From Octopus vulgaris (Eukaryota): DNA of 64,000 bases. The notes under the pieces were generated by a model. It was not told where the DNA came from. It was given only the letters and a program-made list of their open reading frames with translations, and ran no database searches. The stretch's first letter is position 1. Each line of letters opens with the position of its first letter. The stretch covers positions 28,830,001-28,894,000 of the forward strand of contig OX597814.1 in assembly GCA_951406725.2 (NCBI GenBank). The letters are read 5' to 3'. Both the position numbers and the translations under genes were made by a program. This document shows positions 1-64,000 of the stretch, piece after piece.

Positions 1-437
1 AACACCCAACAACAACATTGGGTGTATAACGTAAAACCCTTGTTCTAATCTCAGTCAGAAAGATTACAAATAATAGCTTTAGTGTGTGAAGTTTAGCTGA
101 ACGACTAACCTTCGAAGGAAAAGAAAATGGAAGTCTGTCGTGGGAGTTACGTCAGAACGTCGTAATACCGTCTATTGTCAGAAATAATTAATGGAAACAC
201 GTTGCCTTACTAAATATTTCCCCATTTCTCGTTCATAAATTTAGAAATTTAAGGATCACATTCGATTTTCAAGAGAATAATAATGACAATTACTCCAATT
301 TTGTTTTATCAAAGGCTTTTAAGTGTCAGTCGTCATTTTCGAATGAGTATAGTTTGGAAACATGTATCATACTTTCGCTATTTGCTTTAAGTGCTAATGT
401 AAACGCGAGCAAATATGGACATGCTCTAGACTCTCTC

Positions 438-750
438 TTTACGTTCCGAGTTCAAATTCCGCCGAGGTTGACTTTGCCTTTCATCCTTTCGGAGTCGATA
501 AATTAGGTACCAGTTACGCACTGTCCTTGTTTGTCTCCTCTGTGTGTAGCCCCTTGTGGGTAGTAAAGAAATAGGTATTTCGTATGTCTTTACGTTCTGA
601 GTTCAAATTCCGCCGAGGTCGACTTTGCTTTTCATCCTTTCGGGGTCGATAAATTAAGTACCAGTTGCGTACTTATGTCGATCTAATCAACTGCCCCTCC
701 CTCCCTCCCTCAAAATTTCGGGCCTTGTGCCTAGAGTAGAAAAGAATATA
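438..750 (+). mobile_element. SINE family A, two tandem partial units
   Basis: B-box-like GAGTTCAAATTCC and the shared body gccgaggtcgactttgcctttcatcctttcggggtcgataaa. Confidence 0.8.
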
Positions 751-1765
751 GGGGAAATCCAGAGTCTGGGGTAACTGGAAATGGCTTGCATCGGTAACAA
801 TTAATCAATTGCAAAATTTGTACAGGAGTTCGATAGGTTCAACTTCACTCCTCATGGCAATTGAATTTATCGAACTACTAATTTTAATATATTTTTATGA
901 AAGAAATCTCACGTATATTGCTTGTGGCGTTTTAAGATTTCCCGTAAAATATATAAATGAATAATATAAAATAAATATTTAATCAGTTCTCCCTAATGTA
1001 CAGCAATTCCGATATAATTTTCATGTCGTGGTACCATATGGTTAACTAAAATTAAATCCTTATTAGAACGTGTCTTGGAGAATGTACAATTTTGTCTGTC
1101 AATAAGTGAGAATGATGTAGAATTATGTGTAAATTGTTTTTAATTTGTGTCAGACAAGAAAATTATTTTGATTACTCATATTTATCTTAAGACATTGCTT
1201 TTTCAACTCTTCTTAAGTTCTATTTCAGGATATTATTAAATAAAGGTTGCAATAAATTGACGTTGTTATAAGGATTTAAATTTTAAGCTTAGATTAAAAT
1301 AAGACATATATTAGTTTTGTCTTTGAAATTTAATGTTCAAAACACAAATACATACACACACACAAACGGACCAAAATACACATATTTTAATGAGCTGGAA
1401 TCATTTAACTACATTTTGATTTCTTTCTATTATTAGCATATGTCTGCACATTTTGAAAGGGAGAGATTGTAATTAACAGAATCACTCACAATTCTTGATT
1501 GGTACTTATTCTATCGACGCTGAAAGACGGTCCCGTCAGAAGTTGAACTCAGAACATTTCCGTCGGTATGCTAATGGTTTTACCATTGTGCTACTTTCTT
1601 TTAAATATCAAATTATATTCCTTTATTGGAGAAAGCGTAGTTCTTATAGATGAGGTTCTAATTGATAATTATCTTAACAAGACTGATTGATTGAAAAAAA
1701 AAAAACCTTCAGTATGATTCGAACTAAGATCAATACGAATCACATGGCTACTTCTGCCATCAGAA

Positions 1766-1807
<42 letters not shown>

Positions 1808-1838
1808 TTATATTATATATACATATACATATATATAC

Positions 1839-1894
<56 letters not shown>

Positions 1895-2029
1895 TCTCAC
1901 ACACACATATATGTGTATGTGTATGTGTGTGAAATAAATGCATGCTTAAATCTAGGTATACAAATCGGAAATTAAAAATTGGTGTTTGAGGTTAAACTCG
2001 AAGTAAATATAGCTATAAATAATCCTATC

Positions 2030-2152
2030 TACTGGAAGCACAAGGCCTCAAATTTGGGGGAAGGGATTAAGTCAATTACATCGACCCCAGTGCGTAACTG
2101 GTACATAATTTATCGACTCTGATGGGATGAAAGGCAAAGTCGACCCCGGCGG
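2030..2152 (-). mobile_element. SINE family A fragment
   Basis: Similarity to other copies in the window. Confidence 0.65.
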
Positions 2153-2272
2153 CACTTGAAATACAGCTATAAATAATAGTTTGGAAATATTGTATATCTA
2201 GATTTATGCATGCATTTATTTCACACACAATTATAATTACAAACGTAAACACACACACGCGCACACACGAAC

Positions 2273-2339
<67 letters not shown>

Positions 2340-2347
2340 TATACATA

Positions 2348-2515
2348 CACGACGGGTTTCTAGTTTCCGTCTACCAAATCCACTCACAAGGCTTTGGTCG
2401 GCCCAATGCTATAGTAGAAGAGATTTGCACAAGGTGCCACGCAGTGGGACTGAACACGGAACCATGTGGTTTGTGGTTGGTAAGCAAGCTATTTATCACA
2501 CAGCCACTCCTGACC
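2348..2515 (-). mobile_element. SINE family C, 5' half
   Basis: Matches the family head. Confidence 0.75.
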
Positions 2516-2679
2516 CTATGTATTTAATATATATACATACACACACACACACGCACACACATACACACACGCACACACAATAAACATACATATATATGTG
2601 TATATATGTATGTATGTGTCATGCCTAATAGTGTTTATCTGCGTCACTACATGCATACATATCCATATGTGTGTGTGTA

Positions 2680-2716
<37 letters not shown>

Positions 2717-2771
2717 GTGCGCGTGTGTGTATGCACGTATTATGTATGTGTCTGTGCATACAATTATATCT

Positions 2772-3003
2772 GTTTCTTTATTGCCCACAAGGGGCTAAAC
2801 ATAGAGGGGACAAACAAGAACACACAAACGGATTAAGTCGATTACATCGACCCCAGTGCGTAACTGGTACTTAATTTATCGACCCCGAAAGGATGAAAGG
2901 CAAAGTCGACCTCGGCGGAAGTTAAACTCAGAACGCAACGACAGACTCAATACCGCTAAGCATTTCGCCCGGTGTGCTAACGTTTCTGCCAGCTCGCCGC
3001 CTT
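2772..3003 (-). mobile_element. SINE family A, full length
   Basis: GGCGGCGAGCTGGCAGAA head (A-box-like), B-box-like motif, family tail. Confidence 0.85.
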
Positions 3004-3462
3004 AATTATAATTGTGTGTGAAATAAATGCACGCATACAATTATATCTGTGTGTAGCACTGTAAATTAGTGCACTGAGTTACCGCCCTTTACATGAAACG
3101 GTGAGAGGACCTCATCAAGAAAACTATTATGTATCACGTGATATCACTCTGCCTCAGCTAAAATCCCTTTCGTGGTATCACGTTCGGTGGTATCACGTAA
3201 ATAATTCATGACACAGTTAGACCGAAAGATAAATCTCAGGTAGTAAGTATTATGATAACAATGGTTGGTTGGTTGGTTGGAGAAGTATACATAACGATTA
3301 TGGGGGCAGCAGTTTTATGATTTTATGATTGAGTTAAGATGTATAGGATTAAGGTGGCACTTTCTTTTATATTGTATTTTTATATATGAGAGAAGACATT
3401 AGTAGACCATACGTTAAGCTTATATACATACACACACAAATATATATATATATCTATATATC

Positions 3463-3558
<96 letters not shown>

Positions 3559-4365
3559 GTATATATATGTATATAAGCTTAACTTACATATATATGTTTG
3601 TGCGTATGTATTTACGTATGTATGTAATAAAAAGGAAATTATATTATATCGGGTGGAAGCTAAGTTGCTTATATTCATATGCATCTAACAAAGAGATTTT
3701 ACTTACTGGGTCAGCACAATGCAAAGAGGTTATTGTAAACATTTCCCATCAAATCAAAGATTGACTTCGATGGTGAAAGTAAAGAAAGAAGAGTAGGTAT
3801 TCAACAAAATGGCGATATTATTAAATTTTAAAATAGAATTGCTATTTTACGACCGAACTGGTTGTCATACCGGAACTTACACAATCATTACGTAATTCCT
3901 TTGACAAGATTCCTTTCTTGCTTCGTTTTTAACAGCTTTTTGGGTGAGAGAACATCAACACCTTTTATTGTTGTATGCGTTGTGCTTCTATGAATATGTA
4001 TATATTTACACGCTCATAAATATATATATATATATACAATAAAATACACGCACGCACATACACGTGCTTATACACACACATACACACATACACATATATA
4101 TTTTATGTCTGTGTATGTGTTGATAGTATAGTAAGTACCAAAATTTGAAGGAACACCACCCTAAAAAGACGTCCGGTTCGTTATATATGACATGTTTACA
4201 CATGTAAACAACTCAGAAACGCACGCATACACACGCATCGACACAGGCACGCACACATACATTTACATTTACACACACACACACAAGCACACACACACGC
4301 GTGCACACACACACGCGTGCACACACACACGCGTGCACACACACACGCGTGCACACACACACGCG

Positions 4366-4369
<4 letters not shown>

Positions 4370-4396
<27 letters not shown>

Positions 4397-4679
4397 TATC
4401 AATATTTTTTGGGAATTTATTCTCTAGTTTTTCTCAAATTTTTCCAAAGTTTCCACTTAATTTTCTCTCGTTCTCTTCTCTTCCTAAACTCGTGGGTTCA
4501 TTTTTCGCGTTTTATCCTCCTTTCTCTTTTTTCTCCTTTTCTCTTATAAGTTTTGTGTAAGTCTCTGTCACATTCCTCTCGCCATTCCACGTGCCTCACT
4601 TAATTTCCTCTATAACAGAACTATTTGTTTGTACCAATAGAGTATTGCACTCTCACAACACACACACACGCACACACAC

Positions 4680-4721
<42 letters not shown>

Positions 4722-5010
4722 GTGCCACACACACACACACACACACACACACATTATCAATATTTTTTGGGAATTTATTCTCTAGTTTTTCTCAAATTTT
4801 TCCAAAGTTTCCACTTAATTTTCTCTCGTTCTCTTCTCTTCCTAAACTCGTGGGTTCATTTTTCGCGTTTTATCCTCCTTTCTCTTTTTCTCCTTTTCTC
4901 TTATAAGTTTTGTGTAAGTCTCTGTCACATTCCTCTCGCCATTCCACGTGCCTCACTTAATTTCCTCTATAACAGAACTATTTGTTTGTACCAATAGAGT
5001 ATTGCACTCT
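4370..5010 (+). repeat. Tandem duplication (~360-bp period, including a CA tract)
   Basis: 4395-4653 is repeated at 4753-5010. Confidence 0.85.
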
Positions 5011-5178
5011 CTCCTCTCTTGCTCATAATCTATTCCACTGCGTCTCAGCCCTATATCCTTACAGACACTTTTATCAGCCAACCCCACATTACTCTCGTCT
5101 TCACATTTGCATCCGTTTTACTTCAAATTTGCAACACTTCTCACCTTACTTCCAAATTTCCTTACACTCAAAGATTAT

Positions 5179-5262
<84 letters not shown>

Positions 5263-5326
5263 TGTCTATCTAAAAAAAAACACGGATATACTTCAATATA
5301 CTTCAATATACTTCAATACACAGAAT

Positions 5327-5457
5327 TCGAATTCCGCCGAGGTCGACTTTGCCTTTCATCCTTTCGGGGTCGATAAATAAAGTACCAGTTTCGCACTGGG
5401 ATCGATGTAATCGACTTAATCCCTTTGTCTGTCCTTGTTTGTCCCCTCTATGTTTAA
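5327..5457 (+). mobile_element. SINE family A fragment
   Basis: Matches the family body. Confidence 0.75.
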
Positions 5458-6339
5458 ATCTCCATCTGGCCCCTAATCCTTCGTCCGTTGCTTTTTCTCT
5501 TTTCAACTAATTTTCCTCTTTCACACGTCTTTAATTTACTTCTTTACTTTTCTTCTGATGAAAGTCAAGCGTCCAAAATGCTATGACTCTTTTCTCGTCA
5601 AGTTAAATAATATATTTGATAAATTTAATTTAACGACCTTTTACTTATATTAGTTCAATACTTGATTCAGTACAGCCGTTGCTCTGCGTTTCTTGCTTTT
5701 ATATGTTCCTTTAAAATCTAAATGGACGAACTGGTTTAGGCTCTTCCACCTAATCCGTAACCGACATGGGGCCGACAGGAAACACTCTGAAAAAGTATGT
5801 GCACCAATGCAATAGTTTTTTTTTTCACGCCACTATCTCCTAAAACTTGACATCGCTAGCCAGTCACATCTGGCAATCTAACGATAGTGAAGTAAATGCA
5901 ATCCTCACAGGGGAAATTATAAGCAAAGTATTTGCGCTTAAGAACGGATCTAAACCCCACAAATTGTGCATCGCAGTAAAGCTCTACATCATCTCCCATC
6001 CCTCCTGAATCCTAAATAAACACTCGATGTTATCTCAATTTACCAATTTTAGCCGATAAACTCCTTAAAAGAGCTTGGTAGCTGTTAAAAGAGCTTGGTA
6101 GCTTTGACTACTTTTCTCGTCAAGTTAAATAAATAGTAAAATTAAATAATTTAACGACCATTTAACTATATTAGACTACTTGATGAGTGTGGTTGACTGT
6201 GAATTCAATTGCTCGAAGTCTTCGGGCATGAAGTAATCCTGTTTATTCATATAGAATTTATGTGTGTGTGTATGTGTGCGTGTGTGTTTATATATATTTG
6301 TGTGCGTATGTGTATGTATATATAAATATATACATGTAT

Positions 6340-6413
<74 letters not shown>

Positions 6414-7071
6414 CAACCTAGCTAGCTGTATGTACATGTACGTATGGATATGTATATATACACCGAAGTATATGTGAATAAAGTGTTCGGAAATATGTCG
6501 AAGATATTTTTCGTGTAAAACCATTTGGCATAATATTCGAGAAAAATTAATTTATTCATGTCTAGTGCAAATAATGAAATTAAATGAAATGATAGTTAAA
6601 ACGAAACGAGCATAGAAAATAAAACTGTCTTACGTATTTAGGTAAATACATGCATACATTAAACATATCTCTACGGGCACGAGCTTGTGTTTTTACATAT
6701 TCGGAAATTCAGCTGGCCGAAGAAGAATTAGAGAGACTGTTTAGAGTGGAGGAGGAAAAGAGAGAACTAAAAGTCGAAATAAAGGAAAGAAAATTAAAGG
6801 AGACGGTGTATGGTATTACGTAATCTACCCGAAGAATATTGAAACAGAGAAGAAAATACTCAAGTTCAACCAAATAGTAAGAGTAAAGGTACCAACATAT
6901 GCAGAGGACATGAAGGCGATAGTAATTGAAGAGGAAAGTTATAAGAGACTGCAAGAAATGTGTGGAGATAATATTGACCCATCAGGAGTAAGGGTGGAAT
7001 TCAAAGAATTGCCACCTTTAGTGGATTTAGTAGAAATCGAACCACCGTTATGCCTGGTTGTAATATGCAGT

Positions 7072-7459
7072 GTGGAGGCGCAATGGCCCAGTGGTTAGGG
7101 CAGCGGACTCGCGGTCGTAGGATCGCGGTTTCGATTCCCAGACCGGGCGTTGTGAGTGTTTATTGAGCGAAAACACCTAAAGCTCCACGAGGCTCTGGCA
7201 GGGGATGGTGGTGATCCCTGCTGTACTCTTTCACCACAACTTTCTCTCACTCTTACTTTCTGTTTCTGTTGTACCTGTATTTCAAAGGGCCTGCTTTGTC
7301 ACTCTATGTGTCACGCTGAATATCCCCGAGAACTACGTTAAGGGTACACGTGTCTGTGGAGTGCTCATCCACTTACACGTTAATTTCACGAGCAGGCTGT
7401 TCCGTTGACTCGGATCAACCGGAACCCTCGTCGTCGTAACCGACGGAGTGCTTCCATCC
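7072..7459 (+). mobile_element. tRNA-derived SINE family B, with TSD
   Basis: A box TGGCCCAGTGG, B box GGTTTCGATTCC, TSD AATATGCAGT. Confidence 0.9.
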
Positions 7460-7594
7460 AATATGCAGTATCATCGATCATAACAAATAACGCTATTTGA
7501 GTCCGCTAGATATGTACCTATGATTACACATAATGCCCTAGTTAAAAATTAAGGATGCTCTTAAAAGTGTAAATAAGTAAATATTCCGAACATC

Positions 7595-7912
7595 TCTTAT
7601 GTAATCTCCAGCAACTCTATTTGACTTTCCATTGTCTCTGTTTTTAATTTGTTTACTCTCCAATCTTATTTTTTAATTGCTTAATAATAAATACATCCCA
7701 GAAACAGCTGTAAGACTAGCTTATTCTTTATAGACTCTATTTGACTTTCCATTGTCTCTGTTTTTAATTTGTTTACTCTCCAATCTTATTTTTTTTAATT
7801 GCTTAATAATACACATATCCCAGAAACAGCTGTAAGACTAGCTTATTCTTTATAAATGTCCGGAAAATTTTACACAACCTTGGCTTTGTTGTCTCATTTT
7901 TTTAAACATATA
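7595..7912 (+). repeat. Local ~120-bp tandem duplication, with a further copy at 9722-9925
   Basis: Direct sequence identity. Confidence 0.8.
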
Positions 7913-8598
7913 CGGTATAAATCTGGGTTACGTAAATAGGTATACTAAATAAATGATGTGTTGTTATGTGTGGCCAGGGTTTATTACTCGTTAATATAAT
8001 TAAAACAAATCAACTCGGTTAGAATAGGATAAATCATTCGTTTAATCGTATAATATATTAATGGCAGCACTAGCAATTAGTATGTTAGTCAGTGATCTAA
8101 CTTTAATGTGAATATATTAAAGAGAATTATAACTCCAGGTGTGCATCGTGTATCAAAGATAAATAGTTCAGTTAGTCGAAGTAAATTGAATATAATTGTG
8201 GTTTATGATATTATGCCCTACCACGTGGTGAGGGGGCGCGGGTCAAAGGGAGGTAATCAGAGGTTAGACCAGTCAGTTAATTAACATTAATGTAAGGTAG
8301 GTATTAGCGGTATTTAAAGAATAAGAATTTACCTTTATGTAAGCATGCTTGTTTTTCTCGTCTCGTTTATTAAGCAATTCTGACTTGGCCAGTAAAATGA
8401 AGAATTTCTCATTTATGCATAAATTGCATTGTTTATTTCTAAGGTTGTATGAAAGTGTTTTGGTTAGTTTGAAAGTGTTTTTGTAGAGTTAGCCTTATTT
8501 CTATTCCCGAAGCTTGAAAGATGAGAATTATATGTAAGTTCTATTTCATACATACATACGTATGAAGAAAGAAGAATGTATGTATGTATGTATGTATG

Positions 8599-8632
<34 letters not shown>

Positions 8633-8678
8633 TGTATGTATATATGTATGCATGTATGTATGTATGTATGTATGTATG

Positions 8679-8711
<33 letters not shown>

Positions 8712-8726
8712 GTGTGTGTGTGTGTA

Positions 8727-8787
<61 letters not shown>

Positions 8788-8889
8788 GTGTATGTGTGTA
8801 TGTATGTATGTGTGTATGTATGAATGTATAAAAGATAGCTAAAAGTTAAATATAGAAAGGAGTAGAATAAATATGATATATCAGCAGCT

Positions 8890-9570
8890 GGGGTATTGGA
8901 ATTAAAGTGTCATTGCGGAAAGATCTGCAAGAATGAGAACGGGCTCAAGATACACCAAGCTATGTCCGTCTGTGGAAAAAAAGGGGCATAGGTGCACCGT
9001 TCAGTGGTAACACCTGGTGAGACCAGGAGAAATCCAGGCAGGAGGCACCCCACAGGACTGGAAGTCTCTCAGTACCTGTGTCACCTGAAGTCCCCAGGAG
9101 GGACAACCCACCCAATACCACACCAGGGCGCCATTCCCAGCCAGCAAAAGAACGAATAAAATAGCCCAAGATGGATAAAACAAAGAAATGGCAACAACTG
9201 GACCAAGACCGCGATATGATTTGGTGATAGATCGATTTGGAACAGCGGACAGACCAAGACCGCGATATGATTTGGTGATAGATCGATTTGGAACAGCGGA
9301 CAGACCGGTTACCACAGCAATCGAAAGGAAACTTAGATGAAGAGAAAGAGAGATGCACCGTCTGAGAGGAGAGATCAAGACCCTCAATAAGCAGTATAAG
9401 AGGGCCTCTACTGATGAAAGAGAAGACATCAGGGACTTGACAAGTCAGCTCTGCGAACGTCTGAGAAGGCTTAGAAAGGCAGAAAGCACCCGGAAGCAGA
9501 GGAAATAGGGAGAAATCAAACGAGTGCAATTTGTCAAAATGCCCTAAACTTTCCTGGAAGCCCTGATCTA
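8890..9570 (+). pseudogene. N-terminal fragment of a HERO/NeSL-like non-LTR retrotransposon, with a ~51-bp internal tandem duplication
   Basis: Zinc-finger-like CHCGKICKNENGLKIHQ, followed by a disrupted ORF. Confidence 0.55.
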
Positions 9571-10029
9571 TCAATCCTTATCAGTACTCCTCTGCTTGCT
9601 TCATAATGTTTGTGACATTATTTCTGTCTGACATGCAGCCACCGCTTTTTTCATACCTTCAAATTTTACCTCAAATCTAAATGCAACCTAAATCACACAC
9701 AGTACGTTAATCTGAACACCCCTTATGTAATCTCCAGCAACTCTATTTCACTTTCCATTGTCTCTGTTTTTAATTTTTTTACTTTCCAATCTTATTTTTT
9801 AATTGCTTTTAATTGCTAATAATACACATATCCTAGAAACAGCTGTAAGACTAGCTTATTCTTTATAAATGTCCTGAAAATTTCACACAACCTTGGCTTT
9901 GTTGTCTCATTTTTTTAAACATATACATGCTCACACAGGAGCCGCATTAGACTCACCACTCGTATTATTGTATTATTATCAAACCGAGAGTTCAACTACG
10001 GTCCTTCCGATAGCACTTACATAGCCTTA

Positions 10030-10078
<49 letters not shown>

Positions 10079-10415
10079 TTGAAAAAAAAATAGAAATGGT
10101 GTTTCTGATAATTTTTTTCATTTTAATAATTATATATGTGTGTGTGTGTGTGTGTGTGTTAGTGTGTACGTCTCTATATGTGTGTCTATATGGGTATATG
10201 TATATGTGAGTGTTTGTGTGTGTACGTTTATAATTAGACAACCCTATCTATACAGTGAATAGCAAATTCTAAGATATCAGTTTGAAAGCTGCTCTTCAGT
10301 GAGAAACTCTTAGAAAGAGTCACCTTTTCTAAATACCTAATAACTTATAAACTTCTAAAAGTGGAAAAATGACCAGAAAGCCATTTCTACTCATTTCTTC
10401 AATTATTTAATGCTA

Positions 10416-10865
10416 TACCTACCTACCTACCTACCTACCTACCTACCGACCTACCTACCTACCTACCTACCTACCTACCTACCTACCCACCTACCTGCCT
10501 ACATGCCTACCTACCTACCTACCTACCTACCTACCTACCTACCTACCTACCTATCTACCTACCTACCTACCTACCTACATGCATACATACCTACCTTCCA
10601 TCTTACCTACCTACCTACCTACCTACCTACCTACCTGCCTGCCTACCTACCTACCTACCTACCTACCTACCAACTTACCTACCTGCCTGCCTGCCTACCT
10701 ACCTACCTACCTACCTACCTACATGCATACATACATACATACGTACCTTCCATCTTACCTACCTACCTTCATACAAACATACATACATACATACATACAT
10801 ACATACATACATACATACATACATACATACATACATACATACATACATAAATACATACATACATA
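10416..10865. repeat. (CCTA)n grading into (CATA)n
   Basis: Directly visible. Confidence 0.95.
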
Positions 10866-11410
10866 GAAGTCATAGCCACACATAATAAAAACGAGTACTG
10901 GTGGGATGTCCCAGTAAAAACCTCAATAAAATGTAAGCCCAATATCCCTGATATAATGATTTGGGATAGAGAAGAGAAACTGTGTACAGTTGTGGAAATC
11001 AGCTGCCCAGCAGATGTTAACAAAGCTGAAGATCAGGGAAAAAGAAAAAGTATCTACGCTGAACTATTGAGAAATTTGCAGTTATTCTATCCAGATTACA
11101 AGTTCAGATTTATACCTGTAATTATTTGGGCGCTGGGATAGGTAACACACTGCCTAAATCTTGAGAAATTGAGCTCCTCAAAACCAGAAAGGAAAAAGCT
11201 GGAATTGCAAAAAGTTGTAAAACTTTCCAGAAATTCATCATTTAAATATATGTGCATGTCTAGATATGCATGAAAAAGACATACTTAAAACAAATCATAC
11301 AAATCTACACGTATACATACATATCCTGTTGATGTTGAAATTTCAGCCTTGGACCTTGAAACCGGCTCTTTCTCCATTGGCAAGAAATCTTGACATAAAA
11401 CTGAATAAAG
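10862..11410 (+). pseudogene. 3' fragment of an REL-endonuclease LINE (R4/Dong-like) within (TACA)n
   Basis: PDIMIWDREEKLCTVVEISCPAD...IPVIIWALG. Confidence 0.75.
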
Positions 11411-11469
11411 ACATACATATATATATATGAAGATAGGTAAGTAGGTAAATGGGTAGGTAGGTATGAATG

Positions 11470-11962
11470 CATGTCTCTTCTATTTTTTAATTATTATAAA
11501 TATTCCACTGAGGAGGGAGCCACTTTCCAACAAAGATACAAGGCTCCATATTTGGAATGTAGTTAACACAGACAAATTAACATTTGGAACTTGCGAAAAG
11601 TCTTGCATATTTTTACTGTTCCACTCAGAGATTGCATTAGTAATGTACGAATTAGCTGGTCGATTTCTCTTTCTGAAAATCCCAGTTTATCCATATTCTC
11701 CTTTAAGCATTTACTAAAAAAACCAAGTGCTTCAATTATTGGTATGAATATGAATTCATAGTCTGGATATAGAAGCTGGAGGTTCCGAAGCAATTGTCCA
11801 TAAATATCCTCTTATACTTTGATTTTCGAAGAGCTATTTATATCTGCAGGGTAGTTGATCTCTATGATGGTACATACTTTTGCCCCTATGTCCCAAACAA
11901 CAATATCCGGCCTATTACATTTGACAGAAATTTTGATGGGGATATTCTACCAGTATTCCTTG
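11470..11962 (-). pseudogene. 3' fragment of a related REL-endonuclease LINE
   Basis: LRNLQLLYPDYEFIFIPIIEALG...LSGTVKICKTF, plus a 3' UTR stem-loop. Confidence 0.75.
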
Positions 11963-12133
11963 AGTATGTATGTATGTATGTATGTATGTATGTATGTATG
12001 TATGTATGTATGTATGTATGTATGTATGCATGTATGCATGTATGCATGCGTGCATGTATGTATGTATCATTTGGTCAATCATTCAGTCAGCTAGGTTTGA
12101 CAAACCTGAAGCAGACCTGGACTAGAGAAGGCA

Positions 12134-12175
12134 TATCATTGATGAGGTCGCGATGACGACGAAAGGACTTCGACA
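12134..12175 (+). ncRNA. Degenerate hammerhead motif
   Basis: TATCA-TTGATGA-G-GTCG(CGATGA)CGAC-GAA-AGGACT-T-CGACA. Confidence 0.4.
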
Positions 12176-12245
12176 AACTTAGCTGATTGATTGATTGATT
12201 GACTAAATGTTTGATTGAACCATCGAATTTGTTAAATGTTAAACA

Positions 12246-12305
<60 letters not shown>

Positions 12306-12513
12306 CTCAAGTTTTAAAACAAACATAATTTTCTTATGGTTTCTTAAACATTCACTAGTACAACACTAAGTACAAAATCAAATTTATGGCACCGTAGGCA
12401 TAACACCAGCATGAACTTCTAACGTGTTGTCTCTTGAGGTCTCTGGGTGAGACTTGGAGCCAACTTGTACAAATGTAAAGCAAAAGTCAAACATATAATA
12501 AAATAATAATGAC

Positions 12514-12577
<64 letters not shown>

Positions 12578-12814
12578 GAATTGAATTAGAGCTAGTACAT
12601 GTGTTTATCACTGGCATAACGACCCACCTGAGATACAACAAATTATATTTCTACTCAGGAGTTCTCATTACGGACCTTGCTAACGAAATGTAAAAACGGT
12701 CTATAGATGTGTGTATATGTGTGTGAACATGCACATGTATGTATAAAGAACTATACGTGTGTGTGTGTCTGTGCGCGTGCGCATGTGTATATATGCATGT
12801 ATGTATATTATGCA

Positions 12815-13029
12815 TTTTATCGTTTACATGTTTCAGTGATTAGACTGCGGCCATGCTGGGGCACCGCCTTGAAAAACTTTACTTGAACTAATCGACCTCA
12901 GGATTTATTATTATCAAGCCTGGTACTTATTGTATCGGGCTCTTTTGCGAAACCGCTAAATTACGGTGACGTAAACACACCAGCACCGGTTGTCAAGAGG
13001 TGTTGGAGAACAAAGACAAAGATATATAT

Positions 13030-13063
<34 letters not shown>

Positions 13064-13190
13064 GGGTTTCTTTCAGTTTCCATCTACTAAATCCATTCAC
13101 AAGGATTTGGTCAGCCCGAGGCTATAGTAAAAGACACTTGCTCAAGGTACCAGGCAGTGGTACTGAACTCAGAACCATGTGATTAGAAAC
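12815..13190 (-). mobile_element. SINE family C (diverged)
   Basis: Matches the family. Confidence 0.72.
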
Positions 13191-13213
13191 CCTTGAAGAC
13201 TTGTTGCAGCCTA

Positions 13214-13294
<81 letters not shown>

Positions 13295-13341
13295 GTTTGC
13301 AGAAACATACATCTTCACATATGTACACACACACACACACG

Positions 13342-13397
<56 letters not shown>

Positions 13398-14700
13398 CTG
13401 TAAAGCTAGGTAAGTTATCCAAGGGCTTTGTATTTTATGCATTCCACTCATCCAAACGTAAGATTGAAATCTTTTTAGTTTTGATGTAGCTCAAAACGCA
13501 CACACACACACACACACATACACACACACACACTTGCATACATATTGATAGACTAAGAAAGACAAAGTGAGAGAGAGAGGGAGAAAGGGAAGAGGGTGAG
13601 AGAGAGAGAGAGGAGGGAGAGAAACAACTGTAATTAAATTTTAGAGAAAATTTCTTAAATGCAATGTTGGTATGATTCGATAACACCACAACAAGTTAAC
13701 ACGCCATTGTAAAAGTAATGATTTTTGTTAACGGAGACACAAGTCCATAGATACCGGGTCGAGGGTGAATGTTCGATTAAGCCGCCATTAATACTTTGCT
13801 AATATTTATTTTATACACTCCTGCGAGATAGATACTCAGAATGTAAACAGCTGTAACTAAGCACCACGAAGAATTTTGTTCAGTGTTTTCTTTCTTTGTT
13901 TTCCTCTTTCAGTTTTTTTCTGCTTCTTTTGTTCGCTTTTATGTTTTTTCACTTTCAGCATTCATCAATAACAGAGTTCAATGTCCGACAATGAGCTGAA
14001 GTACAAAAATAATGTAGCTTATCAGATACTTGTGGTGGTCTAAGTTGCAGGAACGGTTGTGTTTTATAAGGTTCGTGACTTAACGATTTTATAAAAATAT
14101 GAGTTATTTCCTGCATGAGGCATATCATATTCAATGCATGTTATTATACATCCTGTGTGAGATATATAATACAATGAATAATATATCACCTCCCTCATCG
14201 AATATAATTACATTCTTTTAGGATATATCTTTAAGAATATTTTTCATCTATAAATGCATCTCCTACATCATCAATTTCACTACTACACACACACGCGCGT
14301 AGTCGATTTGCTCGACTGAAGGCGGTGCTCCAGCATGGCCGCAGTCAAATGAATGAAACAAGTAAAAAGAGTTACAATGTTTCCCTCTTTCAGTTTTTTC
14401 TCTCCCCTCAGCGACGACCAGTACACTTTCTGTTCAGCCAGGTATATCAGAGGTCTCAAATGAAAGTAATATTTTTGCCGCTGTCAGGAATAAAGATTTC
14501 GACTCGCTCTTTTCTATTCAGAGCTTACAGTTGCCTTCTTCTATAATTTTGTGGTCTTTAGCCCCACAAAACAATTCAGTGAAACGACGGTAAACTATGG
14601 TATAGTAGGGTACGGATTCACTGGTTGATAAGTGATTTGATGACTATCCATAGCATAACAAGAAAATTCTTGATACGATTAGACATCTACATTCAATAAA

Positions 14701-15225
14701 CTATCTATCTATCCACTCAGTCGAAGTCGACTCTCGGTTACTCGATGAATCAGTGTTCTCCAGCCAGTTCTATTCTGGGTCGCTTTTTTCAGATTGGCTA
14801 TGGCCATTCCCGTGTCACTCTTAATGGTGTCAAGCCAGCGGGTTCTTGGTCGGCCTCTTCCTCTCTTGCTACAGACCAATCCGTGCATGATGTCCTTCTC
14901 CAGGGATTTTCTCAGCATCATATGACTGAAATATGCCCATCTATGCTTGGTGATCCTAGCTTCTAGCGACATTTTCGGCCTGATCTGCTTAAGAACTTCT
15001 CCATTGGTGAGCCTTGCTGTCCATGGAATCCGTAAAAGTCTTCTCCAACACCAAAGCTCGAATGCATTAATTCTCTTCTGATCAGCTTTCTTTAGTGTCC
15101 AGGTCTCGCATCCATATGTTGCTACTGAGAAGACGATTGCATTCACCAATCTGCATTTGGTAGCGAGGCTGATGTCTATACTCTTCCAGACCTTGCTCAT
15201 GCTGACCATTGCCTCTCTGCCTAGT
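14701..15225 (-). pseudogene. RTE-clade LINE 3' end with (GATA)n tail
   Basis: YGCETWTLKK...AFELWCWRRLLRIPWT...RGRGRPRTRWLD. Confidence 0.88.
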
Positions 15226-15424
15226 AAACAGTATATATGAATAGATACATGCAATATATATGAATACATACATACATACACACTCACACATATATACTTA
15301 ATAATTAGGAATTAAATGAATACATACGTGCGTACGCGCGCGCAAGCGTGCTCACACACACACACATACACACACACATTCCTTCTCTGTATCGTTTCAC
15401 TCTTAGTATATGCTCCACCAGCGA

Positions 15425-15750
15425 TGGCGAGTGGCTTAGTGGTTAGGGTATTCGGCTCAAGATCGTAAGGTCATCAGTTCGATTCCCGATGGCGCGTTAC
15501 GTCCTTAAGTAAGACACTTTATTTAACGTTGTTCCTGTCAATTCAGCTGGCATAAAAACGAGTGGGACCTGTATTTCAAAAGATTAGCCTTGCCACATTT
15601 TGTTTCACGCTGAATCTCGCTGAAAACTACATTAAGGTTACGCGTGTCTGGTCTGTGGAATGCTCAGTAACTTGCACGTTGATTTTACAAGCAGACCGTT
15701 CCGTTGAACGGATCAACTGGCGCCCTCGTCGTCGTAACCGACGGAGTGCC
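15425..15750 (+). mobile_element. SINE subfamily B2 (diverged)
   Basis: Similar to 34524-34857. Confidence 0.75.
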
Positions 15751-15860
15751 AATATATGTACTGCCGAAGCAGGTACTATATATCAATGCTCACTTACATA
15801 AATATTTACACAAAGACATCAGCTAATACATGAAATAAAGACATGTATTTGTATATTTTT

Positions 15861-16281
15861 GCAGGAGTGGCTGTGTGGTAAGTAGCTTGCTTACCAACCA
15901 CATGGTTCCGGGTTCAGTCCCACTGCGTGGCATCTTGCGCAAGTGTCTTCTACTATAGCCTCGCGCCGACCAAAGCCTTGGAAGGGGATTTGGTAGACGG
16001 AATCTGAAAGAAGCCCGTCGTATATATGTATATGTATGTATGTATATATGTGTGTGTTAGTGTGTCTGTGTTTGTCCCCCCCCCCCCCCAACATCGCTTG
16101 ACAATCGATGGTGGTGTGTTTATGTACCGTAACTTAGCGGTTCGGCAAAAGCGACCGATAGAATAAGTACTAGGCTTACAAAGAAAAAAAGTCTTGGAGT
16201 CGATTTGTTCGACTAAAAAGCGGTGCTCCAGCATGGCCGCAGTGAAATGACTGAAACAAGTAAAAGAGTAAAAAGAGTAAA
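15861..16281 (+). mobile_element. tRNA-derived SINE family C
   Basis: GCAGGAGTGGCTGTGTGGTAAG head, GGTTCAGTCCC, internal TA/TG microsatellite, (AAAGAGT)n tail. Confidence 0.85.
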
Positions 16282-16694
16282 GAGATGATGTACAGACACG
16301 CCCTCTCACACACGCATACGCACACACACACACATACTGAGATAGAGAGAGAGAGAGAGAAACAGACTGCCAGACAAAAACAGATATATAGACAGTGAGA
16401 GTGACGTGCATCATTACACATGCATACATGATCAACATATACGGTAAGATATCTGGCCACATTGTTGTAGAGTAGATTTCATTTAAACTGAGAAATAGGT
16501 AAAAATGAAACAGCTATGAGTCTATCAATAGTAGTAACAGAGGCAGTAGTTGCAATAGCAACTGCTGCAGCATCAGACGATGTAATAATAGTATGAGAAA
16601 AGAACGAAGAAGAATGATTAGAAGAATAAGAAAGGAGTTTGTGCACTTGTTGGGTCACTGCTCGGGTGTATTGTGAATTCATTTTAGATCTACA

Positions 16695-16994
16695 CTAGCA
16701 GTATCGCCCGGCGTTGCTCGGGTTTGTAAGGGAAATAACTATATAAGCATTTTAGAGAGATACTTCCCTTATATAATAGCAAAAAATGCATTAAAAATGG
16801 GAAAAAATGATGGTAAATTTTTTTCAAATCGTAGACTTATCGTAGACGCGCGCTAATACCCAGAAGGGCTCGATATGAATCACGACTATAAGATACCCGG
16901 TTTTGGTTAAACTGCACCGCAAAATGTGGGAGTAGTTAGGAATCTAAATTGTAGGAGACAGACACTCACACAACTTCACTTTTATATATAAAGA
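16695..16994 (-). mobile_element. Non-autonomous Helitron
   Basis: 5' TCTTTATATATAAAA; 3' hairpin CCCG-AGCAACGC-CGGG followed by CGATACTG-CTAG and T. Confidence 0.85.
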
Positions 16995-17309
16995 AATAAG
17001 TACGTCTTTGCTGGTAGCTGTTATATATATGTGCATATATATATGCATACATACATAATACATACATACATACATACGTACATACGTACGTACGTACATA
17101 CATACATACATACGTACATACGTACATACATACATACATACATGCATACATACATATATATATATATATACGGAGATGTACTTGCATAGCGAGTGACTTG
17201 ATCTGAGATCGTGTGCTGGAACGAAAGCAATTGCAGCGTGGAAGGTGTTGATAAGCCATTTAAGAAACACACAAAACCGTTAGATTCACTTCAACATTTA
17301 AATTTAATA

Positions 17310-17356
17310 TGTCAAAATATTTTCGTCGCTTTGAGACCGCGACCTGTTCACTGACA
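17310..17356 (-). ncRNA. Minimal hammerhead motif with G3:C8 core swap
   Basis: TGTCA-GTGAACA-G-GTCGC(GGTCTCAAA)GCGAC-GAA-AATATT-T-TGACA. Confidence 0.65.
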
Positions 17357-17379
17357 ATGCTTCGTGCTCCAGCTTATGT

Positions 17380-17428
<49 letters not shown>

Positions 17429-17699
17429 CATATATATATTATATAAATATATGCATATTTACATAAATATATGTACATACCTACATATATATGTATATAT
17501 ACATGCATATGTGGGTACAGGACATAAAAAACTTTGAACACAATGACAAACGAAACCATAAAAACAAGAACATAGAAAACGAACTTTTTTCGAACAACAA
17601 AAAAAACAAACAAAGAAACGAGACCTGCAACAAAAAGAATATTCCCCTTCATCAGTTGTCCCTGTTTCATCTACTCCGAGTATCGAAGATAAGGAGATA

Positions 17700-17800
<101 letters not shown>

Positions 17801-17813
17801 GGTATGTATGTAC

Positions 17814-17882
<69 letters not shown>

Positions 17883-18848
17883 CAAGCATACAAACATACA
17901 TGCATACATGCAAACATGTATATGTATGTATGTTCCGATTCTCTGCATTCTCAGTTCAGTCCCGTGCCAATCAATCTTCTCATTCATGCTTTCGGGCTCG
18001 TTAAGAAAAGTAACAACCTAAAGTGTTATGTGTATATATATATATATACACATTTTTTTTTCATTGTATTGTGTATTTCTTTCTTTTAGTATCTGATATT
18101 TGTCATGGATCTTCTATATGTATGAAGCTGTAGATCTTAATTTGCTATTTATTTATATGAAGACCAAGAAATCTTGCAAAACAGAGTTTATTTTAACGAG
18201 ATATCTATTGAAATCACCCGAGGACACACATCTACACCGATACTCATTATTCCACCCGTGAGGGATCGATGCTAGATGGGTCGAAACGATTGCAGCGATC
18301 AATAAAGATTCTCACAGATTCCATCTTCTATCTCTCACATTATATATATGATGGTTGTGCACTCGTAGACCGCTAAGTTACGGGGACGTAAACAGACCAA
18401 CACCGTTAGTCAAGCGATGGTGGGGGACAAGCACAAACAGAAAGACACTCACAGATATATATATATATATATATAAATACACACACACGCGCGCACACAC
18501 ATATATGTAATTATGCATGAATGAATGCATATATGAATTATTTCGTGTGTGTATATCGCGGTAGGAATTCATAACGATTGCGTCACCTTCCAACAGTAAT
18601 ACTACCGGTCATCTGTACTCAGCAGCAGTGATGATACCATAGAATGTCCGTGTTCATTCAGCCTTCATTGTGTACTGAATGAACCCGGACACAGGTCTCT
18701 TTCTCCATCCGCTTTGTTATCTCTGTAACTACTATCAATTGAAAGTGACAGCAGCAGTAATTACTCCGACAATGTAGCAACTATACATGCATTCATACAT
18801 ACATACATACATACATACATACATACATACATACATACATACATACAT

Positions 18849-18904
<56 letters not shown>

Positions 18905-18918
<14 letters not shown>

Positions 18919-19102
18919 TTAGAGACAAAACCACTATTTTGCAAATCAAACAAAGAAAGACTTAATCCAATACATAAAAAAATTTAATTGTAGTGGCGAA
19001 TTTAATTTTATTTAATTTATATTAATTTTTTTATGTATTGGATTAAGTCTTTCTTTGTTTGATTTGCAAAATAGTGGTTTTGTCTCTAATTAATATTATA
19101 TA
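18905..19102. repeat. ~80-bp perfect inverted repeat with a ~40-bp spacer
   Basis: 18905-18984 is the reverse complement of 19024-19102. Confidence 0.9.
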
Positions 19103-19179
19103 ATATTTTACTATAAAATTGGATTCAATCCTAAATCTGATTTTTCCCTGTAAATTTGGATTTATTCCCTAATATTTAT

Positions 19180-19227
<48 letters not shown>

Positions 19228-19324
19228 CGGGAGGCTTTATGAAAATAAACAAAAGACGAAGGCAGGTGGAAAACAAACGAACAATTGTATTAGTATGGCG
19301 CTCAGGAAATATAAATAAAACAAG

Positions 19325-19362
19325 TCTTTAACGTTTCGAGCCTACGCTCTTCAACAGAAAGA
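19325..19362 (-). ncRNA. Minimal PLE-type hammerhead motif with A6U substitution
   Basis: TCTTT-CTGTTGA-A-GAGC(GTAG)GCTC-GAA-ACGT-T-AAAGA, with a palindromic stem III. Confidence 0.7.
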
Positions 19363-19851
19363 TACACAGAGAGAGAAAAACACAGAAAGAAGGAGAGAAA
19401 AAAAATGCGTGCAGTAGCTAACGAATCAACATGGCGATCTGATTTCGGCCAGAGGTCAAAGATCAAACATGAGACGCGAGAGCGAAATAAGGGGAGATAA
19501 TAGGGTTGATAAAAGGGTTGATGGACCAGCTAAAAGTGCGTGGGAGGGGTCTGGATGTGTGTATGTATAGGGTTGGTGTATGTATTAGTATGTATAAGGG
19601 TGTGTGTGTGTGTGTGTGTGTGTGTATGAGAGAGTATTAGTGCGTAAGATTGGTCTGGACGTGCGTATGTATGGGGTTGGTGTATGTATTAGTATGTATT
19701 AGTATGTATTAGTACGTATTGGTATGTATAGGTGTCTGTGTGTGTGTGTGAGAGAGTATATAAGTGCGTATGCGGGTCTGGACGTGTGTATGTATAGGGT
19801 TGGTGTAAGTATTAGTATGTACTAGTATGTATTAGTACGTATTAGTATGTA

Positions 19852-21972
19852 TTAGTTGGTGTGTGTATTAGTATGGCACATCATATGTGATGTGATGTGT
19901 AAAGTCATGTGGTGTAGTGAGGAGAAGAGGGGGAGGGGGAGAAGAGGGGAGAGAAGGGGAGGGGAAGAAGAGGGGGAGGAGAAGGGGAGAGGAGAGGATG
20001 GGGGAGAAGGAAGGGGATGAGGGGGATGAAGGAGGAAAGAGGGAGAGGGGGAGAGAGAAGGGGAGAGAGGGAGTGAGGGAGCAGAGGGAAGGGGAAGAGG
20101 GAGGGAGAAAGAGGGAAGAAGGGAAGGGGAGTAGGGGTGAAAGGATGAAGGACTGAAGAAGTAGGGGTCGGGGGGAGAAAGGATAGGTGAGGAGGGGGGA
20201 GGGGGGTTAGATGAGGAGGGGGGAGAGTTGAGACCAAATGGCGTATAAGAGCGAAGAGAGAAGATTAATTCCTGTTCACGGCGCAAACGGGAATCCGGAT
20301 GGCCTCTGTGTAAGGACAAACCGAACACAGATAGGTGTTGCAAGGAGTGACCGGTGGAGCGGAAATGGCGTGAGACCGGTGTGTCGTTCGCAAGGTGGAT
20401 GTCACGAAGGTGTTCCGCGAACCGGTCAGCCAAGCGGCGTCCCGTTTGTCCGATGTACAAGGAATTGCAGAGGGAGCAAGAGATGCAATAGATAATATTG
20501 CTGGAGGTGCAGGTGAAGGAGTGGATGATGGGATAGGGTCGATGGTGGGTGCTAGTGAGGCGGGTGGTGTTGGAGAGGTAAGGGCAAGTGCGGCAACGTG
20601 GGCGGGAGCAGGGGAACGAGCCGGGTTGGGAGGTAGGGTCAGGGAAGGAGCTATGGACCAAAAGGTCTCGAAGGTTGTGGGCTCGTTTGAAAGAGGGGAG
20701 GGGTCGGTTAGGGAAGAGGTGTGAAGTGGACGGGTCGGACTGGAGATGACGGAAAGCTCGAAGAATGGTGCGTTGGAGACGTAGGGTCGTGGGGTGGTAA
20801 GTGAGGGGAAAAGGGAGGCGGGAGACTACAGGGCGGGTTCGGGGAGAGAGAGCAGATACACGGTCCACGGACCGTGCTCTGGCAAGGGCGGTGTGGATAG
20901 TGGTGAGGGGGTATCCACGTAGGGTGAAGTGGTGAACCATACGTTGAGACTGAGTCTCAAAGTCATGGTCGTCACTACAGAGCCTACGTAGACGAAGGAA
21001 TTGGGAATAGGGGATGGAAAGCTTGGTGTGTTCTGGGTGGGAGGAAGAGAAGTTGAGGTAGGAGTGTGAGTCTGTGTGTTTGTAGTGAATGGAGGTGGTA
21101 AGAGTGGAGTGAAGAATGCTAACCGAAATGTCGAGGAAGGAGACAGAGGTGTTGGAGATAGTGGAAGTGAAGTGGAGGGCTGGATGGAAAGATTGAACGA
21201 AAGAGAGGAAGGAATCTAGATGTTCGCGGGAGAGTGAGGTGGCACCGATAATGTCGTCAATATAACGACCATATAGTTCAGGAGTGGGACCAGTGAAATT
21301 AGAGAATATTTGGGCCTCAACATAGCCAACGAACAGGTTCGCATAGTTGGGGCCCATTCGCGTTCCCATGGCCACTCCCGAGACCTGATGGTAGAACTCG
21401 CCCGCGAACGAGAAGCAGTTCAGAGTAAGGACAAGTTCGGCCAGACGAATGAGTGTGGAGGTGTCAGGTACAGGGTTAGAGCGGAGGTCAAGAAAGTGTC
21501 GAAGGGCCTGCAGTCCTTCGTGGTGAGGGATAACAGTATAGAGGCTTTGGATGTCCATAGTAAAAAGGATTTTGGAGGAGCCGGGAGGAAAGGAGAAAGA
21601 GTTGAAAAGCCGGAGAGCATGGTTGGTATCGTGGATGTGGGAGGGAAGAGATGTCACTAGGGGGGCAAGGACACGGTCGAGGTATTTAGAGATGAGCTCC
21701 GTGGAGCAGTTACAGGCGGAGACGATGGGGCGGCCAGGGTTGTTGGGTTTGTGGATTTTGGGGAGGAAGTAAATGGTGGGGGTACGTGGGGTTCGCACAA
21801 TTAGGTTGGATGCGGTGCGGGGGAGACGGGAGGACGAGATGAGGTCTTGGACAGTAGAGGATACCGTCTGTTGGTAGCTACGTGTGGGGTTAGAGGGCAG
21901 AGGGGAATAGAAGGAGGTGTCATTGAGTTGGCGGAAAGCCTCGGCCCTATAGAGGTCCGCGCGCCACACCAC
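19852..21972 (-). CDS. Penelope-like reverse transcriptase / GIY-YIG endonuclease (N-terminally truncated; C-terminal ~120 aa is CT-rich read-through)
   Basis: RT motifs: PGRPIVS, MDIQSLYTVIPH, GVAMGTRMGPNYANLF, YGRYIDD, SFLD. Cys linker: CSRPRCRTC. Endonuclease: IYCISCSLCNSLYIGQTGRRLADRFAEH...FGLN. Confidence 0.93.
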   Translation of the reverse strand: MVWRADLYRAEAFRQLNDTSFYSPLPSNPTRSYQQTVSSTVQDLISSSRLPRTASNLIVRTPRTPTIYFLPKIHKPNNPGRPIVSACNCSTELISKYLDRVLAPLVTSLPSHIHDTNHALRLFNSFSFPPGSSKILFTMDIQSLYTVIPHHEGLQALRHFLDLRSNPVPDTSTLIRLAELVLTLNCFSFAGEFYHQVSGVAMGTRMGPNYANLFVGYVEAQIFSNFTGPTPELYGRYIDDIIGATSLSREHLDSFLSFVQSFHPALHFTSTISNTSVSFLDISVSILHSTLTTSIHYKHTDSHSYLNFSSSHPEHTKLSIPYSQFLRLRRLCSDDHDFETQSQRMVHHFTLRGYPLTTIHTALARARSVDRVSALSPRTRPVVSRLPFPLTYHPTTLRLQRTILRAFRHLQSDPSTSHLFPNRPLPSFKRAHNLRDLLVHSSFPDPTSQPGSFPCSRPRCRTCPYLSNTTRLTSTHHRPYPIIHSFTCTSSNIIYCISCSLCNSLYIGQTGRRLADRFAEHLRDIHLANDTPVSRHFRSTGHSLQHLSVFGLSLHRGHPDSRLRREQELIFSLRSYTPFGLNSPPSSSNPPPPSSPILSPPDPYFFSPSSFHPYSPSLLPSFSLPLPLPSAPSLPLSPSLSPSPSFLLHPPHPLPSPPSSPLPFSSPSSSPPLLSPLLPLPLFSSLHHMTLHITSHMMCHTNTHTN

Positions 21973-21989
21973 TACAGCTCCACCCTTTA

Positions 21990-22367
21990 CTAGCAGTATC
22001 GCCCGGCGTTGCTCGGGTTTGTTTCGACCCTTTAGAATTGGAATTTTTGAAAAGTAAAAATTTTGCGTTATGTAGCTTGTTATTCTCTTTAAGTGAACAT
22101 TTTTCCGATTAAAATTCAGCGAAAAATGACGACACAGCAGCAGTCAAAAAATCGTAAAAAATAGGGATTTTCATAGAAAAAAGCACCTTTTTGATGTAAA
22201 TAATTTTTGGTGTTAGCATGGTCCGATTTGAATTTTTTTCTTCTACGGAAGTAAGATCAAGCCTTCTTCTATCATCCTCTCAATTTTGGTCAACTTGTGC
22301 CGCAGGGTCTCGGAGGAGATAGTGTTAGTTGAAGGCTACCAAACTTGCCACACACAGACAACTTCAG

Positions 22368-22380
<13 letters not shown>
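21990..22380 (-). mobile_element. Non-autonomous Helitron (different body, same 3' end), abutting the PLE ORF
   Basis: Same 3' hairpin plus CTAG; the 5' end merges into (TA)n. Confidence 0.8.
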
Positions 22381-22403
<23 letters not shown>

Positions 22404-23039
22404 TTATATAAATAAGGATAAGATCGATATTTAAATACGATTTATCAGGTGGCCTGGTGTTGTATGAACATTTAATGTGGTTTTAGGGTCAAGTTTTGAC
22501 TGCTATTTCCAGCGTGGTGGTATCTCTTAGATACCCTAATTATAATATATATAATATGATATAATATAATATAATATAATATAATATAATATAATATAAT
22601 ATAATATATGTACACACACATACATACATGCATACGTATATTATCCTTCTTTTCTCCACCTTCGCCTTCAATACCGTTGTCAGCAGCGGCTTTCCCACAC
22701 GAAGCAAAATGTAAAAATTGAAGCCCTGCAGAGATCGATTACAAGAAAAATAGACGGCATGCCATGCTTTGATTATTAGAATCGTCTCGAGAAACTCAAA
22801 CTTTATCCCTTCCGACGTCTCCGCAGCTGCAATATCATTTGTATAACGTGGAAAATAAATATTTTAACAGCATTGCCCAAATGCTGTTTGTATCAACTTT
22901 AAAATTCACCCAAGGCGTGTCTCCCTGCCATCCGTCCTCTACAAAAATCATACTCTCACATCACAATACTAAGACAGAACTATTTCCCCTCAACCGACCC
23001 TGCTCTTTTTAACGTCATTCCAAGACACGTAAGAGAAGA

Positions 23040-24035
23040 CAATTTGGAAGCTCACTACACAATAAAGTTTTGTTTTAAACTGGGCAAAAATGATACAGAA
23101 ACGTATGAAATGCTCGAAACTGCTAATGGATTAACTTGTATGAGCTGAACATTTGTCTTTCGCTGGCACAAGAGGCCATGTCAAGTAAGTCTACTCTGAA
23201 GCTCATTATGATACCTCTTTTCGACACTAAGGGAAATAACCTCCACAAGGTTCCCTCCGACCAGCCAGTCAATAAAGAGTACCGTAAATCCTCGAGTATA
23301 ATCCGCATTTTCCCCTAAAATTTAAAGGTCACAATCCCTAGTGCGTACTATATACTAGGTTAAAAATGAAAGATATTTTCTAAGCAATGTCCCAGTCTCT
23401 ATTTGCTGTCCGGCAATGTATATTCAAACGCATTTTGTGATGTCGGGCGCGAAAATCCATTAAGCTAAGCCTGAAAGCAATGAAGTCATAAAAGAATCAT
23501 CCATAACTTGCAGTAAGCAACGTTTATTAAAATTAAAATATTCAGAACACAGAATAACATGTAACAAAAACAATTTGCAAACATATTTACATTCCCATGT
23601 AACAGTTAAGAAGATCACCATTATTGTATTACGCATGCGCGGAAGTGTTTGTTCGACTAGGTGCTGCTGGCTTACTTACTCGCGAGAAGGGGTGCGTATT
23701 ATACACAAGGTTTAGGTTTTTCAGCAGTACAGTCCCCTAAAAATCCCCTGCGTATTATACTCAAGGGCGGATTATACTCGAAGATTTACGGTACTTTGTG
23801 GGGGTTTTGAGGGAGTTCAGGAAGGGATTTCGCCACAAAAGGTTAGAACACCTGCACCAGGACAATGAACCTGTTCACAATTCCATCCTGGTAAGCAACT
23901 ACTTGATAGACGTGGACAGCAAACTGTTCCTTACTCTCCCTACAATCCAAGCCATACTATCTATGACTTTTGGTTGTTCCCCAAGCTAAAGGAGACGAAG
24001 GAGGTTCTGACAAGGACCCTGGATATCTTCACTTT
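23040..24035 (+). pseudogene. Mariner transposase remnant interrupted by a MITE
   Basis: IKFCFKLGK..ETYEML; KLIMIPLFD..QPVNKEY|FVGVLREFRK..HLHQDN.PVH. Confidence 0.78.
23282..23791. mobile_element. Tc1/mariner-pogo-type MITE with ~25-bp TIRs and TA TSD
   Basis: TA-CCGTAAATCCTCGAGTATAATCCGC...GCGGATTATACTCGAAGATTTACGG-TA. Confidence 0.85.
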
Positions 24036-24519
24036 ACATAACATACATACACATATATATATGGATTATATATATATATATGTCTCATTTTGTCTCAAAG
24101 TCGTAGGACGCCTGTGTCATTCTTGTTTTTAACCGTTACTGTCTTCAAAAAAGTTTTTTTCGTTTCATGTTCGTCTCTGTTGCGTTTGCATTCTTTCCTT
24201 CTACCAAGCGATCTAATGCCCACAGCTTAGTTTTCCTTGGGGCTGGCCGATTCAGAGCAGATTTCAGAATTAAACAGCCGAAATTTGCAATGATGAATCG
24301 GTTTCTGACTGAAGAATGAAGGCTTTGAATGACCCGTCTGTTTTTCATGTTCGTCCCTTCGTGTATTTCACGTTATTTATATTTATATATGTAAAGTTTT
24401 ATTCTATATATATATATATACATATGACTCACGCTACGAATTGGTAGAGTCGTTTGAGAACTCCCAGTTCAAATCCTACCTGGATCAACTTTCCCGCTCT
24501 AAATGTCTATATGTGATTC

Positions 24520-24750
24520 TTGCTTCTTCTTACTTGCTTCATGCCCTTGTTTGATGGGGCAGGGGTCCCAGAGATGTCATCGTGCGTAAAGCTGACCGTC
24601 TCCACCAATGCTCCCTATCGCTGGGGGTCCCTTGTCAGCGCCTCTGCATTCTCCAATCACGTTAATCACGTCCAGCCATCTGGTGCGGGGCCTTCCATGA
24701 AGTCTCCTCCAGTCTGCAACTGTTGCGCCGAACGAGAATAGTGCCCTGGT
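24520..24750 (-). pseudogene. RTE-like LINE 3' fragment
   Basis: WRRLHGRPRTRWLDVI followed by a simple-repeat tail. Confidence 0.55.
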
Positions 24751-25100
24751 CATCATCATCATCATTGTTCGACCGTTGTCGAGACAATGGACTTTACCAT
24801 GCTACGCCAGACTTCACGGTCCATCATGGCATTACGGAGGTCCTGTTGCTGGATGCCTGTATCCCTGGAGATTACATCAGGGTAGGAGAGTGTGCGCCCT
24901 CTGGTATTGCGAGTAGATGGCTTCCAGAGGAGAAGAGTAGAATTTACTTCTTTTTCAGCTCTACAACAATGTCCAGCAAACTGGACTCTCCTACCTTTCA
25001 CAAGAGATGACACAGGTGGTAGTTTCCCATGTATTTGCATTTTGGTCGGATGGCGCCTCCACGAGAGATTTTGAGCTCTCATAAGGAGGCGAGTGCCCTG
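24751..25100 (-). pseudogene. RTE/RTEX-like LINE 3' end with (TGA)n tail
   Basis: RRVQFAGHCCR...LLLWKP...RGRTLSYPDVI...AMMDREVWR. Confidence 0.72.
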
Positions 25101-26200
25101 GTAGGATGATCTGACAGAAGGCAGAGGACATGTCTGTACTAGTACACGCGTGTGTGTATGTATTCTTTTATTCTTTTTCTTGTTCCAGTTATTTGACTTC
25201 GGCTTATGCTTGAGCACCACCTTGAAGGATTTTAGTCGAACAAATCGTCCCCAAGGTTTATTTTTTAAGCCTTTTACCGTACCGCTAAGTTTGGGGGATG
25301 TAAACTAATCAACACTGGTTGTCAAACGGTGATGAGGTGGGGGGTCAAACGCAGAACAAAGACACGCACACATAAATATACACATACATACGTGTGTGTG
25401 TTTGTATATGTGTATGTTTGTATATGTGTGTGTTTGTATATGCATGTGTTTTTTATGTGTGTGTTTGTATAAACACACACATATATGCATATATAAAGTA
25501 TCTATGTTGATAAGTGCGTGTGTGTTCGGATATATGTGAACATGCGTGTTTATGAATGAATGTATGAATCAGTTATGTACGCGTATGAACATATAAAATC
25601 CATATATGCTCATGTTGAACTATATCAATATTATAGGTCGTTTAATCGACTGGATGAAAAATAAGCCATGAAAACCAATGATTTGCGTATTGTTACGGAT
25701 CACTGGGTTATGTCCGAGTCTACAGCACGATAATAAAATTGATTCTCCAGCTGAACTGAAAACTTGCTACATTTACTTGGAAAAGATGTACTCAAAAGCT
25801 CAACATAATTGAACACAGCGCTGGGAATAAGCTGGTTGGTGTCTATGTCTGCTTGTGACTCTACAGGCGTGGAAAACAATATCAAGGATATAGCACTTTA
25901 CCAAACCATATTCGCTTGCGAGTGACGGCTGACGACAGTTTAGAAAGGCTTACCATGAAAACCCGAGTGGCCCCCATTGATCTCCACTTGATGAAAGTAC
26001 ATACATGCAGACAGGTAGTGGGGGGTGGGGTTGTGGTGTTGGTGGTGGTACAAGTGAGTGGTGAAGCCCTACATACCCAGTTCCCAACATCACGTTGTGT
26101 CAAAGTTACAAGTATGTTTTCCATAGCGATTTCATGTTCGTATAATGTCTCAACCCGTCGTAAGTTGCTCACACGATGCATGTGTGTGTGTGTGTGTGTG

Positions 26201-26584
<384 letters not shown>

Positions 26585-27010
26585 ACGCACTCACGCAAAC
26601 ACGTACGCACACATTACAGTGCCCATTGTATTATTATATCACCCGTATAATTACGCCCATAAACTGTACCAATGTCATGCGTACCACAATACTCATCGTA
26701 TATCACTCGAATAAGTACATACATGCTGACAGGCATTGATATGTAACCGTAAATCGGCTGAGCTATTTATAAACGACGATATATCGCGTGCAGGGCATGT
26801 GGGTGGAAGCAAGTACGAGTGAATTATAAACTGGTACGAATGACAATACATGTGTGCTTGTATGCTTGTAAGCTCGGTATGCATATGTGCATTCTGTTTG
26901 CAGTTATTTACTGCAAAATTCACAAAGCTGTCTATGTGGTTATTCACATTAACCTACTATCAACATTTGCACCCAGATATGTCAGTGTGTGTGTGTGAGT
27001 GTGTGTGTGT

Positions 27011-27071
<61 letters not shown>

Positions 27072-27189
27072 GCTTCTCCTTATACTTCTTGCAGAAGAAG
27101 GGACATTTTTCCAATTTCTGTATATAACAATATATTTGTATTTCTGTTAGGAGCTCTTTGTCTGGGATCAATTGGTTAACAAATACTTT

Positions 27190-27602
27190 CTGTGGTAAGA
27201 AGCTTACTTACGAACCACATGGTTCTGGGTTCATCCCACTGCGTGGCACCTTGGGGCAAGTGTCTTCTACTATAGCCTCGGGCCGACCAAAGCCTTGTCA
27301 GTAGATTTGGTAGACGAAACTGAAAGAAGCCCGTCGTATATATGTATACATATATATATGTATGTGTGTGTATATGTTTGTGTGTCTGTGTTTGTACCCC
27401 CCCCCCCCCACCAACATCGCTTGACAACCGATGCTGGTGTGTTTATGTCCCCGTAACTTAGCGGTTCAGCAAAAAGAGACCGATAGAATAAGTACTAGGC
27501 TTACAAAGAATAAGTCCTGGGGTCGATTTGCTCGACCAATGGCGGTACTCCAGCAGGCCACAGTCACATGACTGAAATAAATAAGAGAGTAAAAGAGTAA
27601 AG
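27190..27602 (+). mobile_element. SINE family C
   Basis: Matches the family. Confidence 0.82.
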
Positions 27603-27763
27603 GATATTGTCTGTAAATGTAAGCCTGTCGTACTTTTGCGTGTATGTGTGTGTGCACGCGCGTGTGCGTGTGCGTATTTGTAGAGGATAGGAGTCTCCAT
27701 GACGGTATACGACATACAACGTGATGACTGTGTTTTTGTTATTGGTGCATTAATAGAAAAAAG

Positions 27764-28136
27764 TGGAGGCGCAATGGCCCAGTGGTTAGGGCAGCGGACT
27801 CGCGGTCATAGGATCGCGGTTTCGATTCCCAGACCGGGCGTTGTGAGTGTTTATTGAGCGAAAACACCTAAAGCTCCACGAGGCTCCGGCAGGGGATGGT
27901 GGTGATCCCTGCTGTACTCTTTCACCACAACTTTCTCTCACTCTTACTTCCTGCTTCTGTTGTACCGGTATTTCAAAGGGCCGGCCTTGTCACTCTCTGT
28001 GTCACGCTGAATATCCCCGAGAACTACACGTGTCTGTGGAGTGCTCAGCCACTTACACATTAATTTCACGAGCAGGCTGTTCCGTTGATCGGATCAACCG
28101 GAACCCTCATCGTCGTAACTGACGGAGTGCTTCCAC
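27764..28136 (+). mobile_element. SINE family B, with TSD
   Basis: TSD AATAGAAAAAAG. Confidence 0.9.
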
Positions 28137-28330
28137 AATAGAAAAAAGAAAACGCACGAGCTATTGTCTTGACGTGTTTTCAATCATATGAAAACACATT
28201 TAGAATATAAAATGGTTTTTGGCGCAAATCCAGAAGACTGGATATGATGAGCGGTTCAGAAATTCACAGATTGTGACAATGCAACTGGTAATGATAGACA
28301 AAGTTGTTGCATATACACACGTGTGAACAG

Positions 28331-28365
<35 letters not shown>

Positions 28366-28781
28366 GTGTGTGTGTGTGTGTGTGTGTGTATCTATGTGTA
28401 CGAGTATTTGAAAATACACGAGTGAGTGTATACAGTCATATATGCAAACGTATATATTTATATGCAAATATACACACACAAGCGCATCCGCATACACGCA
28501 CGTGCGCACAAATATACACACACACATACACACACACACACACATTCGAGTTTATAACAATACAGGTAGCGAAAGATAGGACAATAAATATATGTCTTTG
28601 AGAGAGAGAGAGAGAGAAAGAAAAAGAAATGCTTGATATTATGAACTTATTTGCTCTTCATGTGAAGGAAACGTACACAAACACAACAGAGATAGAGAGA
28701 GACAGAGAGAGAGAGAGGGGGGAGAGCGACAGAGACAACGACAAACAGTGAGAGACAGACAGACGGAGAGAAACAGACAGG

Positions 28782-28824
<43 letters not shown>

Positions 28825-28855
28825 ATAGACAGACAGACAGACAGACAGATAGATA

Positions 28856-29322
28856 AGGTTCTTTATTGGCCACACAGGGCTGCACACAGATGGGACAAGT
28901 TACAAGGTAGAGCTTTTCTTTTGGGGGATGAAAAAAAACCAAAAAAACAAAAAACAAAAGAAAAAAAAGGTGGCGTAGGTTTTCGATCAAAAGGGATCGT
29001 AAAATGGGAAAAAAGAACAAAAAATAAAATTAAAAAAAAAAAAAAAGAAAAAAGGAAAAGGAACAAAAGAAAAGAGAAATGAAAAAAAGAAGAAAAAAGG
29101 GGAAGAGGAAAAATAACGATCAATAGGGATCGTGTATCACAGTGTTATGATGTATGGTGTAAAGGGGAAAGCAAGTAAGGTTTATCCGTGGGAAGAAAAG
29201 CCTACGAAAAAGACCACGGTAACCTTGGTCAATATTGTTATATGTTACCACATTTGTTTGCAAGTGGGTAACCCTCTGTTTTCAATTTCTGGGTTCATAG
29301 GATTATGCTCAAGGTGGCTTCG
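28856..29322 (-). mobile_element. 3' end of an interspersed repeat (probable LINE 3' UTR) inserted in (TCTA)n
   Basis: The tail CAGCCCTGTGTGGCCAATAAAGAA recurs at ~50890 and ~63812, each time next to (GATA)n. Confidence 0.55.
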
Positions 29323-29324
29323 TC

Positions 29325-29360
<36 letters not shown>

Positions 29361-29657
29361 GATAGAGAAATTGAGAGGGAGAAAGAGAGAGGGAGAAAGA
29401 GATAGATGAAAAGATAGAGAGATAGACAGAAAGATAGATAGATAGAACCAGTCCTCACTTAATGTTGTCGATACGTTCTTGAGAATGACAACTTTAAGTG
29501 AAAAAACGAAAACCGAAATTATGTTCAACTATAAATTCGCTTAAATAAAAAAAAGATACCTAAATTTCTATGATCTATTCTTTATGTTATATTTAGTCAC
29601 AATAACACCAACAAATACCCAAATAAAAACTAAAAACACTTCAAGAATTAATCCTGG

Positions 29658-29660
<3 letters not shown>

Positions 29661-29688
<28 letters not shown>

Positions 29689-32023
29689 TTAGCGTCCGTT
29701 TTCCATGCTAGCATGGGTTGGACGGTTCAACTGGGGTCTGGGGAGCCCGAAGGCTGCACCAGGCTAGTCAGATCTGGCAGTGTTTCTACAGCTGGATGCC
29801 CTTCCTAACGCCAACCACTCCGAGAGTGTAGTGGGTGATTTTATGTGCCACCGACACAGGTGCCAGACGAGGCTGGCGAACGGCCACGCTCGGATGGTAT
29901 TTTTATGTGCCACCGACACAGGTGCCAGACGAGGCTGGCAGACGGCCACGCTCGGATGGTGTTTTTATGTGCCACCGACCCAGGTGCCAGATGAGGCTGG
30001 CGGACGGCCACGATCGGATGGTGTTTGTTACGTCCCCAAAGCACGGAGGCCAGTCTATGCGGTACTGGCTACGGCCACGTTCGGATGATTTTCTTGTGTG
30101 CCACCGGCACTGGTCCACAAAGATACAAATTCCATTGATGTTCATCTATTTTGATTTGTTTTGATTTGATTTGATTTTCACTTGCCTCAACAGGTCTTCA
30201 CAAGTGTCACAAGAAGGAAGGTATGCACAGGTGGACTGACTACGTCCCAGGTAGGGGCCACGGGTTATGGCCTGACTAGTCTTGCCGGGTCTTCGGATGG
30301 TGTTTTTATGTGCCACCGACACAGGTGCCAGATGAGGCTGGCGAACGGCCACGATCGGATGGTGTTTGTTGCGTGCCCACAGCACGGAGGCCAGTCGATG
30401 CGGTACTGGCTACGGCCACGTTCGGATGGTTTTCTTGTGTGCCACCGGCACTGGTACCACAAGATACAAATTCCATTGATGTTCATCTATTTTGATTTGA
30501 TTTGATTTGATTTTCACTTGCCTCAACAGGTCTTCACAGGTCTTCACAAGTGTCACAAGAAGGAAGGAAGGTATGCACAGGTGGACTGACTACGTCCCAA
30601 GTAGGGGCCATGGGTTATGGCCTGACTAGTCTTGCCGGGTCTTCGGTTGGTGTTTTTATGTGCCACCGACACAGGTGCCAGATGAGGCTGGTGGACGGCC
30701 ACGATCGGATGGTGTTTGTTATGTGCCCACATCACAGAGGCCAGTCGATGCGGTACTGGCTACGGCCACGTTCGGATGGTTTTCTTGTGTGCCACCGGTA
30801 CTGGTACCACAAAGATACAAATTCCATTGATGTTCATCTATTTTGATTTGGTTTGATTTGATTTGATTTGATTTTGATTTTGATTTTCACTTGCCTCAAC
30901 AGGTCTTCACAAGTGTCATAAGTAGGAAGGTATGCACAGGTGGACTGACTACGTCGCCGGGTCTTCGGATGGTGTTTTTATGTGCCACCGACACAGGTGC
31001 CAGATGAGGCTGGCGAACGGCCACGATCGGATGGTTTTCTTGTGTGCCACCGGTACTGGAACCACAAAGATACAAATTCCATTGATGTTCATCTATTTTG
31101 ATTTGGTTTGATTTTCACTTGCCTCAACAGGTCTTCACAAGTTTGGTTTGATTTTCACTTGCCTCAACAGGTCTTCACAAGTGTCACACGTGTCACACAC
31201 TTGCCTCAACACGTCTCCACAAGTGTCACACACTTGCCTCTGCCTCAACAGGTCTTCACAAAGTGTCACACACTTGCCTCTGCCTCAACAGGTCTTCACA
31301 AGTGTCACACACTTGCCTCAACAGGTCTTCACAAGTGTCATAAGAGGGAAGGTATGCACAGGTGGACTGACTACGTCGCCGGGTCTTCGGATGGTGTTTT
31401 TATGTGCCACCGACACAGGTGCCAGATGAGGCTGGCGAACGGCCACGATCAGATGGTGTTTGTTGTGCCCACAGCACGGAGGCCAGTCGATGCGGTACTG
31501 GCTACGGCCACGTTCGGATGGTTTTCTTGTGTGCCACCGGTACTGGAACCACAAAGATACAAATTCCATTGATGTTCATCTATTTTGATTTGGTTTGATT
31601 TGATTTTTGATTTTCACTTGCCTCAACAGGTCTTCACAAGGGTCACACACTTGCCTCAACAGGTCTCCACAAGTGTCACACACTTGCCTCTGCCTCAACA
31701 GGTCTTCACAAGTGTCACACACTTGCCTCAACAGGTCTTCACAAGTGTCATAAGAGGGAAGGTATGCACAGGTGGACTGACTACGTCGCCGGGTCTTCGG
31801 ATGGTGTCTTTATGTGCCACCGACACAGGTGCCAGATGAGGCTGGCGAACGGCCACGATCGGATGGTGTTTGTTGTGCCCACAGCACGGAGGCCAGTCGA
31901 TGCGGTACTGGCTACAGCCACGTTTGGGTGGTTTTCTTGTGTGCCACCGGCACTGGTACCACAAAGAATACAATTCCACTGATGTTCATCTATTTTGATT
32001 TGTTTTGATTTGATTTGATTTTC
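29661..32023 (-). mobile_element. Non-autonomous RTE-related (SINE-like) element with a (TGA)n tail and a hierarchical internal tandem expansion
   Basis: 3' end GGTTGGCGTTAGGAAGGGCATCC...(TGA)n. It contains ~59-bp sub-repeats, ~250-490-bp macro-units, and ~30-37-bp hairpin repeats. Confidence 0.7.
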
Positions 32024-32107
32024 AGATAGATACATTTAAGACAGATTAATAGGAATCGATAGGGTAATTAAAGAACGTCTTCCAAGTCTAATTGAAAAAA
32101 GAAAATA

Positions 32108-32252
<145 letters not shown>

Positions 32253-33130
32253 CGTCATTATGCTCCTGTTTGTATAATTCTTTGTAGGAATTGCGTTCAC
32301 ACCATTATTAATCCATTTGCTTTTGAACTTCTCTCCCTTTGAGAATCATTATCAGTGAAGTGGCCGTAACATTATCTAAAACTGGAAAACCTCAGACAAA
32401 TCTTTCATTGTTAAAATTCGCGGTGGTTTTGCATGCTTGCTCTTATCATCTTAATTTTTAGCAGGGTGCTGTTCTATCTCGATTAGGTCTGCATTAGATG
32501 TTTCTTCATCCTGAGACTCAAGTAACTCCTCTGTTTTATATTTTAAATATTGTCTTGACTTAAAAGAGTTGCCTCCCTATGAAGTAGACAGTAGACGTAA
32601 AAAGATTGGAACTTAGATGAGGCTTGTGAAAAAATGTGTGATGTGTGTCGTAATCCGTCATCGTTAATTAATTAATTAATCAATCAATCAATATTTCATT
32701 GAAATGAAAATTCAATAAGTTATAAAATAAAAAAAAATTCAGTTTAACAGGCTACACTTTGCAAATTTTTACTTTAGTTTCACAAATTTTCCTTCGCAAA
32801 TTCGAAGTTACTTACCACATCCTGGTCGACGTCAATCTCAAATTCGTCACCATCAGACACAATTTCCTAATCGTCAGTCTTGATTACATTGTCAACTATC
32901 TTGAAATTTATAGGCATAATTAAATCTCAGTATGAGATTGAAACAGTAATCGCTCGATAATGTAAAGTATAGAAGCCATCTTATCATGGCTAACCACATT
33001 GGGGAGGGGGTGTTACTGTTGCTTTATAGCCCCAAGAGATCTTCGTCTCTAGCTGGCTTTAGACACAATATCTGTGACCTTGGAGTATTTGCAAAGGGAG
33101 GCCATCCCTTCCTTGCAAGCCTGAGTGATA

Positions 33131-33173
33131 CGCTCGAACTAGTTTCGGGATTGTTGTCCCTCGTCAATGGGCG
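33131..33173 (-). ncRNA. Degenerate minimal hammerhead motif
   Basis: CGCCCA-TTGACGA-GGGA(CAACAA)TCCC-GAA-ACTAGT-T-CGAGCG. Confidence 0.55.
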
Positions 33174-33836
33174 TTGACAAACTTCTATTTCGTCATCGTC
33201 ATATTAAATGTAAAAACTGGAGGATGGAGCAAAATTTTTTATGAACCTGCATTGACATCAGTAATCACTTGAAGAACTGTAAAAGACTATAAACATTAAA
33301 AGGTTCTGTGATTTTGCATAATAAAGTTTTAGTGGTGATGGTGGTGGTAAAGAGGAGGAGGAGGAGGAGGCGACAAATGAGGCCACGGGAACGGGAACAA
33401 GAGAAAAAATCCGGGCTGGTTGCGTGCGGTGAAGGAAGAGCTGTGAACCAATAAGTCACCCAGGTTTTGGGCACACTTAAAAGAAGAAAGGAGTGTATTT
33501 GGGAAGGTGTGAGAAGTTGCAAAGTCGAATTGGAAGAACAGGATGTATCATAGGAGGTCGCAATACAAAGGTAAAAATGAAGAGATGGCCGCACTAACAA
33601 CAACTCGAAATACAAAGCTAGCACAAATAAACCAAAGATGTTCATATCAGTCCAATTACGAAATATCCACAGGTGTGTCACAATTTTGTAACAGATGCAA
33701 AATTTCTTACTCATGTAATCAAGCAATGTATATAATTATATATGTATTAATTTAATGTATCAATTGACTATAAATATTTATAGCATGCTGACTACTTTAA
33801 AAAAAATCATTAACGTGATTTTTATCCTTATATTCT

Positions 33837-34150
33837 TGTATGTATGTATGTATGTATGTATGTATGTATGTATGCATGTATGTATGTATGTATGTATGTA
33901 TGTATGTATGCATGCATGTATGTATGTATGTATGTATGTATGCATGCATGTATGTATGTATGTATGTATGTATGTATGCATGTATGTATGTATGTATGTA
34001 TGTATGTATGCATGTATGTATGTATGTATGTATGTATGCATGTATGTATGTATGTATGTATGTATATGTATGTATGTATGTATGTATGCATGTATGCATG
34101 TATGTATGTATGTATGTATGTATGTATGTATGTATGTATGTATGTATGTA
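33837..34150. repeat. (TATG)n microsatellite
   Basis: Directly visible. Confidence 0.95.
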
Positions 34151-34214
34151 TATATATATATGTATAGAGTGTTAGAAGTGGTGTACAAGTATTGAATATT
34201 GAGAAATATATACA

Positions 34215-34376
34215 ACGAGTTTCTTTCAGTTTCCATCTACAAAATTCACTCACAAGGACTTGATCAGCATAAGGCTATAGCAGATAACTCTTGCCCAAGG
34301 TGCTGCGCATTGGGACTGAACCTGGAACCACGTGGTAGGGAAATAAGTTTCTTACCACACAGCCACCCATGCACCT
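34215..34376 (-). mobile_element. SINE family C, 5' half (diverged)
   Basis: Matches the family head. Confidence 0.65.
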
Positions 34377-34523
34377 ATATGTATAACTTATCGTTCACAG
34401 TTGTAAATTTGAAGAGAGTTTCATAGATGTACAATTGCTCGACATCTTTATGTACTTCTTTACAGCATCTTCAATCTTCCCACTCTCAAATAGTACGAAG
34501 GTCATTTTTTTGTTCATGAAGGT

Positions 34524-34857
34524 TTCTAAAAAAAAAGACTCCGCCGGTTACGACGACGAGGGTCCCAGCTGATACGATCAACGGAACAGCTTGCTCGTGA
34601 AATTAACGTGCAAATGGCTGAGCATTCCACAGACACGTGTACCCTTAACGTAGTTCTCGGGGATAATCAGCGTGACACAGAGAGTGACAAGGCTGACCCT
34701 TTGAAATACAAGTACAACTCATTTTTGCCAGCTGAGTGGACTGGAGCAACGTGAAATAAAGTGTCTTGCTCAAGGACACAACGCGTCGCCGGGAATCGAA
34801 CTCACAACCTTACGATCATGAGCCGAATGCCCTAACCACTAAGCCACGCGCCCTCAC
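34524..34857 (-). mobile_element. SINE related to family B (subfamily B2)
   Basis: tRNA-like head TGGCTTAGTGG...GTTCGATTCC, shared 3' half, TSD TCATGAAGGTT. Confidence 0.85.
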
Positions 34858-35059
34858 TCATGAAGGTTACTGCATGAACAAAAAGGCAAAATAAATATCT
34901 ACATGACGTCTCTTAATTGGTGTTCATATTTTGCGCAACAACGAGGCAACAATGTTCTAGAACGCATCAATAACACGAAGTTCAATGATAATGTGACCGA
35001 TGACATCTACGGTTTTCTCTGACCATAACAATATAAGTAAAACTATAATGAAAGAAAAG

Positions 35060-35296
35060 TAAGGCGGCGAGCTGGCAGAACCGTTAGCACGCCGGGCGAA
35101 ATGCGTAGCCGTATTTCGTCTGCCGTTACGTTCTGGGTTCAAATTCCGCCGAGGTCGACTTTGCCTTTCATCCCTTTCGGGGTCGATAAATTAAGTACCA
35201 GTTACGCACTGGGGCCGATCTAATCGACTTAATCCATTTGTCTCTCCATGTTTGTCCCCTCTGTGTTTAGCCCCTTGTAGGTAGTAAAGAAATATA
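35060..35296 (+). mobile_element. SINE family A, full length, with TSD
   Basis: Flanked by the direct repeat TATAATGAAAGAAAA. Confidence 0.87.
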
Positions 35297-35769
35297 TATA
35301 ATGAAAGAAAATTGTAGATATACACCCAGAAGAGCGCCGGAACTCAATCTTGACTTATAAACCGCAAGACTCACAAGAAAACAATTAAGAGATACTCAAA
35401 CAAAACTAACTCGAAAGCGAAGTTTATGCAAGAAAACAACATGAAACTGAATTTTCTTCTTATTTACGCAAGAAGATTTTCAAGTCAATTTAATGTTAAC
35501 AGAGAAAATTAAATGCATTAAATTTGTTCCAGAGGGAAAAGCCAGCATTCACAAAAATTTAATTTTCAGAGACAGAGAAGACACGAGGAAAACAGAAAAG
35601 AACGATTTTGAAATCACTGAAATAAATGAATCATGGACCACTGAAAAGGAAAACTAATAGAAATTGATAATAAAATGCCCCCATGAGAAAGAGGGGGCAG
35701 AGAGAAAAAGCAGGAGTGAACAAAACAAAAAAAGCAAATCCTAAAGTTTTCAATAAATTTATAAAATAA

Positions 35770-36169
35770 CTAGCAGTATCGCCCGGCGTTGCTTGGGTTT
35801 GTAAGGGAAATAACTATATAAGCATTTTTAGAGAGTTATAGCCAAAAATTAGCAAAAAAATGCATTAAAAATGGAAAAAAATGACGGTAAATTTTTTCTT
35901 TTAATCGTTGACTCATCGTAGACTTTTTAGAGAGTTACTTCCCTTATATAATAGCGAAAAAATGCATTAAAATGGAAAAAATGATGGTAAATTATTTTTA
36001 AAATCGTAGACTCATCGTAGACGCGCGATAATACCCAGAAGGGCTCGATACGAATCACGACTATAAGATACCCGGTTTTGGTTAAACTGCACCGCAAAAT
36101 GTGGGAGTAGTTAGGAATCTAAATCGTAGGAGACAGACACTCACACAACCTCACTTTTATATATAAAGA
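35770..36169 (-). mobile_element. Non-autonomous Helitron
   Basis: TC...CTAG termini, A|T target site, subterminal hairpin. Confidence 0.87.
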
Positions 36170-36199
36170 TTAACTGCAGTGAGTTCTAAAATAGTGCCA

Positions 36200-37420
36200 T
36201 TGTTCCAAGGACATAGCTCGCTGCAGACCTCCAAAGTGTAAACGAAATACTAAATGAACAATTGAATTTTGTTTTCAGTTCCTCTGTGAAACATATGAAA
36301 ATAAATCGGCCCCATACGTTTTTCAACACTACATCCTTATATTGGGAAGTGACAACTGTCGGTCATACCGATATAAAAGAAGATATGATATAAAATTAGG
36401 CTAAAATCAGCAATAGGTTAAAATATTTTCGGAAATTTCTCTTGAAAACATGCAAAAGAGCCCTAGCAAAATCAGATACTTTCTCGGATATTTCCTAACA
36501 AAATAAGCTCCCTCAAACGTTGAAAGTATGATATGCTCTGTTCATCCGGGAAAGAGTAGAGAAGATATTTAAAATTACAGGCCTAACTCTCTAACTTCGA
36601 AGTAAATTCATAGAACGAGTTATCAGAAGAAACTAATTCCGTGTTGAGAGTTCTGTGAATGTTCAGCTTCTAGAGGATTTCGATTGGATACTGATACTGT
36701 TATTCAACTATTCAGATGTGGATGTGATACATCTCGATATTACGAATGCCTTCAACAAACGACCGTGAAGTGATGTCACAGACTACATGATCTAGACGTA
36801 GTTGGATGACAAGGATAGAGGCTACATAACATTTTAAGAGAAAGAAGAAAAGCAGTAGTGAGTAAATTTGCTTTTTCAAAGGATACAACAATTCTGAGTA
36901 GAGTTTCTCGGGGGAATACTTTTGAGTTACTATTTATTGTAGCTCTCTCGAGCATGCTCCCGGTCATACTAACAGCCATTGTCACTAACAAAGCTGAAGA
37001 TACGAAAATTTTAAAAGTAAAGGGGATCTTCTGATAACATCAAACCACCCTCAGAAATAACCCAGTGCAATACACAAAATGGGCTGAAGGAAACAGCATG
37101 CAATTTCATGCTGAAAATTTCCAAATTTTCAAGCTCTTCGCAATCAGCTTTCTAACCTATTACAACAGGATACACAAGATAAGGAGAGATTACAAACCCG
37201 GAATCAGAATCATTGCATGACCTGGAGATCAAATTTAGTAATGAATTATCGTTTCATGCACATATTACTAAAAAGGCAATAATTGACAGACAACTGGCAG
37301 AATGGCTTCTGAGGCAAAAAGAAAAAAAAAAAAAAAGAATTTTAATGTTAGTCCTCTTGAGGACATTTGTCCTTAGTTGTCTAGATTAGTACTTTCAATT
37401 ATAATCACCGCATGATGCTC
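36200..37420 (+). pseudogene. Heavily decayed CR1-like RT region
   Basis: Remnants resembling DVIHLD...AF and DLEIKFSNELSF; many stops. Confidence 0.5.
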
Positions 37421-37643
37421 AAATGACTGTCTAATAAAGATAATTATCAATACTCAAGTTCGTTTATGTTTATGACAGAATCAATCCTCAGAATATAAGG
37501 AATAACCAATTACAATATAAATGGAAAAGATCTTCTTATAATAGACTCTCATATGATGCATTTACAAACACAAACATATATACATTTATACATTTATATA
37601 ACATGCATGTGTGCGTGCGTGTGTATATATGTAAATATGTGCA

Positions 37644-37726
<83 letters not shown>

Positions 37727-38027
37727 CTATCTCTGTCTATATATATGTGTGTGGCTATGCACAAAGGAGAGATAGTTTGTTTTCATGCGTATTATATCTG
37801 TGTAAATATGGTGGATTGAGTAGATTTATGTGAACCCAAACGAGTATGGATGTATGGATATAATGTGGCTATATATTTCAGCATATCGATCGGACAGCTA
37901 AACCAATAACAAGAGTATAATCAACCACAGCAACAGAAGCAAGAGCAGCAGAAAACAAAATTAACAACAGCAGCAGCCAAAATAAACAGAACCAAGGAAA
38001 AATAGCATTATGATACTACTACTGCTG

Positions 38028-38076
<49 letters not shown>

Positions 38077-38227
38077 AAATTTTATCTTTTTACCCTCCTT
38101 TACGTTCTGAATTCCAATTCCGCCGGGTTGACTTTGCGGTCGATAAAATAGTACCAGTTAAACACTGGAGGTCAAAATAATTGACTTCCCCACCTCTCAA
38201 CATAGTTGGCCTTGCACCAAAATAAGA

Positions 38228-38279
<52 letters not shown>

Positions 38280-38289
38280 CATACATACA

Positions 38290-40250
38290 CACCCAACAGA
38301 TTAGTCTGCTGGAAAAGAAAAAAAATTCTAACATCGGGCTACAACAACTAACCTTAGATGCAAGAACTCTCCTAAGTGAAGACTTTAAGACACGATCTGA
38401 GTAGAATAGAATCCTGGAAACAGAACAAGTGTCTTTGCTGTCCCTAATAACACTGTTTTCTGTAGCTGTACTAAACTGGGTTTTATGCCTATTTCCTCTA
38501 TCCATCTGTTCAGATCTTTAGGGATAGTACCCAATGCATCTATAACTACTGGGATACATGTTACCCGTACTTTCCATAGTCTTTGTAATTCAATAGCTAT
38601 GTCATTAATATGCATTACTCATTAATGCACAAGTTAATCTTAGATCTGTCTACTTCTCATTCACTACTTCTTCCCTTGCTTCCTTAACCATGCTGCATCT
38701 CCATTATGGTTGACTGGCTTATCCCAAATATTACTCCAGAACTTTCTAGCTCCTTCTGCATTAGGTTTCTCATCTTCAGTACTTCGTTTTCCACTATTTA
38801 TTTGGTTATAAAATCTCCTCTGGTCTGTCTCAAATAATCTACTCTGTTGATATTGATCTATTTTTTTCTGATATCTGGAGAGCTTCCTTGCTACTGTTAT
38901 GATATGCTCTTCCAACTCTTCTAAGACTGTCCCAAATCCTTTCTATTTGACTAAGTATCTTTTCCCAAGGGAAGATTTGCATCTTATATTTCCTAACTTG
39001 TTCAGTTTCCAGGATTCTATTCTACTCAGATCGTGTCTTAAAGTCTTCACTTTATTCTTGTAGTCTCCTTTTCCACAATTGCTCTTTTTTGATCTTTCCC
39101 TGTGAGAAATATAATCTTCTGGTGACTACCACTACTCTTGCATAGATCAGTAAATTAGTGTCTCCTACATTTTCAATATCCTACTAATAACAGAATCTAC
39201 TTTCCTAGTAATTTCTAGCAGCTTCCTTCTGTTGGTGCCTTTTAATACTAGCAATCTTTTACTTACTTCTTTACTCATTACTTCTTGCAACTCATCTAAA
39301 ATCTTCTGATCTTCCTCACTTAAATCACTTAAGCCGCTGTTGCCAGTCGTCCCTTAACTTTTGGTAGCGCTATTATTATTTTTTCCATTAGATTATTCTC
39401 TGGTTTGCGCTGTATCTATTATGTTGTTGGAGGCGCAATGGCCCAGTGGTTAGAGCAGTGGACTCGCGGTCGTAAGATCGCGGTTTCGATTCCCAGACCG
39501 GGCGTTGTGAGTGTTTATTGAGCGAAAACACCTAAAGCTCCACGAGGCTCCGGCAGGGGATGGTGGTGATCCCTGCTGTACTCTTTCACCACAACTTTCT
39601 CTCACTCTTACTTCCTGTATCTGTTGTACCTGTATTTCAAAGGCCGGCCTTGTCACTCTCTGTGTCACGCTGAATATCTCAGAGAACTAAGGTAAGGGTA
39701 CACGTGTCTGTGGAGTGCTCAGCCACTTACACGTTAATTTCACGAGCAGGCTGTTCCGTTGATCGGATCAACCGGAACCCTCGTCGTCGTAACTGACGGA
39801 GTGTTTCCTTCATTATGTTGTTGTTCGTCTTTCTTACTGCCTGGTCTTTCTCTTCCAGTTCTCTTGTGATCTCTTCCACCTCCAATTGTCATCCACTTTC
39901 TCCTAATAGCATTAGCTTGATCAACTAATCTCTGCTCAGTCATTTTAAACATACTCTTCTTTACCCAAAATGTGAACATCCATTTTCTATAGCCCCTTCT
40001 TTTAGGTTCACTTTCTAAGTAGCCTTGCATCACTATCCTGTTTTTTTTTTTTTCGCTGGTCCACTTCCTTCTCCTTGCTTTATTAGCTACTGATGCTGTA
40101 TTAGGATAACAGCTGTGGTCAGTCTGCGTCATTACTGAACCACTGCCGAGCGAGAGGCCTTCCCTTAATGGTTCAGTTTCCTTTTTGCTGTTATAACCAG
40201 TTTCTTCGGAAACTCATGTGTGTCATAAACTGAGGTAAGGTAAGGTTTGT
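38290..40250 (-). pseudogene. Internally deleted R4/Dong-type LINE (N-terminal region joined to REL end) next to (TAA)n
   Basis: N-terminal RRRKWT..N.IVM..Y..SEP.RRGYRK and C-terminal IPVVIDALGTIPK...LQKTVLLGTAKTL. No RT domain lies between them. Confidence 0.75.
39430..39811 (+). mobile_element. SINE family B inserted in an R4/Dong-type LINE remnant
   Basis: TSD ATTATGTTGTTG. Confidence 0.9.
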
Positions 40251-40915
40251 CACCATCGTCATCACCACTATTATTTTTCGACATCTGGAAGTTTCAACAA
40301 CTTTCTATTGCATCATTTGTCGCACCTTTGTGGTGGAGGAGTGGTACGTGCTGCATTTTTTGCGTGTGGGGGTGGATATTGTATTGTACCAGTATGTTTT
40401 GTTACGGGGTTTGGTTTGAACTTTCTGCTGTATTAGTTTTTATATTGTGTTGTTTGCGTAGCGCAGGTATCAGCCTTCTGTGACACATGTTCTGGGTTTT
40501 GTTCAATATGTTGTGTATTTACAGTATGAGTTTATTCTTGTATGTTTTCTTGTGGTGGGTTGGCTTTGCATAGAAGTGTGTGTAAATCAAAGATAAACTA
40601 TTTCATAGTATTTATGATTATCTATCCGCTGTTCTTTCACTCTTTTGGTTGGCTTTGTTACGGGCTCCGTTTTTACAGCGTTTACTTTTTAAACTAAGCA
40701 CCGCTGATGGACATGTGTTGATGTTTCTTTCGGAGTTGTAATTATAATCATAATTACCATTGATGCAACAGCGAGAGACTGAAAAGAAATAGCAGTGTGC
40801 ATATATACAGAGATCTTAAAATTTTACTCACACGTCTGCAGTTTACGTATAGGAATGTGTCTACATTTTTATGTACGTGTTGCTGTAATGGCTCATCAGT
40901 GGGGAGCTATATTTT

Positions 40916-40978
<63 letters not shown>

Positions 40979-41209
40979 TCCATATAAGCAAAATCTTTCA
41001 GTTTCCTGAGATGGCTTACATTTAGACAGTTTTCTTTCATTGTTTTTATACGGATTCTTAATTTCTGCTTCGTGATGGTTTCAGATTTGATTTATCTTTC
41101 CAGCAGCTCACTGTCACATGTCCATGCTGTTTGGTATACGCTGCGAGATTTGTGTTATAACCATAACTCTAATTATTATTGATTATATTATTATTGTTGT
41201 TGTTATTTG

Positions 41210-41490
41210 TACTGGAGGCACAAGGCCTCAGATTTGTGGGGAGGGGACTAGTCGATTACTTCGGCACCAGTGTTTCACTGGTACTTAATTTATCGACCCG
41301 AAAGGATGAAAGGAAAAGTCAACCTCGGCAGAATTTGTACTCAGGACGTTGCGACCTTCAAATTCCACCGAGGTCGATTTTGCATTCCATCTTTCGGGAT
41401 TGATAAGTTAAGTACCAGTGGAACACTGGTGTCGATATAATCGACTAGTCCCCCCGCCCACGCATTTGAGGCCTTGTGCCGCCAGTAGAA
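41210..41490. mobile_element. Two SINE family A fragments in inverted orientation
   Basis: Minus copy at ~41210-41350 and plus copy at ~41357-41490. Confidence 0.65.
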
Positions 41491-41532
41491 ATAATAACAA
41501 TAATAGCACATGTCCTCCACAGGACCAACATG

Positions 41533-41582
<50 letters not shown>

Positions 41583-41586
<4 letters not shown>

Positions 41587-42140
41587 GAGTGGGAGAACAG
41601 TGCATGCCATCACTGGAGTAAAATATACGAAGCCCAGTATACCCATCATGACTACCCGTCAGGTAAGGGCACACTAGGCACATGCATCACAACCATATGT
41701 GCGCGACATGGTGATCCCCTATCAAGATAAACAGTGCGTTACATTGCAGGTGGGACTCAGAATTTTCTTCAGGTCTAGTAGCCCATCTCGCTCAAAAGGT
41801 CCCTAGATAAGGGTTGTTTAAGTGTGTTGAACGAAATCCCCATGTTTCCAAGGGTGAATTATCCAAACCCCAAAGAATTCCTCTCAAAACATGGCTATGA
41901 TGCTCACTCATCACCCTTAAACAAACCTTATTCAGGGAACTTTTGAGTGGAATGGGAACTTTTGAGCGGATCTTTTGAGCGTCCTGAAGAAAATTATAAC
42001 TGGGCTTCACCTGCAAGGTCATGCGCTGTTTATCTTGGTATGAGATCCCCATGTCGCGCAGATATGGTTGTCATGCATGTGCCTAGTGTACACTTATCAG
42101 ACGAATAGTCATGATAGATATATCGAGCTTCGTATATTTG
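41583..42140. repeat. Inverted pair of family D copies
   Basis: Minus copy at ~41583-41915 and plus copy at ~41915-42140. Confidence 0.7.
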
Positions 42141-42149
42141 TATCATTTT

Positions 42150-42526
42150 TTTCTTTTATTCTTTTACTTGTTTCAGTTATTTCACTGCGGCCATGCTAGA
42201 GCACCACCTTTAGTCGAACAAATGGACCTCGACTTATTCTTTGTAAGCCTAGTACTTATTCTATCGGTCTCTTTTGCCGAACACACCAACATCGGTCGTC
42301 AAGCGATGGTAAGGGAACAAACACAGACACGCACACAAATACACTGACACACACACAAACACACATACACGACGGGCTTCTCTCAGTTTCTGTCTACCAA
42401 ATCAAGGCTTTGGTCGGCTCGAGGCTATAGTAGAAAACACTTGCCCAAGTTGCCACATTGTATGACAGAACCTGGAACCATGTGGCTGGGAAGTAAGCTT
42501 CTTACCCCCCACCCACGCTGTGCCTA
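42150..42526 (-). mobile_element. SINE family C (diverged)
   Basis: Matches the family. Confidence 0.72.
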
Positions 42527-42760
42527 TTTGTTTACTTTTCTATTTTTTATTTTTTCCTTTTTTTCTCTGTCTTCCTCTTTTTCTCTCTCGCATGACTTTG
42601 TAAATGAACAATCTGGTGTGTTTGTTTTAATGGCCTACCAATGTATACAGTACGTTTCTATGCTCTAGGTGTCAGGAAGACACTCGGCAAGAAATGGAAA
42701 CAGAATTGAAAGAAGACGCTAATGAAAAAGAAAATAATAATAATAATAATAATAATGATG

Positions 42761-42801
<41 letters not shown>

Positions 42802-42802
<1 letters not shown>

Positions 42803-43097
42803 GGGTTTGAATAGTTCACCTCTGGAAATATGGGTGGTTCTTTCTACATCCTTAAACAACCCTTATTCAGGGACCTTTTGAGCGGGATGGGCTACTCAAC
42901 CTGAAGAAAATTCTAACTGGGCCCCACCTGCAAGGTCATGTGCTGTTTACCTTGATATGATATCACCATGTCGCGCACATATGGTTGTGATGCATGTGCC
43001 TGGTGTACCCTTAACAGACGGGTAGTCATGAAGGGTATATGGGCTTCGTATATTTTACCCCAGTGTCACTTTGATGACATGCACAGCTCTCTCACTC

Positions 43098-43146
<49 letters not shown>

Positions 43147-43398
43147 TGTTTCGTTCAACATCCTTTTCAGGGACCTTTTGAGCAGGATGGGCTACTCGAC
43201 CTGAAGAAAATTCTAACTGAGCCCCACCTGCAAGGTCATGTGCTGTTTATCCTGATATGAGATCACTATGTCGCGCACATATGGTTGTGATGCATGTGCC
43301 TAGTGTACCCTTATCAGACGGGTAGTCATGATGGGTATACTGGGCTTCGTATATTTTACCCCAGTGTCACTTTGATGGCATGCACTGCTCTCTCACTC

Positions 43399-43400
<2 letters not shown>
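42802..43400 (+). repeat. Two copies of a ~280-bp (TAA)n-tailed repeat (family D)
   Basis: Near-identical copies, each ending CTCTCACTC-(AAT)n. Confidence 0.8.
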
Positions 43401-43442
<42 letters not shown>

Positions 43443-43444
<2 letters not shown>

Positions 43445-43990
43445 GAGCACTTGCAGAAAACAGCACTGCTTGAAACCGCTCGAATACTCCGGAAGGTGCT
43501 CGAAAAATAAGAGGTATTACCTTAGTTCACTGGTAGTGATTGATGACACTGTAGTACATCTGTGCAAAGGCAACAATAATAACAACAATAATAATAATAA
43601 TAACCTTTAACCTTTAGGATGGACAAACAACAGTGCCTAATATTCGACGTAGCAGTGCTAGGAGATCAACATATTATCATGGAAGAAAGAGAAAAAGTTG
43701 ATAAGTATGGACACCTGAGAATTGAGATCGCTAAGATGTGACAGCTAGGTGAGTCGAACATAAAGATTATCCCTATTGTCATCGAAGCATTGGGTTCAAT
43801 ACCACCCAATCTGAAAACCTTAGAAATACCCTAGAATCTATATGTATTGCAAAAGTCGGCATTACTTGGAACTGCACGCATATTGCGTAAAGCACTGTCT
43901 GTCTAAGGTCCTTGTTGTGACTTGACAAACAGTAAAAACCCCCAGTAGACACAATATCTTCAACGAACAACCTCACGATATTGTATATTA
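43443..43990 (+). pseudogene. Two R4/Dong-type LINE 3' fragments separated by (TAA)n/(CAA)n
   Basis: EHLQKTALLETARILRKVL; IPIVIEALGSIP...LQKSALLGTARILRKAL. Confidence 0.75.
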
Positions 43991-44212
43991 TGCGACGTCT
44001 ATTATAATAATGATAATCCGGAAATTTTGAGGGAAGGCACTAGATCACCTTTTCCAGCGATTTCGAGGGCCACCTCCCAGTGGTGTCGGGCGTCGACGGA
44101 GAGCCCTCGACTACAACAAGACGACCAAAGTTTTTTTTTTTCGAAGGTCTGGGGGTCTCCCACCCCTAAAACCCTAGACCATCACCTAATCACCCTTACC
44201 CGTCTTGTTGCT

Positions 44213-44576
44213 TAACAACAACAGCAACAAGCAGCAGCAGCAGCAGCAGTAGCAGCAGTGGGGCCAAAGAGTCAATGACAGCAATAAAAACCATAGGAAC
44301 ATCACCGAGAACAGTAACAGCAACGGAGGTAGCAACAACAACAACACAAATAGTAACAGTGACCAAACAATAGAAACAACAACAGCAACAACAACATAGC
44401 AACAGCAACAACAACAATAACAATATGAGCGGCAGTAGATATAACAAAGGTAGTTCAATTAATTAATGCAGTCATACAACAACAGGAGCATCACCACCAC
44501 CGGCAACAACAACAAAAAAAGCAACACCACGACGACCACCACCACCACTAACAACAAGAGCAACACCGCCACCACC

Positions 44577-44608
<32 letters not shown>

Positions 44609-45264
44609 GAGCAACACCACCTCCAACAACAACAACAAGAGCAACACCAGCACCACCACCACAACCAACAACAACAAGAGCAACACCACCACCACCACCA
44701 CCACAACCAACAACAACAAGAGCAACACCAGCACCACCACCACCAACAACAACAACAACAAGAGCAACACCAGCACCACCACCACAACCAACAACAACAA
44801 CAAGAGCAACACCACCACCACCACCAAAAACAACAACAACAACAACAACAACAAGAGCAATACCACCACCACCACCAACAACAACAACAAGAGCAACACC
44901 AGCACTACCACCACAACCAACAACAACAACAAGAGCAACACCAGCACCACCACCACAACCAACAACAACAAGAGCAACACCACGACCACCACCAACAACA
45001 ACAACAACAACAACAGCAACACCACCACCACCAGCACCAACAACAACAACAACAACAAGAACAAGAGCAATACCACCACCACCACCAACAACAACACCAC
45101 GACCACCACCACCAACAAGAGCAACACCACGACCACCACCACCAACAAGAGCAATAATCGACATCGTTTAGGATGGAATTATCAGCAGCAGGAGAAGCTG
45201 GAGAAGCAGAAGCAGAAGCAGTTACATCAACATCAGCAACAGCAACAATGATACAAACGCTAGC

Positions 45265-45314
<50 letters not shown>

Positions 45315-45711
45315 CAGCAGCAGCAGCAGCGATAGCAATGGTTGTAATGACAACAGCATCATCAGTAACAGCAGTAAAAAACCATTGGCAGCAGCTTGAA
45401 AACAACAACAACAACAGCAACAACAATAACAACAGCTGCAGCAGCAGCAGCAGCAACGAAACCGATGACAGCAACAACACATGAAAACAGCAACAACAAC
45501 AACAACAACGAAAAAGAAAGCAACACAAAACAAAACAAAAAACAAAACAAAAACAGGATCGGAAATGTTAGTAGTAGTAGTAGTAGCAACAACAACGCAA
45601 TCGATAGAAAGATGGCACGCCACCACCGCCACCACCACCACCAGCAAAATATTACCAAAAGAAAAACGGCAATCCCTTATTGATTGCATCGATAACCATC
45701 ATCATCATCGT

Positions 45712-45750
<39 letters not shown>

Positions 45751-45810
45751 GTATCATCATCATCATCATCCTCATCATCATCATCATCATCGTATCATCA
45801 TCATCATCGT

Positions 45811-45860
<50 letters not shown>

Positions 45861-45957
45861 CCTCCTCATCATCATCATCCTCATCATCATCATCATCATC
45901 ATCGTATCATCATCATTATCATCATCCTCATCATCATCATCATCGTATCATCATCGT

Positions 45958-46047
<90 letters not shown>

Positions 46048-46248
46048 GTCATCATCATCATCATCATCATCATCGTATCATCATCATCATCCTCGTATCA
46101 TCATCATCATCATCATCATCATCTTATCATAATCATCATCATCATCATCATCGTATCATCATCATCATCATCCTCATCATCCTCATCCTCATCATCATCA
46201 TCATCCTCATCATCATCATCATCATCGTATCATCATCATCATCATCGT

Positions 46249-46280
<32 letters not shown>

Positions 46281-46341
46281 CATCATCATCGTATCATCAT
46301 CATCATCATCATCATCGTATCATCATCATCATCATCATCGT

Positions 46342-46372
<31 letters not shown>

Positions 46373-46692
46373 ACGGCGTCGCCATCACGACCAACGCTAC
46401 AGCTAGTATGAACACCATGTAAATTTACAACAGCAATCCCACTAGCTATGGTATCACCGTCTTAGTAAACACCACCACCACCACCACCACTACCACCACC
46501 ATTACTATCATCAATCAACTATCATCATCATCATCATCAACATCATCATCATCATCATCATCTGCTGCTGTTGCTGCTAATAGCAGTAACACCATTTACA
46601 ATGTCAGTATCAATAAATATCCCACCCATTATCATCACGATTGTCATCATCATCATCATCATAAACATCATCGTCATTAATCGTTGTCGTCG

Positions 46693-46731
<39 letters not shown>

Positions 46732-46859
46732 ATGTCATCATCATCGTCATCATCAGAACCAACTTCGTCTTTATGATTAAGATCCTCATCATCTCATAAT
46801 CATCATCCTTATCACCGTCAGTATCAATTAATATCACGAACATCATCATCACCACCACC

Positions 46860-46934
<75 letters not shown>

Positions 46935-46999
46935 GTCGTCATCATCATCATCATCATCATCTTCATCACCACCATCATCATCATCATCTTCATCACCAC

Positions 47000-47042
<43 letters not shown>

Positions 47043-47215
47043 TTCATCATCATCTTCATCATCATCATCACCATTATCATCGTGAACAACAAGAACCACA
47101 GTAGCAGCCGCAGCCGCAACAACAACAACAACAACAACAACGACGACGACGACAATTGCAGTGTTGTGATGAGCTGTGCCAGCTGTAACAACAACAACAA
47201 CAACAACAAAAGAAA
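44213..47215. repeat. ~3-kb mosaic of trinucleotide microsatellites (AAC, AGC, ACC, TAG, ATC)
   Basis: Directly visible. Confidence 0.95.
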
Positions 47216-47381
47216 ACAAAGAAATAACAGAAACAGGAACAGCTAGTACAATAACAAAAACAAAGCACCAAATAATAATAACGGTTTTGATAATAATAAA
47301 AGGAGAGACGTGATGAACACTAACAGTGTTCTTGGTTATATATTGATCTCTTGGTTGAGTGTTTATTGTTATATATATATA

Positions 47382-47503
<122 letters not shown>

Positions 47504-48456
47504 CATACAGACATATATATATATATATACATACATGCAAGATGGCTGTAAACTTGTAAACGAGTATAACCATCATTGACAAAGCAATGCTTGTGCAAAA
47601 TTTTAAGCTCCAATAAGGCTTGCACAAATACCCCATAGACACTCTCCGTCCAATGAATATGATCCAGAAACCGAGGCAAGTGTTAATATGGGTCACAGGC
47701 TTAGGAATGTGGGAGTCTCATGATCTCAGATGCAAGTCAAAAGAAGAAAAAAAATGGCTCAGGAATGTGAAAGCGCCATAGTCTCCAGCGAAATTTAAAT
47801 AACATCCATCCATTGCCATTCCTGTTATATCCAGTCTTATATCATCAGAGTGACCTTTAACAAAAGTTGAGGGGTGCTTCACTCCCAGTGATCTTCCAGC
47901 ATGCCAGCCACCAACACAGAATTTATGAGTGTCCGTACTATTGCTTAACAGCAGTCGAACTTACGTTTGATTGATTCACGCGCGTCCTTTTTATTTTCAG
48001 TTTTGCTGTGTTAGTAGCAACGTTCTCACCAAGCAAACGCGGTTGGGGTGCCATGCAACGGGTTATACTGAATTCCATGTTACCAGTCGCCCTCGTGAAA
48101 CTTCGCAAGTGACCTGGATTTCCATCCATCCATCGATTCATCCATCCATCCATCCATACATACATACATCCATACATACATACATACGTACGTACATGCA
48201 TATATACAGGCAGGCAGACACTGTAGAACACACACACGCACATATATGAATATATATAACATGATTTGATTTAGCAAATTCTTTGCAATGTAACATTTAA
48301 TGCAATTGATATATCATATATTAATATTTCGGCAAATACATACATACATACATACATACATACATACATACATACATACATACATACATACATACATACA
48401 TGCATACATGCATACATCAACACACGCACACGCACACGCACGCACACACACACACG

Positions 48457-48530
<74 letters not shown>

Positions 48531-48720
48531 AGGCGGCGAGCTGGTGGAATCGTTAGTACGCGGGGTAAAATGCTTAGGAGTATTTCGTCCATCTTTACGT
48601 TCTGAGTTCAAATACCGCCAAAGTCGACTTTGCCTTTCATCCTTTCGAGGTCGATAAAATAAAATAAATACCATCTGAGCAGAGGGATCCAATGTTATTG
48701 ACTTATCCCATCCCCCGAAA
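48531..48720 (+). mobile_element. SINE family A
   Basis: Head and body match the family. Confidence 0.75.
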
Positions 48721-48945
48721 CTTATAGATAAATAGTTACTTTAGTGCATATTTATTTTCTCTGTCAACAAAGCAAATTTTCATGAAGTTGAGAAAAAAAT
48801 ATAATCAGGCTCTCCTCCATAGATACCTTAAAACCATAAACCATTTAATTACGTGTAACAAAAATTTCGCGCCACACGCGCAAGCACGCAAATGCACGCA
48901 CATGCGCACACTGATGCGATCTGATTCAATCCACCGTTTAGCATT

Positions 48946-49105
48946 CTTTTCTATTATAGGCACAAGGCCCGAAATTTTGGGGGAGGAAGCCAGTCGATTA
49001 GATCGACCCCAGTAGGTAACTGGTACTTAATTTATCGACCCCGAAAGGATGAAAGGCAAAGTCAACCTCGGCGGAATTTGAACTCAGAACGTAACGGCAG
49101 ACGAA
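48946..49105 (-). mobile_element. SINE family A, 5'-truncated, with TSD
   Basis: Flanked by AATCCACCGTTTAGCATT. Confidence 0.8.
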
Positions 49106-49164
49106 ATCCACCGTTTAGCATTAACATTACAACCTGCATAGTAAAATAATGTCTCTCCTTAATC

Positions 49165-49745
49165 AACAAGCTATACTATGGCAATCCCTCAAGGTAGAGG
49201 ATGATGGTCTTCGCGCAAATTTATTGGTGAGTCCGCAGGTGACTGATAAGACCAATTCTTGCTCGAAAAGATCGGTCACAGTGCGGACATCTAGTGCCGG
49301 AAGGGAGAGTCGCACGTGGTTGTTGTTGGCGCTCCTTCCGTCGTCGTCTTTTCTCCTCCAGCTCTGCAGACCATTTCGACTCGAAATTCGCCGTTCCCTC
49401 ATGGATGGTGGTTTTCCAGAGTGGTCCGTTTTTTGCCGTTTCCTCCCAGTTGGTGAAGTCAATGTCACACTTTTTGAGGTTCGATTTCAGGGAGTCCTTG
49501 TAGCGTTTCTTCTGGCCTCCTTTTGTACGCTTGCCGTCTTTGAGTTGGGAGTAGAAGATCTGTTTGGGAAGTCGTTCGTCAGTCATTCTAACCACGTGGC
49601 CGCTCCATCTTAGTTGGCCTTTGATGACATAGGCTTCGATGCTGGTCATTTTTGCTTCTTGTAGCACGCTAACGTTAGTTCTTCTGTCTTCCCAGCTGAT
49701 GTTGAGGATCTTCCGAAGACAGCGTTGGTGAAATTTCTCTGATTG
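49165..49745 (-). pseudogene. RTE-clade LINE 3' end with a C2H2 zinc finger
   Basis: QLRWSGHVVRM..RLPKQIFY..GGQKKRYKD..CPHCDRSFRARIGLISHLRTH. Confidence 0.88.
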
Positions 49746-50016
49746 ATTTGCCTAAATCAACAAGCACTTTCTCTATGACAACAAAACTTTGCAAAGGGTT
49801 CTACAGGAACAATATAAAAGCTCATTATTATATTTTGTTGTACAACTGCTATATAAAACAAACTGAACAAACCAGAGAAGAAATACTAGGTTGTGTCAAT
49901 TGTAATTTCGTCAGGTATCAGGTAACTTCAACTGGAAAATAAAGAATTTTAAAAACGCGGCAATACCATATCTTACATCAGCAACACTACATCGCTTGCG
50001 AAGTATATTTGTTAAA

Positions 50017-50416
50017 TCTTTATATATAAAAGTGAAGTTGTGTATCTGTCTCCTACGATTTAGATTCCTAACTACTCCCATATTCTGCGGTGCAGTTTAA
50101 CCAAAACCGGGTATCTTATAGTCGTGATTCATATCGAGCCCTTCTGGGTATTAGCGCGCGTCTACGATGAGTCTACGATAAAAAAAAAAATTACCGTCAT
50201 TTTTTTTCCATTTTAATGCATTTTTTCGCTATTATATAAGGGAAGTAACTCTCTAAAAATGTCTACGATGAGTCAACGATTTAAAAAAAAACTTACCATA
50301 ATTTTTTTTTTTCCATTTTAATGCATTTTTTTGCTATTTTTTAGCTATAACTCTCTAAAAATGCTTATATAGTTATTTCCCTTACAAACCCGAGCAACGT
50401 CGGGCGATACTGCTAG
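50017..50416 (+). mobile_element. Non-autonomous Helitron
   Basis: A|TCTTTATATATAAAA...hairpin...CTAG|T. Confidence 0.87.
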
Positions 50417-50732
50417 TAAAAAAATAAGTCTGTTACTAGCAGCATAGCATGTCCAAACAAATAATGAACAGAAAGAGAGAGAGCTAATGTCGACTTCGAA
50501 GCATAGAAAAAAAAAATTCTTTTATCTCTTTTCAGGGCGACAAAGCGCTTGTGATGTCACACATCACATGAATCATGTGACGCGGTGCTATTTTATGTTT
50601 TTGCGTTAATGACTACGTTGAAAGTCGGCTCAAGTTTTCCAAATACTTGCTACATGGATACAAAGATACTAGAGAGAACAGAATGAGACGGAAATAATTC
50701 AGGCATGATATACATGTGTGTGTGTGTTTGTT

Positions 50733-50769
<37 letters not shown>

Positions 50770-50790
50770 ATGTATGTATGTATGTGTATG

Positions 50791-50856
<66 letters not shown>

Positions 50857-51964
50857 CAGACAGATAGATAAATAGAAAGATAGATATGTTTCTTTATTAG
50901 CCACACAGGGCTGCACACAGACAGGACAAAATTACAAGGTAGAGCTTTTCTTTTGGGGGTAAAAGAAGGGGGTTTGGTTTTCAATCAAAAGGGATCGTAA
51001 ATGGAAAGAAGGAGGACAAAAAAAAGGGGGGGATAAAAAAAATTTAAAAAATAGAAAGATAGATAGAAAGATAGATAGATAGATGCATACACACACACTA
51101 CGCACAACACACACATACATATATATATGGTTTCACATAGAAACTAATATACCATACGATCGTGAGGCTGTTGTCACAAAAGGGCAGTACAATTATTGTT
51201 AGAAGCCCGTTGACTATTTTATGCATCGAGCTAATGTGATTATACATGACATAACACATCGCTATAATATATATAATGTATCACTCTGATTGCATCATAT
51301 CATCGAACCAACATCAATTCTTCTACATAACATACCGCTTCAATTATCTGAAATCCCATGTGTATAAGTAATTTGTCATGTCAATGTGACATCGACACTT
51401 AAATACATAGTTAATACTTCTATCAGTGTGTACCTTTTCATTACATTATCTATCCGGTCAATCGTGACACTTTTTCACAAGGATATACAGGTCTTCTATG
51501 AGTTAAATGTCCCTACTTGCGTCATTCAACTGTACTGTTCTTATCTGTAAGTAAACCCGGGTCAGGTTACGCTTGAATAAATTAACCACGCGGAAGTAGC
51601 CGATTGAATGCTCAAGAGCAACTATTGGTGAAGCACGCCGTCTATGCATATAACATAGCATGTTGGTTTAGATCAAACGCCATCACACAACCACAGTTCT
51701 AACCTCAGATAACACCTTCACCGCTATCTCCGCTTACATTGTGCCTGCGCTTTCAGAGTTTAAAAAAAATAACATGTCCGCATTGCATAGAGATTGTAAG
51801 GTATCTGTTGACTGCTGCATAAAGAAAGTTGAGTTGTTGAATTATATGCTCAGTTGTTGATTCAGTATTTCATGTATCATGTCAAGACGACATTGCAGTT
51901 TAATACATACGTCACGGAACATATACATCGCACTGTGACATAGATTATATATATATAATATATA

Positions 51965-52129
51965 GGCGCAGGAGTGGCTGTGTGGTAAGTAGCTTGTCTA
52001 CATACGACATGGTTCCGGGTTCAGTCCCACTGCGTGGCACCTTGGGCAAGTGCCTTCTACTATAGCCTCGGGCCGACCAAAGCCTTGTGAGTGGATTTGG
52101 TAGACGGAAACTGAAAGAAGCCCGTCGTA

Positions 52130-52169
<40 letters not shown>

Positions 52170-52396
52170 TGTGTGTGTTTGTGTGTCTGTGTTTGTCCCC
52201 TAGCATTGCTTGACAACCGATGCTGGTGTGTTTATGTCCCCGTTACTTAGCGGTTCGGCAAAATAGACCGATAGAATAAGTACTGGGCTTACAAAATAAT
52301 AAGTCCCGAGATCGAGTTGCTCGATTAAAGGCGGTGCTCCAGCATGGCCGCAGTCAAATGACTGAAACAAGTAAAAGAGTAAAAGAGTAAAAGAGT
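51965..52396 (+). mobile_element. SINE family C, full length
   Basis: Matches the family. Confidence 0.87.
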
Positions 52397-52551
52397 ATAT
52401 ATATATATATATATATATGTTTGTTCCACGTCCTCGCGTTGTGTTTTTTGTGCTTTCTTGTTTGGATTAACTTTATAAATATATATATATGTATATCTAT
52501 ATATATATAGAGATATATATTTATAGTTATATTGATATATATATGTATATG

Positions 52552-52583
<32 letters not shown>

Positions 52584-52714
52584 TAAATATATCAACAATC
52601 AAGGAACGGCCATAATAGGCCATTCACCCACTAGAAATAACAGCCAAAGCTTCAACCGCAAATAAAAATTAATTCCGTAAACCAGGAGAAAATTTAAAAA
52701 ACATTTACCCTGTA

Positions 52715-52821
52715 ATTTCTTATACGATGTACCGTTTCATCTGCTGATTAATGGTAAACTAACCTGATTAAATTAAATCAAGCCAATCTTCCAAAGGCCC
52801 TCAGATTCTTCAGTAAGAAAT
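52715..52821 (-). ncRNA. Type I hammerhead ribozyme, copy 1
   Basis: ATTTCTTA-CTGAAGA-ATCTG...CAGAT-GAAA-CGGTACATCG-TA/TAAGAAAT. It has an 8-bp stem I, an intact core, stem II, stem III and a GUA cleavage triplet. Confidence 0.9.
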
Positions 52822-53206
52822 AGCCCAAGTCGGAACAGATATTTTCACGAGGCATTTCCGACCTTGCCAAGGTTATATCTGACCTAAAATTTTCAAATCG
52901 TCGCACTCGCGCCAAATTTATCGGCAGCAAATAAATATAAGCCGTCGATTCCATTACGGAATTAACCAGAAAATTCATAATTAATCAATATAGGGTGGCA
53001 AAAAAAATTTTGTAGAATTTTTTTGCCACCAGCGGCCTAGTGGGAAAAAATTAAATAGTCATAGACCATTTTTAAGTTCAACATCAACATTCAAGGAACG
53101 GCCATAATAGGCCATTCACCCACTAGAAATAACAGCCAAAGCTTCAACCGCAAATAAAAATTAATTCCGTAAACCAGGAGAAAATTTAAAAAACATTTAC
53201 CCTGTA

Positions 53207-53313
53207 ATTTCTTATACGATGTACCGTTTCATCTGTTGATTAATGGTAAACTAACCTGATTAAATTAAATCAAGCCAATCTTCCAAAGGCCCTCAGATTC
53301 TTCAGTAAGAAAT
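53207..53313 (-). ncRNA. Type I hammerhead ribozyme, copy 2
   Basis: Same motif, 492 bp further along. Confidence 0.9.
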
Positions 53314-53698
53314 AGCCCAAGTCGGAACAGATATTTTCACGAGGCATTTCCGACATTGCCAAGGTTATATCTGACCTAAAATTTTCAAATCGTCGCACTC
53401 GCGCCAAATTTATCGGCAGCAAATAAATATAAGCCGTCGATTCCATTACGGAATTAACCAGAAAATTCATAATTAATCAATATAGGGTGGCAAAAAAAAT
53501 TTTGTAGAATTTTTTTGCCACCAGCGGCCTAGTGGGAAAAAATTAAATAGTCATAGACCATTTTTAAGTTCAACATCAACAATCAAGGAACGGCCATAAT
53601 AGGCCATTCACCCACTAGAAATAACAGCCAAAGCTTCAACCGCAAATAAAAATTAATTCCGTAAACCAGGAGAAAATTTAAAAAACATTTACCCTGTA

Positions 53699-53805
53699 AT
53701 TTCTTATACGATGTACCGTTTCATCTGCTGATTAATGGTAAACTAACCTGATTAAATTAAATCAAGCCAATCTTCCAAAGGCCCTCAGATTCTTCAGTAA
53801 GAAAT
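53699..53805 (-). ncRNA. Type I hammerhead ribozyme, copy 3
   Basis: Same motif. Confidence 0.9.
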
Positions 53806-54190
53806 AGCCCAAGTCGGAACAGATATTTTCACGAGGCATTTCCGACCTTGCCAAGGTTATATCTGACCTAAAATTTTCAAATCGTCGCACTCGCGCCAAA
53901 TTTATCGGCAGCAAATAAATATAAGCCGTCGATTCCATTACGGAATTAACCAGAAAATTCATAATTAATCAATATAGGGTGGCAAAAAAAATTTTGTAGA
54001 ATTTTTTTGCCACCTGCGGCCTAGTGGGAAAAAATTAAATAGTCATAGACCATTTTTAAGTTCAACATCAACAATCAAGGAACGGCCATAATAGGCCATT
54101 CACCCACTAGAAATAACAGCCAAAGCTTCAACCGCAAATAAAAATTAATTCCGTAAACCAGGAGAAAATTTAAAAAACATTTACCCTGTA

Positions 54191-54297
54191 ATTTCTTATA
54201 CGATGTACCGTTTCATCTGCTGATTAATGGTAAACTAACCTGATTAAATTAAATCAAGCCAATCTTCCAAAGGCCCTCAGATTCTTCAGTAAGAAAT
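54191..54297 (-). ncRNA. Type I hammerhead ribozyme, copy 4
   Basis: Same motif. Confidence 0.9.
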
Positions 54298-55239
54298 AGC
54301 CCAAGTCGGAACAGATATTTTCACGAGGCATTTCCGACATTGCCAAGGTTATATCTGACCTAAAATTTTCAAATCGTCGCACTCGCGCCAAATTTATCGG
54401 CAGCAAATAAATATAAGCCGTCGATTCCATTACGGAATTAACCAGAAAATTCATAATTAATCAATATAGGGTGGCAAAAAAAAAATTTTGTAGAATTTTT
54501 TGCCACCACGCCAGTGGAAAAAATTAAATAGTCATAGACCATTTTAAGTTCAACTCAACAATCAAGGAACGGCCATTAATCAATATAGGGTGGAAAAAAA
54601 AATTTTGCCTAGTGGGAAAAAATTAAATAGTCATAGACCATTTTTAAGTTCAACATCAACAATCAAGGAACGGCCATAATAGGCCATTCACCCACTAGAA
54701 ATAACAGCCAAAGCTTCAACCGCAAATAAAAATTAATTCCGTAAACCAGGAGAAAATTTTAAAAACATTTACCCTTTGGAAGATTGGCTTGATTTAATTT
54801 AATCAGGTTAGTTTACCATTAATCAGCAGATGAAACGGTACATCGTATAAGAAATTACAGGGTAAATGTTTTTTAAATTTTCTCCTGGTTTACGGAATTA
54901 ATTTTTATTTGCGGTTGAAGCTTTGGCTGTTATTTCTAGTGGGTGAATGGCCTATTATGGCCGTTCCTTGATTGTTGATGTTGAACTTAAAAATGGTCTA
55001 TGACTATTTAATTTTTTCCCACTAGGCCACTGGTGGCAAAAAATTCTACAACATTTTTTTTGCCACCCTATATTGATTAATTATGAATTTTCTGGTTAAT
55101 TCCGTAATGGAATCGACGGCTTATATTTATTTGCTGCCGATAAATTTGGCCCGAGTGCGACGATTTGAAAATTTTAGGTCAGATATAACCTTGGCAAGGT
55201 CGGAAATGCCTCGTGAAAATATCTGTTCCGACTTGGGCT

Positions 55240-55346
55240 ATTTCTTACTGAAGAATCTGAGGGCCTTTGGAAGATTGGCTTGATTTAATTTAATCAGGTT
55301 AGTTTACCATTAATCAGCAGATGAAACGGTACATCGTATAAGAAAT
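55240..55346 (+). ncRNA. Type I hammerhead ribozyme, copy 5 (predicted cleavage after 55338)
   Basis: Stem I 55240-55247 pairs with 55339-55346; CTGAAGA at 55248-55254; GAAA at 55323-55326; GTA at 55336-55338. Confidence 0.9.
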
Positions 55347-55731
55347 TACAGGGTAAATGTTTTTTAAATTTTCTCCTGGTTTACGGAATTAATTTTTATT
55401 TGCGGTTGAAGCTTTGGCTGTTATTTCTAGTGGGTGAATGGCCTATTATGGCCGTTCCTTGATTGTTGATGTTGAACTTAAAAATGGTCTATGACTATTT
55501 AATTTTTTCCCACTAGGCCACTGGTGGCAAAAAAATTCTACAACATTTTTTTTGCCACCCTATATTGATTAATTATGAATTTTCTGGTTAATTCCGTAAT
55601 GGAATCGACGGCTTATATTTATTTGCTGCCGATAAATTTGGCCCGAGTGCGACGATTTGAAAATTTTAGGTCAGATATAACCTTGGCAAGGTCGGAAATG
55701 CCTCGTGAAAATATCTGTTCCGACTTGGGCT

Positions 55732-55838
55732 ATTTCTTACTGAAGAATCTGAGGGCCTTTGGAAGATTGGCTTGATTTAATTTAATCAGGTTAGTTTACC
55801 ATTAATCAGCAGATGAAACGGTACATCGTATAAGAAAT
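55732..55838 (+). ncRNA. Type I hammerhead ribozyme, copy 6 (predicted cleavage after 55830)
   Basis: Same motif, 492 bp after copy 5. Confidence 0.9.
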
Positions 55839-56265
55839 TACAGGGTAAATGTTTTTTAAATTTTCTCCTGGTTTACGGAATTAATTTTTATTTGCGGTTG
55901 AAGCTTTGGCTGTTATTTCTAGTGGGTGAATGGCCTATTATGGCCGTTCCTTGATTGTTGATGTTGAACTTAAAAATGGTCTATGACTATTTAATTTTTT
56001 CCCACTAGGCCGCTGGTGGCAAAAAAATTCTACAAAATTTTTTTTGCCACCCTATATTGATTAATTATATATAAATATATATATATATAAATATATATGT
56101 GTATAAGCATATATATATATTTATAAATATATACACATATATATATGTATATATATATATGTGTATATAAATATATGTATGTATATAAATATGTATATAT
56201 AAGTATATATATGTTTATATATGTATATATATATATATGTATATATGCATATATATATGCATATG

Positions 56266-56298
<33 letters not shown>

Positions 56299-56650
56299 GT
56301 ATATATATATGTATATGGGCAGCGCCTTGAAGAATTTTTATTCGAGTGAATCGACCCCAGTACGTTTTTTAAAATGATTTTTAAAATGTACTACATAGTA
56401 TATCGGTTCTTTTGCCGAACTGCTAAGTTACGGGGATGTAAACACTACTGGTGAAGGACAAGCACCTATGCACACGCACACACACACATACACACACACA
56501 CAGATATGCGACAGGTTTCTTTTAGTTTCCGTCTACTAAATACACTCACACGGCTTTGGTTGGCTAGAGGTTATAGTAGGAGACACTTTCTCCAAGGTGC
56601 AATGCAGTGGGACTGAATCTGAATCAATGTGGTTAGGAAGCAAGCTTCTT

Positions 56651-57061
56651 TATTCTTTATTGCCCACAAAGGGCTAAACATAGAGAGGACAAACAAGGAC
56701 AGACAATGGGATTAAGTCGACTACATCGACCCCAGTGCGCAACTGGTACTTTATTTATCGACCCCGAAAGGATAAAAGGCAAAGTCGACCTCGGCGGAAT
56801 TTGAACTCAGAACCTAACGGCAGACGAAATACCTATTTCTTTACTACCCACAAGGGGCTAAACACAGAAGGGACAAAAAAAGGACAGACAAACGGATTAA
56901 ATCGATTACATCGACCCCAGTTCGTAACTGGTAGTTATTTAATCGACCCCGAAAGGATGAAAGGCAAAGTCGACCTCGGCGGAATTTGAACTCAGAACGT
57001 AGCGGCAGACGAAATACTGATAAGCATTTCGCCCGGCGTGCTAACGTTTCTGCCAGCTCGC
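56651..57061 (-). mobile_element. Dimeric SINE family A nested in a family C SINE
   Basis: Two units flanked by GCAAGCTTCTT; family C sequence continues on both sides (56320-57092). Confidence 0.8.
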
Positions 57062-57205
57062 AAGCTTCTTACCACATAACCACACCGCGCCTATATATAT
57101 ATATATATATGTGTGTGTGGGTGTGGGTGTATGTGTGTAGCAGAAGAAGAAGAAGAAGAAGAAAAAGATGAAGAAGAAGAATGTATATATGTGTATGTAT
57201 ATATG

Positions 57206-57365
<160 letters not shown>

Positions 57366-57699
57366 GTCGTATTAAGAATTTATAAACTTCCAAGAGAACA
57401 TGAAGTAATTCTTTGTTTTTTAATTGGATTTTGAAGTAGATGCAAAGCTATAAATAACATGCAAATATTGGTTTTAAAAATCCTTCTGAATAGAAAACAG
57501 GTTGAAGGGTTTTCAACCCAATATCTACATGCTAATGTGTGTGTGTATGTGCGCCCGTGTGCATACATACACATACACAAATATACATTCACACACGCAC
57601 ACGCACATGCACACACAAACCATATTTACTGCGCATTTTTCATTGAAGTATACTCTCTCTATATGAAGAAACTTCAAAATTTACTATCAAGTTGACCTA

Positions 57700-58330
57700 C
57701 TGAACATCCACTGCACACATTTGAGAAACCCTTAATTCAGAAAGCGTAGTGCTCATGACCTACGCACGCCTTCCGAATCTTAGTTACCAAGATGAAATTG
57801 TGGATTGGTGCACTGTTCTAGTCAAGGCGCCACAGACTCGAGTGGAAGAGCCTTTTGCGATGAAATTTCTTCCTGAAGTAACTCAAAACTTCCACGAAGT
57901 AGTTTTTGTTGACCGTCTGGCAAGAGGGAACCCTGTGGATGTAGATGATGGCTTTGTAATCGAAAAAGAGGAACATCATGAGCTTTCCGTTGGGCTTGCC
58001 TTGTCTGAACTTCATAGGTCTAAAGGATCCAGAACACTTCGATTAGGTACAGTATCTCTTAGTCTCCGGATTATAACAGTAGAATCAGATTTCCTCACAG
58101 GTCACTAGAGACTCAAATACTCTTGGACTGGAAGTAATGAGCTCAACCAACACCCCGATGTGGCTGTCGTGTCTTTCTTTCTGTTCGCCACTGAGTGCCT
58201 GGAGTAAAAAACTTTGTGCAAATTTTGTGCATGTTCAGCTCTTCAGGAATAATTCAGAGTACAGTTGCCACACCAATTCCAAACTGTATGCTTATTATTT
58301 TTATAGACAATAAATACAAGGACCATCATT
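57700..58330 (-). pseudogene. Mariner transposase fragment
   Basis: GKLMMFLFFDYKAIIYIHRVP..QTVNKNYFVEVL, and a CYNPETK-like motif. Confidence 0.8.
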
Positions 58331-59283
58331 CAGAAAATTGCGAATTTTCTCAACCAGCTCTGATGTTATGTCACATATATGTGTGTGTGTGTGCGCATAT
58401 GTGTGTGTGTGTTTGTGGGAAGATGCGTGTCCTCGCGGTTAGAGTGTTGCTCGCAAGAACGTGGTTTCCATTCCCAGGCTGGCAAAACGTTAATATTTTT
58501 CAGTAAAACACTTTATTTCACGTTGCTCCAGTCCATTCAGATGTAATTGAGTAAACTTGAGTAATCTTGCGACGGACTAGCATTTCGTTCAGAGGCTAGC
58601 CTCATTCGAAAGTTACAATAACGCGTGGAAGAGCATTGTGACCAGCGATGTATAACAATATCGATAGTCTCGTCAATAATAGTCTGCTTGATACAATTAC
58701 ACACACGCACACATATGATAACAATAATAATCTTTGGGTAGAATTTATGAATATTTTAATGCATCGTTACGCGCGTTTCCACAATTCACAAGTTTCTTAA
58801 GATCATAGTCCGTATTCCTGGCATGATTACAGTGCAGTCCATAGTATTCATTGATATCGGGTAGAACATGTTCATGCGTTCATTTCTTCAGGCGAAAGCA
58901 TTCACGGATGTGAAACTGAGGGTTGTTTACCAATTTTGACAAATGAGAAGATTGATTGTGGTATGTGGGCATTTCTATATGTATTTGGTGGGGAGGGGTG
59001 GAAGATGATGGAAAGAAAGGAAGGAATGGTAGGAGGTCTGATTGGAAGGAGGTGTATGTGTGTGGTGATGTTGCTGTTTAAGTATGCAGATGTCAGGTCG
59101 GGTAGTAAGGTTGCTTTATTTGATTTTATTATCAGCAAACTCCTCCTCAATGAAATGTATATATATATCACCGTGATCACCGTGACCGACCAGGCTATCA
59201 GATGTTGCTACACATCGCTGGTCACAATGCGCTTCGCATTGTTTAGCCTTCAAATGACGCCACCCCGCTGGCTAAGCAAGCAG

Positions 59284-59362
<79 letters not shown>

Positions 59363-59551
59363 CTAAATATAATTATAAATATAATTAAGGGTTTAGCAAC
59401 AAGTTGCATCACCACATGCCGAAAATTTAGAAATAGCAGCCAAAGACAGCTAATTCCTTTTAACTACAAATATGACTCCACAGACAGCAATATTTGTAAC
59501 TCACATAGGCAAAAAGAAGAAAAAATAACGAAATCAAACAGTCTACTATTA

Positions 59552-59610
59552 ATTATGTACGCGTTTCGGGATTAGAATTATAAAAATTCATTTCTTTCAT
59601 CGGTATAATA
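59552..59610 (-). ncRNA. Degenerate hammerhead motif in a pLTR-like repeat
   Basis: ATTATA-CCGATGA...CCC-GAA-ACGCGT-A-CATAAT. Confidence 0.45.
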
Positions 59611-59689
59611 TTTCGAGAATTAGAAATTTGAAAATGCTAAATCTACTTTTTGCTTCTCAGACCAAGCGACATTTTCCGATTTTAGTCTG

Positions 59690-60104
59690 CTGTTGGGCCG
59701 ATAGTGAAGTGTCTGAAATTTCAGAGCATTGAACTGCACGTTATTTTTGTTAGCCCATTTGTATATTTCATTCAGATCTTTATGCGGTTTTATGATGTCC
59801 ACGGAGTTCCTAACTGCCTGCGATACTTTTGTGTCATCAGCATAACTGGTCAAATTGGCTCACTGTACCGCGGAGCGCATGTCTAAGAGAACCGCACAGA
59901 TAGTAGTGGCCCCAGTACTGTTCTCTGTGGGACTCCGCTGAGAATTGATGTCTCTTCAGAGAGAGCACCATTGGCTACAACTGTCTGACTCCTGCCCTTC
60001 AGAAAGTCATGCAGCCACTTTCCCAGTTTCCCAGTAATACTAAGGTTTCGCAGCTTGTGACAGATGCCATGATCAACCTTGTCGAAAGCCTTGGCAAAGT
60101 CGAG
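59690..60104 (-). pseudogene. CR1-like RT fragment
   Basis: LDFAKAFDKVDH, SGVPQ.TVLGPLL, YADDTK. Confidence 0.85.
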
Positions 60105-60290
60105 GTATTTCGTCTGCAATTACGTTGTGAGTTCAAATCCCGCCGAGGTCGACTTTGGCTTTCATCCTTTCGGGGTCGATAAATTAAGTACCAGTTACAC
60201 ACTGGGGTCGATGTAATCGACTTAATATCTATGTCTGTCCTTGTTTGTTCCCTCTATGTTTAGCCCCTTGTGGGTAATAAAGAAATAGGT
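60104..60290 (+). mobile_element. SINE family A
   Basis: Matches the family; abuts the CR1-like RT fragment. Confidence 0.8.
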
Positions 60291-60374
60291 ATATCACTCA
60301 CGTCTACGGCTGACTGGTTTAGCTGTTGTTAGTTGTTGTTTCAGTATATATACATACATACATACATACATACA

Positions 60375-60410
<36 letters not shown>

Positions 60411-60459
60411 TACATATACACTCATACATAAATGTGTGTGTGTGCTCATATGTATATAC

Positions 60460-60514
<55 letters not shown>

Positions 60515-60792
60515 CGTGTGTGTGTGTGTGTGTGTGTGTGTATACATACACACAAACAACACACACACATATAGATATATACATGCGCACATATTTCTTG
60601 TCAGAAAATGGAATTCAATTACAAAAATTTATATTTTTCTAAATATCTTTTGATATAAACTTTAAAAAAACAAATTATCTAATAGATATTTACAAGAGAT
60701 AAAATTAATTAATTTATATTACTACATATTATTAGATGTGAATAATTAAATATTATGTAAATTTCTCTTGTATTTGATATGTAAGAGAGTAA

Positions 60793-61534
60793 TCTCTCTA
60801 TATATAAACGGCAGTTTGTCTGTGTGTGTTTCTGTGTGTCTGTTAGGTTGTACCCTCACCCTGACCACGGCTTTCAACCGATTCTGATGAAACTTGACAC
60901 ACACATAGCCCAATGTCATAATTCAAAACTAACGCAGCGAAAATTTTGAAAAGTTCCCCCAGTTCTGCAAAAAATCGATAAATTCGACATGGGGTCGAGA
61001 ATCAGAAACACAAACCACAGACTGTCTAGGGGACGCAACTCGACCTTTTTAAATAAAAAAAAATTTACCATCATTTTTTTTTCCATTTTTTGGCTATAAC
61101 TCTCTAAAAATGCTTTATAGTTATTTCCCTTACAAACCCGAGCAACGCCGGGCGATACTGCTAGTCTCTCTATATATAAACGGCAGTTTGTCTGTGTGTG
61201 TTTCTGTGTGTCTGTTAGGTTGTACCCTCACCCTGACCACGGCTTTCAACCGATTCTGATGAAACTTGACACACACATAGCCCAATGTCATAATTCAAAA
61301 CTAACGCAGCGAAAATTTTGAAAAGTTCCCCCAGTTCTGAAAAAAATCGATAAATTCGACATGGGGTCGAGAATCAGAAACACAAACCACAGACTGTCTA
61401 GGGGACGTAACTCGACCTTTTTAACTAAAAAAATTTACCATCATTTTTTTTTCCATTTTTTGGCTATAACTCTCTAAAAATGCTTTATAGTTATTTCCCT
61501 TACAAACCCGAGCAACGCCGGGCGATACTGCTAG
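60793..61534 (+). mobile_element. Head-to-tail dimer of a non-autonomous Helitron (60793-61164, 61165-61534)
   Basis: Two ~370-bp copies joined precisely at CTAG|TCTCTC. Confidence 0.87.
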
Positions 61535-62172
61535 TATTTTATAAATGTATGTAATAGAATCTGAAAAATAGACACAAATTGTTAATTCACGACCAGGAAA
61601 ATATTCCATGAACTAAATGTATCGTTTGGCTCCGTCCAGAAGGTCTTGTATCGATGTTGTCATACAGGTGGATACAAATCATTTGACAAATCGGGTAGGT
61701 CACGTACCGCAATTGTTTTTAATTAAAAGTATATCTCATCGAATTTTTCTTATATTCTCATTTACATCTAACAGTACTATATGTAGCAAAGTTTGTAACA
61801 AAGTTTGTAGCAAAGTGTAGAATTAAGACAATTTGACTTCGATCTAGTTGTACTCATCCAACAAAAATTAGAAATTTCTCACGAGGAGACACAGGGGATT
61901 ATCAGTAATTTTTTTTAAATTGCACTAAAGAAGACAGGCTTAAATTCAGGTTTATTTATAAAAGATCTATTTAAGCAATGCGCATATAATGCTGCTGATG
62001 TCTGTAATTCATGAAATTCAAGGTCCTTGTATAACACTCGCAAGAGTCGAGTGCTGTGTCTCCAGTGTGATATGTGGACAATTTCTGCAAAATAGTATTT
62101 GAATATCTTTGAATATCTTTGAGCTCTAAAACCTACCTGAGAATTCCCCAGAAATTGCCTACTTATCTAATT

Positions 62173-62559
62173 GTGGAAGCACTCCGTCGGTTACGACGAT
62201 GAGGGTTCCGGTTGATCCGAATCAACGGAACAGCCTGCTCGTGAAATTAACGTGTAAGTGGCTGAGCACTCCACAGACACGTGCACCCTTAACGTAGTTC
62301 TCGGGGATATTCAGCGTGACACAGAGAGTGACAAGGCCGGCCCCTTGAAATACAGGTACAACAGAAACAGGAAGTAAGAGTGAGAGAAAGTTGTGGTGAA
62401 AGAGTACAACAGGGATCACCACCATCCCCTGTCGGAGCCTCGTGGAGCTTTTAGGTGTTTTCGCTCAATAAACACTCACAACGCCCGGTCTGGGAATCGA
62501 AACCGCGATCCTACGACCGCGAGTCCACTGCCTTAACCACTGGGCCATTGCGCCTCCAC
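62173..62559 (-). mobile_element. SINE family B, with TSD
   Basis: TSD ACTTATCTAATT. Confidence 0.9.
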
Positions 62560-63740
62560 ACTTATCTAATTATCCACCATTGCAATATATTTTAAGAAAG
62601 AGGTATGCCTTGTCATTCTGTAAAATGAATGCAAAGCTGAGTTGAAGCTTATATAAAATGCATGTGGCAATATAAAAAAGAAAATTGCAACATATAATGT
62701 TTCATCAGTTTAAGATTTAAAGCAGAAGATTTAATTTTAGACTTAGGAAATAACTTCAGATTATTATAGAAGTTTGATCAAAAGCATGCATGAACACATT
62801 TGTCGATGTCCTGGGGACAAAGAGTCTCATAGTAAATATCAAGTGATACTGCATAACAAGTTTGTTCACTGCACAATATTCTGCTCTTGAATCCCGCTTG
62901 TTTCTATCGTAAATGTTCATCAGCTGCCTTCTTCACAGGACAAGAACATTACGAAACATATTGCCATTGACAGACAGATGGGTTCCAGTTGCTATAGTCA
63001 TTTAGAGCTCCTATCTTAGTCAATGTTACAATTATTCCATTATCCCTGGCCTCAAAGACTTGCTTTTTGTGCCATACTAAGCTCAACAATGTCCCAACTC
63101 TTTTATAGTAACATCAGTTATCTCATGTAGCCCCACATTTTTTAGTTAAGATTTCCTCTTTCGGCTTAAGCTGAAAAGGTCGACTGACTAGAAAAAAGTA
63201 TCATACTCAAGAATTTAGCATAATCTTGAGTGAGAATGCAACAAGAGTAAGAATCAGGTGTAGATCAGCAAATGGCCGGTCATTTCAGCAAGATTCATAA
63301 CCAGACACGCTAAAGCGGAAGAGGCTGCGATATGGAAAGATAAGGAGAATTCTATTATAGTATGTAAAATCTCTGGACAAACTGGTGATGGATGACATCA
63401 GTGGTCAACTGGATAGTAGCAGACGTGGGGTATTCTCTGTTGTAAGAATAATGCTTTAATTCAGTGTGAATAATATGTCCTTCACTCACAGGCGTATCCG
63501 CATGACTATATGAATTTCCTGATGCTGTAATATCAGGAACAAAACCGATTGTATGTGCATTAGTACACAATGTGGTTGTCGTTACTGCAGGATGTTCGCA
63601 TTTATCGCGAGACAACTGGTAATTGCTAAGGTTTTGTTTGAAGCTCAGACTGTGCAGCATTAAAAGCAGGAGGCTCTCAAGCGGGTGGAAACTTTGACCA
63701 GATTCGTTAGGAAGGTAAACAAGCGAGATAAACAAGCTTC

Positions 63741-63781
<41 letters not shown>

Positions 63782-64000
63782 TGAGTAAGGGAGGGAGAGT
63801 GAGATAGATAATTTCTTTATTGGCCACACAGGGCTAAACACAGAGGGGATAATTACAATGTAGAGTTTTTCTTTACGAGGTGGGGGGGGGGGGTCGGAGA
63901 AAAAAGGGGATAGCGATCACAATGGATCGAAATCGTTGGGAATATATGCAAAAAATGTCGAAAGAGTTCAAAAAGTTCCCAAGAAATGGGGAGGTTTATC

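Follow-up and report, generated by a model that had tools for sequence, protein, structure and literature searches.

The 64-kb window (the whole stretch of octopus DNA analysed here) contains two arrays of a 492-bp unit arranged head-to-head, the left on the minus strand and the right on the plus strand. When the unit is numbered so that position 1 is the base after the predicted GUA cut, the left arm (52591..54775, minus strand) spans about 4.4 units from a 3′ end at unit position 132 (start site A) to a 5′ end at position 12, without the first 11 nt past the predicted cut; the right arm (54773..56068, plus strand) spans 2.6 units from a 5′ end at unit 418, inside stem II, to a 3′ end at position 238 (start site B). 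The arms meet at 54773..54775 in a 3-nt microhomology, CCT, that joins unit 12 to unit 418, and the outer 3′ ends of both adjoin (TA)n target microsatellites, at 52474..52592 on the left (TRF and sequence) and 56066..56316 on the right (TRF). The start-site A motif TTGATTnnTnAT (unit 121-132; 52591..52602, minus strand) lies past a predicted hairpin, and the 106-nt "tail" between start sites A and B occupies 55963..56068 on the plus strand, with a 13-bp hairpin at 56015-56051 and the B motif at 56057-56068. Mapping the arms thus bears out an earlier note on this DNA, which had joined them at CCT, with the left arm starting 11 nt past the predicted cut, and had both outer 3′ ends running into (TA)n. 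Its prediction that a transcript could fold back into more than 1 kb of dsRNA is also upheld at the level of base pairing, as the arms would pair with each other over 1,294 bp at 99.15%.

The insertion is flanked by a 14-nt interrupted-TA direct repeat (left copy 52579..52592, including an AT shared with the element end; right copy 56067..56080; both plus strand), which is likely a target-site duplication. Interrupted-TA duplications of 14-16 nt were found at 5 of the 91 inverted loci described below, against 0.47 expected from mismatched flank pairs; of 13 loci whose TA tract is interrupted close to an end, 9 had no matching duplication. Elsewhere in the window there are further tandem arrays with 350-bp and 410-bp periods (29952-30955 and 31198-32024) and, at 20347-22104 on the minus strand, the remnant of another Penelope-type element with 28% identity over 646 columns to the 781-aa protein discussed below; a strict hammerhead scan of the 64 kb revealed no other hammerhead family.

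The full unit core has the form of a type I hammerhead: CUGAAGA, a stem II region of about 73 nt, GAAA, a short stem III, and GUA. Six complete cores are present in the array, and the core at the junction is without its CUGA half. Four predicted hammerheads lie on the minus strand, at 52715..52821 (cut after A 52723; core motif and folding), 53207..53313 (cut after A 53215; one stem II change), 53699..53805 (cut after A 53707; core motif), and 54191..54297 (cut after A 54199; core motif); two lie on the plus strand, at 55240..55346 (cut after A 55338) and 55732..55838 (cut after A 55830), both identified by core motif and folding. The catalytic fold of 55732..55838 has a predicted energy of -28.1 kcal/mol, 1.7 kcal/mol above the minimum of -29.8. 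Among the cores matched by our pattern, CUGANGA, GAAA, and NUH are retained in 249 cores comprising 59 distinct sequences. A search of the whole window with Rfam at gathering thresholds returned no match; the hammerhead call is made from core motif and folding. The unit is non-coding (longest stop-free frame 68 codons), has a GC content of about 35% and no LTR, and contains no RT or GIY-YIG ORF; neither of the two Penelope-like element (PLE) proteins considered below (781 and 842 aa) matches the array. Folding z-scores of -4.69 for the plus strand and -4.73 for the minus strand do not pick out a strand. We conclude from its sequence that the 492-bp repeat is a non-coding hammerhead repeat, a retrozyme, for which self-cleavage is predicted.

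The two main stem III variants are two changes apart and both keep a self-complementary 10-mer, with duplex energies of -13.6 and -17.5 kcal/mol; the stem III lineage of the window (23 cores, 5 loci) breaks the 10-mer palindrome, and the corresponding value is -7.1 kcal/mol. Within the window the palindrome is lost at 54838-54847 and equivalent positions, as it is at loci of groups C6, C12, and C14. The five-locus lineage has 4.6 cores per locus compared with 2.8 for the others (p=0.064), a tendency toward longer arrays which we do not claim as a result. Dimeric hammerheads have been described for amphibian retrozymes (PMC7229834).

Immediately left of the junction the array is rearranged: at 54502..54607 (minus strand) the sequence jumps from unit position 180 to 203, and then from 235 back to 110, adding about 100 nt, and there are 7 single-base losses within 54502-54555. 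The indel-rich stretch that the earlier note marked at 54480-54610 is accordingly a real irregularity of the assembled sequence. Given that similar internal jumps are present at other loci, a genuine template switch may account for the jump, and assembly error for the single-base losses. Among the contig pieces of public runs listed for 54430-54900 and 54725-54825, none spans the junction or the rearranged stretch; such contigs break in the repeat and are uninformative either way. The neighboring single-base losses, typical of poor polishing, are what might lead one to suspect that the inversion itself is an assembly or library artefact such as a fold-back chimera. We regard this as extremely improbable: the junction is asymmetric (12 versus 418) and the arms differ in alleles; moreover, the outer ends follow the 132/238 rule of 86 of 91 loci, and the 14-nt duplication flanks the locus.

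Paired ends across the genome

The genome assembly (2.8 Gb, 227 contigs) contains at least 231 unit matches, a figure derived from the 40 of 1,032 candidates that were scored, and 2,503 matches to the hammerhead core pattern. The 132 end joined to TA has 237 exact genome matches and the 238 end joined to TA has 681, with none for either control. We mapped 120 loci in three sets: the window locus and 39 other top-scoring loci; 60 loci found through the 132 end, drawn consecutively from the 100 listed first among its 237 matches; and 20 loci found through the 238 end, drawn from those listed first among its 681 matches. The second and third are referred to below as the end-anchored sets. As parsed, 91 of the 120 are head-to-head (33/40, 45/60, and 13/20 by set), and 4 further single-arm loci have a tiny opposite 238 end; tail-to-tail arrangements were absent from all 40 loci of the first set.

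The two outer ends differ, and they do so in the same way nearly everywhere. In 86 of the 91 inverted loci one end falls at 124-137 and the other at 229-244; the remainder comprise 4 loci with one end elsewhere and L038, called mixed by our script, whose core has the 238 end on both sides, a separate piece with the 132 end lying 0.5 kb away. (Rows dropped were stray matches in L118, L125, and L128, and L038.) In the two end-anchored sets, the end that had played no part in the selection lay at the opposite start site in 44 of 45 and 12 of 13 cases. Both start sites end in TTGATTnnTnAT, which has no third match in the unit, and at both sites the motif lies 10-17 nt past a predicted hairpin. One end near 132 and the other near 238 is the "inverted copy plus tail" signature of Penelope elements. 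The earlier note had missed that the outer ends represent two different fixed start sites, one per side.

Junctions are of two kinds. Inserted bases replace an overlap in 40 of the 91; among the 51 overlap-type junctions, microhomology of at least 2 nt occurs in 34 (versus 18% for random joins) and of at least 3 nt in 19 (versus 6.5%), an excess that may be slightly inflated, since the observed values are BLAST overlaps and the null is exact matching. The 3-nt overlap of the window locus is typical of the family, and its junction is ordinary within that family rather than a local oddity. The family statistics, together with the flanking 14-nt duplication, favor the earlier proposal of two-sided priming at a (TA)n break with the 5′ ends joined by microhomology. 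At another locus, L036, both arms of an inverted array have an internal 132 end and captured TA-rich flank, as if an earlier insertion and its flank had been re-transcribed and then re-inserted.

Where the arms stop and how many templates they record

A first test of junction positions, in which 11 of 66 ends lay within 12 nt of the cut, was set aside: the query began at the cut, with possible sampling bias, and the end-anchored sets were used instead. In those sets 38 of 136 arms have 5′ ends at unit 5-30, compared with 8.3 expected from exposure; junctions in other arrays, on which the earlier note proposed to check its reading, are thus non-random with respect to the predicted cleavage site. 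Stops at unit 5-37, an interval picked after looking at the data, account for 35 of 116 first passes but 8 of 53 later passes (Fisher p=0.038). The two arms of an insertion also tend to share the same fate at the cut: in 27 insertions both crossed it, in 19 neither did, and 10 were discordant (p=2e-6). The stop excess is largest on the first pass. We infer two template classes: cut linear RNA, which gives short inserts, and templates without an end at that point, either circles or uncut multimers. Stops near the cut in later passes are still above the 5% background (p=0.005), an excess that a pure circle would not give and that counts against the explanation we prefer. The 5′ hairpin and T run near the cut could also stall reverse transcriptase. 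Among short inserts stopping at unit 22-23 there are often stuttered T/A-run insertions at the joint (L085, L088, L091, L099, L100, L105, L107, and L117), which suggests that the T run close to the cut end was re-primed more than once.

The 11-nt offset to which the earlier note drew attention therefore has a mixed standing: it fits the stop peak of the family, but the left arm of the window stops at position 12 on its fifth pass, which places it in the weaker, later-pass class, where the excess is modest once a ribozyme has already been crossed. The position of this particular junction may be partly chance.

Whether the two arms were copied from one RNA or two can be approached in several ways. 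Specifically, i) on a linear template coordinate, the stopping points of the two arms coincide to within 30 nt in 24 of 51 end-anchored insertions, where the permutation mean is 6.4 and none of 20,000 permutations reached the observed value (the comparison leaves out 9 loci with internal jumps); ii) away from the cut, 11 of 34 are co-terminal versus 1.5 expected; iii) unit divergence is 0.45% within arms, 0.52% between arms (Wilcoxon p=0.19, n=43), and 3.1% between loci; and iv) rare alleles are fixed in both arms 32 times (at 16 loci) and in one arm only 0 times, a count that omits 305C of the window, which is present at 3 loci. On the strength of the co-terminal arms and of one haplotype across both arms, one RNA was likely copied twice. 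Two limits apply. The nearest unit at another locus is a median of 0.41% away, as close as the two arms are to each other, so that a shared haplotype alone is compatible with two RNAs from one donor; and none of 28 arrays is co-terminal in the first set of long top-scoring arrays, which includes the window locus, so that the case for one RNA is best for short inserts.

The alternative, in which the two cDNAs of the earlier note are taken to have had two templates, so that each protomer of a dimeric enzyme carries a separate RNA and each RNA is primed from one side, seems to us rather unlikely. A dimeric model has been published for the Penelope-like element PAc (PMC11167929), the self-complementary stem III 10-mer of both main variants would fit RNA dimers, the long arrays show neither co-terminal arms nor a correlation in arm length, and the window locus has arm-restricted alleles; but two independent RNAs would not be expected to end together at varied places away from the cut, or to leave no fixed rare allele that distinguishes the arms, or to give equal divergence between and within arms when subfamilies differ by up to about 10%.

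A single priming event followed by a fold-back or U-turn, in which the first cDNA turns back on itself, by self-priming or by a template switch, and copying proceeds along it until the structure is resolved by the endonuclease at the second site, would also yield two arms with one haplotype. Self-priming has been proposed for Penelope inversions (PMC3846280), near-perfect palindromic junctions away from the cut are present at L086, L129, and L142, and the right arm of the window locus could fit inside the longer left arm. We nevertheless judge a fold-back unlikely: in 17 of 79 insertions (10/51 and 7/28) neither arm is long enough to contain the other, and in 17 of the 24 co-terminal cases the 132-arm extends further 5′ than the 238-arm, which is the wrong sign for fold-back of a 238-cDNA unless the product was trimmed later.

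The arm-specific alleles of the window locus require separate comment. CTCGCGCC is carried by all 4 of the left units that extend across its position and CTCGGGCC by both of the right units that extend across its own, so that the earlier note was correct that the arms are not a simple mirror; as evidence for two templates, however, these variants are weak, being near-private to this locus. The alleles 182A, 206C, and 305C are each known from only 2-3 loci and are confined to the two full right units, the terminal one lacking them; this sharing of three near-private alleles makes the locus atypical. In the left arm, 352T alternates among units. We think these alleles are better read as post-insertion mutation with local duplication, or as polishing cross-talk. 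The two right units and the alternation at 352 could also be cited in favor of a broader proposal, that short insertions were later expanded to arrays by unequal crossover or slippage, in which case multimers would be uninformative about a circular template; local amplification has been suggested in bioRxiv 10.64898/2026.07.22.740005. For the family we find this very unlikely: expansion needs a repeat from which to start, and an arm of less than one unit has none; many arms are 1.0-1.9 units long, their 5′ ends scattered; and at positions covered by at least 4 units rare alleles occur as 108 singletons, 15 partial, and 10 fixed.

Candidate enzymes and a proposed mechanism of insertion

A GIY-YIG search identified a young Penelope-type family with a 781-aa RT and GIY-YIG protein that inserts in (TA)n. 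Its copies end at either of two sites about 35-38 nt apart, and 2 of 2 inverted copies pair one site with the other; neither sequence similarity nor an end motif common to the 781-aa PLE and the 492-bp unit was found. The family (L170-L185; for example L173:3568-5004 and 4926-7268, plus strand) has a two-frame organization, with an upstream 479-aa frame that has no Pfam match, and a hammerhead is present near L161 and L171 but not in L173.

Outside the 492-bp family, the end motif has 99 matches (control 9), and among the 30 inspected several other hammerhead families end in the motif. At L200-L229, at least three unrelated hammerhead-bearing families end in TTGATTnnTnAT ahead of (TA)n; one of these sets of loci (L209, L211, L214-L216, and L218) also resembles, by eye, the sequence upstream of start site A.

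An abundant Penelope-type element with an intact 842-aa frame (L272-L287, for example L273:2878-5403, plus strand; also L242-L261) was recognized among 150 scored of 17,680 candidates. It carries a type I hammerhead with a palindromic stem III loop, and its ends lie in (TA)n at about 41 and 112-118 nt past its own cut, some 71-77 nt apart; 15 of 16 inverted copies pair the two kinds of end. The protein has no real match in Pfam; it is called an RT by its alignment to the 781-aa RT (E=1e-8), and its GIY-YIG-like end by motifs read by eye. We therefore put forward the 842-aa element as a candidate driver of the retrozyme, on its end geometry and a short motif. Among the PLE families compared, no autonomous element with extended similarity to the 492-bp unit was found. 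Against the 781-aa and 842-aa families, the search for a pLTR homologue of the unit yielded nothing more than a short end motif of the 842-aa element, which is TTGAT(T/C)AATT-like; a short-stem-II version of the unit's hammerhead, such as a pLTR might carry, had 0 matches; and with a wider hammerhead pattern, the 100 matches listed of 2,422 were the 492-bp retrozyme family.

Taking these observations together, we consider it likely that the head-to-head insertion was made by a Penelope-type RT-endonuclease, with priming from both ends of a cut (TA)n tract, at 132 and 238 of what was probably a single RNA. The enzyme would cut the (TA)n tract with nicks staggered by about 14-16 nt; each DNA end would then prime its own cDNA, the two starts being at unit positions 132 and 238; both cDNAs would run toward the RNA 5′ end, and their 3′ ends would be joined by microhomology to give the inversion. 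Linear RNA cut by the ribozyme would account for the short inserts, which are common and end at 5-30 nt from the cut, and circles or uncut multimers, which have no end there, would give multi-unit arms like those of the window locus. At that locus the left cDNA would have passed through four ribozyme sites before halting 11 nt away from a fifth, and later point mutation with local unit duplication would likely have produced the arm-specific alleles.

A stronger version of this mechanism strikes us as possible but doubtful: double priming on one RNA would be obligate; each staggered (TA)n end would be tied to its own fixed start; the cDNAs would copy overlapping template, with strand displacement and no RNase H; both would roll on a ribozyme-made circle; and the 842-aa element would drive the process by reading the TTGATT-type end motif common to unrelated ribozyme families.

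Relation to known retroelements

Twin priming in L1 likewise produces two target-primed cDNAs joined head-to-head by microhomology, but there the position at which the second primer anneals, upstream of the first cDNA, varies. In the octopus family neither start varies, and the stretches of template copied by the two cDNAs overlap.

The closest relatives in composition are the metazoan non-LTR retrozymes (PMC7229834; bioRxiv 10.64898/2026.07.22.740005), which share with the octopus family a GC content of about 35%, a non-coding tandem organization with one type I hammerhead per unit, and thousands of dispersed copies alongside autonomous Penelope-like elements; mobilization of retrozyme circRNA by PLEs has already been proposed in both sources. 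The octopus unit is 492 nt, compared with 170-400 nt (PMC7229834) and 51-972 bp (bioRxiv 10.64898/2026.07.22.740005), and unlike those retrozymes it has a stem II extended to about 73 nt and no pLTR homologue that we could find. The passages of these two papers that we consulted describe neither head-to-head arrays nor fixed paired ends, and the word "inverted" is absent from PMC7229834. More generally, we found no description of head-to-head retrozyme arrays in a literature represented by main texts without supplements and with thin coverage of subscription journals.

The closest relatives in insertion structure are the endonuclease-bearing Penelope-like elements, whose inverted, 5′-truncated copies have a tail at one end and target microsatellites (PMC3846280, PMC8557442). 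The octopus family resembles them in its head-to-head arrangement, one-end tail, target-site duplication, (TA)n preference, and microhomology joints; it differs from them in having a 106-nt rather than a 30-40 nt tail, no ORF, both arms multimeric, and a near-strict one-site-per-end rule that can be quantified. For PAc (Poseidon, from the green anole), an in vitro study found that two internal RT start sites define the tail and that both strands are cut and then extended (PMC11167929). PAc and the octopus family thus have paired internal starts and an AT-rich target in common, but the octopus sites are 106 nt apart, unlike those of PAc; octopus copies pair the sites one per side, whereas PAc showed no start-site difference between strands in vitro; and many octopus 5′ ends lie just past a predicted ribozyme cut, whereas the PAc assay used uncut RNA (PMC11167929).

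We conclude that the family is a retrozyme with a Penelope insertion footprint: inverted, with a tail at one end, in a (TA)n target that shows a duplication at 5 of 91 loci. PMC8557442 calls the origin of the tandem and inverted structures of Penelope-like elements an open problem. The octopus family, which is young, non-coding, and legible at hundreds of insertions, provides a quantitative footprint of the process, consisting of two fixed starts with one on each side, co-terminal arms, and stops at the ribozyme cut. The short RNA and the candidate enzymes make a double-priming mechanism testable in vitro. If double priming did prove to be obligate and both cDNAs to roll on a ribozyme-made circle, retrozyme arrays would be genomic records of two-polymerase rolling-circle reverse transcription.
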